Origin: Thermoplasmatota archaeon | Lineage (GTDB): Archaea; Thermoplasmatota; Thermoplasmata; UBA10834 | Reading direction: 5' to 3' | NCBI GenBank assembly: GCA_040751795.1 | Contig: JBFMHR010000002.1 | Location: 64,001-128,000 of the forward strand | Length of the DNA stretch: 64,000 nt | In this document: in pieces, positions 1-64,000 of the stretch | Layout: the number at the start of each line of letters is the position of its first letter | Position numbering within the stretch: the first letter of the stretch is position 1 | The notes under the pieces: generated by a model | The model's input: the letters and a program-made list of their open reading frames with translations, nothing else | Told to the model about the DNA's origin: nothing | The model's database searches: none | Program-made: the position numbers and the translations under genes

Positions 1-1285
1 TCTACCCACGCACGACGCCCCCCTACCAGGTCACCTTTCGGTGCTCTCAAGTATCGGTAGCTGACTTAGCCCCGTCCATTTTCAGGGCCCTTGATCTTGA
101 CCGGTGAGCTGTTACGCTATCTTTAAATGGTGGCTGCTTCTAAGCCCACATCCCGGTTGTCTCTGACTAAGGACTCCTTTTGCCCGTTCGCACTTAGTCA
201 GCATTTAGGGACCTTAACTTGAGGCTGGGTTGTTCCCCTTTTGCGTATGGAGCTTACCCCTCATACGCTCACTCCCGGAGTCTAAGACGACGACAGGTTC
301 GGAGTTTGGCAGGGCACCGAGGGATTTCTCCCCCTAAATGCCCAATCGGTCGCTCTACCCCATCGTCCGCCTCGTCCGAGATCTACCTGCGAGTAGTTTC
401 GGGGGGGACCAGCTATATCCAGTTTAGATTGGCCTTTCACCCCTAGACGCAGATTATCCCAATGATTTGCACCTCAACACGGGTTCGGTCCTCCACCCAG
501 GTTTCCCTGGGCTTCAACCTATCCACGCCTAGATCAACTGGCTTCGGGTCTCTCACCGATGACTTCGGGCGAGCCCACCCCGTCCCTGGCCCTTGCGGGT
601 TGCGGACTTGTCGGTTTCCCTCCGGCTCCTTGGTTGCCCAATTAGCCTCGCCATCGATTTGAACTCCCTGGCCCGTTATTCGAAACGGATAATACGACGT
701 CGGTCCACTCTTGCGAGTTTCTTCCCTTGCACGCCGTATAGTACTGTCACCATCTGGTTTCAGGCTCTTTGCACCTCCCGCTAAGGGTACTTTTCAGCTT
801 TCGCTCACGCTACTACTGCACTATCGGTCTCGGGTCGTATTTAGGGTTGGAAGCAAATGGCTCCCAGATTCACGCGCGATATCCAACGCGCGGTACTCAA
901 GATCCTCCGAATCATCTTTCCAGCTTGCCCCTACAGGGCTGTCACCCTCTATGGCGCCCCATTCCAGGGGACTTCGGGTTGGCAGGTTAAGATGTACCAG
1001 AGTCTACAACACCACATCTCCGGCCCATTTCTGGGCAGGATTCAGTTTGCCCTGTGCCGCGTTCGATCGCCTTTACTGACGGCATCTCGATTGATTTCTT
1101 TTCCTCGGGGTACTAAGATGCTTCAATCCCCCCGGTTCCCTATCCTCACGGATTGCTCCGAAGAGCAGGAAGTCCCATTCGGTGATCACCGGATCAATAG
1201 CTCCTTGCGCTTACCCGGTGCTTATCGCAGCTTGGCACGACCTTCTTCGGCGCCCGAACCGAGCCATTCCCCAGACGGTTTACTT
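1..1285 (-). rRNA. rrl: 23S rRNA, 5' portion (continues beyond window start); 5' end approximate
   Basis: Reverse complement contains conserved LSU 5' motifs (GAATGGCTCGG...GTGCCAAGCTGCGATAAGC, ACCCGAGGAAAAGAAATCAA, GTAGCGTGAGCGAAAGCTGAAAAGTACCC, GTGAAAGGCCAATCTAAAC, GGGCTTAGAAGCAGCCACC). Confidence 0.97.
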
Positions 1286-1496
1286 AGCCGCTAGCATGTC
1301 GGCTCAGCACACGTCCGTGCTGCACATGATCGGTATTCACAAGAGCCCGCAGGTCCTTCCCGCCCGCTGCCCCTCTACCATCTTCCCCGGTCAGTCGATG
1401 CCCGGGTGCACGATCCCTCCCCACTATAACAGGACGCGTTTCCTTATTTAGGAATTGCCCTGCCAATGGGCTGGGGTATCCCGCTATGTATGGTCC

Positions 1497-1512
1497 CATA
1501 TAAAAGCGTTGC
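1497..1512 (-). promoter_or_regulatory. TATA box of the stand-alone 23S rRNA transcription unit
   Basis: Minus-strand TTTTATAT about 210 nt upstream of the mature 23S 5' end; no 16S gene lies between it and the next CDS. Confidence 0.55.
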
Positions 1513-1615
1513 CGTGTGAGTCGCCGAGACCAGGGGTTCCACTGGAACCGGCCCCGGGGCGGGGCCGAAATCTTGATTTGCCCACGAGCCGATTGCACCA
1601 GCTGGATGGGTGCAC

Positions 1616-2329
1616 ATGGCGTCTTCTGAAGTTCCGCCGCCCCCGGGCGACGCGAAGGCCTCCCCTCCCCCTCCGGGGCCCGCCCCGGCCGAGGAGAGGC
1701 CCGCGGAGCCCGGCGAGGAGTGGATCGAGGAGTACGAATCGGAGAAGAAGGTCAAGGAGCCGAGGAAGAAGGTCCCGCACCTCTTCGGCATGATAGCGGT
1801 CGTGGCCGTGATACTGATCCTGGTGGTCTGGACCCTCATCAGCCCGCAGGTCCTCCCCGAGGCCGGCTCGGACTACCTCGCCCCTTCGCCTTACGCGAAC
1901 CTCGGCTCCTACGCGGGGGACCTCGACATCTGGTGGCTCTTCAACGCCGTCCACGTCGCCAACACCACGTGGGGCGTCTCCGTGAGCGGGGACCCGAACG
2001 TCACCGCCGGCCAGGCCGCGACGTTCCAGGTCCTGGTCACCAAGGTCCACGAGGAGGTCAAGAACGCCTGGTTCGTGGGGACCTCCCTCTCCCTGAAGCA
2101 CGTCACCCTCATGGTCGAGGGCGGGCCCCAGGTGGGCGAGATGGTCTCGAAGTCCTCCCAGACTTACGGGCCCATCGCGGAGGTCGAGGCGACCTTCGAC
2201 GAGCCCGGGAACTACTCCTGCTCTGTGTACGTGGAGGTCACCGTCTACGGCAAGATGCTCATAGGCTACCTGCCGGTCAAGGTCCTGAGGATCACGGCCG
2301 ACCTCGACGTCGCCATAGTCGCGTCGTGA
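1616..2329 (+). CDS. Hypothetical membrane-anchored protein (Pro-rich N-terminus, one TM helix, Ig-like beta domain)
   Basis: Host-like codon usage; hydrophobic LFGMIAVVAVILILVVWTLI. Confidence 0.75.
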   Translation: MASSEVPPPPGDAKASPPPPGPAPAEERPAEPGEEWIEEYESEKKVKEPRKKVPHLFGMIAVVAVILILVVWTLISPQVLPEAGSDYLAPSPYANLGSYAGDLDIWWLFNAVHVANTTWGVSVSGDPNVTAGQAATFQVLVTKVHEEVKNAWFVGTSLSLKHVTLMVEGGPQVGEMVSKSSQTYGPIAEVEATFDEPGNYSCSVYVEVTVYGKMLIGYLPVKVLRITADLDVAIVAS

Positions 2330-2377
2330 GCGCGCCCGATAGATGATATATAGCTACACGCGCATCGCTCAGGCTGC

Positions 2378-3019
2378 ATGGCGTTCGACCTCATCCTCGT
2401 CAGGCACGGCGAGACCGACTGGAACAAGGACAAGGTGTTCCGGGGGCAGATGGACATGCGCCTCAACGCCACGGGCATCGCCCAGGCGGACGCGACGGCG
2501 GAGGCGCTCAAGGGCATCGTCTTCGAGGCGGTCTACTCCAGCCCGCTGAAGCGGGCCCTCGTCACAGCGAGGAGGATCGCCAAGCCCCACGAGATGGAGG
2601 TCAGGGCCGCGAACGGCTTCACCGACATGTTCTTCGGCTCATGGCAGGGGCTGACCGAGGCCCAGGTGGCGGAGAGGCACCCGAAGCTGCTCCAGAAGTG
2701 GAGGGAGAGCCCCACCCGCTTCAGGCCCCCGGGCGGCGAGAGCGCCTCCAAGACCTGGAAGAGGGTCAACAGCCAGCTGAGGGAGGTCATATTCACCCAC
2801 GGCACGGGCACGGTCGTCGTCGTGTCGCACCGGGTCCCGCTCAAGATGATGACCGCCTACCTCCTCAGGAGGAAGCTCGGGGACATCAGGACCATGAGGC
2901 ACGACCCCTGCGCGATATCGGTGTTCAAGGTCCACGCGAAGGACGAGTACGAGGCGGTGCGCCTCAACGACTCGAGCCACCTCAAGGGCCTCCGGCTGCC
3001 GGAGCCGGACGACTTCTGA
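2378..3019 (+). CDS. Histidine phosphatase family (phosphoglycerate mutase/CobC-like)
   Basis: LVRHGETDWN, YSSPLKRA, GGES, VVSH motifs. Confidence 0.92.
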   Translation: MAFDLILVRHGETDWNKDKVFRGQMDMRLNATGIAQADATAEALKGIVFEAVYSSPLKRALVTARRIAKPHEMEVRAANGFTDMFFGSWQGLTEAQVAERHPKLLQKWRESPTRFRPPGGESASKTWKRVNSQLREVIFTHGTGTVVVVSHRVPLKMMTAYLLRRKLGDIRTMRHDPCAISVFKVHAKDEYEAVRLNDSSHLKGLRLPEPDDF

Positions 3020-3716
3020 GCCTCTCCACGAGCCCTTCGATGCCTGAGAGCCCGTCCACGCGCTCGTACCCCGAGCCGTGGAACGCGCCGCGCCTGTCGA
3101 CCAGCACGGGCAGCACTCCCGCCCTCTCGGCCCCGGCCATGTCCGTCGCGGGCCGGTCCCCGAGGAACACGGACCGCCCTGGCTCCGCGCCGAGCATTCC
3201 GAGGGCGATCCGGAATATCTCAGGGTTCGGCTTCCTCACGCCGACCTCGTCGGAGATGACCACAGCGTCGAAGTGCCTCTCCATGTCCAGGTTCACCAGG
3301 ACCCTCCTGGCTAGCTCGGTCGCGTTCGACACGAGGCCGGCCCTCAGGCCCATGCGGCGCACGGCCTCGAGCGCGGGAACCGCGTCGGGGTAGGCGACCC
3401 AGCTCTCCATCCTCGTCACGACTGCCCTGAACTCGCGCCCCAGCCCCGCTGCGAAGGCACCGACGTCGGTCTCGATGCCGAGGTCGTCCAGGACGATGCC
3501 GTCGTACTCCAGCCAGTAATCGCGCTCGTCCCCTCCGCCGATCCTCGCGAACTCCCCGTCCATGAGCCGCTCCGCCTTCGCGAGCGCGGCCATCAGACGC
3601 CCTCTGTCCGTGGCGGCGCCGTGCCTCCCGAGCGCCCTCGCGAAGAGCTCCTCCACCGGCGGGTCGAGGTCCCAGAGCACCCCGCCGGCGTCGAACAGGA
3701 CCGCCTCCAGCTCCAT
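2982..3716 (-). CDS. HAD-superfamily hydrolase (subfamily IA)
   Basis: LFDAGGVLWD, LVSN, RKPNP, FLGDRPATD motifs. Confidence 0.9.
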   Translation of the reverse strand: MELEAVLFDAGGVLWDLDPPVEELFARALGRHGAATDRGRLMAALAKAERLMDGEFARIGGGDERDYWLEYDGIVLDDLGIETDVGAFAAGLGREFRAVVTRMESWVAYPDAVPALEAVRRMGLRAGLVSNATELARRVLVNLDMERHFDAVVISDEVGVRKPNPEIFRIALGMLGAEPGRSVFLGDRPATDMAGAERAGVLPVLVDRRGAFHGSGYERVDGLSGIEGLVERLRSRPAPAAGGP

Positions 3717-3768
3717 GTCTGTCCGGTGCCTACCGCGTCCCGGCGTATGTAATGCTATTGGCGCATGC

Positions 3769-4626
3769 TCACTTCAGCAGCTCCGGGACGTCCGTCGGGA
3801 TCCAGGCGACCCTCGCCCCCGCCGACTCGAGCGCCTTGATCTTGCTCTCGGCCGTACCCCTGCCCCTGGCTATTATGGCCCCGGCGTGGCCCATCCTCTT
3901 CCCCGGAGGGGCGGTCCGCCCCGCGATGTACGCGACCACGGGCTTGGTGACGTGGGCCTTGATGAACTCGGCTGCCTCCTCCTCGGCCGTGCCGCCGATC
4001 TCGCCGACGAGGACGATCTTCTTGGTGTCCTGGTCAGTCTGGAACTTGGCGAGCACGTCGACGAAGTTGGTGCCCGGGACCCTGTCGCCTCCGATGCCGA
4101 CGCAGGTCGACTGGCCAATCCCCTTCTCGGTCATGGCGTTCACGATCTCGTAGGTCAGGGTGCCGGACCTCGACACGACGCCCACGCTGCCCCTGGTGAA
4201 TATCTTGCTGGGCAGGATGCCGACCTTGCCCACGCCCGGCGCGGCCAGGCCCGGACAGTTCGGGCCCACGAGGGTAACGCCCCTGCTCCTCGCGACGGCG
4301 ACGAAGTGTATGGCGTCGTGGACCGGCACGTGCTCCGTGACGACCACGATGTTCCTCAGCCCCGCGTCGAGCGCCTCCATGACCGCGTCCTTCGCCCCCG
4401 GCGCGGGCACGAAGACGCAGGAGGTGTCCGCCCCGGTGATGGCCACGGCCTCGGCCACCGAGTCGAAGACGGGTATGTCGTTCACCCTCTCGCCGGCCTT
4501 CCCCGGCGTCACGCCGGCGACGACGTTGGTGCCGAAGTCGCGCATGGCCTTGGAGTGGTACGTCCCCTGGTATCCGGTTATCCCCTGGACCACGACCCTC
4601 GTGTCCCTCCCGATTATGACCGTCAT
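3769..4626 (-). CDS. sucD: Succinyl-CoA synthetase alpha subunit
   Basis: VQGITG, GPNCPG, SRSGTLTYE, GEIGG, RMGHAGA (phospho-His). Confidence 0.97.
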   Translation of the reverse strand: MTVIIGRDTRVVVQGITGYQGTYHSKAMRDFGTNVVAGVTPGKAGERVNDIPVFDSVAEAVAITGADTSCVFVPAPGAKDAVMEALDAGLRNIVVVTEHVPVHDAIHFVAVARSRGVTLVGPNCPGLAAPGVGKVGILPSKIFTRGSVGVVSRSGTLTYEIVNAMTEKGIGQSTCVGIGGDRVPGTNFVDVLAKFQTDQDTKKIVLVGEIGGTAEEEAAEFIKAHVTKPVVAYIAGRTAPPGKRMGHAGAIIARGRGTAESKIKALESAGARVAWIPTDVPELLK

Positions 4627-4630
4627 ATTG

Positions 4631-5734
4631 TCACCTCAGCGACTCCTTCGAGGCCTTCTCGGCCGCCTCGCTCAGCCCGGACGCGGGGATCATCCCGGCC
4701 TCCTTCAGCATCTCCCTGCCCAGCTCCTCGTTGACCCCCTTGATCCGCGCGACTATCGGCGCGGATGTGGGCCTCGCCTCGATGGCCTCCAGCACGCCCT
4801 TCGCGACGGTGTCGCACTTGGTGATGCCGCCGAAGATGTTCAGGAGTATGACCTTGGGGTCGGCCTCCTCCATCAGGAGCATCGCGCTCTTGACCTTCTC
4901 CGGGTCGTCCGTGCCCCCGAGGTCCAGGAACACCCCGGCCTTGCCGCCGAAGGTGTTGAGGCTGTCGAGCGTGGCCATAGTGAGGCCCGCACCGTTCGCT
5001 ATGACCCCTATGTTGCCGTCGAGCTGGACGAACGCGATGTCGAGGTCCTTCGCCTTCGCCTCGAGCGGGGTGAGGTCCTCCTCCATGCCCTCGTACTCAG
5101 TGTGCCTGAAGAGCGCGTCCGAGTCGATGGTGACCTTCGCGTCGCCGGCGACGACCTTCCCGTCCCTGGTGATGACCAGCGGGTTGATCTCGGCGAGCTC
5201 GGCGTCCTCGGAGACCACGAGCCCGTGGAGCCTCCTGACGATGTCCGCCATCTGGCGCGCCTGCTCCTTCCCCAGGCCGAGGAAGCCGGAGACCCTCCTG
5301 CCGATGAAGCCCTGGTAGCCGATCAGGGGGTCTATGGATAGCATGAGTATCTTCTCCTCCGGCACGGACTCGATGTCCATGCCGCCGCTGGCCGAGGCCA
5401 TGAGGAGGAGGCCGCGCCTGCCCCTGTCGATGGTGATGCCCAGGTACAGCTCCTTGGCGACGTCCAGCCTGCCCTCGACGAGGACCTGCTTGGTCACATA
5501 CCCTCTGATGTTCATGCCCAGGATCGCGGAGGCGGCCCTCCTGGCCTCGTCCACGGTGTCGGCGGGCTTGATGCCGCCGGCCTTGCCCCTGCCCCCGATG
5601 AGGACCTGCGCCTTCACCATCACGGGGCCGGGCAGCCCCTTGACCTGGTCAGGGGACGTGACGACGAACCCCTCCGGGACCGGTATGCCGTGCTTCCTCA
5701 GCAGCTCCTTGGCCTTGTACTCGTACAGTTTCAT
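4631..5734 (-). CDS. sucC: Succinyl-CoA synthetase beta subunit
   Basis: MKLYEYKAK, KAQVLIGGRGKAGG, EINPL, NGAGLTMAT, NIFGGITKCD; adjacent to sucD. Confidence 0.97.
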   Translation of the reverse strand: MKLYEYKAKELLRKHGIPVPEGFVVTSPDQVKGLPGPVMVKAQVLIGGRGKAGGIKPADTVDEARRAASAILGMNIRGYVTKQVLVEGRLDVAKELYLGITIDRGRRGLLLMASASGGMDIESVPEEKILMLSIDPLIGYQGFIGRRVSGFLGLGKEQARQMADIVRRLHGLVVSEDAELAEINPLVITRDGKVVAGDAKVTIDSDALFRHTEYEGMEEDLTPLEAKAKDLDIAFVQLDGNIGVIANGAGLTMATLDSLNTFGGKAGVFLDLGGTDDPEKVKSAMLLMEEADPKVILLNIFGGITKCDTVAKGVLEAIEARPTSAPIVARIKGVNEELGREMLKEAGMIPASGLSEAAEKASKESLR

Positions 5735-5869
5735 CCCGTCGCCTTCGGCAGTGAAGCAGGCGCGAGCATATTTAGCGGTTTTCCAGGGACAGGGGTTCGT
5801 GTTCGCGGCGTGATGTCCGGCCGCTTGTGTCGAAAGGCTTATCCGAGGGCCGTCCAATCATACAGCCCG

Positions 5870-6451
5870 ATGCAGCGGGACGTGAAGATTGAAACTCTGG
5901 TCGTCATGTCCGTGTGCGTCTTCGCCGCCCTCGCCGTCACGGCCTTCCTCGTTCCCTTCGAGGACGAGAACACGAGGTTCTTCTTCGTGGCGCTCGCGGC
6001 GGTCCTCGTGTCGATAAACGTCGCGGGCTTCTTCATGGTCTGGCAGTCGTCGCCGACCATAATAGACGAGATCTTCCTTATGACCCCGGACGGCCGCCTC
6101 CTCAAGCACTACACCAGGAGGCTGAAGCCCGACCAGGACGACGACATCCTCGCCGGGATGCTCACAGCGGTCCAGAACTTCATCAAGGAGAGCTTCGAGG
6201 AGGCCGGCGGGAAGCTCAAGGAGATAAGGTTCGAGAACTACGACATCTTCATCTCTCACTCCAAGAGCGTCGTGGTCGCGGCCATCATATCGACCAAGAA
6301 ACCGGAGAAGCTCAGGGTCCAGATGAGGCTCGTGACGGACGACATAGAGAGGCACTTCGGGCACAAGCTCGTCAACTGGTCCGGGGACAAGGCCGACCTC
6401 GCCGGCGTGGACGCCATCATGAAGAGGCTCCTCTCGGGCAAGTACCGCTGA
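5870..6451 (+). CDS. Two-TM membrane protein with C-terminal longin/roadblock-like domain
   Basis: Two TM helices followed by IDEIFLMTPDGRLLKH...DILAGMLTAVQNFIKESF...LKEIRF, a longin/roadblock-type pattern; directly upstream of a small GTPase. Confidence 0.7.
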   Translation: MQRDVKIETLVVMSVCVFAALAVTAFLVPFEDENTRFFFVALAAVLVSINVAGFFMVWQSSPTIIDEIFLMTPDGRLLKHYTRRLKPDQDDDILAGMLTAVQNFIKESFEEAGGKLKEIRFENYDIFISHSKSVVVAAIISTKKPEKLRVQMRLVTDDIERHFGHKLVNWSGDKADLAGVDAIMKRLLSGKYR

Positions 6452-6506
6452 GCCCGTCGGGCGCGTAAGAAGCCTTTAAGACCAACACCGCCCATCGCGC
6501 TACTGG

Positions 6507-7322
6507 ATGGAACTCAAGGAGCTCCTGAAGAAGGTCGTCATGTTGGGCGACGGCGCCGTGGGGAAGACCTCCCTCACTGCGAGGTACGTTGTGAACAAGT
6601 TCGACGACAAGTACATCGCCACGATCGGGACGAAGGTCTCGAAGAAGGACATGCAGATAACGAAGCCCAACCTCATAATCAACCTGAGGATGATGGTCTG
6701 GGACATCCTCGGGCAGAAGGAGTACTCCAAGATCAGGACCGCGAGCCTGAGCGGGGCCCAGGGGGTCATCCTCGTCGCCGACCTCTCCCGCCCGGAGACG
6801 GTCAAGAGCGTCGAGGCCTTCTGGATACCGGAGATCGAGGGCGCGGTCGGGAAGGTGCCGACCGTGCTGATAGGGAACAAGCACGACCTGGCCGAGAAGG
6901 AGTCAATGGCAGTGACGATGCTGGAGTCCATAGGCCAGAACCTCGGGTACCCGACCTTCCTCGCGAGCGCCAAGACGGGCGAGAACGTCGAGGCCGCCTT
7001 CGCGACCCTCGGGGACCTCATGGTGGCGGACGTGGTCGCCAGCAGGCCCAAGGGGGCGGAGGAGCTCCCTCAGACCCTCTCCGAGGCCGTCGACTTCATA
7101 ATCCAGGACTTCTGCGCCCAGTACGGGGACCTCGAGAAGGCGATGCTGATCGTGCAGCACCAGTTCGAGGCCGCCGGGGTGGACATCAGGAAGCCCAACA
7201 AGGACGCGGTGCTGCAGGCGCTCGACGGCCTCTCGAAGGCCGAGGAGCTCTCCCTCACGAAGACGGTCGCGGCCGTGAACCTCGAGGAGAGGCAGCGCAT
7301 GGTCGTGCTCGCGAAGGGGTGA
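6507..7322 (+). CDS. Rab/Ras-like small GTPase with ~95-aa helical C-terminal extension
   Basis: G1 GDGAVGKTS, G2 YIATIG, G3 WDILGQ, G4 NKHD, G5 SAK. Confidence 0.92.
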   Translation: MELKELLKKVVMLGDGAVGKTSLTARYVVNKFDDKYIATIGTKVSKKDMQITKPNLIINLRMMVWDILGQKEYSKIRTASLSGAQGVILVADLSRPETVKSVEAFWIPEIEGAVGKVPTVLIGNKHDLAEKESMAVTMLESIGQNLGYPTFLASAKTGENVEAAFATLGDLMVADVVASRPKGAEELPQTLSEAVDFIIQDFCAQYGDLEKAMLIVQHQFEAAGVDIRKPNKDAVLQALDGLSKAEELSLTKTVAAVNLEERQRMVVLAKG

Positions 7323-7406
7323 GCCAGGCGGGCCTGGCTGGCCCTCCGCCCCGGAGGGTGTGAGAGGCCAAGGTTTTATAAGGCCGGTGCTATCCGGATT
7401 CTCGGG

Positions 7407-8054
7407 ATGAAAGTCCACTACGTCGCAGGGGTGGCGTACGACAGCAACGTCTACCTCCTGGAGGATGAGGACCCCGTGCTCGTGGACTCCGGATCGGGCG
7501 CATACGCGGACGCGGCCTTGGAGGAGGTGTCTAAGATCGTCCCGCTGGACAGGATCGGGCGGGTTGTGCTCACGCACAGCCACTACGACCACATAGGCGG
7601 AGCGAAGGCCTTCCAGGAGGCCACGGGCGCGAGCCTGCTCCTCCACGAGGCCGAGGCCGCGCCGCTGATGGCGGGCGACTCGTCCATGACCCTCGCGGGC
7701 CTCTTCGGCAAGGGGCTGGAGGGAATCGAGGTGGAGCCGCTCAGGACGGGGCAGAGGCTCAGGCTCGGCGCCACGGAGCTGGAGGTCCTGCACACCCCAG
7801 GCCACTCGCCGGGATCCATTGCCCTCTACGACCCGTCCAGCAAGAGCGCGGTCGTGGGCGACACGGTGTTCTGCGACGGCGGCGTGGGCAGGTGGGACTT
7901 CCCGGGCGGGGACCTATCGGAGCTGAGGTCCTCCGTCAACAGGCTGAGGGAGCTGGGACTTAGGAACATGTACCCGGGCCACGGCTCGTACGCCGAGGGG
8001 GACGCGAAGGTCCACCTCGGGATGGCCGCGGAGTACATAGCAGAGGCGTACTGA
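7407..8054 (+). CDS. MBL-fold metallo-hydrolase (glyoxalase II-like)
   Basis: THSHYDHIGG, HTPGHSPG, GDTVF, PGHG. Confidence 0.92.
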   Translation: MKVHYVAGVAYDSNVYLLEDEDPVLVDSGSGAYADAALEEVSKIVPLDRIGRVVLTHSHYDHIGGAKAFQEATGASLLLHEAEAAPLMAGDSSMTLAGLFGKGLEGIEVEPLRTGQRLRLGATELEVLHTPGHSPGSIALYDPSSKSAVVGDTVFCDGGVGRWDFPGGDLSELRSSVNRLRELGLRNMYPGHGSYAEGDAKVHLGMAAEYIAEAY

Positions 8055-8695
8055 TGAAAGTGATCAAGTGTCCGGACAGGAAGGAGTGCAAGAGGTGCGA
8101 CCTAGCCGCAGGCGAGATGGACGAGGTCCTGGCCGCCCTCAAGGCGGGGGAGCTGGTAGTGTTCCCCACAGACACGCTCTACGGCCTCGGCGCCGACCCG
8201 TTCAAGGAGGCGTCGGTCAAGAAGGTCTTCGTGGCCAAGAACCGCCCCTTCGACATGCCCCTCTCCATAGCCGTCAGCAACGAGAAGATGATGGAGAGCG
8301 TGGCCGTGCTGAACGACAACGCCAGGAAGCTCATCAGGAAGTTCATGCCCGGGCCGATAACCATAATGCTCACCAAGAAGCCGACCATCCCCGACATACT
8401 CACATCGGGTTCAAACACCGTCGGGATCAGGATACCGGAGCACCCCCTGGCGCTCGCCCTGATCGAGAGGTTCGGGCCCATCACGGCGACGAGCGCGAAC
8501 CTCCACTCGCACAAGGACCCGACCGACGCCAGCCTCCCCAAGAAGGACCTGAAGGACCACGTGAAGATCTGCATCGACTGCGGGAAGACGAAGTACTCAG
8601 CGCCGTCGACCATCATCGACGTCTCGGACGGGGAGGTCGAGGTGATCAGGAAGGGCGTCGTTTCTCAGGAGGAGATCGAGGACGCCCTCCGTTAG
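8054..8695 (+). CDS. tsaC: L-threonylcarbamoyladenylate synthase (TsaC/YrdC, no Sua5 C-terminal domain)
   Basis: FPTDTLYGL, KNRP, PGPIT, GIRIP, TSAN, PSTIID. Confidence 0.93.
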   Translation: MKVIKCPDRKECKRCDLAAGEMDEVLAALKAGELVVFPTDTLYGLGADPFKEASVKKVFVAKNRPFDMPLSIAVSNEKMMESVAVLNDNARKLIRKFMPGPITIMLTKKPTIPDILTSGSNTVGIRIPEHPLALALIERFGPITATSANLHSHKDPTDASLPKKDLKDHVKICIDCGKTKYSAPSTIIDVSDGEVEVIRKGVVSQEEIEDALR

Positions 8696-9575
8696 CGAAG
8701 AGGCCCTGAAGAAGTACAGGCAGGCCGGCGCGGTCACCCGCGAGGCGAGGGAGTTCGCCGTCTCGCACGTCAAGCCCGGGATGGGCGCGCTGGCCCTGGC
8801 AGAGGCGGTCGAGGGCGCCATCCGCTCGCGGGGCGCCTCCTGCGCGTTCCCCGTCAACATCGGGGTGAACTCCGTCGCCGCCCACTACACGCCGTCGAGG
8901 ACGGACGACATCGCCCTCAGGGTGGGCGACATCGTGAAGATCGACCTCGGGGCGCACGTCGACGGGTACCCCGCCGACACGTCGGTGACGGTCGAACTGG
9001 GGACGCGCAACAACCAGAGGCTCATCGCCTGCGCGGAGGAGGCCCTCAGGATGGCGATCGAGATGGTCGCCCCGGGGACGTCCACCTCCGCCATCGGCGA
9101 CACGGTGGAGAGGGCGATAAGGTCGGCCGGCTACAGGCCGGTGGAGAACCTCACCGGCCACAGCATGGAGCGCTTCAACCTCCATGCCGGCCTGAGCGTG
9201 CCCAGCGTCAGGACGAGGGAGGACCACTCGGTCGAGGAGGGGATGGTCATAGCCATTGAGCCGTTCTCCACCACCGGCAAGGGGAAGGTCAAGGGCGCGT
9301 CGAGGGGCAACATCTACAGGCTCGTCAGGGACAGGAGGGCCCCCGCCGACATATCGGCCATGTTCTCGAAGATGCAGTCCCGCTTCGGCTCGCTCCCGTT
9401 CGCATCGAGGTGGTGCGACGAACTCCACCCCAACGCCCAGCCCCTCCTGTCCAAGATGCTCAGGATGGGGATGGTGATGAACTACCCCGTCCTGGTCGAG
9501 GTCGCGGACGGCCTTGTGGCCCAGGCGGAGCACTCGGTCCTCGTGACGAAAGACGGGTGCCTGGTCCTGACCTGA
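8682..9575 (+). CDS. map: Methionine aminopeptidase type II; start is non-canonical (ACG at 8682 or CTG at 8706), first ATG at 8781
   Basis: AFPVN...AAHYTP, KIDLGAHVDG..DTS, NLTGH, AIEPF, QAEHS; the conserved first helix (EEALKKYRQAG) lies upstream of the first ATG. Confidence 0.93.
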   Translation, partial: TPSVSEEALKKYRQAGAVTREAREFAVSHVKPGMGALALAEAVEGAIRSRGASCAFPVNIGVNSVAAHYTPSRTDDIALRVGDIVKIDLGAHVDGYPADTSVTVELGTRNNQRLIACAEEALRMAIEMVAPGTSTSAIGDTVERAIRSAGYRPVENLTGHSMERFNLHAGLSVPSVRTREDHSVEEGMVIAIEPFSTTGKGKVKGASRGNIYRLVRDRRAPADISAMFSKMQSRFGSLPFASRWCDELHPNAQPLLSKMLRMGMVMNYPVLVEVADGLVAQAEHSVLVTKDGCLVLT

Positions 9576-9584
9576 CGCAAGCCT

Positions 9585-9600
9585 CTGAGGAAGCCCTCAG
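9585..9600. terminator. Short hairpin directly after the map stop
   Basis: CTGAGG-aagc-CCTCAG perfect stem. Confidence 0.35.
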
Positions 9601-9655
9601 GTGGTGCAGTGCGTCTTGACGTCCCTCAGGGAAGGAGCTCCCGCTGCATCATCAA
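9597..9655 (-). ncRNA. Candidate box C/D (K-turn) small RNA
   Basis: Minus strand: TGATGA (9654-9649), CTGA (9629-9626), CTGA (9600-9597) within 59 nt of intergenic DNA. Confidence 0.35.
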
Positions 9656-9973
9656 AAATGTAGGGTGGAGAGGCATAACGAACACCTCTTTTGGTGAAAA
9701 AGTTGTGGGTGGTTCGAAATTCTGGAGGAAATGGCGAGGTGTGTTGGTGATGCCCCTCCATGGTGGTTACTAGCAGTCCTCTCCATGCCTGCTTGACAGT
9801 ATAATCGCGTGGCTGTTTTAATCTCTTTCGGTACGACATTAGAACAATGCCTTCCTGTTCAGGTCGTCTGCTTATATGCCGCCATCCTGCAGTAGGGGCC
9901 GTGCTACTCGGCTCGCTCCACACCTCGGGCCGAGCTATCCGTCAGGGGGACGTTGGCGCGGCGCCTGCGAATC

Positions 9974-9980
9974 TTTATAT
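9974..9980 (+). promoter_or_regulatory. TATA box of tRNA-Leu
   Basis: TTTATAT about 25 nt upstream of the tRNA 5' end. Confidence 0.7.
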
Positions 9981-10005
9981 CCGTACGGGCTTAACAAAGG
10001 CTCAA

Positions 10006-10090
10006 GCGAGGGTAGCCAAGCCCGGTCAAAGGCGACAGACTCAAGATCTGTTCTCGCAGGGGTTCCCCGGTTCAAATCCGGGCCCTCGCA
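10006..10090 (+). tRNA. trnL: tRNA-Leu(CAA), no intron, CCA not encoded
   Basis: Acceptor GCGAGGG/CCCTCGC+A, anticodon arm ACAGA-CT-CAA-GA-TCTGT, long variable arm, T-loop GGTTCAAATCC. Confidence 0.97.
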
Positions 10091-10170
10091 CATTTTAATG
10101 TGTCCACACGAATCAATATGCGGATTGCGGTCACAATGACATCTCATCTAGGCCGACTGCGGATGAGTGC

Positions 10171-11529
10171 TCATGTCTGAAGTAGGAGTCTCCACAGAGG
10201 GAGAATGATGATTTCGATATCACCGATGTTCATGGCTCCTTCCTTGTCTTTGGTGACGAGGAACGCCTTGTCGCAACCATGCACATCGCAGAATCTCACT
10301 AGTCCCTTGGCGTCCGATTTGTATATGCTGGTCTGATACTTCAGCTCGATGGGGATCGGAGCCCGTTTGGATGGCAGCACGATGTCCACCTCGTTCCCCT
10401 GCGGGTCTCTCCAGAAGAATGCTGGTGATGTTCTTGAGAGGTGATTGTAGGCTGCGGTCTCTGCCAGCCTGCCGAGTTCTTGACTCCCCGTCGTCTCATC
10501 CAGCCCGAGGAGGGCGCTGATCAACCCCGTGTCAGCCAGATACGCCCGTTTGGAGGACCGGGCCTGTTTGACCTGGCTCTTGGTGTAGTTGTAGCAGGTT
10601 GAGAATAACATCGCCCGTTCCAGGATTGAAAGGTACTTCGAGGCGGTCTGCGCCTTCATGCCGATGTCAGGCGCGATGTTGGCAATCTCGAACCTCTGTG
10701 AGCTCATCGAGGCGAGTATCTTCAACAGGTGCATCATGCTCGCCGGGTTCGCGATGCTCTCAGTCTCCAGGAGGTCGTGGTACACTACTCTGTCCAGGAC
10801 GGATTGTTGGATGTACCTGTGCACCTTCGAGATAGGTCGCATGTCAACCGTCTCCGGATAGCCCCCTCTCACCAGGTAACTCGTCAATGCGTTCGTGACC
10901 TCGTTCTGGACGAGCATGAACGACTCGGGGACCTTGGTGTCGGACCAGACAGGGGGGATTTTGGGCACCTCAATCCCTTTGAACGCGAGATACTCTCGGA
11001 ACGATAATGTCGGGATGGTGATGTCGAATGCCCTGCCGGCAAGGCTCTCCCCCATCCCCTTCCTCACCCCGAGCGACGATGAGCCTGAAGCGAATACCTT
11101 CACGTTTGCCCTCGTCTCGTAGATGCGCTTGAGAATTGTGGGCCAGTCTTTGATGAACTGTATCTCATCCAGGAACAGGAATGCTGGGGCCTTCTTCGTC
11201 GCTCCTTCTGGGACTACATTCTGGATGAAGTAGGACACCACGTCCTCGAGCACGGTATGTTCTCTTGATAGGACTTCGTCGAATGAGAAGTACAGAGTCC
11301 TCTTGGGGTCCACACCTCTGTCGAGCAACTGCTGAATCGTGCTCATGATTCCTGTAGTCTTTCCGGACCTCCTAGGCCCTGTGACAATCACGATCTGACG
11401 GTCGTCGGCGTAGCTGAGGAGCTCCGCAATCGAGTCCCTTGGTACAATCACATCCATGTGCTCTGCTGGGGGTCTACCGCTCCATTGGGGGTTCGATATC
11501 ACTATCTGTCTCACTAGCCTTTCGTCCAC
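10171..11529 (-). CDS. AAA+ ATPase (AAA_14 + DUF4143, C-terminal PD-(D/E)xK-like domain)
   Basis: GPRRSGKT, LFLDEIQ, SGSS, GESLAGR, GGYP, YLADTG, EVDIV..PIELK; GTG start. Confidence 0.9.
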   Translation of the reverse strand: MDERLVRQIVISNPQWSGRPPAEHMDVIVPRDSIAELLSYADDRQIVIVTGPRRSGKTTGIMSTIQQLLDRGVDPKRTLYFSFDEVLSREHTVLEDVVSYFIQNVVPEGATKKAPAFLFLDEIQFIKDWPTILKRIYETRANVKVFASGSSSLGVRKGMGESLAGRAFDITIPTLSFREYLAFKGIEVPKIPPVWSDTKVPESFMLVQNEVTNALTSYLVRGGYPETVDMRPISKVHRYIQQSVLDRVVYHDLLETESIANPASMMHLLKILASMSSQRFEIANIAPDIGMKAQTASKYLSILERAMLFSTCYNYTKSQVKQARSSKRAYLADTGLISALLGLDETTGSQELGRLAETAAYNHLSRTSPAFFWRDPQGNEVDIVLPSKRAPIPIELKYQTSIYKSDAKGLVRFCDVHGCDKAFLVTKDKEGAMNIGDIEIIILPLWRLLLQT

Positions 11530-11636
11530 GGCTAATCAATGTAATTATGAGTTTATAATGATTTCCAATATATCCAATTAGAGTGTTGTGAGGTCCCCCT
11601 CGGGTGGGTCGTAGCTCCAAGATCATTTCTTACCAT

Positions 11637-11724
11637 CAAAGAATTCCACCTTGAATCTTCAAGCCTGGACATTCAAACACCATCAGATTCCGGGTCAATA
11701 TCCGGGGCCCTCGCACGTTTTAAT
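11637..11724 (+). repeat. att-like repeat copy 2 (conserved arm plus tRNA-Leu 3' end)
   Basis: ...AGATTCCGGGTCAATATCCGGGGCCCTCGCACGTTTTAAT matches tRNA end ATCCGGGCCCTCGCACATTTTAAT; the upstream ~60 bp aligns with 13814-13876. Confidence 0.85.
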
Positions 11725-11865
11725 TATCGATTGTGTATTTATGTGGATGGACACTAGCGTTCTATAGTCGGAGAACACAGCTCAAGATTGGAAATGCAGA
11801 TATAGCGGAACCGCCGCTTGTCACGTGCCTCGAGGGTGGTTCGAGGAGGAGGTGGGCCGGGAGGA

Positions 11866-12831
11866 ATGGATGATACTGACAGGAAGCTACTGCAGTTGAT
11901 ATCTGAAGATCCCAGGATGCCTCTCAAGGAGCTCGCGAAGAGGCTCGGGATTTCGAGGCAGACTGTCAGCAGGAGGCTCAATGTACTGACGAGACTTGGC
12001 ACATTCGAGTGCATCAAGGCGAAGATCTCCTACAGCTACTACGGTGTTTCGACCTTCCCTGTTGTTTGGGGCATATCAAAGGCCACATCGATCGATGATA
12101 CATTGGAGAGACTAGGAGAGAACGAATCCACATTTGCCGCAGCCCTCCTTGGAGGAGGGGTGCTACTGGTATTCGGATGCCTCACAGAGGTATCCGAGCT
12201 CGAACGGTATGTCGAATCCGTCAAGCGAGTTGCCGACATGCCTGATGCCACGGTGGGTTTGCTGTCCTATCATGATGGCGTGAATTTTGACTGTTGGTCT
12301 GAGGGAGCAACGCTCAGTGGGAACTGCAGGCAACTCTCACCTCTCGACCTGAAGATAATCGCCTCGCTCCATGACGACCCGCGCAAACCACCTAAGAAGA
12401 TAGCTGACGCCGTCGGAGTCTCGGCCAAGACTGTCAGGCGACATATCGAGCGCATGAGATCGGAGGGGTCGTTGGATTTCCGCATCCCCGTTGACTTCCC
12501 ACCTGGCGAGAGTTTCTTCACGTTGTTGTTCATCAATCTCAGGGGCGGTGCTGACAAAGTCGAAGTCGGCAGAAGAATCCTTTCCAGATATCCGCAGTGC
12601 GTGCTGATCGCCAGGCCATTCATCAACATTCCGGACTTCATTCGCGTGCTTCTCAGATCAGACAAGATGAGCGAGATACGCTGGATCATTAAAGAGGTCA
12701 GTGAAGATGAAGATGTTGTGTCCGTGAGGCCGAATCTCATCTACTTCTGGCGTGAATATGAAACGATCTGGCACAACAAGATGCTCCGAACGCTTGCGCG
12801 AACGCCAGGGGAACGAAGCGAATCTCGTTGA
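11866..12831 (+). CDS. Lrp/AsnC-family regulator with two HTH modules
   Basis: MDDTDRKLLQLISEDPRMPLKELAKRLGIS and LDLKIIASLHDDPRKP.KKIADAVGVSAKTVRRHI. Confidence 0.85.
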   Translation: MDDTDRKLLQLISEDPRMPLKELAKRLGISRQTVSRRLNVLTRLGTFECIKAKISYSYYGVSTFPVVWGISKATSIDDTLERLGENESTFAAALLGGGVLLVFGCLTEVSELERYVESVKRVADMPDATVGLLSYHDGVNFDCWSEGATLSGNCRQLSPLDLKIIASLHDDPRKPPKKIADAVGVSAKTVRRHIERMRSEGSLDFRIPVDFPPGESFFTLLFINLRGGADKVEVGRRILSRYPQCVLIARPFINIPDFIRVLLRSDKMSEIRWIIKEVSEDEDVVSVRPNLIYFWREYETIWHNKMLRTLARTPGERSESR

Positions 12832-13057
12832 ATATGGGCCGGGACATGATGACCCTGGCTAGGAGGCTGGCCACCATGCCTTCGTCGGAAGGTTGTCCTT
12901 CCAGTCAAGCGCAGCTTGACCGAATGGTCAGCGCGTGTTCTTCGGGTCGTCTGCTGCGTGACTCTCCCATATGACAGGGGCTGTCGATACAGTCCATCGT
13001 GTCCCGTATGAGGGATACGACGAAGCCGCAAAGGTGGCTCGAGGAGGAGAGGAGAGA

Positions 13058-13720
13058 ATGAAGATAGGAGTGATGGTCGCCTTGAGCGTCCTCATTGTGC
13101 TACTGTCTGCGCAGCCTGTTTCGGGACAGTCAGTGAGTGTTGAGTCCTTTAGTGACAAACCGAATGACCTCGGTCATCCAGCATTCTACGTTGACGACGC
13201 TGGCCTGCTTGTGCCTATGGCATATTGGCCCGATACGTCTCCTGTTTGTGATGCCGGATACCTGGACATGCTCTGGGGGGATATGAAGCTCGGTGGGAAC
13301 GGCATCATGACTGCGCGCCTGACCGTCGCCGAACCCGTAGTGACAGACGAGACTGTGCTGCCAAACAGCGTGACCGAAGTCTGGTGGACTTGGTTCTTCT
13401 ACAAGGATACTGGCTACTTCGAAGCGGACTATGCAATTCACCTCTGCTGGGACGGACAGGCGTATGAGTGTCTCGTGCTCATGAGGGGACAAGAGAGTCC
13501 AGTTGGACTCGCTGAGTCTTACAGCGTCGTAGGAGACCAGGTTGTCGTGGAGTTCGATGGAGCTCTTATTCCAGACTCAGTTGCCTGGTTCGCCGAGTCG
13601 ATATGCTGGGTGTGCTGTAATCCTCGCACGGACCTGGGATACATGCCGAGCAGTGGATGGTATGCGGCGGATCTCACAGATGGGCCGTTCCTGCCATGGC
13701 AACCGATGCCTGGATACTAG
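13058..13720 (+). CDS. Secreted hypothetical protein
   Basis: Strong SD (GGAGG), signal peptide MKIGVMVALSVLIVLLSAQPVSG, acidic/aromatic mature part. Confidence 0.75.
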   Translation: MKIGVMVALSVLIVLLSAQPVSGQSVSVESFSDKPNDLGHPAFYVDDAGLLVPMAYWPDTSPVCDAGYLDMLWGDMKLGGNGIMTARLTVAEPVVTDETVLPNSVTEVWWTWFFYKDTGYFEADYAIHLCWDGQAYECLVLMRGQESPVGLAESYSVVGDQVVVEFDGALIPDSVAWFAESICWVCCNPRTDLGYMPSSGWYAADLTDGPFLPWQPMPGY

Positions 13721-13813
13721 AACATGATGTAGTGGATCTTCACCAAACACATTCGATTCCTTTCTCTTCATTGTAGCGTCGATGTGTCTGGTTCGCAGTG
13801 GATTATCCGCTGG

Positions 13814-13895
13814 CAGAGAATTGCGCTTTGGACCTTCAAGCCCGAACCTTCAATCGCCGGTAGATTCCAGGTCAATATCCGGGCCCTCGCACATT
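13814..13895 (+). repeat. att-like repeat copy 3
   Basis: 19 bp ATCCGGGCCCTCGCACATT (13877-13895) identical to 10076-10094; arm similar to copy 2. Confidence 0.88.
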
Positions 13896-13955
13896 CCGAT
13901 TGCCGGTGTCGGACTTGAATCAAGACCATAGGGATTTCACGGGGAGGAGTCCACT

Positions 13956-14984
13956 TCAAAGTCTCCCGCCCTCATCCCTCACTGCGACCACCAGTCCTTC
14001 GGTGCAGCCGTCGACCACGCCCTCGATCGCCTTCCATGCGCATGACAGCCTCTCCTCCGGCGTGCTGCCGGAGACGACGACGTAGCGACGACCTCTCAGC
14101 GCCAGCTCATTCCTGAAGGTCTCCAGGAACTCCTGACGTCGGTCGGGACAGTCCCTCCAAAGGCTCTCGACCCATGGGATGCCAATGTCAGTCAGGAGAT
14201 GGAGGTCGTACTTCCGTGCGAACGACTCCTTGACGATCCATTCAGGGCAGCTGCCGAAGTAGTGGTTGCTCCAGATCGCCGTGGTCATCAGGTCAGTGTC
14301 GCAGATGAGGACCCTGTTCGCCACCCGCGCCGCCGCGTCCTCGGATCCGACCTGTCCTCTCGCGATCATCTCGATGTCCTCGGTCGACTTCAGGTCACTG
14401 TTCCCGTTCTTGAGGTACTCGACCGCGTACTCCGGCACCCACACGGTGTTCAGCCGCGCAGCGAGCGCAGCCGCCAGCGTCGTCTTTCCCGTCGACTCCG
14501 GCCCGACGATGCATATCCTCTTCGCGTAGTGGGCCCTCACAGGGGGCGGGATGAAGTCCCACCACTTGTACGGGTCGGCCCTGACTTTCTCGCCCGAGAT
14601 GTGGTACCTCTCCCTGCGGGGATCGACGCAGACATGCACGCATCCGAGGACCTCCGCGAGCTTGTACCCGTAGTCCTCCGACGAGAATATCACGTCCGGC
14701 CTTGGGGCGTATCTCAGGATCGCCCTCCTCCAGATGTCCCAGAAGTCCGGGTGCTCCTCCGGCTGCGACGGCAGCTCCTCGCTGACCCAGACCACGTTGG
14801 CGTCGGGGTTCATCTCCTTGACCCATTCGTACCTCATCCCGCCGGGGATGGGCTCCCAGAAGTGGGAGCAGACAAGGACGGTCAGCCTCCCGACCCTCGC
14901 CTTGCCCGTGTCGATTAGGTGCTGGTGCCCGGCGTGGATGGGCATGAACTTGCCGATGATGAGCCCTTCCTCGTAGCGATCCAT
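13956..14984 (-). CDS. nadR: NadR-type NMN adenylyltransferase / ribosylnicotinamide kinase (no HTH)
   Basis: GKFMPIHAGH (HxGH), FSSEDYG, ISG, then GPESTGKTT, VPEY, CDTD. Confidence 0.9.
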   Translation of the reverse strand: MDRYEEGLIIGKFMPIHAGHQHLIDTGKARVGRLTVLVCSHFWEPIPGGMRYEWVKEMNPDANVVWVSEELPSQPEEHPDFWDIWRRAILRYAPRPDVIFSSEDYGYKLAEVLGCVHVCVDPRRERYHISGEKVRADPYKWWDFIPPPVRAHYAKRICIVGPESTGKTTLAAALAARLNTVWVPEYAVEYLKNGNSDLKSTEDIEMIARGQVGSEDAAARVANRVLICDTDLMTTAIWSNHYFGSCPEWIVKESFARKYDLHLLTDIGIPWVESLWRDCPDRRQEFLETFRNELALRGRRYVVVSGSTPEERLSCAWKAIEGVVDGCTEGLVVAVRDEGGRL

Positions 14985-15532
14985 GACTTCCTCCATTCGA
15001 TGTACCCCGCAGTCGCCAGGACAAGGAACACCGCGTACAGCCCGCTCATCAGGTAGAGTTCCTTGTAGAGGTATATTCCAGTGTCCACCACGTCGGCGGC
15101 TATCCACAGGTACCAGCTCTCGAGCTTCTTGAGGGACATCAGGTACTGCGCGATTATGCTCATGACCGTGGTTGACGAGTCCCAGTACGGGACCGACGCG
15201 TCGGTGTAGGTCGCGAGCGCAGCCCCCATGACGACGGTCCCCAGCCCCCAGGTGGCTGCGGTGCCCGCCCCGGACCTCCATGACAGCGTGGTGACGGGCA
15301 CGGAGGCCTCCCCCTTCTTCGGGTGGATCCAGTAGTACCAGCCGTAGAATGACAGTATGAGGAAGACCACCTGCAGGCCCAGGTCGGCGTAGAGCTTGAC
15401 CTGGTAGAACAGGACCATGAAGAGCAGGATGTTGACTATGCCGATGGGCCAGCAGAGCACCTTCTGCCTCACGGTGAGCCAGACGGTCAACAGGCCTGTG
15501 ACGACCCCCAGTACCTCTATCACGTTCATCAT
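14915..15532 (-). CDS. pnuC: Nicotinamide riboside transporter PnuC
   Basis: WPIGIVN, LYADLGLQ, YGWYYW, PYWDS, KKLESWYLWIAAD. Confidence 0.93.
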   Translation of the reverse strand: MMNVIEVLGVVTGLLTVWLTVRQKVLCWPIGIVNILLFMVLFYQVKLYADLGLQVVFLILSFYGWYYWIHPKKGEASVPVTTLSWRSGAGTAATWGLGTVVMGAALATYTDASVPYWDSSTTVMSIIAQYLMSLKKLESWYLWIAADVVDTGIYLYKELYLMSGLYAVFLVLATAGYIEWRKSWIATRKGSSSASSCPSTPGTST

Positions 15533-16266
15533 GTCCCTCGCTCGAACCTGGGCTTCTTGAAAGTGGACGAAGGCCTCGCGTCCCTGAACTCGTAGAGCAT
15601 CGCTGGCCTGTGCCCTCCCTTCCTGTAGGCTCTTGTGGGCTTGAGGACGCCCATGGACATCATCTTCTTCCTGAAGTTGCGCTTGTCGAGGCCCTCGCCC
15701 AGTATAGTCTCATACAGGCTCTGGAGCTCTGTCAGGGTGAACTGGTCAGGAAGGAGCTCCAATCCGACGGCCGTGTACTCCAGCTTGTTCCTCAGCCTCT
15801 TGAGCGCGTATTCCAGGATTCCCCCGTGGTCGAACGCGATGCCCTCCGGAAGATCGTGCACAGGGAACCACTGGACGTCGCTGATGCCCTCCTGCCCGGT
15901 GACCCGGGGCTTGACCTTCGAGGAGTCGACGAGGGCGAAGTAGGCGACGGTGATGACCCTGGTCCTCGGGTCCCGGCCGGGGTCGCCGAACGTGTAGAGC
16001 TGTTCCAGATAGGCCCCCCCGGCGTCCACGCCCGTCTCCTCTTCCAGCTCCCTCACCGCGGCCTCCTCCAGGGCCTCGTCCATCCTCACGAAACCTCCGG
16101 GCAGAGCCCAGCACCCGGCGAACGGCTGCTGTCCTCGTCTGATGAGCAGGACCTTCAGCGAACCATCCATCACGGTGAACAAGACGAGGTCCACCGTGAC
16201 CGAGGGCCTCTCGAACTCCGAGACGTCGTAGCGCTTCAGGAACTCCTTCTGGCTCTGCCCCCTCAT
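15529..16266 (-). CDS. nrtR: NrtR Nudix-related transcriptional regulator
   Basis: PSVTVD, WALPGGFV...AAVRELEEETG, EQLYTFGDPGRDPR, FDH, then wHTH FTLTELQ..YE...DKRNFRKK. Confidence 0.93.
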   Translation of the reverse strand: MRGQSQKEFLKRYDVSEFERPSVTVDLVLFTVMDGSLKVLLIRRGQQPFAGCWALPGGFVRMDEALEEAAVRELEEETGVDAGGAYLEQLYTFGDPGRDPRTRVITVAYFALVDSSKVKPRVTGQEGISDVQWFPVHDLPEGIAFDHGGILEYALKRLRNKLEYTAVGLELLPDQFTLTELQSLYETILGEGLDKRNFRKKMMSMGVLKPTRAYRKGGHRPAMLYEFRDARPSSTFKKPRFERGT

Positions 16267-17156
16267 CCACGTCCCCCCGTCCCTGAGCCCCCGAACGAGA
16301 CGGCGCAGACCGGGAGCCTCGAAGCCCTGACCTTGAGCACGTCCCCCCTCCTGAACTCGAACATCCTCTTTTCGAAGTCCCCGTCGAAGCTGATGCACCC
16401 GTCAACGTTCATCTTCGAGCGGACCGTCATGACCTCGCCCCTGCCCATGGTGCCCTTGGTCATCGAGTAGTCGCCAGCGAGGTTGTGTTCCCTGACTATG
16501 AACTTCAGGTCCTTGGAGGTCCGCGAGAACCTGCCGTCCGACCCAGGTATGTTCGCATACCACCCCGTCGAGCCTGCGCCGGTCGTTATCACGATGCCGC
16601 TGGACATCTGCGACTCCCTCCTGCCCCCGAGGGCGACCTCGTACCTGGCCATGGACGGGTTGTGCCTGGCCCCGACGAACACCTCGTTGAGGGCGAACAG
16701 CGTCCTCGGTCCGAAGCGCCCCTCCACCCTGGTCCATTCCTCGACCTCGTAGTCGTCCCTGACGATCCTCTCGAGGGCCTCCTCGAAGTCCTGAGCGTCT
16801 ATCTCGCAGAGGACCCCGAGGCTCCTGCGGTCCGACCTCACGGCGAGCATCGGTGTGCGGTCCATGATGTACTGCGACGAGTTCAGGACCGTCCCGTCCC
16901 CTCCCACGGATATTATCAGGTCCTTCCCCCGGAAGTCCTCGTACTCGGAGTAGGGCATGTAGGACCTCGAGAACTGGATGCCCCTGTGTGCGAGCGCTCT
17001 CCTTATCTTGTCCAGTGATGCATAATGGGCTTCGTGGCGCGCCCTTATCTCATTCAACTCCCTCTTTGGGAGAGCGTCCTCGAGGAAGTCGGTGTGCTCC
17101 TTGAAGTACTCGAGGGCGGTCTTCTTGGTGGACAGCAGCACCCTCCGGACCTTCAT
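16263..17156 (-). CDS. nadK: NAD(+)/NADH kinase family protein
   Basis: SVGGDGTVL, ALNEV, SSGIVITTGAGSTGW, FDG. Confidence 0.82.
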   Translation of the reverse strand: MKVRRVLLSTKKTALEYFKEHTDFLEDALPKRELNEIRARHEAHYASLDKIRRALAHRGIQFSRSYMPYSEYEDFRGKDLIISVGGDGTVLNSSQYIMDRTPMLAVRSDRRSLGVLCEIDAQDFEEALERIVRDDYEVEEWTRVEGRFGPRTLFALNEVFVGARHNPSMARYEVALGGRRESQMSSGIVITTGAGSTGWYANIPGSDGRFSRTSKDLKFIVREHNLAGDYSMTKGTMGRGEVMTVRSKMNVDGCISFDGDFEKRMFEFRRGDVLKVRASRLPVCAVSFGGSGTGGRG

Positions 17157-18052
17157 GCCGTCCCCCTCCCCTCCTTTCCTTCCCCGTTGAACCAGTGGAG
17201 GAACTCCTCGGTGGTCGAGTACTCCACCCCGACGTCCTTGCACACGCGCATGGCCGCGTCCCTCGACTGCTCAGGTGTCTCGAAGCCGAGGCCTATCCCC
17301 GCGAGCGGGGTCGTGGCGTCCTTCAGGTTGACGATCCTGCTGGTCTTGAACATCTGCCTGAGGCCGATCGAGGTGTGGAGCCTGCAGATCCCCTCCACGA
17401 CCCCGGTGTTCACGAATATCAGGTCGAAGGCGCTGGAGGGATACCTCTGCCTCAGGAGGGAGAACACGTTGCAGTTCATGGCTGGAATCCCTTCTCCGAC
17501 CATCCTCGGGAGCGTGTAGTCGCTCTCGAGCCTCGTGGCGTCGAAGGTGTGCTTGGGGGCCACGATGTAGTCGTAGTCACCCTCCAAGAAGTCGTCCGGC
17601 CCGATGGCGTCGGTGCCGAAGCTCCTCTCCATGTCCGAGGGGAGGAACCAGGGTACCTCTGCCCCGTCCTGGTAGTAGATCTCCTTGGGGACAATCATCC
17701 CGCGGGCGCGCCGTCTCAGGTGCCTCCCGATGTCCTCGGTCAACGCTGGGCTCATCGTCCTCCCTCCGAGTCTCATGGCCTCGCCAGCCGCCGACACGAA
17801 GTACTCGAAGTCCGGCCCTGTGGAAGAACGAAGGACCACGTTGTGGGCGGGATACAGCCCGCTGTTGATGGCGAACTCCTTCGATTGGACCGGGTGCGCG
17901 TCCGAGCTGAATATGACGAGGTCGGCGTGCTCGACCACCTTCCCCGCGTTCTCCTTCTGGTCGCGCGTCGTCCCGCAGTAGAACGAGCCGTCCTCGTCGA
18001 CGAAGGACCTCGACCAGTCGATGAGGTTGACGATCAGCACCTGCTCCTTCAT
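17153..18052 (-). CDS. pncA: Divergent isochorismatase-fold hydrolase, probable nicotinamidase
   Basis: IDW..SFV..DGS, SDAHP, YPAHNV, PKH, GVVEGIC, DAT; position between pncB and nadK. Confidence 0.65.
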   Translation of the reverse strand: MKEQVLIVNLIDWSRSFVDEDGSFYCGTTRDQKENAGKVVEHADLVIFSSDAHPVQSKEFAINSGLYPAHNVVLRSSTGPDFEYFVSAAGEAMRLGGRTMSPALTEDIGRHLRRRARGMIVPKEIYYQDGAEVPWFLPSDMERSFGTDAIGPDDFLEGDYDYIVAPKHTFDATRLESDYTLPRMVGEGIPAMNCNVFSLLRQRYPSSAFDLIFVNTGVVEGICRLHTSIGLRQMFKTSRIVNLKDATTPLAGIGLGFETPEQSRDAAMRVCKDVGVEYSTTEEFLHWFNGEGKEGRGTA

Positions 18053-19422
18053 GCGGTCGCCCCCTTTATCCTGGAGACAGTCTCGCAGGTGAGCGCGTCG
18101 AGCTCGTCCGAGACCGCCACCTCGTAGACCTCTCGTCCCGCGATGTCCCTGAGGCCTTCCGGGAGCGCCATCCTGTTGCCGGTCGCATAGGCTTGGACAT
18201 CGGCGAGCCTGGGAGTGTCGGCGAGCAGCCTGCCACCGTCGACGACCTGGACGAGCAGGGGCTGGAGTTCCCCGTCGAGCTCGCCGCGCATCCCGAGGAC
18301 GTCCCTGACCGGCGTCTCCCCTTCGAGGAGCCTGTAAACCTGCTTCCTCCCGGGGAAGGTGCTCTTGTCCTTGGACAGCTTCAGCTTCGGGGTCGTCCGT
18401 CCGTCCTTCTCTATCTCGGCGAGTTTGTAGACCCCTCCGATGGAGGGGGAGTCCGCCGAGAGGACCAGCTCCGTCCCGATGCCGAAGATGTCGATCTCCG
18501 CACCGGCTTCCAGCATCTCGGCGATCTTGTACTCGTTGAGGTCGTTGGTGGCGAATATCCTGCCGTCCTTCTTGCCCGCGGCGTCCATTATGGCCCGCAC
18601 TTCCTTGCTCAGCGCGGCGATGTCCCCCGAGTCGAGCCTCACACCCTTTATCCGGCCAGGCAGCCTTGCCGCGGCTTCGGCCCCCTGGACCGTGTCATAT
18701 GTGTCGATGAGGGCGAGCGTATCCTCCCCGTAGATTTGGAAGTACGCCTTGAACGCCTCGTCCTCGGTGTCGAAGCTCATGACCCACGAGTGCGCATGGG
18801 TCCCGTACGAAGGGATCCCGAAGATCGCATCTGCAAGGACGTTCGAGGTGCCCATCGCACCGCCTATGAATGCCGCCCTCGCCGCCCTGAGGGCGGCTCC
18901 GACGTCCGTCCTCCTCATCCCGAACTCGATGATTGAGCGCCCCTTGGCCACTTCGACGCACCGGGCCGCCTTGGTGGCGATCTTCGTCTGGTGGTTGTAG
19001 CACATCAGCAGGTATGTCTCCGCCACCTGCGCCTCGATTATGGGCGCTTCGACCGTCATGAGCGGTTCGTTGCCGAATGCGATCGTCCCTTCTGGCATGG
19101 CCCAGGCATCCCCCGTGAACCTGAAGTCCGCGAGGTATTCCCAGAACGATTCCCTCGCACCCTTGAACGTGGGCTTGTCCCTCAGCAGTTCGATGTCGTC
19201 GTCCGTGAACCGGACATTGGTGAGGTAGTGAAGCGCCTGCTCCAGCCCGGCGACCATCATGTACGACCTGTTCTTCGGCAGCTTGCGGACGAATAGGTCG
19301 AACACGGCGATCTCATCCGTCCTCCCCATGGCGTGGTAGCCGTTGGCCATGGTGAGTTGGTAGAGGTCTGTGGCGATCCCGAGTCTCCCTTCAGGAACTA
19401 GCCCCGATTCCGGTCTTCGCGT
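18049..19422 (-). CDS. pncB: Nicotinate phosphoribosyltransferase; probable ACG start at 19422 (first ATG at 19350 is inside TDLYQLTM)
   Basis: ATDLYQLTM, FDLFVRKLP, EFGMRR, GTSNV, GTHAHSW, LIDTYD, GVRLDSGD, FGIGT, GGVYKL. Confidence 0.95.
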   Translation of the reverse strand, partial: TRRPESGLVPEGRLGIATDLYQLTMANGYHAMGRTDEIAVFDLFVRKLPKNRSYMMVAGLEQALHYLTNVRFTDDDIELLRDKPTFKGARESFWEYLADFRFTGDAWAMPEGTIAFGNEPLMTVEAPIIEAQVAETYLLMCYNHQTKIATKAARCVEVAKGRSIIEFGMRRTDVGAALRAARAAFIGGAMGTSNVLADAIFGIPSYGTHAHSWVMSFDTEDEAFKAYFQIYGEDTLALIDTYDTVQGAEAAARLPGRIKGVRLDSGDIAALSKEVRAIMDAAGKKDGRIFATNDLNEYKIAEMLEAGAEIDIFGIGTELVLSADSPSIGGVYKLAEIEKDGRTTPKLKLSKDKSTFPGRKQVYRLLEGETPVRDVLGMRGELDGELQPLLVQVVDGGRLLADTPRLADVQAYATGNRMALPEGLRDIAGREVYEVAVSDELDALTCETVSRIKGATA

Positions 19423-19435
19423 GTTACCACCTCCG

Positions 19436-19478
19436 TTAGTGTGTATCCTACACTTACTTAGTGTAGTGATTACACTAA
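19436..19478. promoter_or_regulatory. Two tandem 21-bp NrtR-type operators
   Basis: TTAGTGTGTATCCTACACTTA (19436-19456) and TTAGTGTA-GTGAT-TACACTAA (19458-19478), both with a GT-N7-AC core, just upstream of the pncB SD. Confidence 0.85.
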
Positions 19479-19627
19479 TTGTATATCAACGTTTCTAGGA
19501 TAATTCGGCCCCTGCGATTGGCACACGGAGAGATGAGGCATCATCCGTCAACCGCAGCAGCCACTTGCCATCGGAGGGTCATATTGAGCGGGGCGGCTCA
19601 CAAGGCTCTAAGACAATGGTTCCCTCA

Positions 19628-19671
19628 TTCAATTGGGGACATGTCCCGATTGAGTATCTGGGTCCTCGCTC
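19628..19671 (+). repeat. Degenerate att-like repeat copy 4
   Basis: TATCTGGGTCCTCGCTC matches TATCCGGGCCCTCGCAC at 14/17 and keeps the TTCAA-N22-TATC spacing of copies 2 and 3. Confidence 0.5.
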
Positions 19672-19712
19672 GTCCATGGTCTGGTCGTGAGACCTGTGCT
19701 CAGGTCATTGTC

Positions 19713-20213
19713 TCAAGACCCTGCAGTTCGCTGGTCTGCACGGCGCAAAGCGGCGGCGAACTCCTCCACTTTGCTGCGCCATCTGTCCTCCAGCGGCCCC
19801 TTGATGCCGGTGACATAGACCTTGCCCTCCGCAATCTTGCTGAGGCCCTTCGCCTCGAGGATCGCGTCCATGATCGGTATCACCCTCTGGCACTTTCCCA
19901 ACTCCTTCTCGGCGGGGGCCTCTCCTGTCGTCCTGTCAGCTTGAGGGTTCATCTCAGTGACCAGGATCGCATAGCGCGACCCCGAGGGAAGCCGCAGTTT
20001 CGTGAGGAACTTCCTCATGCTCTTGACCGGCTTCCCGAACCTCCCGGGGGAGCTGAAGATATACAGGTCCGCCAGCGGGATGTCATCGGGCTCGACGTCC
20101 TCGACATGATGCACGTTGACGTTCGTCCCGTTTGCCGCCATTATGTCCCTGAATTCCTCGGCGACCTTCGCCCCGTTCCCATGCACCGATCCGTGGTAGT
20201 ATTCGATCTTCAT
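19713..20213 (-). CDS. Flavodoxin-like protein
   Basis: YYHGSVHGNGAKVAE, FSSPGRFG. Confidence 0.75.
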   Translation of the reverse strand: MKIEYYHGSVHGNGAKVAEEFRDIMAANGTNVNVHHVEDVEPDDIPLADLYIFSSPGRFGKPVKSMRKFLTKLRLPSGSRYAILVTEMNPQADRTTGEAPAEKELGKCQRVIPIMDAILEAKGLSKIAEGKVYVTGIKGPLEDRWRSKVEEFAAALRRADQRTAGS

Positions 20214-20218
20214 CGTCC

Positions 20219-20497
20219 TCAAACCCCGCCTGTACGATTCCCTGCTTGGTTCTCCTCGACTGCGGCTCCCGCCCGTCTCCCGACTATGATGCCCATGGCC
20301 ACTATGATCATGCCAATCACGGCGCTTCCCAGGCTGCAGCCCTGGGCACTGGTGTAGAAGTCGTAGAGCTCAGGGTCCGCGGCCCTCTCCTCCTCGCTCA
20401 TCGCATTCGCATGGCTGGCCGCCCATGCTGTCGCTGCGATTCCGCTCAGCAGGAATATCCCGCCCACTGCCATCAACGCGATTCCAAGGCGTCTCAA
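20219..20497 (-). CDS. Small two-TM membrane protein
   Basis: Two hydrophobic helices; start overlaps the upstream stop. Confidence 0.6.
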   Translation of the reverse strand: MRRLGIALMAVGGIFLLSGIAATAWAASHANAMSEEERAADPELYDFYTSAQGCSLGSAVIGMIIVAMGIIVGRRAGAAVEENQAGNRTGGV

Positions 20498-21072
20498 GTG
20501 TCTTCCCCCCTGGTCTGGTCATGAATTCGGCCCGCGATTCCGGGATTCTGCAAAGGGCTCGAATCCCTCCCTGGAGCGGATGCAGCCGCTGATTCCTCTT
20601 GGACGCCTGCGACGATCTGCCCCACGAAATTCCCGAGCTTCTTCTCGTAAGTCCCGGCTTTGAGGTCCCGCCTCTCCCTTATCTCGAGACACGCAATCGG
20701 CTCCATTGAGAGGATGGCCTCCATGTCCTCGAAGGCCTGGTTCTTCTTGAGCATGTGCGTAAGGAAGAATGCCGACTTCTTGATCTTGCCCTTGTTCATC
20801 GTGAGATATGTCCGTATCGGCGCGGAGACTCTACTGCTGTAGACCGGCGTTCCAATCACGACAAGATCGTACGAGGAGGGATCATTCGCTGGTCGCCCGA
20901 TCTCCGTGAGGTTCATCTTCTGAGCGTCTCTGCCAGATGTCAGCATGTGTATCCCATTCCTCTTCCGCTTGTCGACCACGGCTTCGATGTCGCACCCCAG
21001 CCTGTTCGCCAAATCCTCCGCGAGGTCTTTCGTCTTGCCCGCTCTCGAGTAATACACCACCAAAGTTCGCAT
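20494..21072 (-). CDS. Flavodoxin family protein
   Basis: LVVYYSRAGKT, YDLVVIGTPVY, AFFLT. Confidence 0.85.
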   Translation of the reverse strand: MRTLVVYYSRAGKTKDLAEDLANRLGCDIEAVVDKRKRNGIHMLTSGRDAQKMNLTEIGRPANDPSSYDLVVIGTPVYSSRVSAPIRTYLTMNKGKIKKSAFFLTHMLKKNQAFEDMEAILSMEPIACLEIRERRDLKAGTYEKKLGNFVGQIVAGVQEESAAASAPGRDSSPLQNPGIAGRIHDQTRGEDT

Positions 21073-21077
21073 GTTCT

Positions 21078-21662
21078 TCATTCCCTCTCACCATCCTTTC
21101 TGGCCGTCACGTCGATTGCGTGATGGACGTCGGCGATCTGCATCAGTTTGGCAGAACAGGAGGGTCTGTGCATGTTCTCGGACGCAGCTCCACCTTGGTG
21201 CTTCTTCAGTCTATGGAAGTAGAATGCAGCCGTCCCAAGTGACAGGCCCCATGCGATGAACAGTGAATACCAGTAGAGTCCCCAGATTGCGTTCGGGTTT
21301 GATTCTGAGGCGAAGTACTGCTCTGATGATGCCGCTTCATTGAATGCGAGCTGAACTTGAAGGCAGAAATAGGCGACACCCCACATGGTGAGCCCTGCCG
21401 ATATGGCCAGAGCTGGAAGCGTGGACGTCCACTCTGGTAGGCGTCTCACCCAAGTAGAATGAGTGAACACTATCGCACAGATTGCAGCGAGAACGGCCAG
21501 GCCGCCGACGATCAACAGCGCACTGTTCTCGGCCGTTCCCTGGAAGTCTCCTGGATATGTCAATGATACTCCAAACCAGAACCAGAAGTGCGGAATGGCG
21601 AATACCACAGCACAGACACCGGAGACCAGGCCGGCCATTCTGACTCTCTCTTCCATCTTCAT
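21078..21662 (-). CDS. Four-TM membrane protein (DUF3995-like, uncertain)
   Basis: FAIPHFWFWFG..., W.LYWY.LF..WG; ATGA/TGA-coupled operon. Confidence 0.65.
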   Translation of the reverse strand: MKMEERVRMAGLVSGVCAVVFAIPHFWFWFGVSLTYPGDFQGTAENSALLIVGGLAVLAAICAIVFTHSTWVRRLPEWTSTLPALAISAGLTMWGVAYFCLQVQLAFNEAASSEQYFASESNPNAIWGLYWYSLFIAWGLSLGTAAFYFHRLKKHQGGAASENMHRPSCSAKLMQIADVHHAIDVTARKDGERE

Positions 21663-22240
21663 GCTATCTCCCCGACTGTCTCTCGAAAGCTGTCTCGTTG
21701 GGCGGCGAGCTTCGCGTATGTTCTTGTTCGTGGCAGAAGCGCCAGGATGAGTATGACCGCGCCAAGGACAGCGAAGGTCACCTGCAGGAACCGAGGGAAG
21801 CCTTCAGGAGAACCGATGTAGTAGACCTCCACGATGATCCAGGCTATGAGTATGACCCCGGTCGCCGCGGCCCCGGTCCAGGCCCAGTTCTGGCCGGTCC
21901 ACTTGTTTATGGCGTCAGTCCAGCTCCACCTCGGGAGTTTCCATAGGCCATATATGATGAGGATCGGGAGTACGCCGTAGCAGGTGACGAAGAAGAGCCC
22001 TACTAGGAGGAAGTCTCCGACCGGCGTGCCCTCGAGGATCGATGTGTCCATGTCGTGAGTCCCTCCAGATGGGTCCCTGATGAACTGCATTCCGCTGGCA
22101 AATCCGAAGAATACCAGGACTGCCTCCAACACTATCAGGGCCTTCACCGAGACCGGCATGGGCCGGTCTCCCTTCGTGGCCGCGCTCCTTCGGTCAACCT
22201 CGTCCGTCTTCCTATCAGAGTTCCTTCTGTCCATTCTCAT
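21659..22240 (-). CDS. Four-TM membrane protein
   Basis: G..F..DPSG....M....L.GTP..DFL..GLF and WIIVE pattern; start approximate. Confidence 0.7.
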   Translation of the reverse strand: MRMDRRNSDRKTDEVDRRSAATKGDRPMPVSVKALIVLEAVLVFFGFASGMQFIRDPSGGTHDMDTSILEGTPVGDFLLVGLFFVTCYGVLPILIIYGLWKLPRWSWTDAINKWTGQNWAWTGAAATGVILIAWIIVEVYYIGSPEGFPRFLQVTFAVLGAVILILALLPRTRTYAKLAAQRDSFRETVGEIA

Positions 22241-22245
22241 ACCTC

Positions 22246-22509
22246 CTAGCATCTAGCCTTCTTGCCTCTCCTTGATCGCACAATCTTCGTCACAGCCGCG
22301 CACTCGCCTCCGATTCCATCGGCCGCTGCTTCGAGCTCGCACAGCACCCGGCATTCGTCACAGTGGCCCAGCGAGTCCCCCCTGTTGCTGAGGGTGCTGA
22401 GGATGCAGTTCATCCGGTCCAGGTCCGTCGTGCCGCGCGTCTCACCCTTCCCGTTCGGACGGCCGTCGACCCCTTTCCGCCGCACCTTCTCCGTCATGTC
22501 CCTCTTCAT
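22246..22509 (-). CDS. Small Cys-containing hypothetical protein
   Basis: First ORF of the minus-strand operon; HCDECRVLC. Confidence 0.4.
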   Translation of the reverse strand: MKRDMTEKVRRKGVDGRPNGKGETRGTTDLDRMNCILSTLSNRGDSLGHCDECRVLCELEAAADGIGGECAAVTKIVRSRRGKKARC

Positions 22510-22699
22510 CTGATGCCCTCAGAGGTCGTGGGAGACATAGTTCCACGTTCACAGCCCGGTTGAAGATGTGTGGCATGAGACGGGCTGAATTTGTCCGGTC
22601 CTTCACGTGCAGGGTTGCAGCAACGGACATCCCCCGAGGCACTGGCGGGGCGGAAAGGGCACATCGAGACCCGGCCTGTCATCCCCTTGTCCCGGCCTT

Positions 22700-22790
22700 C
22701 TCGTTCGACAACCGGTCTCGCCAGGTCACGGGCCGGGGTCCTAGAATTGGCGAAGAGCATCTGACAGAGCCGGGTACCTGCCCCGTCCAT
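22700..22790 (-). pseudogene. Remnant Lrp/AsnC HTH N-terminus
   Basis: MDGAGTRLCQMLFANSRTPARDLAR resembles MDDTDRKLLQLISEDPRMPLKELAK of 11866-12831, then the similarity is lost. Confidence 0.4.
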
Positions 22791-23014
22791 CCGAATCGCG
22801 GCGCGCCGCCCGGTACACCCCTCCGGTGCCCGGATTGCCACAGACGGCTCAAGGGACTGAGGGTACTGTGGTTCGTGCCCTCGCCTTTGGAAAGGGGCAT
22901 CTCGTCGGGAGCCCTCGTGTGAGCTTGGGCTCGAGGTCCGGGCGTCGTCAGGGCTCTCATTGACTGTGCCTGCGGCGGCGATTACGGACAGTCGAGGGCG
23001 TCCATTGGGGCCGG

Positions 23015-24085
23015 TCACTCATGATTGTGCCTGTGGTGTATGTCAGGCCAGTGGTCATGATCGTGGACGGTGGCCCTGTGCGTATGTTCATGGCTGTGTG
23101 GCGCACGGGCCGGAGCAGCGTCGCAGTGGTCGTGGTCAGGGTCCCCGTGTGAGTGCATGTGAGTGTGAGTGATCTCCTCATGCTCGTGCTCATGCGCGTG
23201 CCTCTCGTATACCAGGGCCAGGACGCCGAGGACCATGAGCGCGAGGGCTGGGAACACAGTCCACCCGAGCCATTCCCTCAAGACGAGGACCGAGATGGCG
23301 GCCCCTATGAATGGGCCAAGGCTGAAGAACAGGCCCGTCCGAGATGCCCCGAGCCCTTGGAGCGCCAGGACGAAGAACACCAGGCTCGCGCCGTAGCTCA
23401 CAGCGCCCAGGAGGAGGGCCCACAGTACCCCGGGGTCGAACGGGATGCTCGGGCCCAATGCGGCCGCGATGGCCAGCGATGCGCTGCCCGCAACGCCCCC
23501 TTTCAGGAGGGCTATCTGTACGGGGTCCCGGCCGCAGATGTTCCTCGTCAGGTTGTTGTCCAGCCCCCATCCGAACCCGGCGATGACCAGTAGCAGGAAG
23601 CCGGTGAGACTCCAGTCTCCTTCGGAGGGGTCCCAGCTCAGGAGCACGCCTGCAGCGGTGACACACAACAGGGCGACAACCAGCCTCCTGCCGAGGTTCT
23701 CCCTGAACAGCATCGTTGCGATGATGGCCGTTGCGACGCCCTCCATGTTCAGGAGTAGGGAGGCGGAGAAGCCGGAGATCAGCGTGAGGCCGACCATGAG
23801 GGCCACGGGCGCAAGGATCCCGCCTGAGACGATGGCCCCTGCAAGCCATGGCATGTCGGCTCGCCGCAGGGCATTGACGGACGAGGTGGCTCCTCCGCGC
23901 ATGGCCCGGCGCAGCGCGACGTACGACCCCAGTCCGAGGAACGCCCCCAGATAGAGGAGGCCGGCCAACGCCACTGGGGGTATGTCGCCTACCAGCAGCT
24001 TTGCGAAGGGCGTGCTCAGGCCGAACAGGGCGGCGGCCAGAACTGCGAAGGTGACCGGCATGAGGCTGGGGTGAGGGACCTGCAT
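23015..24085 (-). CDS. EamA/DMT transporter with His-rich C-terminal tail
   Basis: AALFGLSTPFAKLL, LAGLLYLG, ASLLLNMEG, WGLDNNLTR; tail HAHEHEHEEITHTHMHSH...HWPDIHHRHNH. Confidence 0.92.
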   Translation of the reverse strand: MQVPHPSLMPVTFAVLAAALFGLSTPFAKLLVGDIPPVALAGLLYLGAFLGLGSYVALRRAMRGGATSSVNALRRADMPWLAGAIVSGGILAPVALMVGLTLISGFSASLLLNMEGVATAIIATMLFRENLGRRLVVALLCVTAAGVLLSWDPSEGDWSLTGFLLLVIAGFGWGLDNNLTRNICGRDPVQIALLKGGVAGSASLAIAAALGPSIPFDPGVLWALLLGAVSYGASLVFFVLALQGLGASRTGLFFSLGPFIGAAISVLVLREWLGWTVFPALALMVLGVLALVYERHAHEHEHEEITHTHMHSHGDPDHDHCDAAPARAPHSHEHTHRATVHDHDHWPDIHHRHNHE

Positions 24086-24563
24086 GAGTGCGATCCTCGC
24101 GCTTGGAAATGCTCACGATGATTTAACTTGAGTGCCGCAAATGGAGAGATATGCGGTGCCTGAGCCTTCGGGAGGTCTGAAGGGCAGGAGACGCGAGGGG
24201 GCCGGTCTGATGCAGCGGACATGTCCTCTCCGTCCCCATGCCAGAGGTGGCTGTTCAGATAGGCCCGTATCTCTCGTGGTTGATACGGTTGTCTTGGGGG
24301 CAGGGGCCGAGCTCTGGTCCATACGCCCGCGCACCCTCGAGGATTCATGGCAATCCGTTGGGGAGAGACTGATGGAAGGCCTGAGGCGCAAGCGACTCTT
24401 GCAGCCTTCCATTGACCATCCCGGATGCTCGGGCTCCTCCACACAACGGAGTCGTTGTCCCAGGGATTCCGCTGGCAGCATCCTCCGTGTATGGTCCGCG
24501 TCTGCGCACGTCATCACCCCACTGTGGTCCCCAGGAATCAGATCCCTCTAGCCTCAGGGATGG

Positions 24564-25277
24564 CTATCCATCTGTATCGTGGCTGCCCCGCCTTGGGGGT
24601 CCACCTCGAGCGCGGTCGTGAGGGGGTAGTTGAATCGTCCCCTCCGGCCCGCGCAAGACAGCGGCGACGTGCATGGCAGCATGAGAACCTACCACTGCGA
24701 TCGGGTTTCCGGTCAACAGGTAGCCCGCGGACCCAATCACAAGGGCGAAGACCGGCAGTATGAGAGAGCGGTTCCTGAACTCAGGATAGCCCAGGTGATA
24801 GACCGCCGTGACCAATGCGCTCGATGCCAGAGCCATCGCCCCCACGAGGAGGTCGCTGCCGATGCTCGATCCCCACCCAAGCTCGCCGAAGAAATCCCTA
24901 ATGGCCAGCACGGGAAGCACGGAGAGGAGGGCGCTGTCGACCACGCCGTAGATGACTCCTGACCAGACCATGTCCGCCACAAGCCTCATCCCTCTCAGCC
25001 TTGGAGAGGCTGGCTGTCTCATCACGCTGAACACCAGGAATGCCCCTATCAGCGCGGCAGCGACCAGGCCTAGCGCCAGGTTGTGCATCAAGGACTCATC
25101 GATGCGGACCTCGCTCCACAGGAGGTAGCCGCCAAACAATGCGGAAGAGAGGGCTACATAGGGAACCAGATAAGACCGTCTCCGCATGCCCCGGACCCCT
25201 GCGAAGTACCATGCGACCGAATACCCGAGTCCCGCAGCAGCGAGAATCCAGAGTATGTGGAGCCAACCGCCCTCCAT
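24564..25277 (-). CDS. Multi-TM membrane protein, CPBP/Abi-like (degenerate)
   Basis: YHLGYPEFR and H..MH motifs, about 7 TM. Confidence 0.65.
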   Translation of the reverse strand: MEGGWLHILWILAAAGLGYSVAWYFAGVRGMRRRSYLVPYVALSSALFGGYLLWSEVRIDESLMHNLALGLVAAALIGAFLVFSVMRQPASPRLRGMRLVADMVWSGVIYGVVDSALLSVLPVLAIRDFFGELGWGSSIGSDLLVGAMALASSALVTAVYHLGYPEFRNRSLILPVFALVIGSAGYLLTGNPIAVVGSHAAMHVAAVLRGPEGTIQLPPHDRARGGPPRRGSHDTDG

Positions 25278-25593
25278 CAACCCGCCAGCCCCCTGAATCC
25301 TCCATCGAGATGGTGATGAATCATGCGCACGCAACAGTCAAGGGTCCAGCGCCTAAGGGATTTTTCCTCTGACAACTCACGTTGTCGCCCCGGGGCCAGC
25401 AGCCGTGCCTGAGGGAGGCCGGGCCGGGGCTTATATAACGACGCGCCTTACGGCCGCCAAGATTGCCATGAATGCTGGTTGAAGGAGAGAAAACGCCATC
25501 TTCTGTGGCCGACGAAGTTTTATGATTCGCAGCCCGCTCGCGCCACGTCGGCGCACCTACAGATGCCTGTCAGGTGGGCGAGAGGGAGACACC

Positions 25594-26367
25594 ATGCACA
25601 TCAAGGAGATTGCACGAAGTGAATTGGCGGAATTCCTCAAGGTCAGGTGGAAGCCGGAGAGGGACCTGCTGATCGTGTTGTGCTCGTATATTGCACTGGT
25701 AGCCACGATGTTCACAGCGTTCGAGATAGTGACGAGCGACAACGTCGCGCCGTACTTCATCCTTTACGGGTTCGTCACGATTCTCCTGATCGGGGTGGTC
25801 GTCCCCCTGGCCTACACCGTGCTCGTCCGGAAGAGGCCTCTGTCAGAGGTCGGCATCACCAAGAAGTACTGGATAGCGAGCCTGGTGCTGGGCGCCATCC
25901 TCGGCCTCGTCACGTATCAGGGGACCCTCGCGCAGGACGAGCTGCCCGTGTTCGAGGAGCTGATGCCGCTGGTGATGGTGGCGTTCACCGTGGGACTCTT
26001 TGAGGCGGTGTTCTTCAGAGGCTGGGCCCAGCTCGCCTTCGAGAGGTCGTTCGGAGCGATGCCGGCGGTGCTCATCGGCTCGGCCATGTACTCCCTCTAC
26101 CACATCGGGTACGGGATGGAGGCATCCGAGCTTATGTTCCTGTTCGTCCTCGGCGTGACCTTCGCGCTGGCATTCAGAGCCACCAGGAACGTGCTCGTGC
26201 TCTGGCCTCTCTACACATGGGTCGGCGGGCTGCATAACAACGTCGCGGAGGGGCTCACGATGGATTTCGGCGCGGTCTATGGCTTCACCATAGTGCTCGT
26301 GCTGATACTCATGTCGATTGCGGCCATCTCCCGGAGGGGCAGGAAACTGGCGGCGGGGTCCTCCTAG
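25594..26367 (+). CDS. CPBP (Abi/CAAX) intramembrane protease family
   Basis: FEAVFFRGW, YSLYHIGY, TRN, multiple TM. Confidence 0.85.
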   Translation: MHIKEIARSELAEFLKVRWKPERDLLIVLCSYIALVATMFTAFEIVTSDNVAPYFILYGFVTILLIGVVVPLAYTVLVRKRPLSEVGITKKYWIASLVLGAILGLVTYQGTLAQDELPVFEELMPLVMVAFTVGLFEAVFFRGWAQLAFERSFGAMPAVLIGSAMYSLYHIGYGMEASELMFLFVLGVTFALAFRATRNVLVLWPLYTWVGGLHNNVAEGLTMDFGAVYGFTIVLVLILMSIAAISRRGRKLAAGSS

Positions 26368-26660
26368 GATGCGGGGTCCGAAGGCGCGCGAGCTCAGGCC
26401 AACCGCCCCGCCTGAGCGGCTGATGGCGTCCGGTCAGGAGCGTGTCCGGGGAGAGGGCGACCGCACCCGGGCGGGCTCGGTCGGGCCGGGCGCCCTCTGC
26501 AGGGAGGCCCTGAGGCCGGAGCGAGGAATGGGGAGATGCCTATGACCGGCCTGCTCCTGATGTCCTTGCGCATCTCATCTGCACCTGTCTCCGACCCAGT
26601 AGCGAACGTGGGCGCATCGTCACCCGGACGGTCCCCGTGCGCCGACCCCGGCGGTCGACG

Positions 26661-28208
26661 TCAGGGCGACAACGGCGGGGCGCGCACCAGTGCCTTGCGG
26701 AACAGCAGGACGATCTTCGTCCCCTGGGTCTGGTCCCCCGGGACCCGGTCCTCGATCCGCAGCATCCCGCCGATGTGCTCTGCGACCAGGGACAAGAAGG
26801 GGAGCGAGGTCGCTATGCCCCGTCTCATGCGGTTCTCCGGTTCGAACACCTCGACCATCAGCCCTCTCTTCGCATCATCCGGGATGCCGGGCCCGTTGTC
26901 GGAGATCTCCACCCTCCAGTAGCGGTTGCTGTCGGACTTGCCCGCGGGCGATATCCTCACCCATATCTTGACCGCGTCCTTGCCGCTGTGCTTCACCGCG
27001 TTCTCCAGCACCTCATCGACTATGTCCTGGACGTAGCAGCCGCCGACCGCCCCGATCCCGGCATCGGGCGGCAGGCTGTGGTCGAATTCAAGCCGCTTGT
27101 TCGCATGTCTGTTCCTGAGGTCCCCCTCCTTCGCCTCGATGATCTGCCGGAGGTCGGCTATCTCGCACTTCTCGCGCGAATCCGTCTCCGACCCCGAGAG
27201 CCGCCTAGTGTTCCTCACGAAAGCGGCCGCTCGCTCGATCTGCCTGACCACCTTGCCCGCGGTGTCCCTCACCCATGGGCTCGACGTCGGGTCTGTCGAG
27301 ATCATCTCTGAGTACATCATGATGGGGCTCAGTATGTTCGTCATGTCATGGGCTATGAAGTCGAGGTACGTCTGGGCCTTGATTGCGGACGCCTCGCACT
27401 CATCCCTGCTGATCCGGAGCTCGGTCTCCGCCTTCCGCTTCTCGGTGATATCGCGGTCCGCGCCCTGAAATCCGGTCAACGCCCCGGACGAATCGATGCA
27501 CGGTACGGCGGTGCTCTCGAGGTAGCGGAGGGAGCCGTCCCCATGGGTCCAGACCGAGATGCACCCGAGCCACCCCTCCTTCGCCTCCACATGGTTCCTC
27601 AGCTCGTCCCTCTCACGCCCCCTCTCGTCCTCGGGCATGAGTTCGATGTACGAGACGTCGATCAGCTCTTCGGGGGAGTAGCCGAGGATGTCCTTCACGG
27701 CGGGGTTGCTGTACGTGATCTTCCCCTCTGGGTCGATCATCCAGATCCACTCCTTCGTCGTCTCCACGATGCTCCGGAACCGCTCCTCGCTGTCGCGGAG
27801 CCCCCTCTCAACCCTCTCCTTCTCCCGCCTGGTGGCCGCGTCCCGCAGCTCCCTGTCTATGGCTGGGACAAGGCGGGAGAGGTCGTCCTTGTTGACCCAG
27901 TCGTCCGCCCCGTCCTTCAGCAGCCTGACCGCCATCTCGGCGCTTATCCTCCCGGAGACGATGATGAACGGTATGTCTCCTCCGTGCTCGGTCAACACGT
28001 TCAGGGCCATGGGGGCGCTGAACTCCGGCATCGCGTGGTCCGCGATGACGATGTCCCAGCTGCGGGACTTCAGCGCATCCGCCATCGTTGCGGCGGTCTG
28101 GACGCGCTCGAACTCGACGTCGTACCCATTGCGTTCGAGCAGGCGGACCATCAATAGGGCGTCGCTCTCGGAATCCTCGACAATCAGGGCTCGCAGCAGG
28201 GTGCTCAT
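26661..28208 (-). CDS. Hybrid REC-PAS-histidine kinase
   Basis: LIVEDS, IADH.MP, PAS (WIW..D..G.ITYSNPA), H-box AHDMTN, LENAVKH, DNGPGI. Confidence 0.9.
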   Translation of the reverse strand: MSTLLRALIVEDSESDALLMVRLLERNGYDVEFERVQTAATMADALKSRSWDIVIADHAMPEFSAPMALNVLTEHGGDIPFIIVSGRISAEMAVRLLKDGADDWVNKDDLSRLVPAIDRELRDAATRREKERVERGLRDSEERFRSIVETTKEWIWMIDPEGKITYSNPAVKDILGYSPEELIDVSYIELMPEDERGRERDELRNHVEAKEGWLGCISVWTHGDGSLRYLESTAVPCIDSSGALTGFQGADRDITEKRKAETELRISRDECEASAIKAQTYLDFIAHDMTNILSPIMMYSEMISTDPTSSPWVRDTAGKVVRQIERAAAFVRNTRRLSGSETDSREKCEIADLRQIIEAKEGDLRNRHANKRLEFDHSLPPDAGIGAVGGCYVQDIVDEVLENAVKHSGKDAVKIWVRISPAGKSDSNRYWRVEISDNGPGIPDDAKRGLMVEVFEPENRMRRGIATSLPFLSLVAEHIGGMLRIEDRVPGDQTQGTKIVLLFRKALVRAPPLSP

Positions 28209-28211
28209 GCT

Positions 28212-28655
28212 TCACCTGTGGACCGGTGGGGGTTCGTTCAGGACGAGCCAGTACAGTCCGAGCTTCTGGGCGGCGTCCGTGAACTGCTCGAAGTCCACCG
28301 GCTTCCGGACATAGCTGTTCGCGCCCAGGCTGTATCCGGTGACGAGGTCCTGCTGCTCCTTCGAGGACGTGAGGATCACGACCGGGAGCATCTTCGTCCG
28401 CTCCTCCGCCCTGATCCTGCGGAGCACCTCGAACCCATCGATCTTGGGGAGCTTCAGGTCCAGGAGAACCACCGCGGGGTTCTCGTGCTCCCTGTCCGCG
28501 AACGCGCCCCTGCAGAACAGGTAGTCCAACGCCTCCTCGCCGTCCCGGACCACCGCCACTTCGTTCAGGATGCGGTTCTTCCTGAACGCCCTGAGCGTGA
28601 GCTCAACGTCGTCCGGGTTGTCCTCCACCAGCAGAATCCTTGCCTCGCCCATCAT
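28212..28655 (-). CDS. Single-domain response regulator (Rcp1-like)
   Basis: LLVEDNPDD, LLDLKLPKIDG, LTSS, GANSYVRKPVDF. Confidence 0.95.
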   Translation of the reverse strand: MMGEARILLVEDNPDDVELTLRAFRKNRILNEVAVVRDGEEALDYLFCRGAFADREHENPAVVLLDLKLPKIDGFEVLRRIRAEERTKMLPVVILTSSKEQQDLVTGYSLGANSYVRKPVDFEQFTDAAQKLGLYWLVLNEPPPVHR

Positions 28656-28696
28656 CCATCACTCTCCTCCCGATGCTTGTCTGTGTGCCGTCTGAA

Positions 28697-30517
28697 TCAC
28701 TTCCTTCCAGATAGCGTGAATCGGAAGACTGCGCCTTCGCCCGCGACACCTTCCGCCCATATCCTGCCCCCGTGTCTGGCCAATATCCTCTGCGCGGTGG
28801 CGAGCCCGATGCCGGTCCCAGGGAAGTCCTCCGTGGAGTGGAGCCTCTGGAACGGCAGGAACAGCTTCTCGGAGTAGGCCATGTCGAACCCCGCGCCGTT
28901 GTCACGCACATAGAAGACGTCCTCGTCCCCCTCCGGCTCCGTTCCGAACTGGATCTTCGCCGATGGCTTCTTCGAGGTGAACTTCCAGGCGTTGCCGATG
29001 AGGTTGTCCAAGGCTATCCGGATCAGCCTCGGGTCCGCGTGCGCGTGCAGGCCGTCCTCGATCTCGAAGAGGACTTCCCTGTCCGGGTTCGTCCTCTTCA
29101 GGTCCGAGGCCACAGAGCGGGCGATCGCACTGAGGCTGATGTCCTCGCACTTCATCTCGGACCTGGCAACCCGGGAAAGTATCAGTATGTCATCTATCAG
29201 GACCCCCATCCGCTGGCACGCCCCCCTTATCCTCGTCAGGTAGTCCTTCGCGGCGGGGTCCAGCTTGTCTCCGTAGTCCTCGAGGACGGCGAGGCTGAAC
29301 CCGTCCGCGACGCGGAGGGGGGCGCGCAGGTCGTGAGACACCGAGTAGCTGAACGAGTCTAGCTCCTGGTTCGTCCTGACGAGCTCCCGGTTGGCCTCTC
29401 TGAGGGCCGCCTCATCCTCAATCTGACGAGTCACATCCCTGGCGATGGCAAGCACGACGCCCTCTTCGACTATCGGGTAGGAGCTCCACGACAGCCATTT
29501 GTAGGAGCCGTCGGCGCAGCGATACCGGTTGACAAACCCTGTCACCGGCAGCCCCTTGGCGAGGTCGCTGGCAGCAGCCATCGTGCGCTCCCGGTCGTCT
29601 GGGTGGACATACTCGATGTACGGCCTTGCGGACAGGTCCTTGTCGTTCCATCCGAGCGACCTGTTCCATGCGGGGTTCAGCTGCTTGAAGTAGCCGTCGA
29701 ACCCGGCGAAGCAGATCATGTCTATCGACAGGTTGAAGAGGCGGTTGCGTTGCTCCTCCGCTCGCCTCCTGAGCGATGTATCGTGCGCGGTGGACGAGGC
29801 GCCCGTGACCCTCCCCGCCCGGTCGACTATCGGGGAGACGGTGATCGACACATGGATGCTTCCGCCGTTCTTCGCGGTCCTCACGGTCTCGAAGTTGTCC
29901 ACGCGCTCCCCGTCCCTTATCCTCTCCAGGATGAGGGACAGTTCCTTCCTCCTCTCGGCGGGGATGATTGCCTCGATGGAACGTCCGACCATCTCGCTCG
30001 CAGTGTAGCCGTAGAGCCGCTCCGCGCTCTTGTTCCAGCTCGTCACGATGCCGTCCAGCGACTTGCCTATGATGGCATCGCTGGACCAGCTCACGATCGA
30101 CGCGAGCCTGTCTCCCTGCTCCGCGGTCCTCAGCTGATACACGGCCACGAGGGCGATCGCCCATACCGCGACAAGGGCCATCACGTGGTTCGCGATCGCG
30201 ATATCGATGTCTGTCGAGGGATGCGTCGCTGCGGCTACGGCGATGAGGGGGGAGGATATCACCGCGAGCACCAGGGGCACGTTCTGTCTGTTGCTGAAGA
30301 CGCTCAGGCCCACGGGCAGGACATAGAGAATGCTGACGGTCGCCTCGAAGTCCACGAGGCTGTCCGCCAGGAAGACGACCCCGAGGATGATGAGCGCGCC
30401 CCCCGTCACAGCTGCCTGCTTCCTCCGCAACTCCCGACGGCTTGCGGGGTCGTCTGAAAGGACCTCTTCTGCGTGCGAGGATTCTTGCGCGGACCTATCC
30501 TCCAAGCCCGAACTCAT
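28697..30517 (-). CDS. Membrane PAS-PAS histidine kinase (Cph1-type HisKA)
   Basis: Four TM, two PAS, FSYSVSHDLRAPL, NLIGNAWKF, DNGAGF, FQRLH, GTGIGL. Confidence 0.93.
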   Translation of the reverse strand: MSSGLEDRSAQESSHAEEVLSDDPASRRELRRKQAAVTGGALIILGVVFLADSLVDFEATVSILYVLPVGLSVFSNRQNVPLVLAVISSPLIAVAAATHPSTDIDIAIANHVMALVAVWAIALVAVYQLRTAEQGDRLASIVSWSSDAIIGKSLDGIVTSWNKSAERLYGYTASEMVGRSIEAIIPAERRKELSLILERIRDGERVDNFETVRTAKNGGSIHVSITVSPIVDRAGRVTGASSTAHDTSLRRRAEEQRNRLFNLSIDMICFAGFDGYFKQLNPAWNRSLGWNDKDLSARPYIEYVHPDDRERTMAAASDLAKGLPVTGFVNRYRCADGSYKWLSWSSYPIVEEGVVLAIARDVTRQIEDEAALREANRELVRTNQELDSFSYSVSHDLRAPLRVADGFSLAVLEDYGDKLDPAAKDYLTRIRGACQRMGVLIDDILILSRVARSEMKCEDISLSAIARSVASDLKRTNPDREVLFEIEDGLHAHADPRLIRIALDNLIGNAWKFTSKKPSAKIQFGTEPEGDEDVFYVRDNGAGFDMAYSEKLFLPFQRLHSTEDFPGTGIGLATAQRILARHGGRIWAEGVAGEGAVFRFTLSGRK

Positions 30518-30963
30518 GTCATTCCACCGCGAGTTCGGAGACCTGAGCGTCACCGGCGAAGTGCTCCCTAGGTAGGGCGGGGGTATTGGCTATCTCAGGA
30601 CTCCTCCAGATCCGTCCTGGTGGGTCGCGTGCGCGATCCCAACGCTCTCCTGTGAACGTTGTCATCGGCCTGTGCATCTTTATACATTGTGGTGCGCAGC
30701 ATCATGACGTGCCCCTGGTCTTCCGTCACCGACGAGTCCCGTTCCACCCCCCTCGCGTGCCCTCCCCCGCTCGTTCGAGCCGGGTTCTCACCCGGCCCCC
30801 TCTCCATCGCTGGGAGGGCCGCCCCGCCTCTCCCCGTCCGCCATGTTCCCTGTGATTCAAATGGGCGCTCTCTGCCCATGGACCGCACATGCGCGGAGAC
30901 ATGCAATCCGTGCCAGGCGGAGCGCGATCGCCGTCCCATGCCGCCCGCGTCCCCCGGACCGGT

Positions 30964-31338
30964 TCAGTCCGCCTGCCCCTTCGCGAGGTTCTGGACCGCC
31001 GCGAGCAGTTCGGCTATCCCGAAGGGCTTCGGGAGGAACCCTGCCGCGCCAGCGGCGATCGCCGCATTCCTCGCAGCCGTGTCGGCGCTGACGAACAGCA
31101 CGCGCACGGACGGCGCGGCCCTGATGATCTCCGCCATGACATCGATGCCGTTCATGACCGGCAGCCAGTAGTCCATGATGACCACGTCGGGGGGCGGCGA
31201 GATCTCCTTGAACCTGCTCAGCGCGTCCCCGCCGTCGTACACGTATCCCGCTATCTCAACCCCGCCCATCTCGAGCACGGCCTTCAGCGCCCCGACTATC
31301 GCCGGGTCGTCGTCCACGATGAACACCCTCGTCGCCAT
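30964..31338 (-). CDS. Single-domain response regulator
   Basis: FIVDDD, IMDYWLPVMNG, VSA, FLPKPF. Confidence 0.9.
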   Translation of the reverse strand: MATRVFIVDDDPAIVGALKAVLEMGGVEIAGYVYDGGDALSRFKEISPPPDVVIMDYWLPVMNGIDVMAEIIRAAPSVRVLFVSADTAARNAAIAAGAAGFLPKPFGIAELLAAVQNLAKGQAD

Positions 31339-31339
31339 T

Positions 31340-32959
31340 TCAGACACCTCCCGTCGTCGCGAATGTATCGACCGCGGGCAGCTCTATGGTGACCACCCGG
31401 CTCGGTACCCCGTTGTCGCCCTGGGAGTTCTCTATGCCCAGCTCCCCCCCGAAGTGGCTCACTATCGAGGAGTAGAACGCATAGCTGGACGCGATCCCTC
31501 TGCCGAACCCACGCTTCGGGTCGTAGATCATCTTAGCCTCCGCCAGGGTCTCCTGGGGGAAGGTGCTCCCCGCCGTCGTGATGCTCATCTGCCACCTGCC
31601 CCTGCCCCGCTGGTCCCTCGCCTTGCGGATGGCGATCGACAGCCTGACCGAGTCCCCCGGGGAGTCGTCGACGGCGTCCTTCAGTATCAAGTATATGACA
31701 TTCTCGATGTGCTCGCCCCCGGGGACTATCGCCACGGCTCCGGACGGAATCGACTTGGTCATCGATATCGTCTTCTTGCCGCGGGCGGACTGGACGAAGT
31801 CCTCCATCGCCTGGAGAGCCATCACCAGGTCCAGGGCCACGAACGATTCCTTGGGGACCGCCTCCGCGGCCGCCAGCCTCCTGAGGTTGGACACGAAGAC
31901 CCCGCCCTTGCGCGCCTGTCTGTGGATGATCTCGAGGCTCCTCCTCTGCTTGGGCGTGAGGTTCTCGTCCATCATGAGCATCTCGGAGTACGAGACTATG
32001 GGCGAGATTATGTTCGACACATCGTGCGCGAGGAAGTCCAGGTGGGCCTGCGCCCTCAGTTTGGCCTCCTCCGCCTCCTTCGTCTTCATCTCGAGCATGC
32101 CCCGGTCCCTCTCGCGCGCCCTGCGGGACAGCTCAATCCTCTCGAACGGCACGGCCACGGATTCCCTGAGGAGCGACAGGAAGAAGATGAGGAAGCTGGT
32201 GAACTCCAGGACGTGCCCCAGGATGTGGGCCATGTCGCTCGCGTAGCCCTGTGACGAGAACGAGAGCTCCGCGAAGGCTCCCACGGTGAGGGCCGCGGCG
32301 GAGTAGAAGTGGGCGACCTCCTTCTGGACGCCCCCGATCTGGGCGTACCTCAGAGCGCCGAGCGCGAACACGGCGGTGCAGGCCAGGCTCAGGGTGAGCC
32401 CGTATGCGGTGAGCCCGCCTTCCTCTGCGTATATATCCGGCAGGGCCCCCCTCACCATCACGAGGTAGAACCCGAGGAGCAGCAGCACTGCGACGCCGAG
32501 GATGATCAATATGGGGTCGGACCTGTCGGCCTGGCGCTTGAAGTGGAGGAATGCCAGCGCGGTCAGCGCGATGGCGAGGGTGAACCGGGACAGCAGGCGG
32601 AAGTGGGCGGAGGTGTCCGGGGACGCCTCGAGCGAATCCTCCAGCAGTCCGGGGTACGACAGCACATGCAGCAGGAAGAACATCCCGACCAGCAGGAAGG
32701 CCGCCCCCGCGAGCAGGTTCGGCAGGCTCTTCGCGAGGCGTCCGGATGTCCACCGGATGCCGAATATGCTCAGGGCTATCGATGTCGAGAGGATCAGGAG
32801 GGTGGTGTGGGCGGGCGCGAACGACGACTCCCATGCGACGACGCGGTCCCCGTCCGAGTCCGCCACGAGGATGGCCGCCGAGGCGAGCGCACAGGCGATC
32901 GCCAGGATGATCAGTCCCGAATAGGGCCTTGCGTGCGAGCGCAGAAACTCCAATCCCAT
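31340..32959 (-). CDS. MASE3-type membrane sensor with HisKA and degenerate ATPase domain
   Basis: About 8 TM with H..SYPG, ELSF, LGH motifs; H-box AHDVSN; N and G1 boxes not recognisable. Confidence 0.75.
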   Translation of the reverse strand: MGLEFLRSHARPYSGLIILAIACALASAAILVADSDGDRVVAWESSFAPAHTTLLILSTSIALSIFGIRWTSGRLAKSLPNLLAGAAFLLVGMFFLLHVLSYPGLLEDSLEASPDTSAHFRLLSRFTLAIALTALAFLHFKRQADRSDPILIILGVAVLLLLGFYLVMVRGALPDIYAEEGGLTAYGLTLSLACTAVFALGALRYAQIGGVQKEVAHFYSAAALTVGAFAELSFSSQGYASDMAHILGHVLEFTSFLIFFLSLLRESVAVPFERIELSRRARERDRGMLEMKTKEAEEAKLRAQAHLDFLAHDVSNIISPIVSYSEMLMMDENLTPKQRRSLEIIHRQARKGGVFVSNLRRLAAAEAVPKESFVALDLVMALQAMEDFVQSARGKKTISMTKSIPSGAVAIVPGGEHIENVIYLILKDAVDDSPGDSVRLSIAIRKARDQRGRGRWQMSITTAGSTFPQETLAEAKMIYDPKRGFGRGIASSYAFYSSIVSHFGGELGIENSQGDNGVPSRVVTIELPAVDTFATTGGV

Positions 32960-33041
32960 CTCCCCGGTCGGGGGGGTAATCCTGTTCTGGGGTCTTAGTG
33001 TTTTTGCGTGGGTCGCGCCCGATGCCCCTCGGGCGGGCGCC

Positions 33042-34112
33042 TCAGAGCCTCTTGGCGTATTGGCTCAGGACCCACAGCGCGATCAGGGTGATCCACTGGC
33101 CCGTCTCCGTGTGCGGCCTGTCCGAGTCGCTCCAGAGGCCGTCCCGGTACCTGGCCGACATCAGCCATCTTATCGGCTTCTCCATCCGTGGGTCGTCCGG
33201 ACCACGGCCCGCCTTGGTCAGGACGTCGAGCGCGGCAAGGCCGCTGCACTTGTTGTGCGGGTACTTGGCCGCGGTCCAGTTCCTCTCGCTCTCGTAGAAG
33301 TTGGGGTGCGGGTTCCTCTGGAAGAACCTCCCGAGCAGGAAGTCGGTGCCCCTCTCCACGCACTTGGACCTCCTCGTCCAGACCATCTCGTTCAGCCCCC
33401 ACAGGACCATCACGGTGGTCCAGTGGCAGCTGGGGACGTCCTGCAGCTCCGCGGGGCCGTGCCTCCCCTTCTCGTCCGTCTTCATGAGCGCGACGAACTC
33501 GTCCATGCCCAGGCCCTTGTACTCCGGGAGGTACCTCACGTCCTGCAGGTAGGGCATGTTCCAGCCGCCGTCCCTCCTCTGGCTCGAGATGAGCCATTCC
33601 GCCACCCTGTTCAGCCTCCTGTGCTCCTCCGCCGAGAGGCCGACCAGGACGTAGAGGGCGAACCCGTTGTGGTGCGGCTGCGGGAGGCCGTGCGAGACCG
33701 GCCCCCTTATGTAGCCCTCGGGCGCCTGCCGGCCGAGCAGCCATTCCAGGGACGCATCGACCCTGGGGTCGCCCGGGGGGGTGACGAAGTGGAGGAGCTT
33801 CAGGAGGTTCCCCAGCACGGCCATGTGGGTCATGTAGGCTTCGTCCCGGATGCGGCTATGGACCCCCCGGCCAGTGCCCCTCGGCGTCGCCCATGTCCCG
33901 TCGGGCCCTATCCCCTGGAGGAGCCTCAGCCTGGGCGGGTACCGTTCGCAGTCCTCGAGGGCGCGCTGTACGGAGAGGTCCTCCCTGTCCTTTCCGAGTA
34001 TGTCCTTGAGGACCCAGTACCTCATCGATGGCGACGAGCTCTGGAGCAGCCTGTTGGCTGACTCGTCCACCATCCGGTTGATCTCGTCGACCAGCATGCT
34101 ACCACGGGGCAT
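33042..34112 (-). CDS. Prenyltransferase/squalene cyclase-like alpha-alpha barrel protein
   Basis: QW-like repeats (PDGTW, QAPEGY, QRRDGGW, RDGLW), SC..T, WITL.AL..L. Confidence 0.7.
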   Translation of the reverse strand: MPRGSMLVDEINRMVDESANRLLQSSSPSMRYWVLKDILGKDREDLSVQRALEDCERYPPRLRLLQGIGPDGTWATPRGTGRGVHSRIRDEAYMTHMAVLGNLLKLLHFVTPPGDPRVDASLEWLLGRQAPEGYIRGPVSHGLPQPHHNGFALYVLVGLSAEEHRRLNRVAEWLISSQRRDGGWNMPYLQDVRYLPEYKGLGMDEFVALMKTDEKGRHGPAELQDVPSCHWTTVMVLWGLNEMVWTRRSKCVERGTDFLLGRFFQRNPHPNFYESERNWTAAKYPHNKCSGLAALDVLTKAGRGPDDPRMEKPIRWLMSARYRDGLWSDSDRPHTETGQWITLIALWVLSQYAKRL

Positions 34113-34142
34113 CAGCTTCGGAGGATAATTCCCCTGCGGTTC

Positions 34143-37082
34143 TCACTCGTCACTCGGGCACCGCTTCGTCTCCCTTCTCTCCCTCTGCAGCGCCCCGGGC
34201 GCCCACCATCCCCACTTGCCCAGCCTGGTCATCATCGCGGGGACGATGTATGTCCTCACGACCATCGCGTCGAGGAGTATCGCGAACGCGAGGGCGAACC
34301 CGATCTCCTTGAGCATCATCGTGCTCGAGACCATCATCATGCTGAAGGCCGAGCCCATGATGACCGCCAGGGCGGTGATTATCCCGCCCGTCCAGTCAAG
34401 CGACTCGACGACGGCGTCCCTGTCGCTCTTGCCCTTGTGGATCTCCTCCCTTATCCTGGTGAGGATGAAGACGTTGTAGTCCATCCCTATCCCCATCAGC
34501 ATGATGAATAGGATGAGGGGTATGATCCACAGTATGGGCTCCCCGAGGCCGTAGCCGAACAGGACGACAGTGACCGCGAAGGTCCAGGTTATGCTCAGCA
34601 TTATGGACACTATCGCGAAGAGGGACAGCAGGACCGCACCGAGGACCACCAGCAGCACTATGAATATGCCAATCACGACTATGATCTCCATCGTGGTGAA
34701 CTGCCTGTCCAGGTCGATCTTGAGGTCGTATATGACGGCGGTGGAGCCGCCGACCAGCACCTCCACCGACGACATGGACGCGTCAGACGCCCTGAGGTCC
34801 GCGAGGTCCCGCCTCAGGACGTCGACCGTGTCGAGCGACTCGGGGGTCATCGGACCCGCTTCCAGGATGACGCTGAACAGGACGGTGCGTCCGTCGGCCC
34901 CCACCATCGAGAGCATCGACGCGAGCGTCTCGGGGGACAGGGAGCTTGAGTTCGCGTAGTCCACGCGGTCGCCCTTGGGGTTCGTCACCCCGGTGACCTG
35001 CTTGACGTTCTCCACCTCGGCCATCGCGGCGGCCATGCCGTCGATGTCGTCCAGCATGGCGAGATCGAACTCCCCGTCGGAGTACACGGGACCGTCGAAC
35101 ACCGCGACCACCTGCGTGGGCATTATGCGGCCGGCGCCGAACGCGTCCGTCATGGCGACGATGCCCTCGCTGCTCTCGACCCCCGAGGCCATCCCGCCGA
35201 TGAAGTCGAAGCTCGTCTCGGCCTCCAGGAAGATGTACGTGGTCGGCACGGAGACCAGCAGGGCCGCGACGAGCACGGCCTTGGAGTGGTTGATGGAGAA
35301 GTTGGCGGCCTTGTAGAAGTAGCCCCTGTGCCCCTCGGCCCTCCTCGCCATGGTCCTCTCGGCGAACCTGTACCACCTCGCCCCCCTCGTGGGCCAGAAG
35401 ATCCTGTTGCCGAGGAGCATTATGAGGGAAGGTATGAGGGTCAGGGCCACCAGGAGGGACACGGCGATCGCCAGGCCGAGCACCAGCCCCATTGTCCTTA
35501 TCATGGAGAAGTCGGCGATCCCCAGGGCGAAGAACGAGATCATGACCGTCGCGCCGCTGGTGGTGATGCTCTCGCCTGCCCAGGTGACCGATGTCCTGAC
35601 GGACTCCTCCCTGTTGTGCCCCTTGATGCGCTCCTCCCTGTACCTCGCGACTATGAATATCGCGTAGTCCGTCCCGACGCCCATCAGTATGCTGAACAGG
35701 AGCGTCACGACCGAGTAGTGGACGTCCGCGACGAGGGTGCCTATCGCGAACACCACCGCCTGGCTCACCCCCAGCGCCACGAGCACGCCCCCGAGGGGCA
35801 GGAACTGCGCCACGACCGACCTGAAGAACACGCCCATGAGCACAATGATGATGACTATGGTGACGGGCTCGATGAGGCTGAGCTCCTCCATCATGGACTC
35901 CTCCATGTCCGCGGTCAGGGCCGCGTCCCCGGTGACATAGGTCCTGTAGTCCGCGGTGAGGTGCAGTGCCCTCTCCTCGGCGACGATGTCCCTGAGCGTC
36001 TGGACGTTCTCCACGATGGGCTTCACCCCGCCCTCGGTGTAGCCGGAGTCCTTCCAGAAGTTGAGGACGATGAGGGTCGCCGTCTGGTCGGGGCTCACGA
36101 AGCTCGACAGGTACTCGGGCGGCAGCTGGACCGGCAGCTCGGAGAGGCCGTTGGAGCTGACGACGCCCCTCGCGAAGACCGCGAGCTCCTCCTGGGCGTA
36201 CACAGGCCCGAGGGCGTAGATCTCCTCGATGAACGCGGTGTCGGCGACCCCTGCGTACGTCGCTATGCTGGACACGGAGAACGCGTGTATGAGCGTGAGG
36301 TTGGCGAAGCTGGTGAGGTCGAACGACCCGAGGACCCCGTACAGCATCGCCTTCTGCTCCTCCGGGAGGCCTGCGATGAACTGGGGCGCTGCCTCGTCTA
36401 TCGCGACCTCGGCCCTCAGGGGCGGGTTCGAGACGAGCGTGGCGTTGTCATAGGTCGAGTTCCATGAGTACGTGAACGCGGAGAAGTACCCGTACGCCAT
36501 CTGGGCGGTCGCGTCGTCGACGGGTCCGAGCAGGCTCGGCAGGGCCGCGGCGGTGGCTGCGTACGCCTGGGCGTCCCTCTCCTGAACCGTCAGCAGCGGG
36601 TCGGTGGACATCCAGGTGCTGAGGTGCATCGCCGGTATCCCGTAGAGGAGGGAGGCGGTCAGGTTGACCTGGTACTCGGTCTCGTACACCGCGGGGCCGA
36701 GCTCCGAGGCCATCGCGTAGACCATGCCCTCGTACACCGAGTACACGGAGCTGAAGTCCTCGAGGTAGGCGATCTCCCCTCCGCCGTTCACGCGGTCCCC
36801 CAGCTCGATGCAGAAGTCCCGGACCTCCGGGGAGCCGACGTCGGGCCCGGTCAGGACTATCATGAGCGTGCTGTTGGCCAGGGCGACCGGGAACTGCTCG
36901 TCGATGATCGCCTGGGCGTTGAGTGACTCGATGTCCCCCTCCACCATCTCCGATTCCTGGTAGACGAGGACGTCGCTGACGCCCGTGATCGCGGGGGCGA
37001 TGTAGAGCAGCGCGGCTATCCAGATGATTATGATGGCCTTGTGGTGGCGGACGACGTTGTCGGCGAGCCTCTCGAATATCAT
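34143..37082 (-). CDS. MMPL/RND family transporter
   Basis: GVGTDYAIFIVARYREE, AGESITTSG, GIGMDYNVFILTRIREE, LLDAMVVRTYIVPA. Confidence 0.93.
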   Translation of the reverse strand: MIFERLADNVVRHHKAIIIIWIAALLYIAPAITGVSDVLVYQESEMVEGDIESLNAQAIIDEQFPVALANSTLMIVLTGPDVGSPEVRDFCIELGDRVNGGGEIAYLEDFSSVYSVYEGMVYAMASELGPAVYETEYQVNLTASLLYGIPAMHLSTWMSTDPLLTVQERDAQAYAATAAALPSLLGPVDDATAQMAYGYFSAFTYSWNSTYDNATLVSNPPLRAEVAIDEAAPQFIAGLPEEQKAMLYGVLGSFDLTSFANLTLIHAFSVSSIATYAGVADTAFIEEIYALGPVYAQEELAVFARGVVSSNGLSELPVQLPPEYLSSFVSPDQTATLIVLNFWKDSGYTEGGVKPIVENVQTLRDIVAEERALHLTADYRTYVTGDAALTADMEESMMEELSLIEPVTIVIIIVLMGVFFRSVVAQFLPLGGVLVALGVSQAVVFAIGTLVADVHYSVVTLLFSILMGVGTDYAIFIVARYREERIKGHNREESVRTSVTWAGESITTSGATVMISFFALGIADFSMIRTMGLVLGLAIAVSLLVALTLIPSLIMLLGNRIFWPTRGARWYRFAERTMARRAEGHRGYFYKAANFSINHSKAVLVAALLVSVPTTYIFLEAETSFDFIGGMASGVESSEGIVAMTDAFGAGRIMPTQVVAVFDGPVYSDGEFDLAMLDDIDGMAAAMAEVENVKQVTGVTNPKGDRVDYANSSSLSPETLASMLSMVGADGRTVLFSVILEAGPMTPESLDTVDVLRRDLADLRASDASMSSVEVLVGGSTAVIYDLKIDLDRQFTTMEIIVVIGIFIVLLVVLGAVLLSLFAIVSIMLSITWTFAVTVVLFGYGLGEPILWIIPLILFIMLMGIGMDYNVFILTRIREEIHKGKSDRDAVVESLDWTGGIITALAVIMGSAFSMMMVSSTMMLKEIGFALAFAILLDAMVVRTYIVPAMMTRLGKWGWWAPGALQRERRETKRCPSDE

Positions 37083-37103
37083 GTCCTCAGTCTCCGTGTT
37101 TGT

Positions 37104-37148
37104 TGTTATGTCACTACTAACAGGGCGGCCGTTAGACCGCTACTAACA
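37104..37148. promoter_or_regulatory. Two repeated GTTA-N9-TAAC boxes in the divergent MMPL/TrmB promoter
   Basis: TGTTATGTCACTACTAACA (37104-37122) and CGTTAGACCGCTACTAACA (37130-37148), next to TATAT. Confidence 0.55.
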
Positions 37149-37201
37149 TATATCCATTTCGGACTTGTGTTTGACGAGCGTACCGCAGGGGAGTTGCAGC
37201 G

Positions 37202-38017
37202 GTGACCCATCAGAAGGTCATAGACCGGCTCGTCGCATTGGGCTTGACATCCTACGAGGCTAAAGTATTTTCCGCCCTCACGAGGCTCGGCGAGGCGGGC
37301 GTGGGGGAGATTCACGCAGTCGCGGAGGTCCCGCGGTCGGCCGTCTACGGCACCCTGGAGAAGCTGGAGCGCAGGGGCATAATAGAGACATCGACGGGGC
37401 GCCCCAAGAAGTTCAGGCCCCTCCCCCCGAAGGCAGCCGTGGCCAAGATAGAGTCAGAGGTCCTCGGCGCCGTCCGGGACGCCAGGGCGGGGCTCGAGGA
37501 GCTGGCCGCCGCGCCCCACAGGGACGCCTCGGACGTGCGCATCTGGATAGTCAGGGGCCGGTCGAGGATCCTCCAGAGGCTCAGGGAGATGGTCGGCTCC
37601 ACCCGCGAGGAGCTCATGGTCGCGGGGACGCCTGAGCATGTCCTCGAGTTCGCGGGGGTCTGGAGGGGGGCGAAGGCGAGGAGGGTCAAGGTCGCGTTCG
37701 CGTGCCTCGAGCCGGAGAAGCTGTCGCAGCTGGCCGGGGTCGGGGAGATAATACGGCCGAAGTACCACGTCCGGATCGAGGACGAGAACCCCCCGAAGGT
37801 GCTGTTCGTCCGGTCGGACAGGAGGACCATGCTCTTCGCGAGCGAGTACAGGGACGAGGCCAACGTGGAGGACCTGACGGCCTTCTGGACGGACGACTGG
37901 TCCCTCGTCAGGTTTCTCAACTACCTCACAGACGCCCTTTCCCCTCCGCAGAGGAAGCCACGGGCGGGCGGCAAGGTCCGGAAGCGCGCAGCCCCGGCCC
38001 GCGTCAGAGGGTCCTGA
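37202..38017 (+). CDS. TrmB family transcriptional regulator
   Basis: LGLTSYEAKVF, VPRSAVYGTLEKLERRG, GRPKKFRP; GTG start. Confidence 0.92.
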   Translation: MTHQKVIDRLVALGLTSYEAKVFSALTRLGEAGVGEIHAVAEVPRSAVYGTLEKLERRGIIETSTGRPKKFRPLPPKAAVAKIESEVLGAVRDARAGLEELAAAPHRDASDVRIWIVRGRSRILQRLREMVGSTREELMVAGTPEHVLEFAGVWRGAKARRVKVAFACLEPEKLSQLAGVGEIIRPKYHVRIEDENPPKVLFVRSDRRTMLFASEYRDEANVEDLTAFWTDDWSLVRFLNYLTDALSPPQRKPRAGGKVRKRAAPARVRGS

Positions 38018-39170
38018 CCTCCTCGTGGATGACGACGCCCTTCTCCCTCAGGCGCCGCATGAACTCCTCGGGGTCGAGCTGCTCGGGGATGACGATGCCC
38101 TTGTGCCCGACGAGGCCGTCCATGAGCATCTCCGTCGCGACGGCGCCGCCGGTGCCGACGAAGTACGCCCCGGCGTTGGTGCGGTGCAGCCTGTAGGCCT
38201 CCTCGTGGCTCATGACCGTCCAGACCCTCACGGCGGTCCTCGCCCCGTCCTTCTCGCCGCGCACGTCGACGACGAAGCCGGTGTCACCCCTGACCCTGTC
38301 TGCGAACTGGGACGGGGGCGGGAGCATCGCTGCCACCACGTCCAGCGGCCTGACCTGGACGCCCTTGACGTCCACGGGCTCCTTGCCCAGGAGCCCCCAC
38401 TTCCTGAAGGTCTCCGCGGCCTTCGCGAAGCGGTCGTCTATCCCGATGTTGAAGGAGGCGTTCCTCAGGGTGGGTATGCCCAGGGGCATGAAGTAGGTCT
38501 CGTCGTGGTTGGTGCTGTAGACCGGCAGCGAGCCCAGGGGCGGCGGGAAATCGTACACCCGCCGGGCGCTGAGGGGCGGGATGAACTCGATCCTCCCGTC
38601 GCGGAGGACCGCGGCGGGCACGCTGGTCTCGTCCAGGAGGTCCACGGGGGACCACAGCGAGAACGTCTCTATGCCGTCGACCGTGGCGGTGTCCCCGTCG
38701 AATATGTCGGCCTCGTCCGCCCTGTCCAGCAGGGAGGCGGCGTGCATCGCGAACGCGTCGGACATCCCGGGCTCCTCGCCCATGCCCACGAGTGCGGAGA
38801 TGCCCGCGTCCCTGCACATCGCGGAGTACCGGTCGAAGTCGGGGCCCGTGCTGTCGAAGGGCATCCCGAAGTCGACGTAGTCCGTGCCGGCCTCCGCGGC
38901 CAGCTCCATGACCATCCGGTTCATCCGCCAGGGCATCGTCGCGATGACGATGTCCCTCCCTTCCAGGAGGGCCCTCACCGCGGCCCTGTCCCTGCCGTCG
39001 ACGCGTACGACGGACACCCTGCCGGTCCCGGCCCTCGCCTTCATAGCCTCCGCCGCCTCCGTCCTCGCGTCGGCGAGAAGGAGGCTGTCGACCTTCCCGT
39101 TCCTGGCCAGGTGCTCCGCGCAGACTATGCCGCAGACCCCGCACCCGATCTGGACGACGTCCAACTTCAA
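38004..39170 (-). CDS. Saccharopine dehydrogenase / carboxynorspermidine dehydrogenase family
   Basis: IGCGVCG, DYVD, GMGEEPG, WSP..LLDE, HDE, G....PEQLDP; TTG start. Confidence 0.85.
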   Translation of the reverse strand: MKLDVVQIGCGVCGIVCAEHLARNGKVDSLLLADARTEAAEAMKARAGTGRVSVVRVDGRDRAAVRALLEGRDIVIATMPWRMNRMVMELAAEAGTDYVDFGMPFDSTGPDFDRYSAMCRDAGISALVGMGEEPGMSDAFAMHAASLLDRADEADIFDGDTATVDGIETFSLWSPVDLLDETSVPAAVLRDGRIEFIPPLSARRVYDFPPPLGSLPVYSTNHDETYFMPLGIPTLRNASFNIGIDDRFAKAAETFRKWGLLGKEPVDVKGVQVRPLDVVAAMLPPPSQFADRVRGDTGFVVDVRGEKDGARTAVRVWTVMSHEEAYRLHRTNAGAYFVGTGGAVATEMLMDGLVGHKGIVIPEQLDPEEFMRRLREKGVVIHEEVRTL

Positions 39171-39281
39171 CCCCTCCGAGGCCGGGAAGGGGCACGGTCT
39201 TACTTGTTACTTTTCGGCCCCCCGCGATGGCCCCGCAGGCTTCATAGGCGGCGACGTTCATCGCCCCGCGGTGAGGCACGG

Positions 39282-40058
39282 ATGACCGCTCAGGCACTCA
39301 TCGGACGGGAGGAGGTCCTCAGGGCGCTCCAGGAGTCGCTCGAGCCGCTGCCGTACGCGCACGCCCTCTGGGAGGGGGGCGCGATCGGCTACGGGAGGCT
39401 GGACGAGTGGTCGGACCTGGACCTGTACCTCCTGGTCGACGACGACAGGGTCGGCGAGGCCTTCGCAGCCGTAGAGAGGGCCCTCGGGGCCGCATCGCCG
39501 ATCGCCATCAAGTACGACATCGGCCAGACGCCCCACGAGGGCGTCCACCAGGCCTTCTACCGCCTCCGGGACACCAGCGAGTTCCTGCTGCTGGACTTCG
39601 CTGTCGTGACGATGGGCGCCCCGGACAAGTTCCTCGAGCCGACGATGCACGGGGAGCCCCGCTTCCTCTTCCGCAAGCTGGCGGAGATCGAGGTCCCGCC
39701 GCTCGACACGGCCGCCCTCGGGGAGAGGGTCCGGAAGCGCGTGGCCAGGCTGAGGCTCCGAATGGACGTGTTCCACGTGTTCGTCCAGAAGGAGGTCAAC
39801 CGGCGCCACATGATCGAGGCGGTGGACGCCTACAGGATCGTGGTCCTCGGCTCCCTCGTCGAGCTGCTCAGGATCAAGCACAACCCCGTGCACCACGAGT
39901 TCCAGACCAGGTACCTGTACAGCGAGCTGCCGCCCGATGTGGTCGGCAGGCTCGAGGGGCTCTTCCTCGTGGCGGACATGGACGACCTCGTGCGCAAGTA
40001 CGCGTCGGCGCGGTCATGGTTCGACGAGCTGCACGCCGAGCTCAGCGCGCCAGGATGA
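39282..40058 (+). CDS. Nucleotidyltransferase-domain protein
   Basis: WEGGAIGYGRLDEWSDLDL (GS..G..D.xSDxD pattern). Confidence 0.8.
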   Translation: MTAQALIGREEVLRALQESLEPLPYAHALWEGGAIGYGRLDEWSDLDLYLLVDDDRVGEAFAAVERALGAASPIAIKYDIGQTPHEGVHQAFYRLRDTSEFLLLDFAVVTMGAPDKFLEPTMHGEPRFLFRKLAEIEVPPLDTAALGERVRKRVARLRLRMDVFHVFVQKEVNRRHMIEAVDAYRIVVLGSLVELLRIKHNPVHHEFQTRYLYSELPPDVVGRLEGLFLVADMDDLVRKYASARSWFDELHAELSAPG

Positions 40059-40064
40059 GCCGCC

Positions 40065-40415
40065 CTACACCAGCGTGTCCCTGCTGAGGACCACCCTGCC
40101 GTCGACGACCGGGGTGCCCTCCTCGATGACGCGCCTCATCCTCCCGTTCGCCTGGTCCCTCGGCCCGCCGAACCTCCCGTCCGAGCAGACGACCCTGTGG
40201 CAGGGCACGACTGGCCACAGCGGGTTGTTGTGGAGGGCGTTGGCAACGGCCCTGCTGGCCTTGGGGTTCCCTATCGCCTTGGCGACCCTCCCGTATGTGC
40301 TGACCTTCCCCCTGGGTATCCTGAACGTGGCGAGGTAGACGGCCTTGTCGAAGTCGGACCAGCCGTCCAGGTACTCCCGTATGTCCTTCTCTGTCTTCAC
40401 GTCCTCCTTCCTCAT
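40065..40415 (-). CDS. ogt: Methylated-DNA-protein-cysteine methyltransferase (C-terminal domain only)
   Basis: IPRGKVSTYG, RAVANA, NP...VVPCHRVV. Confidence 0.92.
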   Translation of the reverse strand: MRKEDVKTEKDIREYLDGWSDFDKAVYLATFRIPRGKVSTYGRVAKAIGNPKASRAVANALHNNPLWPVVPCHRVVCSDGRFGGPRDQANGRMRRVIEEGTPVVDGRVVLSRDTLV

Positions 40416-40562
40416 GCTCTCCCTCAGGCGCCCCGGGCGGTCTTCGCCCGGCCGAGGCCGGATGGGGGAGAGCGGTAATGTCGTTATCGGGGAGGGGGAG
40501 GCGAAAGTGCCGCGGTCAATCCCGAAAGGGATATGAGGGCCGTCCCCGATGGCCGCCCCACC

Positions 40563-41585
40563 ATGGAACTCTCCGACTGGCTCGAGTGCCCCCACCTCGC
40601 GGCGGTACGCGCGAGGGTCCCCGGCCTCTCCTTCCGCCGCCTCAGGGGACCGTCCGAGGCCGCGGCCATGTCGAGGACGAGCCGCCTGAGCTGGGAGGCC
40701 GACGGGGTGGAGTGGATGGTCCGGCCCGAGGAGGTCCAGGAATGGCTGGAGGACAGGTCCGACCACGACCACATGTCGGACGTCCTGGTCATCGAGGGGG
40801 ACGGGGAGTTCGTCGGCTACTCCGAGCTGGTGTGGGACTCGGTGGACGCGGACCCGAAGTACCTCCGCCACAGCGTCTTCCTGCTGCCGGGGTGGCGCGG
40901 GAGGGGCATCAGGGAGGCGGTGTTCGACAGCAACGAGTCGAGGCTGCGCGAGATCGCCTCCGCGCTCCCGACCTCGGGTCGGTGCTACTTCAGGCTCTGG
41001 GCGAACGACGTCCCGAACGAGTGGAAGGCCAAGGTGGAGTCGTCCGGCTACACGCCCAGCTGGCACCTCCTCGAGATGGAGCGGAAGGGCCTGCAGTCGA
41101 TCGACGACGTGCCGGCGCCGGAGGGGCTGGACTACGGGCCGGTCCGCCCCGAGGAGTACCCCGCCATATGGGCCCTGTTCAGGGACTGCTTCTCGCAGGA
41201 GCAGTGGTCCTCGACCGAGAGGTGGTCGGAGGACGTCTACAGGGAGTGGCTCAGCTCCCCGAAGTTCACGCCCGAGCACTGGAGGGTCGCCCGCGCGGGC
41301 GGCGGGGTAGTGGGCGTGGTCGAGAACTCCGTCGACATGGGCGAGTGGTCCGCGCTCGGCAGGAAGGTCGCCCACAGCGAGCGGGTGTGCGTGAGGGAAG
41401 GTTGGCGCAGAAAGGGGATAACCACCTATCTCATGACCTCGTCATTGAAGCACTTGAGGGACATCGGCGTCGAGGAGGTCTCCCTCGACACCGAGGTCGA
41501 GAACAAGAGCAGGGCGATGAGGGTCTATCAGAAGGTCGGCTTCGCGACGAGGAGGACCTTCACGTTCTATGCGAAGCCGGTCTGA
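40563..41585 (+). CDS. Tandem GNAT acetyltransferase
   Basis: PGWRGRGI and VREGWRRKGI motif A; N...A..VYQKVGF. Confidence 0.85.
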   Translation: MELSDWLECPHLAAVRARVPGLSFRRLRGPSEAAAMSRTSRLSWEADGVEWMVRPEEVQEWLEDRSDHDHMSDVLVIEGDGEFVGYSELVWDSVDADPKYLRHSVFLLPGWRGRGIREAVFDSNESRLREIASALPTSGRCYFRLWANDVPNEWKAKVESSGYTPSWHLLEMERKGLQSIDDVPAPEGLDYGPVRPEEYPAIWALFRDCFSQEQWSSTERWSEDVYREWLSSPKFTPEHWRVARAGGGVVGVVENSVDMGEWSALGRKVAHSERVCVREGWRRKGITTYLMTSSLKHLRDIGVEEVSLDTEVENKSRAMRVYQKVGFATRRTFTFYAKPV

Positions 41586-41594
41586 CGGGGCCGC

Positions 41595-41828
41595 CTACCT
41601 GCGTGCCCTCTGCGCCTCGATCTCCTTCCTGCACTTGTCCGCGTACTTGCACCAGTCGAAGCAGCTGGGGGCCTTCGCCTTCGTGACCATCCCGCCGCAG
41701 TGGTAGCACCTGAGGTACGGCTCGTTGGTGAATATCTCGACCTCCCTCCCGCAGTGGGGGCACCTGAACACCTCGGGGACCGGCTCCGCGAACGGCCCCG
41801 CCCCGGGGCACCTGGTGAACATGTGCAC
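41595..41828 (-). CDS. Small Cys-rich zinc-ribbon protein
   Basis: CPG, CPHCG, CYHCG, SCFDWCKYADKC. Confidence 0.8.
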   Translation of the reverse strand: MHMFTRCPGAGPFAEPVPEVFRCPHCGREVEIFTNEPYLRCYHCGGMVTKAKAPSCFDWCKYADKCRKEIEAQRARR

Positions 41829-41955
41829 GCCGTCCTCCGGTGACCTCTAGGCGCCCCGGATACTCATAGCTGTCCCCTTAGGTGGAAGGGCCCCCAACCT
41901 TTAACCTCCCGGTGCGGATTCCCCGCCACCGCGCCAGCGCACGGAGGTCGGCCGA

Positions 41956-42837
41956 ATGGTCGTTGCGAAGGGTCTGCACATCGTCCGCATGGGGGAGCAC
42001 CACCTCGGGGAGGTCTTCTCGCTCATAGACCGCGAGAACTGGGGGTGGGAGCTCGCCGAGATACGGGCCATCCACCGGCTCGACCCTGGGAGCTCCGTCG
42101 TCGCGCTGGACGGGAGGGAGGTCGTGGGGCTCCTCACGTGCATCGACTACGGCAGCACGGCCTTCATTGTCCACATCATAGTGAGGGAGGGGTGGAGGGG
42201 CAAGGGCGTCGGCGTGCGCATGGTCCAGGAGGCGCTGGACGACCTCGACTCCCGCGGGATATCCACGGTGGAGCTGGACGCGAACCCCGAGGCCGCCGAT
42301 TTCTACGACCAGTTCTCCTTCAGGAGGGTCGAGGGGGTCTCGTTCATGGTCAGGGACCCGCCCCATGACGCGCTGCAAGTGGCAGCTGACACGGCCTCCT
42401 ACGCATGGCTGGGGCCCTCGGACATGCCCGCCGTCGCGGAGGCCACCTCCGCGGCGATGGGCCACAGGGGCGACGAGGTCCTCGCGGCCATGAGGAAGCT
42501 CCCGCCGGACCACGCCCTCTCCTCCGTCGGGCCAGGGCGCCCGCGGGACGTCATCGTCTCCAGGGCCGCCGTGGCCCTCAACGCCGCTGGGCCCTGGGTC
42601 ATGGAGCGCCCGACGGCGGCGCGCGCAGAGTCGATGATGAGGACGCTCGTCTCCGGGATGCCGGCGAAGAGGGTCGACCTCCTCGTCCCGGCGTCCAGCG
42701 AGCCGGCGGCCCAGGCTCTCGGGGCGTGCGGGTTCAGGCCCGCCAGGGACGGGATAGTCCGCATGGCTCGCTCCGCGGAGCCGGTGCGGAGGTTCCCGTC
42801 CTCGGTCCTGGCCGTGGGGCACCTCGGCCTGATCTGA
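41956..42837 (+). CDS. GNAT acetyltransferase (YitH-like two-domain)
   Basis: ENW, IVREGWRGKGVG, LDA, FYDQFSF, GPW. Confidence 0.82.
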   Translation: MVVAKGLHIVRMGEHHLGEVFSLIDRENWGWELAEIRAIHRLDPGSSVVALDGREVVGLLTCIDYGSTAFIVHIIVREGWRGKGVGVRMVQEALDDLDSRGISTVELDANPEAADFYDQFSFRRVEGVSFMVRDPPHDALQVAADTASYAWLGPSDMPAVAEATSAAMGHRGDEVLAAMRKLPPDHALSSVGPGRPRDVIVSRAAVALNAAGPWVMERPTAARAESMMRTLVSGMPAKRVDLLVPASSEPAAQALGACGFRPARDGIVRMARSAEPVRRFPSSVLAVGHLGLI

Positions 42838-42925
42838 CCTGTCTCGTGCGAGGTGCTAGCACGTCTTGTGCGCCCCGGCTGTAGCCCCATACTATTAATG
42901 CCCGAATATGTACATCATGAGGGCG

Positions 42926-44050
42926 ATGTTCCCGCAGCGAGTGGCATCACTGAAGGTGTCCGGGATAAGGAAGCTCTTCGAGGCCGCGCCCCCGGGCGCC
43001 ATCAACCTCGGCCTCGGCGAGCCCGACGTCCAGCCGCCCCAGGAGATGATAGACGCTTACAAGGCGGCGCTCGACGCCGGACACAACAAGTACGGCCCGA
43101 GCGCAGGCGTCAAGGAGCTCCGCGAGGCGATAGCCAAGAGCCTCAAGAGGTTCAGGAGGGACGTCGCCTACGAGAACATCATAGTCACCGCCGGCGCCAC
43201 GGAGGGCATGATGATAGCCTGCGAGACGATCGTGGACGAGGGGGACGAGGTCCTGGTGCCCAACCCTGGCTTCATCGTGTACGCCCCGGACGTCGCCCTG
43301 GCCGGCGGCCGCCCGGTGGAGTACTCCCTCCGCCACGAGAACGGCTTCCTTCCCCACATCGAGGAGGTCAAGTCCCTCATAACCCCCAGGACCAAGGCGA
43401 TCATCGTCAACTCCCCCTCGAACCCGACGGGGACCGTGTTCCCGAAGGAGGCGGTGAAGGCCATAGCGGACATAGCCACGGACAAGGGCCTCTACATCCT
43501 CTCTGACGAGGTCTACCACAACTTCGTCTACGAGGGGGAGCACTGCTCCTTCGCGCGCTTCCACGACGACACGGTCATAGTCGACTCGTTCTCCAAGACC
43601 TTCGCGGCGACCGGATGGAGGATAGGGTACGTCGCGACCTCCAAGGAGATCGTCCAGCAGCTCTCCAAGGTCCAGTACTACACCCTCGCCTGCCCGTCCA
43701 CCGCGACCCAGTACGCCGTCCTCGCCGGACTGAGGATGGAGACGCCGTACAGGAGGCAGCTGCTGGACCTCTTCAGGGGGAGGCGCGACATCGCCATGAG
43801 GAGGATGGCCCAGATCCCGGGCTTCTCCACGCCCCCGGTGACGGGCGCGTTCTACGTCTTCCCCAGGTACTCGCAGGGCATCGGCTCGGAGGACTTCGCC
43901 ATGCGCATCCTCAAGGCCGGGGTGATATGCGCGCCCGGCGCCGCCTTCGGCTCTCTCGGGGAGGGGCACCTGAGGTTCTCGTACGCCAACTCCGAGGAGA
44001 ACATCGAGAAGGGGATGGACATCGTCAGGGAAGTGGCCGCGGGCATCTGA
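42926..44050 (+). CDS. PLP-dependent class I/II aminotransferase (aspartate aminotransferase-like)
   Basis: NLGLGEPD, NSPSNPTG, SDEVY, SFSKTFAATGWRIG, GAFY, LRFSYA. Confidence 0.95.
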   Translation: MFPQRVASLKVSGIRKLFEAAPPGAINLGLGEPDVQPPQEMIDAYKAALDAGHNKYGPSAGVKELREAIAKSLKRFRRDVAYENIIVTAGATEGMMIACETIVDEGDEVLVPNPGFIVYAPDVALAGGRPVEYSLRHENGFLPHIEEVKSLITPRTKAIIVNSPSNPTGTVFPKEAVKAIADIATDKGLYILSDEVYHNFVYEGEHCSFARFHDDTVIVDSFSKTFAATGWRIGYVATSKEIVQQLSKVQYYTLACPSTATQYAVLAGLRMETPYRRQLLDLFRGRRDIAMRRMAQIPGFSTPPVTGAFYVFPRYSQGIGSEDFAMRILKAGVICAPGAAFGSLGEGHLRFSYANSEENIEKGMDIVREVAAGI

Positions 44051-44098
44051 CGCGCCCCCTCCAGTAGTTTTATATGGGTACCCATATCTTTAGGTCGC

Positions 44099-45691
44099 AT
44101 GCCGGACGAGGGCGCAGCGGCGGCCTCCGAATCCTCGAGGCTGATGAGCCCCAAGGCGGCCCTCTCCGTCGTCAACAACGTCGTCGGCGCCATACTCGGC
44201 ACGACCGCGCTGGTGTTCATAGCCCAGAACATGGGCCCCTCCGCCCTGGGGATACTCGGGTACGCGATGGCAGCGATCGGCGCCCTCAGCTTCCTCTCCG
44301 ACTTCGGCATGGGTTCGGTCCACAGGACGCACATAAAGCACTCGGCGGACGTGGGCAAGTGCATAGGCGCCTACGCCGCGATACGCCTCGTCCTCCTCGG
44401 CATATTCTCGGCCGTCACCCTGGTCATAATACAGCTCTGGAAGGACGGCTTCGTCGGGGCGGACATGCCCGACAACCAGGTCGTGCTGGGCCAGCTGGTC
44501 GACTCGATGTACATATTCCTGGTGTACTACGTCCTCCTGGGCATCAGCCAGGTCGCGACGCACACGTTCGACGCCCTCGACTCCATGGCGAAGGTGCACG
44601 TGCCCGCGCTGCTCGAGCTGGTGGTGAGGGTCTCCTTCGTCGTGTACGTGGCGACCTCGTCGCTGGCCGACACGGTGAACGGCCCGGCCCTCCTCGCGAC
44701 GGCCTACACGGCGGGCATGATCGCCTCCATACTGGTCGTCGCCATGCTGATGAGGTCCTACGAGATCTCCGTCCCGGACAGGTACATGGTGATGAGCTAC
44801 ATCAGGTCCCTGCTCCCGGTCTTCATAGTCTCCATGACCATCATACTCGACCTCTTCCTGGACAAGCTCGTCATAGGCTACTTCTGGGGCGAGGTGGAGC
44901 TCGGGCTGTACTTCGGCGTGCAGCGCATGGCCGTGTTCGTCGGGGTGTTCTCCCTCTCCGTCGCGACGCTCATCCTGCCCTCGGTGACGACCTACTTCAT
45001 CAAGAGGGACGTCGCCGCCAGCTGGGAGGTCGTGAACCAGGCCGAGAGGTACGTGTCCCTCGTCGTGGTCCCGACGGCTGCTTTCTACCTCCTGTACGGC
45101 TCGGACATCCTCCGGACGTTCCTCACGGACGACTTCGCCGCCGCCGTGAGGACGATGGACATGCTGGTGATATCGGCCACCGTCCTGGCGCTCGTCCTTC
45201 CCCTGAGGTCGGTCATCGTCGGCGTGGGGAAGCCGACCACCCTGTTCATGGTGAACGTCGGCGGCCTCACCATACAGATGGCCCTGATGCTCGTCCTCGT
45301 CCCTGACAGGCTGTTCGGGGTGGGCCTGCCCGGCATGAAGGGCCAGGGGGCCGCCGTCGCGCTGCTCGTCACCTCGGTCTACTACTTCTTCGTCCTCAGG
45401 TACATGGCGTGGAGGATCGGCAGGATCCTGCCCAACTCGCGCTCCTTCAAGCACCTGGTCAGCGCCATAGTGATGGTCGGCGCGATGTACGTCGTGGACT
45501 GGCTCGTGGTCCCGACGGTCGACTGGCTCGCCCTCCTGTTCCTCGCGGTGGTGGGGGTCGTGGCATACGGCGCCGCCGCCTACATCATGGGCGAGCTCGA
45601 CAGGGCGGACTACAGGTACTTCAGGTCCATGCTCAACCCGCAGGACACCTTCCAGTACGTGGTGAACGAGCTGGTCGGCAAGCGCGCCTGA
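44099..45691 (+). CDS. Wzx/MOP-family oligosaccharide flippase
   Basis: About 14 TM; SDFG, LDKLVIGYF, LGLY, G..GAA. Confidence 0.88.
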   Translation: MPDEGAAAASESSRLMSPKAALSVVNNVVGAILGTTALVFIAQNMGPSALGILGYAMAAIGALSFLSDFGMGSVHRTHIKHSADVGKCIGAYAAIRLVLLGIFSAVTLVIIQLWKDGFVGADMPDNQVVLGQLVDSMYIFLVYYVLLGISQVATHTFDALDSMAKVHVPALLELVVRVSFVVYVATSSLADTVNGPALLATAYTAGMIASILVVAMLMRSYEISVPDRYMVMSYIRSLLPVFIVSMTIILDLFLDKLVIGYFWGEVELGLYFGVQRMAVFVGVFSLSVATLILPSVTTYFIKRDVAASWEVVNQAERYVSLVVVPTAAFYLLYGSDILRTFLTDDFAAAVRTMDMLVISATVLALVLPLRSVIVGVGKPTTLFMVNVGGLTIQMALMLVLVPDRLFGVGLPGMKGQGAAVALLVTSVYYFFVLRYMAWRIGRILPNSRSFKHLVSAIVMVGAMYVVDWLVVPTVDWLALLFLAVVGVVAYGAAAYIMGELDRADYRYFRSMLNPQDTFQYVVNELVGKRA

Positions 45692-45740
45692 GCTTCGATT
45701 CGTTTATAGGCAGAGAGCCTGATTACCGCGCCGGTCCACG

Positions 45741-47012
45741 ATGTCGGAGACGACCATCATCATGCACGCCTCTGAGCTGGTCACGCTCAGGGGCCCGAAG
45801 CGGTACAGGGCGAAGTCGGAGATGTCCGAGCTGTCCATCATACCCGACGGAGCGGTCGTCGTCTCAGACGGGGCGATAGAGGACGTCGGCAGGACCGAGG
45901 CGGTGCTGAAGGAGCACGACGCGACCGGTGTCGAGCGCATCGACGCCACGGGGAAGGTGGTCATGCCCGGCCTCGTCGACCCGCACACCCACCTGGTCTT
46001 CGCCGGCTCCAGGGAGTTCGAGCTGGAGCTGAAGCTGAAGGGGAAGGGCTACCTCGAGATCCTCGCCGCCGGCGGCGGCATCCTGAGGACCGTGAGGGAC
46101 ACCAGGGCCGCCTCCGAGGAGGAGCTATTCGGCCAGGCCGCCCCCAGGCTCGAGTCGATGGTCGCCCACGGCTCGACGACTATCGAGGCCAAGTCCGGCT
46201 ACGGCCTGGACAGGGACGTGGAGATGAGGATCCTCAGGACCGTGAGGAGGCTCGACGAGGCGTACCCGGTCGACCTCGTCCCGACGTTCATGGGGGCCCA
46301 CGCGGTCCCGCCGGAGTTCCAGGGGCGCCCCGACGACTACGTCCGGTTCGTCGTCCAGGAGGTCCTGCCGGCGGTCTCGCGCGAGGGCCTTGCGAGGTTC
46401 TGCGACGTCTTCTGCGAGTCCGGCGTGTTCGACCAGTCGCAATCGAGGCAGGTGCTGGAGGCGGCGAAGGCCCTGGGCATGGGCGTCAAGGTCCACGCGG
46501 ACGAGTTCACGTCGTCGGGGGGCGCGGAGCTCGCGGCCGAGCTCGGCGCGGCCTCGGCCGACCACCTGGCCAGGCCATCGGACGACGGCCTCATGGCCAT
46601 GGCGAGGAAGGACATAGTCGGCGTCCTGCTCCCGGGGACGCCCTACACGTCCATGTCCGGCACGTACCCGGACGCGCGCAGGCTGATCGACATCGGCGTC
46701 CCGATCGCGCTGGGGACCGACCTCAACCCAAACTGCTGGAACGAGTCGATGCAGTTCACCATGAGCCTCGCGTGCTACAAGATGCGGATGACGCCGGCCG
46801 AGGCGCTGACGGCCTCCACCGTGAACGCCGCCGCCGCCCTCGGGCTGGAGAAGAAGATCGGGACGCTGGAGACCGGCAAGAGGGCGGACATCGTCGTCAT
46901 GGGCGTGCCATCTCACTCGATGATCCCGTGCAGGTTCGGGACGAACCTCTGCGAGCTCGTGATGAAGGACGGGAAGGTCGCCTGGAGGAAGGGCCCCGGG
47001 CCCAGGCTCTAG
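45741..47012 (+). CDS. hutI: Imidazolonepropionase
   Basis: PGLVDPHTHLVF, GGGI, EAKSGYGL, GAHAVP, DVFCE, HADE, SADHL, TDLNP. Confidence 0.95.
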   Translation: MSETTIIMHASELVTLRGPKRYRAKSEMSELSIIPDGAVVVSDGAIEDVGRTEAVLKEHDATGVERIDATGKVVMPGLVDPHTHLVFAGSREFELELKLKGKGYLEILAAGGGILRTVRDTRAASEEELFGQAAPRLESMVAHGSTTIEAKSGYGLDRDVEMRILRTVRRLDEAYPVDLVPTFMGAHAVPPEFQGRPDDYVRFVVQEVLPAVSREGLARFCDVFCESGVFDQSQSRQVLEAAKALGMGVKVHADEFTSSGGAELAAELGAASADHLARPSDDGLMAMARKDIVGVLLPGTPYTSMSGTYPDARRLIDIGVPIALGTDLNPNCWNESMQFTMSLACYKMRMTPAEALTASTVNAAAALGLEKKIGTLETGKRADIVVMGVPSHSMIPCRFGTNLCELVMKDGKVAWRKGPGPRL

Positions 47013-47461
47013 ATCCTCAGTATGATTATGCCGAGCACGACCGTGGCGATCCCGACCCACTCCTTCAGGCTCATCTGCTCCCTCAGTATCAGGAACGCCA
47101 GCATGGTCGTGAACACCGCGTTCGACGTGGCCACCGCCGCGGTCGCGCCGGTGCTCATGTCCGAGTGGGACATGGCATAGACGAACGAGAGGATGCCGAT
47201 GCCGAGGCACGCGCCGGCGGCGACAGGGTACACGATGTTGCTGCCGAGCGGCTCGATGCTGTCGGTGATCCAGAGGTACGCCAGGAGGCAGGCCCCGAGG
47301 CCGCCCATGGTGAGCCACATCACGGCGGTGAATATGTTGGGGTCGATCTCCAGGTTCTTCTCCCCGTACGCGATGAGGAAGTTGGTCGTGCCCCAGAGTA
47401 GGAATGTCCCGACTGCGAACATCAATGCCATAGAGGCCAAGGTCTTACGCTCCACGGACAC
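47009..47461 (-). CDS. Small EamA-like transporter (single repeat)
   Basis: Five TM, LWG, LAFLILREQMS..EWVGI. Confidence 0.8.
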   Translation of the reverse strand: MSVERKTLASMALMFAVGTFLLWGTTNFLIAYGEKNLEIDPNIFTAVMWLTMGGLGACLLAYLWITDSIEPLGSNIVYPVAAGACLGIGILSFVYAMSHSDMSTGATAAVATSNAVFTTMLAFLILREQMSLKEWVGIATVVLGIIILRI

Positions 47462-47595
47462 GGCCAGAATCGCCTGGATATAAATACATTTGCGGGAGAT
47501 GGCCAGGCCCTAGGTATGTATTTATCCACGCATGGGGATGCTCGCGGGAGCCGGCCCGGGCGGATGGCCCGACGCGCCGGCAGGTCGGTCCTCCG

Positions 47596-48630
47596 ATGGT
47601 CTCCGTGTGCATGCTCACCGAGCTCGAGTCCTACAGGGGCATCATACCGTACAAGAACCCAGGTGGGATGGGGACCAACGCCCCTATGGTCGCGAGGGAG
47701 CTGGAGCGGCTCGGGTGCAGGGTGGTCTTCAACCGGCCGGAGGAGGACTGCGACGTCCTCCACGTGCACAGCCAGCTCCCGCGCTCCTTCGCGTGGGCGC
47801 TGAGGAGGCGCATGGAGGGGAGGCCCCTGGTGGTACACGGCCGCCACCTCCCGGAGCTGGTCAAGGGCGGGTTCAAGGGGGGCTCGCTGATCTACCCGCT
47901 GGTGCGCCGCTACTCCGTCTACTTCTACAACCTCGGCGACGTGGTGCTCGGCGCCACGCCGTACGTGGCGAAGTCGCTCGCGGGCGACGGCGTGAGGGGG
48001 CCGTTCAAGGTCATCCCCAACGGCATCAACCGCGAGGTGTTCGCCAGGGACGCGGGGCGCGGCGCCGAGTTCAGGGAGCGCTGGGGCGTCCGGCCCGGGG
48101 AGAAGCTGGTGGTCAGCGTCGGCCTGCGCATCCCGCGCAAGGGGGTCGACACCTTCGTGAACATGTCCTCCATCCTCTCGAGGCGTGACGACCTCAGGTT
48201 CGTGTGGGTCGGGGAGAGCGAGCCCCTGCTCGAGGACGCCCTGGACGGGCTCGACAGGGGCAGGGTCCTCTTCCCCGGGCACGTGCCGTTCCAGGACATA
48301 GTCGGGGTGTACTCCGCCGCCGACGTCTTCGTGTTCCCGACCAGGGCCGAGAGCTACGGGAACGTCATGCTCGAGGCGGCCAGCTGCGGCTGCCCGCTGC
48401 TCATCAGGGACATCCCCGTCTACGAGGGGTGGGTCCGCGACGGCGAGCACTGCCTGAAGGCGCGGACGGACGAGGAGTTCGCGCGGAAGCTGGAGTCCAT
48501 GGTGGACGACGCGCAGCTCCGCGAGAGGATGTCCAGGGGCGCCCTGGCCCTCGCCGAGGAGCACGACATCAAGAAGACCGCGGCGATGCTGAAGGAACTG
48601 TACGAGGAACTGGCGAAGGGGAGGGTGTAG
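47596..48630 (+). CDS. Glycosyltransferase family 4
   Basis: VIPNGI, RKGVD, ADVFVFPTRAESYGNVMLEAASCG. Confidence 0.92.
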   Translation: MVSVCMLTELESYRGIIPYKNPGGMGTNAPMVARELERLGCRVVFNRPEEDCDVLHVHSQLPRSFAWALRRRMEGRPLVVHGRHLPELVKGGFKGGSLIYPLVRRYSVYFYNLGDVVLGATPYVAKSLAGDGVRGPFKVIPNGINREVFARDAGRGAEFRERWGVRPGEKLVVSVGLRIPRKGVDTFVNMSSILSRRDDLRFVWVGESEPLLEDALDGLDRGRVLFPGHVPFQDIVGVYSAADVFVFPTRAESYGNVMLEAASCGCPLLIRDIPVYEGWVRDGEHCLKARTDEEFARKLESMVDDAQLRERMSRGALALAEEHDIKKTAAMLKELYEELAKGRV

Positions 48631-48631
48631 C

Positions 48632-49228
48632 CTGCTCGGTGAGGACATCATATCCCTGTTCTCGTCCCTCGGCGACGCGGGGATGCTTCTCGCTCTCGTG
48701 GCCATCATACTCATAGACGGGACCGGGTTCCCCACGCTGCCCGAGGTGTGGATGGTCTTCATCTTCGGCGCCAACCCCGACTCGTTCACCTGGGGCGTCC
48801 TCGTGGTGATAGTGTCGAGCCTCGCCAGCCTCGGCGGCAACTTCATCCTCTACTCGCTGGTGAGGGCGGCCAGGCTCCCGAACTGGATCCAGAGGCGGAT
48901 GAAGCAGTACACGGACTTCCTGATCGTCAAGGACGAGCGCCTCCTCCTCCTGAACAGGGTGGCCCCCGTCGTGCCGTACACAGGCGCCTTCATGGCCGTC
49001 TGCAACTGGGACCTCCGCAAGTGCACCCTGTACCTCATCGTAGGCGCCCTGGCGAAGTCTTCGGTCGTCGTCGTCCTGTCATGGCTGAGCTACGACAACC
49101 TCAGGCAGGAGGTCGCCCCATGGGTCGCGCTGGGCGCCGTGGCGGTGGTCATCGTCGCCAGCATTGTCGCATCATTAATCTACAAGAGACGGCTTCGCCG
49201 GAGGGGGGAGCTCCCACGATCTCAGTGA
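48632..49228 (+). CDS. DedA/VTT-like membrane protein; probable CTG start at 48632 (first ATG 48683)
   Basis: FPTLPE, GN..LY, NRVAPVVP pattern; in-frame CTG 1 nt after the upstream TAG with SD-like GGGGAGGGTG. Confidence 0.7.
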   Translation: MLGEDIISLFSSLGDAGMLLALVAIILIDGTGFPTLPEVWMVFIFGANPDSFTWGVLVVIVSSLASLGGNFILYSLVRAARLPNWIQRRMKQYTDFLIVKDERLLLLNRVAPVVPYTGAFMAVCNWDLRKCTLYLIVGALAKSSVVVVLSWLSYDNLRQEVAPWVALGAVAVVIVASIVASLIYKRRLRRRGELPRSQ

Positions 49229-50328
49229 TCATCCCGACCTACAACGAGAAGGACAACCTGGAGGAGCTCGTGCGCAGGACGAGCGCCGCGTGCTCCGCCA
49301 CCAAGATGGGCCACGAGATCGTCATCGTGGACGACAACAGCCCCGACGGGACGGGGGCGCTGGCGGAGGAGCTCGGGAAGAGCTTCAGCGTCAAGGTCGT
49401 GCACAGGGCGGGCAAGCTCGGCCTCTCGACTGCGGTGCTGGACGGGTTCAAGGCAGCCTCGGGTTCCGTGCTCGTCGTGATGGACGCGGACCTCAGCCAC
49501 CCGCCGGAGAAGATCGCCGAGATGGTCGAGCGCATAGTCAAGGGCGGCGCGGACATGGTCATCGGGAGCAGGTACGTCCCCGGCGGCCAGGTCGAGAACT
49601 GGCCCCTCCACAGGAAGCTCATCTCGAAGGGGGCGACCCTCCTCGCCAGGGGGCTCACGAAGGTGAAGGACCCGATGAGCGGCTTCTTCGCCGTCAAGCG
49701 CGAGGCCGTGGAGGGGGTCGAGCTCAACCCGATAGGCTACAAGATCGGCCTCGAGGTCCTGGTCAAGGGGAAGGTGTCGAAGGTGGAGGAGGTACCCATC
49801 ACCTTCGCGGACCGCAAGGCCGGCAAGAGCAAGCTGGGCGCGTCCGTGACCCTGAAGTACATCGACCACTGCATCTCCCTGTACGAGCACAGGAAGCCCT
49901 GGCTCGCGAAGTACCTCAAGTTCGCGTTCGTGGGCGGGATAGGGACGCTGATCAACCTCGCCATCTTCTGGACCTCGATCGAGTTCTTCTACGTCAACGA
50001 GTTCGTCGCGCTTACGCTGGCGTTCGTCGTGGCGGACACGAACAACTTCATCTGGAACAGGTGGTGGACGTTCAGGTCGAAGGGGAAGATCCACTTCCAG
50101 TACCCCCAGTTCCTCGTGGTCAGCGCCGACGGGCTGATGCTCAACATCATACTCTACTCGGCGTTCACGGACCACCTATTCCCGGCGCTGGGCCTCGTGG
50201 AGGACAGGGCCAGCCTCTACCAGGTGTCCGCGCAGGTCCTCTGCATCTTCCTCGTGAGCGTGTTCAACTTCTTCGCCAACGCGCTCTGGACCTTCGAGGC
50301 CGACATGCGGCCTAGACGTCGGCCTTAG
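49216..50328 (+). CDS. Polyprenol-phosphate mannosyltransferase (GT2, Dpm1-like) fused to GtrA; start ACG 49216 or GTG 49225
   Basis: ISVIIPTYNE, VDDNSPDGT, MDADLSHPP, IGSRY, DPMSGFF, GKSK, then KFAFVGGIG...NNFIWNRWWTF (GtrA). Confidence 0.92.
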   Translation, partial: TISVIIPTYNEKDNLEELVRRTSAACSATKMGHEIVIVDDNSPDGTGALAEELGKSFSVKVVHRAGKLGLSTAVLDGFKAASGSVLVVMDADLSHPPEKIAEMVERIVKGGADMVIGSRYVPGGQVENWPLHRKLISKGATLLARGLTKVKDPMSGFFAVKREAVEGVELNPIGYKIGLEVLVKGKVSKVEEVPITFADRKAGKSKLGASVTLKYIDHCISLYEHRKPWLAKYLKFAFVGGIGTLINLAIFWTSIEFFYVNEFVALTLAFVVADTNNFIWNRWWTFRSKGKIHFQYPQFLVVSADGLMLNIILYSAFTDHLFPALGLVEDRASLYQVSAQVLCIFLVSVFNFFANALWTFEADMRPRRRP

Positions 50329-51847
50329 GGTTCAGGACCGGGATGCCGTACTCCCCAGCGACCTCGTACTTCACGTAGAAGTACGTGGGGTCTATGCTGC
50401 CCTCGAAGAGGTCCAGGACGGTGTCGTCCCCGTGGCCGACCCACCATGGCACGACCATGGCGAAGCCGTTCTCCCGGAGGTACGGGACGAAGCCCTCTAT
50501 GTCCTGCAGCCTGAAGCAAACCACGACCACCGAGACGTTGTACCTCTCTATCGCTGTCTGGAGGTCCTCGAGCGTCAGCTGCGGGTACCTCCTGTAGGCG
50601 ACGTTGACGACCTCCGGGGGCACCTGCCTGTCGGCGTAGGTCGCGATGAGCGGGTCCCCCGTTATCACCCAGTCGTCCTGCTCCGTGATCTCGGCGAGCC
50701 TCTCGGCGTAGACTATCTCCGAGGGCTCCCCCTGGAACGCCATCCCGTAGAAGGCGAGGCCCGTCGAAGCGGCCAGGTCTATCATGATGACGGCCGTCGC
50801 GAAGCGCCTGAGGTTGGGGTCCCTTTTCAGCACGTAATAGAGGTGGCTCTTCTTGTGGTGCCCCTTTTTGAACATGACGGTCTCGGACGTCACGAACCCG
50901 GCGAGGACGGCGAGGGCGGGGCTCAGGAGGACCATGTGGTGGAAGAAGACGAGGGGCTGGAGGACCATGAAGGCGAGCACGACCGCCGTCACGACTATGA
51001 GGTAGCGCACCTCAGGCCCGACCGCCCAGAGGTCGCGCGCGTACGCGATGGGGAGGATGTAGGTCAGGTTCAGCCCCAGGTAGCCCAGTATGGAGAGCTT
51101 GAAGAGGAGCTCGAGCTCGCGGTGCGTCTGGTCGAACAGCATCCCCTGGAGCATCTCCGAGGGGCCGAGCAGCGCCAGGAAGGTGACCATCGGGACGGCC
51201 GCGCCCCCGATCATCGTGCCGAGGTCCAAGGCCTTGGACGCCTTGAACGACCTCTCCCTCAGGGCCTCCACGGCGAAGAAGAGTATGAGCGCAAGCAGCC
51301 CCAGCCCGCCCAGCAGCTTGACCGCGGTGGCGAGGCCTACGAAGAGCCCGGCCAGGAACGCCGCGAGCCTGTCGCCCCTCTTCGCGTAGAAGTAGAACGC
51401 GAGGAAACCGAACGCGAGCATGTACGTGGCCATGCCGTCGAGGGAGAACAGCCTCGCCTCCCGGACGAAGGCGAAGTCCACCGCCAGGAAGAGCCCCGTG
51501 GAGATCATCGCCACGTCCCCTCCGATCCTCCTGGCGACGTACATGCAGGCCGCGATTGCCCCCAGGGAGAGCGCGGCGTTGAGGGCCCTCAGGGCGATCA
51601 CGTCCCCCTCGAGGAGGGCCCCGAAGTAGAACGCGAGGGGGGCCTGGTCGCACGGGATGTCGGTGTAGAGGTCGTAGTCCCTGCTGATCAGCAGCGCCCT
51701 CTGGAGCATCACGCCCTCGTCCACGCCGTTGTTGGAGAAGCTCCAGCCGATGTTGTGGAGCCTTATGGCGGCCGCGAGGGCCAGTATGAGGAGGACGGCG
51801 ACGAGCGTCCTGCGCCGGGTCTCGGTGAGGCGGGCGAGCAGACTCAT
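50312..51847 (-). CDS. ArnT/PMT-like (GT-C) membrane glycosyltransferase
   Basis: DEG after TM1, LY.DI..DQAPL, many TM, GLATAVK. Confidence 0.85.
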   Translation of the reverse strand: MSLLARLTETRRRTLVAVLLILALAAAIRLHNIGWSFSNNGVDEGVMLQRALLISRDYDLYTDIPCDQAPLAFYFGALLEGDVIALRALNAALSLGAIAACMYVARRIGGDVAMISTGLFLAVDFAFVREARLFSLDGMATYMLAFGFLAFYFYAKRGDRLAAFLAGLFVGLATAVKLLGGLGLLALILFFAVEALRERSFKASKALDLGTMIGGAAVPMVTFLALLGPSEMLQGMLFDQTHRELELLFKLSILGYLGLNLTYILPIAYARDLWAVGPEVRYLIVVTAVVLAFMVLQPLVFFHHMVLLSPALAVLAGFVTSETVMFKKGHHKKSHLYYVLKRDPNLRRFATAVIMIDLAASTGLAFYGMAFQGEPSEIVYAERLAEITEQDDWVITGDPLIATYADRQVPPEVVNVAYRRYPQLTLEDLQTAIERYNVSVVVVCFRLQDIEGFVPYLRENGFAMVVPWWVGHGDDTVLDLFEGSIDPTYFYVKYEVAGEYGIPVLNPKADV

Positions 51848-51904
51848 TCCTTCACTCCTTCCCCTCGTACGGGGAATCGCGGGCGGCCTATTGAGCGTGA
51901 CGGC

Positions 51905-53092
51905 TCAGAGGAACTCCTCGAACTCCTTGACGAGCTCGGGATGCCTGTCCTTGATCGCCTTCAGTATCGCGAAGGTGGACATCTTCTCCACGCCGACCTC
52001 GTTGAGCGTCGCTATGACCTTGTCGAAGGTCTCGTCGCTCAGGGTGACGAGCTTCTCCTTGGCCAGCCAGTTCCTGTAGAGGTTGTTCTCGAGCAGGTCG
52101 CGCCAGCCGTTCTCGTACCTCTTGAGGGACCTCTCGCTGAAGTCGTTCTCCTTGGTGGCGGCCGCCAGGACCTCGCCCGCGACCTTCCCCGCCTTGCAGG
52201 AGTTGGATATGCCCCCGCCGGTGATGGGGTCGATCTGCCTCGCGGCGTCCCCGACCAGGAGGATGCCGTCGCCGACCGTCCTCTCTATGGGGGCGCATAT
52301 CGAGACCGCGCCGCTGACCATCTCGAGGGGCCTCCCCTTCCTCAGCCTCGGGTCCCCCTGGATGAACTTGTCCAGCTGCTTCTTCACGTCCGCGGGGTGG
52401 CTGAGCTTGGTCAGCTGCATGCCAATGCCCACGTTGGCCGTGTCCTTGTTCTTGGGGAATATCCAGATGTACCCGCCCGGGGCCTTGCTGCCCAGGACGA
52501 ACTCGCAGTAGTCGAAGTCCTGGTCTATGTTGGTGAGGCGGTACTGGAAGCAGCTCGTGATGTCCCTCGGCGCGAGGCCGGTGTCAATGCCGGCCCAGCG
52601 GCCGACCTGCGACTCGAACCCGTCGGCCGCGACGACGCAGCCGCAGGTGATGTCCCTGGTGCCCTCCATCGACCTGACCCTGACGCCGACGACCTTGTTC
52701 CCGGACTTCAGGAGCTTGGTCGCGGAGGTCTTGAGCTGCAGGTCGGAGCCGGCCTTGATGGCGTCCCTGGCCAGCAGCTTGTCGAAGAAGACCCTGTCGA
52801 TGACTATGCCGACCTCGTCGCCGGCCATCTTCTCCGAGAGGAAGAAGGTCGAGCCGTTGGGCGACACGAGCTTCGCGCCCTTGACCTCCCACGCGACGCT
52901 CTTCTTGTCCAGCTTGAGCCCCACGGAGTCGTGCCACGAGCGGGATATCCCCTCGCCGCACCTGACGGGGGAGCCGACCTCCTGCCTCTTCTCGATCATC
53001 AGCACCTTGGCGCCCTTCTTCGCCGCCCACTTGGCGGTCATGGAGCCGGCCGGGCCGGCGCCCACGACGACGACGTCGTAATCGCGCTTCAT
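51905..53092 (-). CDS. Digeranylgeranylglycerophospholipid reductase
   Basis: DVVVVGAGPAGS, EKRQEVGSPVRCGEG, ADGFES, APGGYIWIFPK, VGDAARQIDPITGGGI. Confidence 0.93.
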   Translation of the reverse strand: MKRDYDVVVVGAGPAGSMTAKWAAKKGAKVLMIEKRQEVGSPVRCGEGISRSWHDSVGLKLDKKSVAWEVKGAKLVSPNGSTFFLSEKMAGDEVGIVIDRVFFDKLLARDAIKAGSDLQLKTSATKLLKSGNKVVGVRVRSMEGTRDITCGCVVAADGFESQVGRWAGIDTGLAPRDITSCFQYRLTNIDQDFDYCEFVLGSKAPGGYIWIFPKNKDTANVGIGMQLTKLSHPADVKKQLDKFIQGDPRLRKGRPLEMVSGAVSICAPIERTVGDGILLVGDAARQIDPITGGGISNSCKAGKVAGEVLAAATKENDFSERSLKRYENGWRDLLENNLYRNWLAKEKLVTLSDETFDKVIATLNEVGVEKMSTFAILKAIKDRHPELVKEFEEFL

Positions 53093-53093
53093 C

Positions 53094-53291
53094 TCAGTCA
53101 TCCTCCAGGAGGCTTATCGCGCCGACCGGGCACGCCTTGATGCACCTCTTGCAGAGGTTGCAGTCGTCGTTGAACTCCACGAGGACCTCCCTCAGGGTTA
53201 TCGCGTTCCGCGGGCAGGAGCCCACGCACGCCCCGCAGTGCATGCACTTGTCTATGTCCACCTCGAGCTCGTCGAGCTTGTCCTTGTTCAA
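53094..53291 (-). CDS. 2[4Fe-4S] ferredoxin
   Basis: CMHCGACVGSCP and CNLCKRCIKACP. Confidence 0.93.
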   Translation of the reverse strand: MNKDKLDELEVDIDKCMHCGACVGSCPRNAITLREVLVEFNDDCNLCKRCIKACPVGAISLLEDD

Positions 53292-53301
53292 ACCTGACAC
53301 C

Positions 53302-54855
53302 TCACGTGTACTGGTCCCCGTGCCTCTTCCTCCACTCTGCCAGCGGTATCGAGAACTTCTTCTCGACTCCCGTCCTGTACACGGGGCCCGAGTTGTAGGC
53401 GCAGAACGGGATGAGCTTCATGTCGGGGGTGGTGTAGTGGATGCTGCACCTCTTCACCCGCTCGACGTCGTAGTTGTAGGCGTCCATGAAGTGCATCGCG
53501 CCGATGTACATCATGTTCCAACTGAACTTCGAGAGGCCCTTCTTGGTGTCCTCGGAGAAGACCCTGCTGAGCACCTTGAGGAACTGCATGGTGTCCAGGC
53601 CCTCGGGCACCTCGTCCTTCTTCATGTGCCTCTTGAGCATGTTGAAGGCCTTGACCTTGGTGAACGTCTGGACCTTCTTCCCGTCCGCCTTCCGGGCAAG
53701 CTTGTGCATCTCCGCGAAGAGCTCGTCCACCTCGACGAACCGGGTGAGGGGCACGATGTTGTCCACGTCCTTTACGAAGAGGTATGTCGCGAGCCCGCAG
53801 TGCACGTGGTTCGTGAACGTGACCATGTTGCGTCCCGCGATCGCCGTCACCAGCTCGGAGACCGCGGTGACGGACGGGACCGGGTACCAGTCCGAGGCCT
53901 TGATCCTCCCCTTGGACTGCCTGTCCACGTCGTGGATGAGGTCGGTGAGGGTGTACCTGCCCTTCTCCAGCTCCTCGGTCGTTATCCTTCCCGTGAACGC
54001 CACGGGCTGGAAGTTCGCGCCGCGGACCACGTCGCTGTTCTTGATGCCGTACTCCAGTATCGGCCAGACCTGGTCGTCGTTGACGCCCTTCACTATCGTG
54101 GGCACGAGCACTATGGAGGGGTGGTTGGGCACCTGCCTGAAGTTCTCTATGACCTTCTGCTTGACGTCGAGGAGGTCCCTGCCCCTCGCCCTCTCGTAGA
54201 TCTCGGGGCGGAGCCCGTCGAACTGGAGGTAGAGTGTGTTCAGACCGGCCTCGCTCGCCTTCCTGCAGAAGTCGAGGCTCTTGGCGAACTCGATCCCGTT
54301 CGTGGCCGCCTGGACCTGGGCGAAGCCCATCCCCCTGGCCGCCTTGATCACGTCGAAGAACCGCGGGTATATGGTCGGCTCCCCGCCAGAGAACTGGACC
54401 GCTGGGCAAGGCACCGGCCTCTGCGCCCTGAGCAGCTTCAGCATCGCGATTATGGTGTCGTAGTCGGGTTCGTACACGTAGCCCGCGGAGTTCGCGTTGG
54501 CGAAGCATATGGGGCACTTGAGGTTGCACCGGTTGGTGAGGTCCACGTTCGCCAGCGCGGTGTGGCTGAGGTGGAGGTCGCACAGCCCGCAGTCGAACGG
54601 GCACTGCTTCGCCTTCGGTATGGCGGGCTCCTCGACCCCTATGCCGTCCCGGGCCCACTTCTCCACCCTCAGGTAGGTCTCCGCGTCGGACCAGACGACG
54701 TCCCTGAAGCTCCCGTGCTTGGGGCAGGTCTTCTCCATGACGACCTTGCCGTTCTCCTCCCGCATGGTCGCCTCTATGATGGTCAGGCACTCGGGGCATA
54801 GGCTCTCTGTCTTCTTAGGGAGGCCTACGGCCACCGTCGAATCCTTGGTGAGCAT
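53302..54855 (-). CDS. tes: Tetraether lipid synthase (Tes/GDGT-MAS, MJ0619-like radical SAM)
   Basis: N-terminal SLCPEC...KTCPKHG, CPFDCGLC..H, ANVDLTNRCNLKCPICFAN, QFSGGEPT, YLQFDG, NFQPVAFTGR, HVHCG, MHFMD.YNYD.ERVKRC.IHY, IPFCAYN. Confidence 0.9.
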   Translation of the reverse strand: MLTKDSTVAVGLPKKTESLCPECLTIIEATMREENGKVVMEKTCPKHGSFRDVVWSDAETYLRVEKWARDGIGVEEPAIPKAKQCPFDCGLCDLHLSHTALANVDLTNRCNLKCPICFANANSAGYVYEPDYDTIIAMLKLLRAQRPVPCPAVQFSGGEPTIYPRFFDVIKAARGMGFAQVQAATNGIEFAKSLDFCRKASEAGLNTLYLQFDGLRPEIYERARGRDLLDVKQKVIENFRQVPNHPSIVLVPTIVKGVNDDQVWPILEYGIKNSDVVRGANFQPVAFTGRITTEELEKGRYTLTDLIHDVDRQSKGRIKASDWYPVPSVTAVSELVTAIAGRNMVTFTNHVHCGLATYLFVKDVDNIVPLTRFVEVDELFAEMHKLARKADGKKVQTFTKVKAFNMLKRHMKKDEVPEGLDTMQFLKVLSRVFSEDTKKGLSKFSWNMMYIGAMHFMDAYNYDVERVKRCSIHYTTPDMKLIPFCAYNSGPVYRTGVEKKFSIPLAEWRKRHGDQYT

Positions 54856-54928
54856 GTTACTCCCCATTCCCTTGGGGGTTAATTCCACAGGCGATAATTT
54901 AAATCTTATGTAGCTTATCGGGCTACAA

Positions 54929-55720
54929 ATGGACCTGAAGACCATCATATCCAAGATGGGCCTCGACGCCGAGGAGCTCCTGAGGGAGTACCAGAGGGTG
55001 TCCAGCATGCTCGGGCGTCTGGGCCTCTCGGAGTACGAGTCGAGGGGGTACGTCGCCCTCGTGGCCCTCGGCTCAGGAACCGCCAACAATGTAGCTGACA
55101 TAGCACAGATACCCCGGACATCTGCCTACAAGGTCATGAAGTCCCTCGAGGCGAAGGGCTTCGCGCAGCAGAAGCCCGGTAGGCCGCGCTCCTTCTCCCC
55201 GGTAGAGCCGGCGGAGGTCTCGGCCCGCCTTGTGGCCGAGGTCCGCGAGTCCTTCGAGAAGATCGCCTCCGTGAGGAACGTGCTCTCAGAGAGGGGCGTC
55301 CCCCAGCTCGTCTACACCATCATGGGGAAGGAGCGCGTCTTCGAGAAGATTGGAGAGATGCTGGACCGGTCGGAGCACACCTTCGTGATATCGTCGCCGT
55401 CCTTCACCGGCCTCAGGAGGAGGCTGGGGAAGCGCTTCGCGGCCGCCTCGAGCAGGGGCGTCCGCGTCGTGGTCATCACAAGCCCGTTCGTCAAGGTCCC
55501 GAGGGGCCTGGAGACCGTCAGGCGGGAGGGGCTGATCGCCACCGACGCGATCAGCGACGGGCGGTCCGCCCTCCTCGCGGCCCCGGACCTGTCGGCGTGC
55601 GGCTACACGGACAACGAGACCCTCGCGGCGCACCTGGACGAGTTCCTGAGGATCATGTCGGAGAGGCGCCCTAGCGGAAGAGGTCCTGCGGCCGCCGGGC
55701 CTTCTTCGACTCGGCCTTGA
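54929..55720 (+). CDS. TrmB family transcriptional regulator
   Basis: LGLSEYESRGY, IPRTSAYKVMKSLEAKGF, GRP. Confidence 0.9.
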   Translation: MDLKTIISKMGLDAEELLREYQRVSSMLGRLGLSEYESRGYVALVALGSGTANNVADIAQIPRTSAYKVMKSLEAKGFAQQKPGRPRSFSPVEPAEVSARLVAEVRESFEKIASVRNVLSERGVPQLVYTIMGKERVFEKIGEMLDRSEHTFVISSPSFTGLRRRLGKRFAAASSRGVRVVVITSPFVKVPRGLETVRREGLIATDAISDGRSALLAAPDLSACGYTDNETLAAHLDEFLRIMSERRPSGRGPAAAGPSSTRP

Positions 55721-56969
55721 TCACCGTCTTGATCAGGAACGGCGCGTAGATCGTGGTCGCGATGGACACCAGTACTATCACCGAGTAGGTGGTGGGGCTT
55801 ATGGTCGCCATGTTCAGGCCTATCATCGCCACCACGATGCCCACCTCGCCCCGGGGGACCATCCCCGCGCCGACTATCAGGGCCGTCCTCTCGCCCCGCC
55901 TTATCGCGCCGAGCGAGCACCCGATGAGCTTGCTCACGATGGCCACCATGGTGAGGGCTATGGCCAAGGGCGCGACCTCCCACAGGTCCGCGAACCCGAC
56001 CTTCGCCCCCATGACGACGAAGAAGAACGGCACCATGAGGACGTTCAGGGGCTCGAACTTCTGCTCTAGCTCGTAGGTCTCCTTCGTGTCTGAGAATATG
56101 AGGCCGGCGAAGAACGCGCCTATGATGGCCGCCAGGCCGACGTATGACGCCATGGCCGAGAGGCCGAACACCACTATGAGTATGATGACGAAGGGCGCCT
56201 CCTTCTGCACCAGCCTGTCGAACCAGCTGTCCCTCTTGAACGCGGTGGTGCGGTAGTGGATGGCGTAGGAGCCGTTCACCATGCGGTCGCCCCGGATCTC
56301 GCGCTTCCCGGAGGCGTACCTGACCATCCTCGTGCCGAGGATCGTGACTATCGCGACGAAGCAGAGCGCCTCCGCGACCACCACGCCGATGTGCAGGGTG
56401 TCGAGGCTGCCCGAGGCGCTCCCCGACACGATGGTGAGGACGATCATCGCGAGGATGTCGTCCACGACGGCGGCGCCGAGGATGATCTTCGCCTCGGTAG
56501 TGCCGATCATCCCGAGGTCCTGCAGCACCCTCGCGGTGATGCCCACGCTGGTGGCGACCAGGGCAGCCCCCACGAACATGGCCTCGACCGACGACATGAA
56601 CAGGAGCACGGAGACGTAGTAGCCCATCACGAAGGGAGTGACCACGCCGAGGACGGCGACGGAGGTCGCGACGAGGCCGACCCGCCTGAGCTCGGTGAGC
56701 TTGGTCTCCATCCCGACCGAGAAGAGCAGGAAGGTGGCGCCGAGCTGCGCGAGGACGTCCAGGAATGTCTGGTCCTCCGTGATGAGGTTGAGGATCGACG
56801 GGCCCAGTACGATGCCCGCCATGAGCTCCCCCACCACCGCGGGGAGCCTCATCCTCTCCATGACCTCGCCGCCCACCTTCGCCGCGAGGAAGGCCACGAA
56901 GATCAGGACAAGGGTTCCCTCAGTGCTGGCCAACGCATCCCATCCGAGCACTTGAATGCCCTCTGGCAT
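55671..56969 (-). CDS. Cation:proton antiporter (CPA2, NapA/KefB-like)
   Basis: PAVVGELMAG, LLFSVGMET, ATSVGIT, GAAVVDDIL, IIGAFFAG, GMVPRGEVG. Confidence 0.93.
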   Translation of the reverse strand: MPEGIQVLGWDALASTEGTLVLIFVAFLAAKVGGEVMERMRLPAVVGELMAGIVLGPSILNLITEDQTFLDVLAQLGATFLLFSVGMETKLTELRRVGLVATSVAVLGVVTPFVMGYYVSVLLFMSSVEAMFVGAALVATSVGITARVLQDLGMIGTTEAKIILGAAVVDDILAMIVLTIVSGSASGSLDTLHIGVVVAEALCFVAIVTILGTRMVRYASGKREIRGDRMVNGSYAIHYRTTAFKRDSWFDRLVQKEAPFVIILIVVFGLSAMASYVGLAAIIGAFFAGLIFSDTKETYELEQKFEPLNVLMVPFFFVVMGAKVGFADLWEVAPLAIALTMVAIVSKLIGCSLGAIRRGERTALIVGAGMVPRGEVGIVVAMIGLNMATISPTTYSVIVLVSIATTIYAPFLIKTVIKAESKKARRPQDLFR

Positions 56970-57059
56970 ATTTAACGGTGAGGCGCGCCCGGCGCGCCCG
57001 ATGTATGCTGCATGTATGCCCAACGGTCAACTGTCTCGGGCGCCCTCGGCGGTCCGAGG

Positions 57060-60000
57060 ATGGCTGTGTCCGGAACATTGTCCTTAGGGAGCAACGGAGC
57101 GGGCCCGCTCAAGCGGCTCGCAGCAGACGACAGGGCCCAAGTGTCCTTCTCCGTGGTGGCGGTGGCGGTGCTGCTGCTCGCCACGGCGTCCGGGGCCTAC
57201 TTCACCAAGAAGGAGATCGACAGGGCGGAGGACGCGAGGCGGGACAGGCTCCTCGAGTGCATGGGGTCCTCCATCGAGGAGGTCCGGCTCGAGGTAGGGC
57301 TGTACGCCGCCGCGCAGGCCAACGCGATCGTCTCCTGCTGGAAGGAGTACCCCGTCAACGAGACGAGGCTGTCCCAGCGGTACTCGTCGTCCGTCCACGA
57401 GTACCTCCGCGGGACGTTCCCGCGGCATCTGGACGGTTTCTCCCTGGAGGCCTCGAACTGGTCGGGGGCGCTGTTCTTCGTCGAGAAGCAGACGATGGAC
57501 GTCGCGCCGCCCGAGGAGCCCGAGGCCGGGACGATGGTGCTGGAAGGGACCGAGATGGAGTACGAGCGGCTCCCGCCGCCGACGACGGACGAACTCGCAG
57601 TGACCACCGCGAACCCATACTACATTGCCTTGGGCAACTTCTCGGTCGTCGCGCTGTCGGAGGCCGCATCGCTCTCCAAGGACCTCTCGTTCGACAGGCC
57701 GATCATATCCGCGCTCCCGTTCCTGGAGACCAAGCTGAGGGCGTTCGAGGCCGCGTCGGATGGGGAGCTCTCTGACATGGGCCAGCTCGTGGGCTACATG
57801 CTCACGACCCTGGCCCAGCTGAGGGCCCTGGAGGGGTACGGGGTCCCGACCTACACCGGTCTGGACACAGCCGCGATCCTCACCGAGCAGGACGTGTACA
57901 GGGCGGTGGCCGTCTCCCTGCTGATCGAGCAGGTGAGGCTGTTCAGGGACTTCGACGGATCGTTCGCCGACCAGGTCGTGGAGGCCTGCGGGGGAGGCTC
58001 CCTGGGCATCTCCGCCCTCGCCGGCTTCAGCGGCCGGTGCCTCGACCCGGCCGAGCTGTTCCTGTGGTTCCTGGGCAAGGCCGAGCCGGAGCTGGACCCC
58101 AGGATGCTCGTGGCCCAGGCGGTCGCCGGCCTGGCCGACCAGCTCGTGCTGAAGATGATGGACTACATGGGGTGGCTGGGGGCGCTCGGCCTCGCGGACC
58201 AGGCGCTCGACCTCGTCGACGACACGGTCGACTCCTTGGTCGAGTACCTCACGGGCGAGGACCAGGACCTCGCGGCCGTCGTGTCTTGGGTCCGGAGGAC
58301 GGTCGAGCTGGCATGCGAGCTCCCGGACGCCCACACCACCGCCTTCCGCGCAGACTCGGACTTCGTTGTCTACGTGCCCGAGCGGCAGTACTTCGTCGAG
58401 GACGCGTCGGGCGCCCTCTACCCTGTCTGGGTCGGGGGATCATTCGAGTCCGTGGACGTGCCCTCCCACGACATCCTCTCCTCCGGCCCGTGGGCCGACT
58501 TCTACCCGGACTTCAAGGACCGGCAGGCCTCGCTCACGGGCCTGCTCTACGACAGCATCAAGCGGCTCTCCTTCGACCTCGCATCGGCCTGCACCGTCGA
58601 GCTCTCGGGGATGGCGTTCGACCCCGCGGACGGCACGGACCTCTTCACCGCGATGTCCGAGCGGGCTGGCGACATAGAGGTGACGATCTCCCCCGAGGCC
58701 GCCATCGTGGCCGGGGAGGCCCTCCCGATGTTCAGCTCGCAGTACTCCCTCTCCCAGGCGTTCGCGGCCTTCGTGGCCGAGAGGGCCGGCGAGATGGTCC
58801 CGCCCGACATCGAGGACGCGATGTTCGACGACATAGCGGAGCGTGTGCTCGCTGGCGCATCTGCCCCGTACATACCGGACCTCGCGGTGCCGGTGTCGCA
58901 GCAGCTGCGGGACATCGTGAGGAACGACGTCGAGGGTAGCGCCGAGTGGGGCGTGGGCCTGCAGGCCTCCGACCTGTTCGACATGGTCTTCGGCCAGTCC
59001 CTCGAAGGCCTCTCCAGGGCGGTCTGCTCCTCGGTCACCGAGGCGGACGACAGTTTCCTGGGCCCCCTGGTCGACTCCGTCGCGACGGCGCTCATCGTCG
59101 GCTCCTCGACGTTCCCCGGGCTGCCGCATGTGGCGGAGGAGGCGCTGAGCGCCTTCGCCAGGGCCGCGCTGGCCCAGGGACGCATGTCGCCCTTCAAGCG
59201 GTCCGCGTACCTCGACGCCGGAGGCGACTTCCAGTTCTGGGACGGCGACCTGGACGCCGCCGAGGCGTCGGGCTCGGTGCTCGACGCCACGGCGTCCGTG
59301 GAGGTCCCCGGCGGCCTGCCGCCCCTGACCGCGGTGCCGTACGACCCCGAGGCAGACTACACGTCGGTGGAGAACCTGTTCCCCGCGGACGAGGTGCTGG
59401 TCCAGGTGAAGGCGCCATGGGACTACGACCGCTCCAGCGACGGGTACCCCAACCTGCACCTCACGTCGCTCACCAACGTCTCGGCGACCCCGTACTCGGC
59501 CCAGTGGCTCGTGTCGGTGAGGGGCCTCGTGCAGCTCAGGGCGGCCTGCTCCGACCCCTACCTGGTGACGTCCGCGGAGCCGGACCCGGTGGTCGAGACC
59601 CCCGTCCTCATATCCATCTGCGTGCCGGTGCTGGTGCACTCGGCATGGCCCCTCGAGGGCGTGGAGTACAACCCCACCAACACGGCCCTCTCCGACGCCC
59701 TCGACGTGGCCTCCAAGTTCTGCGACTACCTCTGGGACAAGCTCGAGCCGGCCCTGGGATGGGTGAGGGAGGGCCTCGAGGCGCTCTACCACTTCGTCAG
59801 GGACGCGTTCACGACGCTGGCGAGCTTCACGATGAAGGTCGTCAAGGTCGTGTCGCGCTGCATCCAGGCGATGGTCGAGACCCTGCAGACCTACCTCCAG
59901 AAGTTCGCCGACTCCGTCCTCGGCAAGGCGGTCGGCATATTCGTCGACCTTGTTGGCAACGTGGAGCTGCGCGTCTCCATGCACGGCCTCACCCTCATAA

Positions 60001-61493
60001 TCCGGACCAACCTCCCCGACCTGCTCTTCAAGAAGTCCCAGGACCTAGTGCGGATCATCGTGTGCACCGACAGGTTCGGCCCCGGGATCGCCTTCGGGTT
60101 CAGGATCGCGAAGCTCACCGACGGGAGGTTCGACGTCGTGGTGAACGGCACCCTCACGTTCGAGTCGGGCTCGGTGGAGGTCGTGGTCGACCCGCTCATG
60201 ATCATCCTCCGGAGGTTCGTGGAGGTCCACTGCAGGACCGACACCTGGGCCCTGGACATGGTGATGCCGGAGGCGGAGCCCTACGAGACCGCCGAGGTGA
60301 GCACCTCGGACCTCCCGGGCGCTAGCGCCCTCCTCTCGAACATACCGATACCGATGCTGGGGGTGAGCGCCTCCGTCGAGGCCGGCCTCCGCATGAAGTA
60401 CACGCCCCCGTTCCCCACCGACGTCGTGGTGAACGAGTTCGAGGCCAACCCGAAGGGCGACGACTCCGGGGCGGAGTGGGTCGAGCTCTACAACCCGCTG
60501 GACGAGCCACGGTGCGTGGACGGCTGGACGCTGCGGACCACTCATGGGGAGGGGCACGAGATGCCCCTCTCGGGCACGGTCCCGGCGAACGGCCGCCTCG
60601 TGTTCACCTTCCCGGAGACGGCCATAGACAACGGCTACCCCGGGGACCCGCTGAACGACGGCGACTCCCTGGTGCTCCTCGACACGGCGGGCAAGACCGT
60701 GGACGTGACGCCCACACTGAGCGACGACCTGAACGACGGGAGGACCCACCAGAGGAGCTGGGACGGCGGCCCGAAGTGGGCCCTGAAGGAGGGGACCATG
60801 GGGCTCCCGAACGGGGCGCCCATCCTGCTCGCGACCTCGGACTTCATAGCGCAGGCGCTCTTCACCGCGTTCAAGGAGGCCTTCGACGAGACGCGGCTCA
60901 CGGAGGTCTCGGCGTCGCTGGACTTCGTGGCCCTCCTCGCGAAGAGGGTGCTCCACCACTTCATCGAGAACCTCCTCTCCATCGTGAAGGAGGTCATCCA
61001 CGAGGTCATCCTGTACGTCAAGGTGGTGTTCAGCGACGCGACCGGCGCCGCCGGGCTGGGGGTGCGCGCGTCCTTCGTGGTCACGGGGGAGGCGATCGTC
61101 GACCTCCTCAGGTGGCTCATCCACACGGTCGCGGCGTTCATAGTGAACGTGGGCAGGGCCGGGAACCCGGCCGCGTACCCGCCCTTCCCGACGGAGTTCT
61201 TCTCCGGGCTCTTCGTGCGCTTCGACGTGCTGATGGAGGTCGGCACCCCCAGGATGGTCGCGGCGCTGGGCGTGACCAGCGAGCTGGAGGGGAGGCTGAC
61301 CTGCGTCGCCACCATAGGCCCCAACCTGCCCTGCCTGGGCAAGCTTGCGGGGCGTGACTGGGGGCAGTGGCGGGTGGACTTCGGCGTGTACCTGGAGCGC
61401 GTGCCGAGGGAGTACGTCTCGGGCTTTCTGCTCAAGGACACGGGGGACGAGGTGGACCTCTGGCTGATGAGGGGGAGCGTCTACGGGCCCTGA
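57060..61493 (+). CDS. Large (1477 aa) exported protein with class III-like signal peptide and lamin-tail domain
   Basis: DDRA|QVSFSVVAVAVLLLA; LTD motif VVVNEFEANP.G.D...EWVELYNP...DGWTL. Confidence 0.85.
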   Translation: MAVSGTLSLGSNGAGPLKRLAADDRAQVSFSVVAVAVLLLATASGAYFTKKEIDRAEDARRDRLLECMGSSIEEVRLEVGLYAAAQANAIVSCWKEYPVNETRLSQRYSSSVHEYLRGTFPRHLDGFSLEASNWSGALFFVEKQTMDVAPPEEPEAGTMVLEGTEMEYERLPPPTTDELAVTTANPYYIALGNFSVVALSEAASLSKDLSFDRPIISALPFLETKLRAFEAASDGELSDMGQLVGYMLTTLAQLRALEGYGVPTYTGLDTAAILTEQDVYRAVAVSLLIEQVRLFRDFDGSFADQVVEACGGGSLGISALAGFSGRCLDPAELFLWFLGKAEPELDPRMLVAQAVAGLADQLVLKMMDYMGWLGALGLADQALDLVDDTVDSLVEYLTGEDQDLAAVVSWVRRTVELACELPDAHTTAFRADSDFVVYVPERQYFVEDASGALYPVWVGGSFESVDVPSHDILSSGPWADFYPDFKDRQASLTGLLYDSIKRLSFDLASACTVELSGMAFDPADGTDLFTAMSERAGDIEVTISPEAAIVAGEALPMFSSQYSLSQAFAAFVAERAGEMVPPDIEDAMFDDIAERVLAGASAPYIPDLAVPVSQQLRDIVRNDVEGSAEWGVGLQASDLFDMVFGQSLEGLSRAVCSSVTEADDSFLGPLVDSVATALIVGSSTFPGLPHVAEEALSAFARAALAQGRMSPFKRSAYLDAGGDFQFWDGDLDAAEASGSVLDATASVEVPGGLPPLTAVPYDPEADYTSVENLFPADEVLVQVKAPWDYDRSSDGYPNLHLTSLTNVSATPYSAQWLVSVRGLVQLRAACSDPYLVTSAEPDPVVETPVLISICVPVLVHSAWPLEGVEYNPTNTALSDALDVASKFCDYLWDKLEPALGWVREGLEALYHFVRDAFTTLASFTMKVVKVVSRCIQAMVETLQTYLQKFADSVLGKAVGIFVDLVGNVELRVSMHGLTLIIRTNLPDLLFKKSQDLVRIIVCTDRFGPGIAFGFRIAKLTDGRFDVVVNGTLTFESGSVEVVVDPLMIILRRFVEVHCRTDTWALDMVMPEAEPYETAEVSTSDLPGASALLSNIPIPMLGVSASVEAGLRMKYTPPFPTDVVVNEFEANPKGDDSGAEWVELYNPLDEPRCVDGWTLRTTHGEGHEMPLSGTVPANGRLVFTFPETAIDNGYPGDPLNDGDSLVLLDTAGKTVDVTPTLSDDLNDGRTHQRSWDGGPKWALKEGTMGLPNGAPILLATSDFIAQALFTAFKEAFDETRLTEVSASLDFVALLAKRVLHHFIENLLSIVKEVIHEVILYVKVVFSDATGAAGLGVRASFVVTGEAIVDLLRWLIHTVAAFIVNVGRAGNPAAYPPFPTEFFSGLFVRFDVLMEVGTPRMVAALGVTSELEGRLTCVATIGPNLPCLGKLAGRDWGQWRVDFGVYLERVPREYVSGFLLKDTGDEVDLWLMRGSVYGP

Positions 61494-61547
61494 GGCCCTC
61501 CCGCGAAAATACTAAGTGCTGCTAGCGTATCAGAGGGCCGGTACCAG

Positions 61548-62771
61548 ATGACGGTCGTGCTGGAGTCGATACTGGACACCCTGCTCGAAGAGGTCTGGTT
61601 CGAGCTCACCTTCCTCCTCGCGGTCTCGCTGATCGCGGCCTTCCTCTTCGCGCGCTTCGGGCAGCCGAAGGTCATAGGGTACATAGTCATTGGGGTGGTC
61701 ATCGGGCCCAGCGTCCTCGGAATCATCCAGGCGGGCGAGGGGGGCACCTCCGGCCTGCCCGAGACGATCATGATGCTCGCCGAGCTCGGCTCGATCATCC
61801 TCCTGTTCATGATCGGCCTCGAGTGCGACCTGAAGGAGATCTACACGAGGAAGTCGATAACGATAGCCCTCGGGGGCATCGCCGTCCCCTGGATGGCGGG
61901 CTACGCCGTCGCCTACATGTTCGGGTACGAGGCGGACGCCGTGTTCATAGGCGCGACCCTCGTCGCGACGAGCGTGGCGGTCACGGCGAGCGTCCTGTCC
62001 GAGCTGGGCCTCATAGGCACCCCCGTCGCCTACGCCATCGTGGGCGCGGCCGTGGTGGACGACGTGCTCGGCATGGTCGTCCTCGGGGTCTCCAAGGGGA
62101 TCTCGCAGGGGGAGCTCGACACGTTCGGCATGGGCCTGCTCCTGGTCGGCGCGGTCCTCTTCGTCGTGATAGGCGCGTACGTCGGCTCCAGGTTCCTCGC
62201 GAAGCTGGTGTTCGACGTGCAGATCTCCGGCTACCGCCGCAAGATGCCCATGAGCGGGTTCATACTCGCCCTCGCGATAGCCTTCCTCTACTCGTTCATC
62301 GCGGAGGCGATACAGATCTCGGCGATAGTGGGGGCGTTCGTCGCGGGGACCGCCTTCTCCGGCTCCGCCCTCAGGGACGGGTTCAGGAAGGGGACCCAGT
62401 ACCTCGAGGCGCTCTTCGTCCCCCTCTTCTTCGTCTCCCTCGGGACCGCGGTGGACATCGAGAACATATGGGAGACCATCGTCTTCGGGCTCGTGCTGAC
62501 CGCGGTGGCGGTCGCCTCCAAGGTGGTGGGCTGCGCCATCCCGGCGCGCCTCACCGGCATGTCCAAGTGGGACTCCGTGGCGGTCGGCGTGGGGATGGTG
62601 CCCCGCCTCGAGATCGCCTTCATAATCGCCTACTACGGCCTGTCGACCGAGATAATCGACGTCGAGGTGTACTCGGTCGTCGTCTTCATGGGCCTGCTCA
62701 CCGCGCTCTTCACGCCATCGATACTGAAGCACACGCTCAGGCGGGGCGGGCACAAGCCCTTCGGGATATGA
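61548..62771 (+). CDS. Cation:proton antiporter (CPA2)
   Basis: QPKVIGYIVIG, LLFMIGLE, ATSVAVT, GAAVVDDVL, IVGAFVAG, GMVPRLE. Confidence 0.93.
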   Translation: MTVVLESILDTLLEEVWFELTFLLAVSLIAAFLFARFGQPKVIGYIVIGVVIGPSVLGIIQAGEGGTSGLPETIMMLAELGSIILLFMIGLECDLKEIYTRKSITIALGGIAVPWMAGYAVAYMFGYEADAVFIGATLVATSVAVTASVLSELGLIGTPVAYAIVGAAVVDDVLGMVVLGVSKGISQGELDTFGMGLLLVGAVLFVVIGAYVGSRFLAKLVFDVQISGYRRKMPMSGFILALAIAFLYSFIAEAIQISAIVGAFVAGTAFSGSALRDGFRKGTQYLEALFVPLFFVSLGTAVDIENIWETIVFGLVLTAVAVASKVVGCAIPARLTGMSKWDSVAVGVGMVPRLEIAFIIAYYGLSTEIIDVEVYSVVVFMGLLTALFTPSILKHTLRRGGHKPFGI

Positions 62772-62787
62772 TCTTCCGCCGCCCGGT

Positions 62788-62988
62788 TCAGTTGTGCGCC
62801 ATGGCCGCGGCGTGCGAGTGGTCCCTGCCCTTCAGCGCGTCGAAACCCTCGTCGGCGGCGGGGCCCTCCCGGCCGAGTGCGAGCAGGAATGCGCGCCCGA
62901 ATGCTATCGCGGCGTCCCTGTGCCCCTCCTCGAGCTCCATCAGGAACGCCTTCCCGACCAGCAGCGCGAACCGCTTGTCCTTCTTCAT
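62788..62988 (-). CDS. Small hypothetical protein
   Basis: MKKDKRFALLVGKAFLMELEE..., TTTATA upstream. Confidence 0.4.
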   Translation of the reverse strand: MKKDKRFALLVGKAFLMELEEGHRDAAIAFGRAFLLALGREGPAADEGFDALKGRDHSHAAAMAHN

Positions 62989-63113
62989 CGCGAACCCTTT
63001 CCTCTTCGCTGAGACATAATCGTCCCCGCGGGGGTATAAAGGGCGGGCACTTGGCAATCAGGGATGATTCTCAATCGCGGGAAGACCGCCCCGGACAGGG
63101 CGGCGGGGCGACG

Positions 63114-64000
<887 letters not shown>

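Follow-up and report, generated by a model that had tools for sequence, protein, structure and literature searches.

Two adjacent genes of a Thermoplasmata archaeon raise a simple question: at which codons does their translation begin? They code for a DedA-like membrane protein and a Dpm1-like glycosyltransferase, and are found behind a GT4 glycosyltransferase gene in a window of 64,000 nucleotides, which is the whole stretch of DNA that was analysed. The codon expected as a start is CTG in one gene and ACG in the other. An earlier note on this DNA preferred frequent ACG/CTG initiation as the explanation, and offered mRNA C-to-U editing as an alternative. We consider it probable that CTG 48632 and ACG 49216 are real starts, and that they would be read directly by the ordinary initiator Met-tRNA at codons positioned by a Shine-Dalgarno (SD) sequence. 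The basis is the position of these codons, their conservation, their exchange with canonical starts and their genome-wide enrichment.

Where translation of the DedA-like and Dpm1-like genes probably begins

Table 1. Features of the locus and of two other genes of the window with candidate near-cognate starts.
Feature	Position	Strand	Details
map (methionine aminopeptidase)	8667..9575	+	AGGAGG 8667-8672, ACG 8682-8684, stop 9573-9575
pncB (nicotinate phosphoribosyltransferase)	18049..19434	-	GGAGGTG 19434-19428, ACG 19422-19420, stop 18051-18049
GT4 glycosyltransferase gene	47596..48630	+	ATG 47596, stop TAG 48628-48630; from the ORF list
SD sequence GGAGG, DedA-like gene	48620..48624	+	7 nt ahead of CTG
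Probable CTG start codon, DedA-like gene	48632..48634	+	
DedA-like (VTT-domain) membrane protein gene	48632..49228	+	Pfam VTT_dom; orthologs at the same position in related loci
ATG	48683..48685	+	first canonical in-frame codon of the DedA frame; internal Met, conserved in all orthologs
SD region, Dpm1-like gene	49200..49210	+	GGAGG 49200-49204, then a G run (GGAGGGGGGAG)
Probable ACG start codon, Dpm1-like gene	49216..49218	+	11 nt after GGAGG 49200-49204
Dpm1-like GT2 polyprenyl-phosphate glycosyltransferase gene, with C-terminal GtrA/DPMS membrane domain	49216..50328	+	Pfam
GTGA	49225..49228	+	alternative GTG (codon 4, 49225-49227) overlapping the DedA stop TGA 49226-49228

All coordinates of the locus have been verified by a script and by reading the sequence. 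They confirm the arrangement that the earlier note had described: the distance of ACG 49216 from its GGAGG, the overlap of GTG 49225 with the DedA stop, and the single C-to-T change at 49217 that would yield ATGA, where the DedA frame now has CGA (49217-49219). At both junctions the upstream stop and the downstream start are only a few bases apart: the GT4 TAG is 1 nt upstream of the DedA CTG, and the DedA TGA is close to the Dpm1 ACG. The SD sequence before ACG 49216, at 11 nt, is past the optimum of 7-9 nt. Other genera have GG(G/A)GGTGA in this region at 9 nt, a sequence which contains the DedA stop.

In NCBIfam, the GT4 protein is best matched by two families, IagA/BgsA-type and diacylglycerol glucosyltransferase, each with a score under the cut-off. 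The DedA-like protein matches VTT_dom (PF09335) with E=5e-5 and 24.2 bits, under the 33.9-bit cut-off, and has no NCBIfam match. Both the GT2 domain and the GtrA/DPMS membrane domain are present in the Dpm1-like protein, over the cut-off: PF00535 covers residues 3-166 (E=7e-38, 130.7 bits) and PF04138 residues 235-360 (E=1.5e-21, 77.2 bits). No NCBIfam equivalog reaches its cut-off for this protein; the best match, below it, is AglJ-like. Initiation at GTG 49225 would give M-IIPTYNE as the N-terminus and initiation at ATG 48683 would give M-LLALVAI; proteins started at ACG and CTG would include LGEDIISLFSSLGDAG.

The comparison of orthologs bears out the proposal that the DedA-like gene begins at CTG 48632. 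The codon is CTG in all ten loci of the genus, and the onset of coding potential is found exactly at 48632. The aligned codon in other genera is ATG in nine cases, TTG in four and GTG in one, and five genes begin one or two codons upstream. The 17 codons ahead of ATG 48683 present 3-6 synonymous versus 0-4 amino acid changes per pair, and this stretch is, judging from such substitutions, under purifying selection. Protein-level conservation of these codons, together with the exchange at the CTG codon, makes ATG 48683 unlikely as a conserved start, a possibility that had also been raised.

The first codon of the Dpm1-like gene is ACG in 26 of 29 distinct orthologous loci, GCG in two and ATC in one; ATG, GTG and TTG are absent from these 29 loci. 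At the aligned codon, one outgroup ortholog (L026) has ATG; it is the sole ortholog with a canonical start there. Threonine at codon 1 is thus written ACG in 26 of 26 cases, and the conserved threonine at codon 8 is written with all four codons (ACC 7, ACG 4, ACA 17, ACT 1). Codon 3 is serine in all loci and is written by four synonymous codons, therefore it appears to be translated. In six loci a TGA stands in frame three codons ahead of the ACG (TGA nnn nnn ACG), four loci have no ATG, GTG or TTG within codons 1-8, and one locus, L012, combines both features.

The GTG at 49225, which had been suggested as a possible real start, is unlikely to be a conserved one, because codon 4 is GTG in just 14 of the 29 loci (GTA in 5, GTC in 10). 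Pfam is unable to separate ACG 49216 from GTG 49225, since the domain starts at residue 3. GTG 49225 may contribute to initiation in this genome.

Probable near-cognate starts in other genes and other genomes

The count of four near-cognate starts in the window (DedA, Dpm1, map and pncB) is correct. The ACG of map is found 9 nt after AGGAGG. The first canonical codon, ATG 8781, corresponds to residue 34 of the ACG-started protein, in which Pfam M24 starts at residue 11. Among 23 map loci of the order, 20 have ACG, two have ATG at the same codon and one is masked; seven outgroup loci have ATG. In pncB, the NAPRTase_N domain extends from residue 17, and the first canonical codon, ATG 19350, is residue 25, within a conserved ..TDLYQLTMANGY motif. 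The region upstream of its ACG is AT-rich and intergenic, with no upstream gene on the same strand. Orthologs of pncB were not found in 39 of the 40 relatives searched, so its start has no ortholog comparison.

Other genes of the genome present the same feature. The start codon of an amidohydrolase is CTG in 17 of 29 loci, TTG in 7 and ATG in 5. An AcnX-small/NUDIX gene has ACG in 23 loci and GCG in one within the family, with ATG or TTG outside the family. In total, GCG, which is not a near-cognate, takes the place of ACG in three orthologous loci. In AcnX-small, CDP-alcohol transferase, ArsR, UbiD, map and pncB, and also in a molybdopterin oxidoreductase (three Fe-S cysteines), a Pfam or NCBIfam domain already starts ahead of the first canonical codon. 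Two full-length NCBIfam models are aligned from profile position 2-4 at residue 3.

A genome-wide tabulation of the codons behind SD motifs, which the earlier note had recommended, has been carried out. The genome has 2.05 Mb, 65% GC and 93% completeness. The 3' end of its 16S rRNA is ...GGATCACCTCCT, and SD spacing peaks at 7-9 nt. The gene finder and the estimate of coding onset are ad hoc tools made for this analysis. In 198 of 1778 genes they place the coding onset four or more codons ahead of the first canonical one. The test was restricted to SD-preceded codons (n=98) in genes whose coding signal precedes any canonical start. CTG accounts for 12 of them (OR 6.2, p=4.6e-6) and ACG for 7 (OR 3.1, p=0.013). 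The remaining codons of interest are not enriched among the 98 (ATA 1, ATC 1, ATT 0, AAG 2, AGG 4, GCG 3, with OR 0.9 for GCG), nor are the synonyms ACC, ACA, ACT, CTC, CTT and CTA. CTG and ACG are therefore the only near-cognates enriched, and the result holds with another implementation of the test and with another definition of the SD motif. GAC also appeared as enriched (7/98, p=0.014), and on inspection it is mostly the codon directly ahead of a real ATG. Some of the 19 CTG/ACG sites listed look like false positives, for example C23:4146, C12:352640 and C23:219314.

The enrichment appears only when the test is limited to genes without an upstream canonical start. An unrestricted SD-anchored count at all gene starts gives no enrichment, with 16 of 971 for ACG (ratio 0.96) and 29 for CTG (ratio 1.31), because chance SD-like motifs swamp the signal in a genome with 65% GC. 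Conservation among orthologs or exchange with canonical starts, plus the enrichment of CTG and ACG behind SD motifs, indicate that near-cognate starts are found beyond chance. The SD enrichment and the exchange of the same codon with ATG, GTG or TTG in orthologs thus support frequent ACG/CTG initiation, as had been preferred.

We have also sampled two ingroup and two outgroup genomes. ACG is enriched in both outgroups: 4/38 versus 16/1161 in 800 kb of G082 (p=0.003), and 2/16 versus 5/844 in 400 kb of G110 (p=0.0065). Pfam gave no decision on the starts of four candidates from G082, and orthologs were compared instead. One codon of its GT4 gene is ACG in 3 of 27 loci, ATG in 19, GTG in 3, CTG in 1 and TTG in 1. 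Similarly, one G110 gene has ACG in 2 of 16 loci, ATG in 12, GTG in 1 and TTG in 1. The ingroup sample G018 (400 kb) presents one CTG and one ACG among 34, with no enrichment. CTG starts are found 13 times in 2.45 Mb of the order versus none in 1.2 Mb of the two outgroups, and a CTG start is present in another family (G269). The frequent use of these starts, as had been proposed for this lineage, is supported, but the ACG habit is not peculiar to it: it is also seen in two further families of the class. We estimate that ACG and CTG starts correspond to roughly one gene in 100 in the class. Our literature searches turned up no publication that describes ACG starts in archaea.

Alternative explanations and the initiator tRNA

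It might be argued that the odd codons are not starts: translation would begin at the next canonical codon, and the conserved codons upstream would be untranslated or have another role, such as ribosome binding. GTG 49225 is only three codons downstream of ACG, it forms a common coupling arrangement with the DedA stop, and the estimated coding onset of the Dpm1-like gene is precisely 49225; ATG 48683 is also kept in all DedA orthologs. Nevertheless, GTG is missing from codon 4 in 15 of 29 Dpm1 loci, four loci have no canonical codon to offer in codons 1-8, and the serine at codon 3 changes only synonymously. The DedA stretch before 48683 is conserved as protein, and in other genera ATG, TTG or GTG occupies precisely the place of the CTG. 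In map, AcnX-small and the molybdoenzyme, a start at the first canonical codon would cost essential parts of the domain. We find this explanation quite unlikely. Ribosomes leaving the upstream gene might instead restart nearby with a relaxed choice of codon, so that odd codons would work only in operons. The short distances fit such termination-reinitiation: the GT4 stop is 1 nt ahead of the DedA CTG, the DedA stop is 6 nt before the Dpm1 ACG in other genera or 8-10 nt after it in this genus, and the SD sequences of map and AcnX-small are within upstream coding sequence. It is at odds with the isolated ACG of pncB, which follows an AT-rich intergenic region and has no gene before it on its strand, and with the CTG/TTG start of the amidohydrolase, which is preceded by a conserved TTTAATACC promoter-like motif. 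In all cases the SD sequence is at the usual spacing, like that of ordinary starts, and reinitiation seems improbable to us.

The suggestion of site-specific mRNA editing is very improbable. C-to-U changes before translation, as in plant organelles, would convert ACG to AUG, CUG to UUG and GCG to GUG. In fact, a single C-to-U change would make every enriched non-canonical start canonical; ATA, ATC, ATT, AAG and AGG, which no such change turns into a canonical start, are not enriched; and the GCG found in place of ACG in three orthologous loci would become GUG. On the other hand, GCG is not enriched genome-wide (3/98, OR 0.9), a near-cognate ATC or ATA adjoins it in the GCG loci, and a codon ranking like that of eukaryotes accounts for the set of codons without editing. 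There is no common local motif around the C to be edited, because its flanks differ (A-C-G versus N-C-T). The search for an orphan cytidine deaminase, which had been proposed, has been run on the 93%-complete genome. It gave a single gene with the cytidine-deaminase fold, a 163-aa protein of the dCMP-deaminase/ComEB type (PF00383 and PF14437) without an RNA-binding domain. No match to the APOBEC-like PF08210 was found in this 93%-complete genome, and the lack of matches to DYW (PF14432) is uninformative, since its control was also silent. Profile searches of the 93%-complete genome thus found no RNA-editing cytidine deaminase. Four DNA contig runs, from related strains, were compared over 48400-49500; in the 40 rows listed, with 297 more beyond them, neither 48632-48634 nor 49216-49218 differs, which adds little. 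No site-specific mRNA editing is known in archaea, and editing of start codons in Thermoplasmata would, if true, be the first case.

Returning to direct reading by initiator tRNA, Met-tRNAi (anticodon CAU) would read CUG and ACG with one mismatch and without RNA editing, once the SD sequence has brought the near-cognate codon to the small subunit's P site. The output would probably be below that of AUG. The same mechanism would apply to map, pncB and at least 18 genes of the 2.05-Mb genome. If the habit is shared across Thermoplasmata, the start codons of the class would therefore be AUG, GUG, UUG, CUG and ACG, a set resembling the eukaryotic near-cognate ranking.

The tRNA-Met genes detected by aragorn are one of initiator type and one elongator with an intron, and the tRNA-Leu(CAG) is normal. 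No further initiator-like tRNA with a CGU or CAG anticodon turned up by aragorn in a tRNA set which is incomplete (34-37 genes), and in the complete relative G018 the initiator tRNA finds a single full-length match. Loss of aIF1 was considered and rejected: 35 of 41 genomes have aIF1, and the 21 of high quality are all among them. A change at 16S G1338/A1339 was also rejected; the sequence at what are presumably these positions, following E. coli numbering, is GGA as in E. coli.

A peculiar feature is found in the initiator tRNA. Canonical archaeal initiator tRNAs have A1:U72 and the pairs G29:C41, G30:C40 and G31:C39 (PMC6412873). The initiator tRNA of this order has A1:U72, but departs from the canonical form in its anticodon stem, TCAGG/CCTGA, that is A29:U41, G30:C40 and G31:C39. 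It is the ortholog of the canonical initiator tRNAs of the outgroups. The TCAGG/CCTGA stem is found in 22 of the 22 genomes of the order with this tRNA called, and GGG/CCC in four outgroups. Of the order's 34 genomes, 31 carry the A29:U41 motif, versus 1 of 217 others of the class. Two ingroup matches to the canonical motif GGGCTCATAACCC were discarded, they are located outside tRNAs.

The replacement of the first of the three conserved G:C pairs could be what permits ACG and CUG starts. The variant is fixed in the order, and the samples with CTG starts, 13 in 2.45 Mb versus 0 in 1.2 Mb, are all from it. Altered G:C pairs of the initiator lower the discrimination against CUG in E. coli (PMC11497404) and slightly lower start-codon discrimination in yeast (PMC3950347). 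The effect in yeast is modest: G29:C41 swaps raise the use of UUG by less than 30% (PMC3950347). Other results disagree with such a cause. Two outgroup families with the canonical tRNA have a similar density of ACG starts (four in 0.8 Mb, two in 0.4 Mb, versus 19 sites in the 2.05 Mb of this genome), a CTG start is found in another family (G269), and the ingroup genome G018 is not enriched in 400 kb. The same pipeline applied to outgroup DNA thus gives no support to A29:U41 as the cause of ACG starts, for which the variant is not required, and we regard it as an unlikely explanation. It may have widened the acceptance of CUG starts in the order.

Significance and comparison with known systems

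To our knowledge, the standard prokaryotic code table includes no ACG start, and gene callers generally use ATG, GTG and TTG only. If ACG and CTG are ordinary starts in Thermoplasmata, about one gene in 100 is for this reason probably misannotated: its N-terminus is cut short, its start is wrong or it is taken for a pseudogene. Essential genes are affected, such as methionine aminopeptidase. If this is true, an archaeal initiation apparatus that has aIF1, aIF1A and aIF2 in common with eukaryotes would prefer the near-cognates of eukaryotes (CUG, ACG) rather than those of bacteria (AUU, AUC, AUA), which bears on the evolution of start-codon stringency. Thermoplasmata include cultivable members. 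The order-specific initiator tRNA, without one of three G:C pairs held to be universal, is a second natural variant.

Several known systems resemble the starts described here. Stop and start codons overlap in prokaryotic operons (ATGA, GTGA), which couples translation of both genes, and at both junctions of our locus the upstream stop and the next start are likewise only a few bases apart. Unlike these cases, the start is non-canonical, and ACG is also found after intergenic regions (pncB). In plant organelles, ACG start sites are edited to AUG. The likeness is a genomic ACG where a start is expected; the difference is that no editing-type deaminase was found here in the 93%-complete genome. 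Literature matches for ACG start codons are dominated by papers on organelle genomes. A match on a viral tRNA-Thr(CGU) was set aside as irrelevant to ACG starts.

Among archaea, ribosome profiling of Haloferax volcanii placed about 30% of putative alternative sites at near-cognate codons (PMC7261190). Those sites were set aside by the authors (PMC7261190); they are alternative sites and not, as ours would be, conserved sole starts of conserved genes. The rare bacterial starts (CTG, ATT, ATC and ATA; NCBI table 11) are similar in that messages are SD-led and CTG is accepted (bioRxiv 063800). ACG is absent from the annotated bacterial starts and has an activity class of 0.1-1% as a start in E. 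coli (bioRxiv 063800). In contrast, ACG is enriched here, and ATA, ATC and ATT are not.

The closest likeness in codon choice is found in eukaryotes, where the efficiency of near-cognates is given as CUG first, next GUG, then ACG, then AUU (PMC5666671). Yeast ALA1 starts at ACG and GRS1 at UUG: the codons are the same, and Met-tRNAi is used (PMC5666671). The factors e/aIF1, e/aIF1A and e/aIF2 are also homologous (PMC6412873). Two features separate our case from the eukaryotic one. The codon is placed by a Shine-Dalgarno sequence and not by scanning, and it would be the sole start of ordinary housekeeping genes such as map, kept over order-level divergence.

Start codons at the GT4-DedA-Dpm1 locus

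The source genome (2.05 Mb in 53 contigs, 64.7% GC, 93% complete) has uncultured Thermoplasmata as its relatives. Its GT4 gene is followed by a DedA-like gene and then directly by a Dpm1-like GT2 gene; this order is found in the window (at 47596-50328) and in all 29 related loci. Members of the DedA family recycle polyprenyl phosphates, a role that would presumably fit a dolichyl-phosphate sugar pathway at this locus.

Coordinates of the main features (window positions, except for the last two lines; G000 is the genome which holds the window)
Feature	Coordinates	Strand	Source
GT4 glycosyltransferase gene	ATG 47596 to TAG 48630	+	gene list, domain scan
DedA-like membrane protein gene	CTG 48632, ends TGA 49226-49228	+, same strand as GT4	
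GT2 glycosyltransferase with C-terminal GtrA/DPMS membrane domain (Dpm1-like)	ACG 49216, end 50328	+	domain scan
Initiator tRNA	G000, contig C50:9274-9349 (locus L249:101-176)		
aIF1	G000, contig C50:51818-52033 (locus L240)		

The earlier note had placed the DedA-like start at CTG 48632 and the Dpm1-like start at an ACG, 11 nt after GGAGG, with a CGA of the DedA frame at 49217 and GTG 49225 overlapping the DedA stop. All these details hold when checked by script: CTG 48632 lies 7 nt after GGAGG 48620-48624, ACG 49216 lies 11 nt after GGAGG 49200-49204, and the DedA frame has CGA at 49217-49219.

For the Dpm1-like start, 46 loci (L001-L023 and L045-L067) were reduced to 29 distinct junctions by dropping those without an N-terminus and merging identical ones. 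Codon 1 is ACG in 26 of them, GCG in two and ATC in one: A canonical start (ATG, GTG or TTG) is never found. Codon 2 is ATC in 28 cases and GTC in the other. Codon 3 is an invariant serine written with several synonymous codons (TCA 19, TCC 8, TCG 1, TCT 1), so it is translated in the Dpm1 frame. Codon 4 corresponds to GTG 49225, which the earlier note had allowed might be the real start. Its overlap with the DedA stop favours that caveat, but a start at this position is not conserved, since only 14 of the 29 junctions have GTG there (GTA 5, GTC 10). An in-frame TGA nnn nnn ACG is found at the Dpm1 start of six loci, and four loci have no ATG, GTG or TTG in codons 1-8. One locus, L012, shows both features, so its Dpm1 gene lacks any canonical start.

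Threonine at codon 1 is always ACG (26/26), whereas the conserved threonine at codon 8 has mixed codons (ACC 7, ACG 4, ACA 17, ACT 1), so the third base of codon 1 is constrained at the nucleotide level. This is what one expects of a start codon, not of a plain threonine codon. An ortholog from another family (L026, 44% identical) has ATG at the codon aligned to the ACG. The Dpm1 Shine-Dalgarno (SD) sequence of other genera is GG(G/A)GGTGA, 9 nt before the ACG, with the DedA stop inside it. The T of this sequence is changed to G in the source genus, and DedA extends to GTGA.

Two other features of these loci were observed. At the DedA/Dpm1 junction (49203-49208 in the window, and the corresponding position of L001-L067) several genera have a run of 6 to 9 G, whose length differs between genomes; other genera have GGGGTGA with the DedA stop. 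GCG, which is not a near-cognate (a codon one change away from ATG), replaces the ACG of relatives in L003/L046 and L015/L050 (Dpm1) and in L202 (AcnX-small); the neighbouring codon is ATC or ATA in each.

The DedA frame contains no ATG, GTG or TTG from the upstream stop up to ATG 48683, and a codon-usage gene finder places the coding onset exactly at 48632. All 10 loci of the source genus share the CTG; in other genera the codon aligned to it is ATG (9 loci), TTG (4) or GTG (1). In the remaining five loci the start (ATG or GTG) precedes the aligned position by one or two codons. Compared with the window, the 10 CTG loci show 3-6 synonymous and 0-4 amino acid changes over the 17 codons from the CTG to ATG 48683.

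ACG and CTG starts in other genes

The near-cognate starts which the earlier note had counted for map and pncB are also there; both are ACG, with SD motifs upstream. In map, AGGAGG precedes ACG 8682 by 9 nt. The M24 domain starts from residue 11, and no canonical ATG occurs before residue 34. The start codon in 23 loci of the order is ACG in 20 and ATG in two (L142 and L143, same codon), the other one being N-masked. Seven outgroup loci have an ATG a few codons downstream of the ACG position. A relative's genome (G003) contains map twice, on contigs C91 and C3, with proteins 88% and 86% identical to that of the window; either a duplication or a bin of mixed strains could explain this.

The pncB gene (- strand) has ACG 19422 after GGAGGTG, with an AT-rich upstream intergenic region, and its first ATG falls inside the conserved TDLYQLTMANGY motif. 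Among the 41 genomes searched, pncB (window 18049-19434) is found only in the source genome and in one distant relative (1/40 relatives). It is probably a recent acquisition, and its start is already ACG.

Many of the ACG and CTG starts counted over the whole genome (below) have support from protein domains. In map, pncB, an ArsR regulator, a UbiD-type enzyme and a molybdopterin oxidoreductase, the Pfam domain starts ahead of the first canonical codon; in the oxidoreductase, the three leading Fe-S cysteines also precede the first ATG. The same is found in AcnX-small/NUDIX, with the domain starting at residue 24 and the first ATG at 69, and in a CDP-alcohol phosphatidyltransferase (domain from residue 26, first canonical codon at 58). 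For two full-length NCBIfam models, the alignment to the ACG- or CTG-started protein begins at residue 3, with profile position 4 or 2. The amidohydrolase start is CTG in 17, TTG in 7 and ATG in 5 of 29 loci. For AcnX-small, 23 of the 24 loci of the family have ACG and one has GCG; outside the family, five loci have ATG and one TTG. The orthologs of both genes confirm an exchange of odd and canonical starts.

Some 30 nt upstream of the CTG/TTG start of the amidohydrolase (L157-L182; G000 C1:343195), a TTTAATACC(C/G)TT motif resembling an archaeal TATA box is conserved. Being so near, it suggests that the transcript leader may be very short; in that case the mRNA might lack the SD-like GAGGTGA.

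Starts were also counted over the whole genome. Our own simple gene finder (stop-to-stop ORFs, codon log-odds, greedy selection) called 1794 genes, and SD spacing was calibrated on ATG starts, with a peak 7-9 nt after GGAGG. An unrestricted codon count behind SD motifs in the whole genome shows no enrichment. A restricted set was formed from the 198 genes, of 1778, in which the coding onset precedes the first canonical codon by four codons or more. In-frame codons within eight codons of the onset were counted, an SD being at least five matching bases at 6-9 nt: 98 codons have one and 2414 do not. In this set, CTG is found 12 times behind an SD vs 53 times without (OR 6.2, p=4.6e-6), and ACG 7 vs 59 times (OR 3.1, p=0.013). 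The other near-cognates are not enriched among the 98 codons (ATA 1, ATC 1, ATT 0, AAG 2, AGG 4); neither are GCG (3) nor, in the same restricted set, the synonyms ACC, ACA, ACT, CTC, CTT and CTA. The tabulation which the earlier note had proposed thus singles out CTG and ACG within the restricted set. GAC (7 vs 60) was discarded as a start: On inspection it is mostly the codon preceding a real ATG.

Re-implemented with another training start, the test gives CTG 12 and ACG 7 of 101 codons; a register-based SD definition gives CTG 10 (p=1.9e-4) and ACG 8 (p=0.0038) of 101. The matches in the restricted count belong to 12 genes for CTG and 6 for ACG; a few of these 18 look false and genes with imperfect SD are missed, so 18 is a rough figure. 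Five further likely ACG/CTG starts of the source genome (C34:224886-225773, C34:45353-46576, C45:29928-30461, C1:264999-265880 and C1:333728-334540) fall outside the strict count, with imperfect SD (GGGGTG, GGGGGT). Judged by N-terminal motifs, the proteins resemble HAM1/ITPase, PurP, LeuD, a small GTPase and a GGGP-synthase-like protein.

Initiator tRNA, aIF1 and other families

The initiator tRNA of the source genome has A1:U72 and a TCAGG/CCTGA anticodon stem, in which A29:U41 replaces the first of three G:C pairs. These pairs are counted among the main features of initiator tRNAs across all domains of life (PMC6412873; PMC7949028). The TCAGG/CCTGA stem is found in all 22 genomes of the order with this tRNA called by aragorn; four outgroups have GGG/CCC. 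Among 251 genomes sampled from the class, the variant motif CAGGCTCATAACCTG is found in 28/31 genomes of the family and 3/3 of the sister family (31/34 of the order) vs 1/217 of the others. Canonical GGGCTCATAACCC is found in 159 of these 217 (a count including the unpublished genomes G116 and G219); its matches in 2/34 genomes of the order were rejected, both lying outside tRNAs.

In aIF1, threonine precedes the basic RRYGK loop (TDTRRYGK) in 20/20 ingroup sequences; the residue is K, R, S or N in 10 outgroups. The residue after GGT is Y, F or A in the order vs V, C or I in outgroups. Both positions presumably lie in or near loops facing the initiator tRNA anticodon, a placement taken partly from a figure legend (PMC6412873).

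Since the anticodon-stem G:C pairs are linked to start-codon discrimination in the passages cited (PMC11497404; PMC3950347), the same pipeline was run on relatives' DNA. In 800 kb of G082, a genome of another family with the canonical tRNA, ACG is found in 4/38 codons behind SD vs 16/1161 (p=0.003), and CTG in 0/38 vs 33. In G110 (a third family, 38% GC, 400 kb) ACG is found in 2/16 vs 5/844 (p=0.0065) and CTG 0. No enrichment is found in 400 kb of G018, another genus of the same order (CTG 1 and ACG 1 of 34). One codon of the G082 GT4 gene in 27 loci is ATG 19, ACG 3, GTG 3, CTG 1 and TTG 1; a G110 gene of 123 aa in 16 loci has ATG 12, ACG 2, GTG 1 and TTG 1. Comparison of these orthologs confirms one predicted ACG start in each genome. 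ACG starts are thus a trait of the class and do not need the A29:U41 tRNA. The ACG/CTG initiation that the earlier note ascribed to this lineage is supported, but it is not limited to it, as the families of G082 and G110 also use ACG.

The pipeline finds 13 CTG sites in 2.45 Mb from two genomes of the order vs none in 1.2 Mb of outgroup DNA. Each side has two genomes, and the GT4 ortholog comparison gives one CTG start in a further family; the association of CTG starts with the order, and hence a possible tie to the A29:U41 tRNA, should therefore be taken as a lead, not as a result.

Probable near-cognate initiation and less likely readings

Position, ortholog conservation and genome-wide enrichment bear out the CTG and ACG starts. 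The simplest account is that Met-tRNAi would read SD-positioned ACG and CUG directly. Methionine would then be the first residue, and output from these starts would lie below that from AUG. Termination-reinitiation, in which translation of the preceding gene drives the odd starts, is improbable: pncB has no upstream gene, so reinitiation is not general. C-to-U editing of the mRNA, which would create the starts, is less probable still: No editing enzyme was found in the 93%-complete genome, and the sites have no common sequence context.

On direct reading by Met-tRNAi, the Thermoplasmata starts are near-cognate initiation of a kind already known. They have practical weight for annotation and offer a clear experimental handle on archaeal start-codon stringency. 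Our literature search, with most subscription journals outside its reach, found no paper on ACG starts in archaea; among the matches listed, those on ACG start codons concern eukaryotes, their viruses or organelles. The passages cited describe archaeal starts as AUG, GUG and UUG (PMC4705826; PMC4153887, on Methanomassiliicoccales). In Haloferax profiling, about 30% of alternative sites are at near-cognates, which the authors set aside (PMC7261190, in the part cited). Factors aIF1, aIF1A and aIF2 are described as common to archaea and eukaryotes (PMC6412873, PMC4705826). In E. coli, according to the part cited of bioRxiv 063800, AUA, AUC, AUU and CUG reach 1-2% of AUG and ACG is in the 0.1-1% class; the annotated bacterial starts given there include CTG, ATT, ATC and ATA but not ACG. 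The start-codon set of Thermoplasmata differs from this E. coli ranking.
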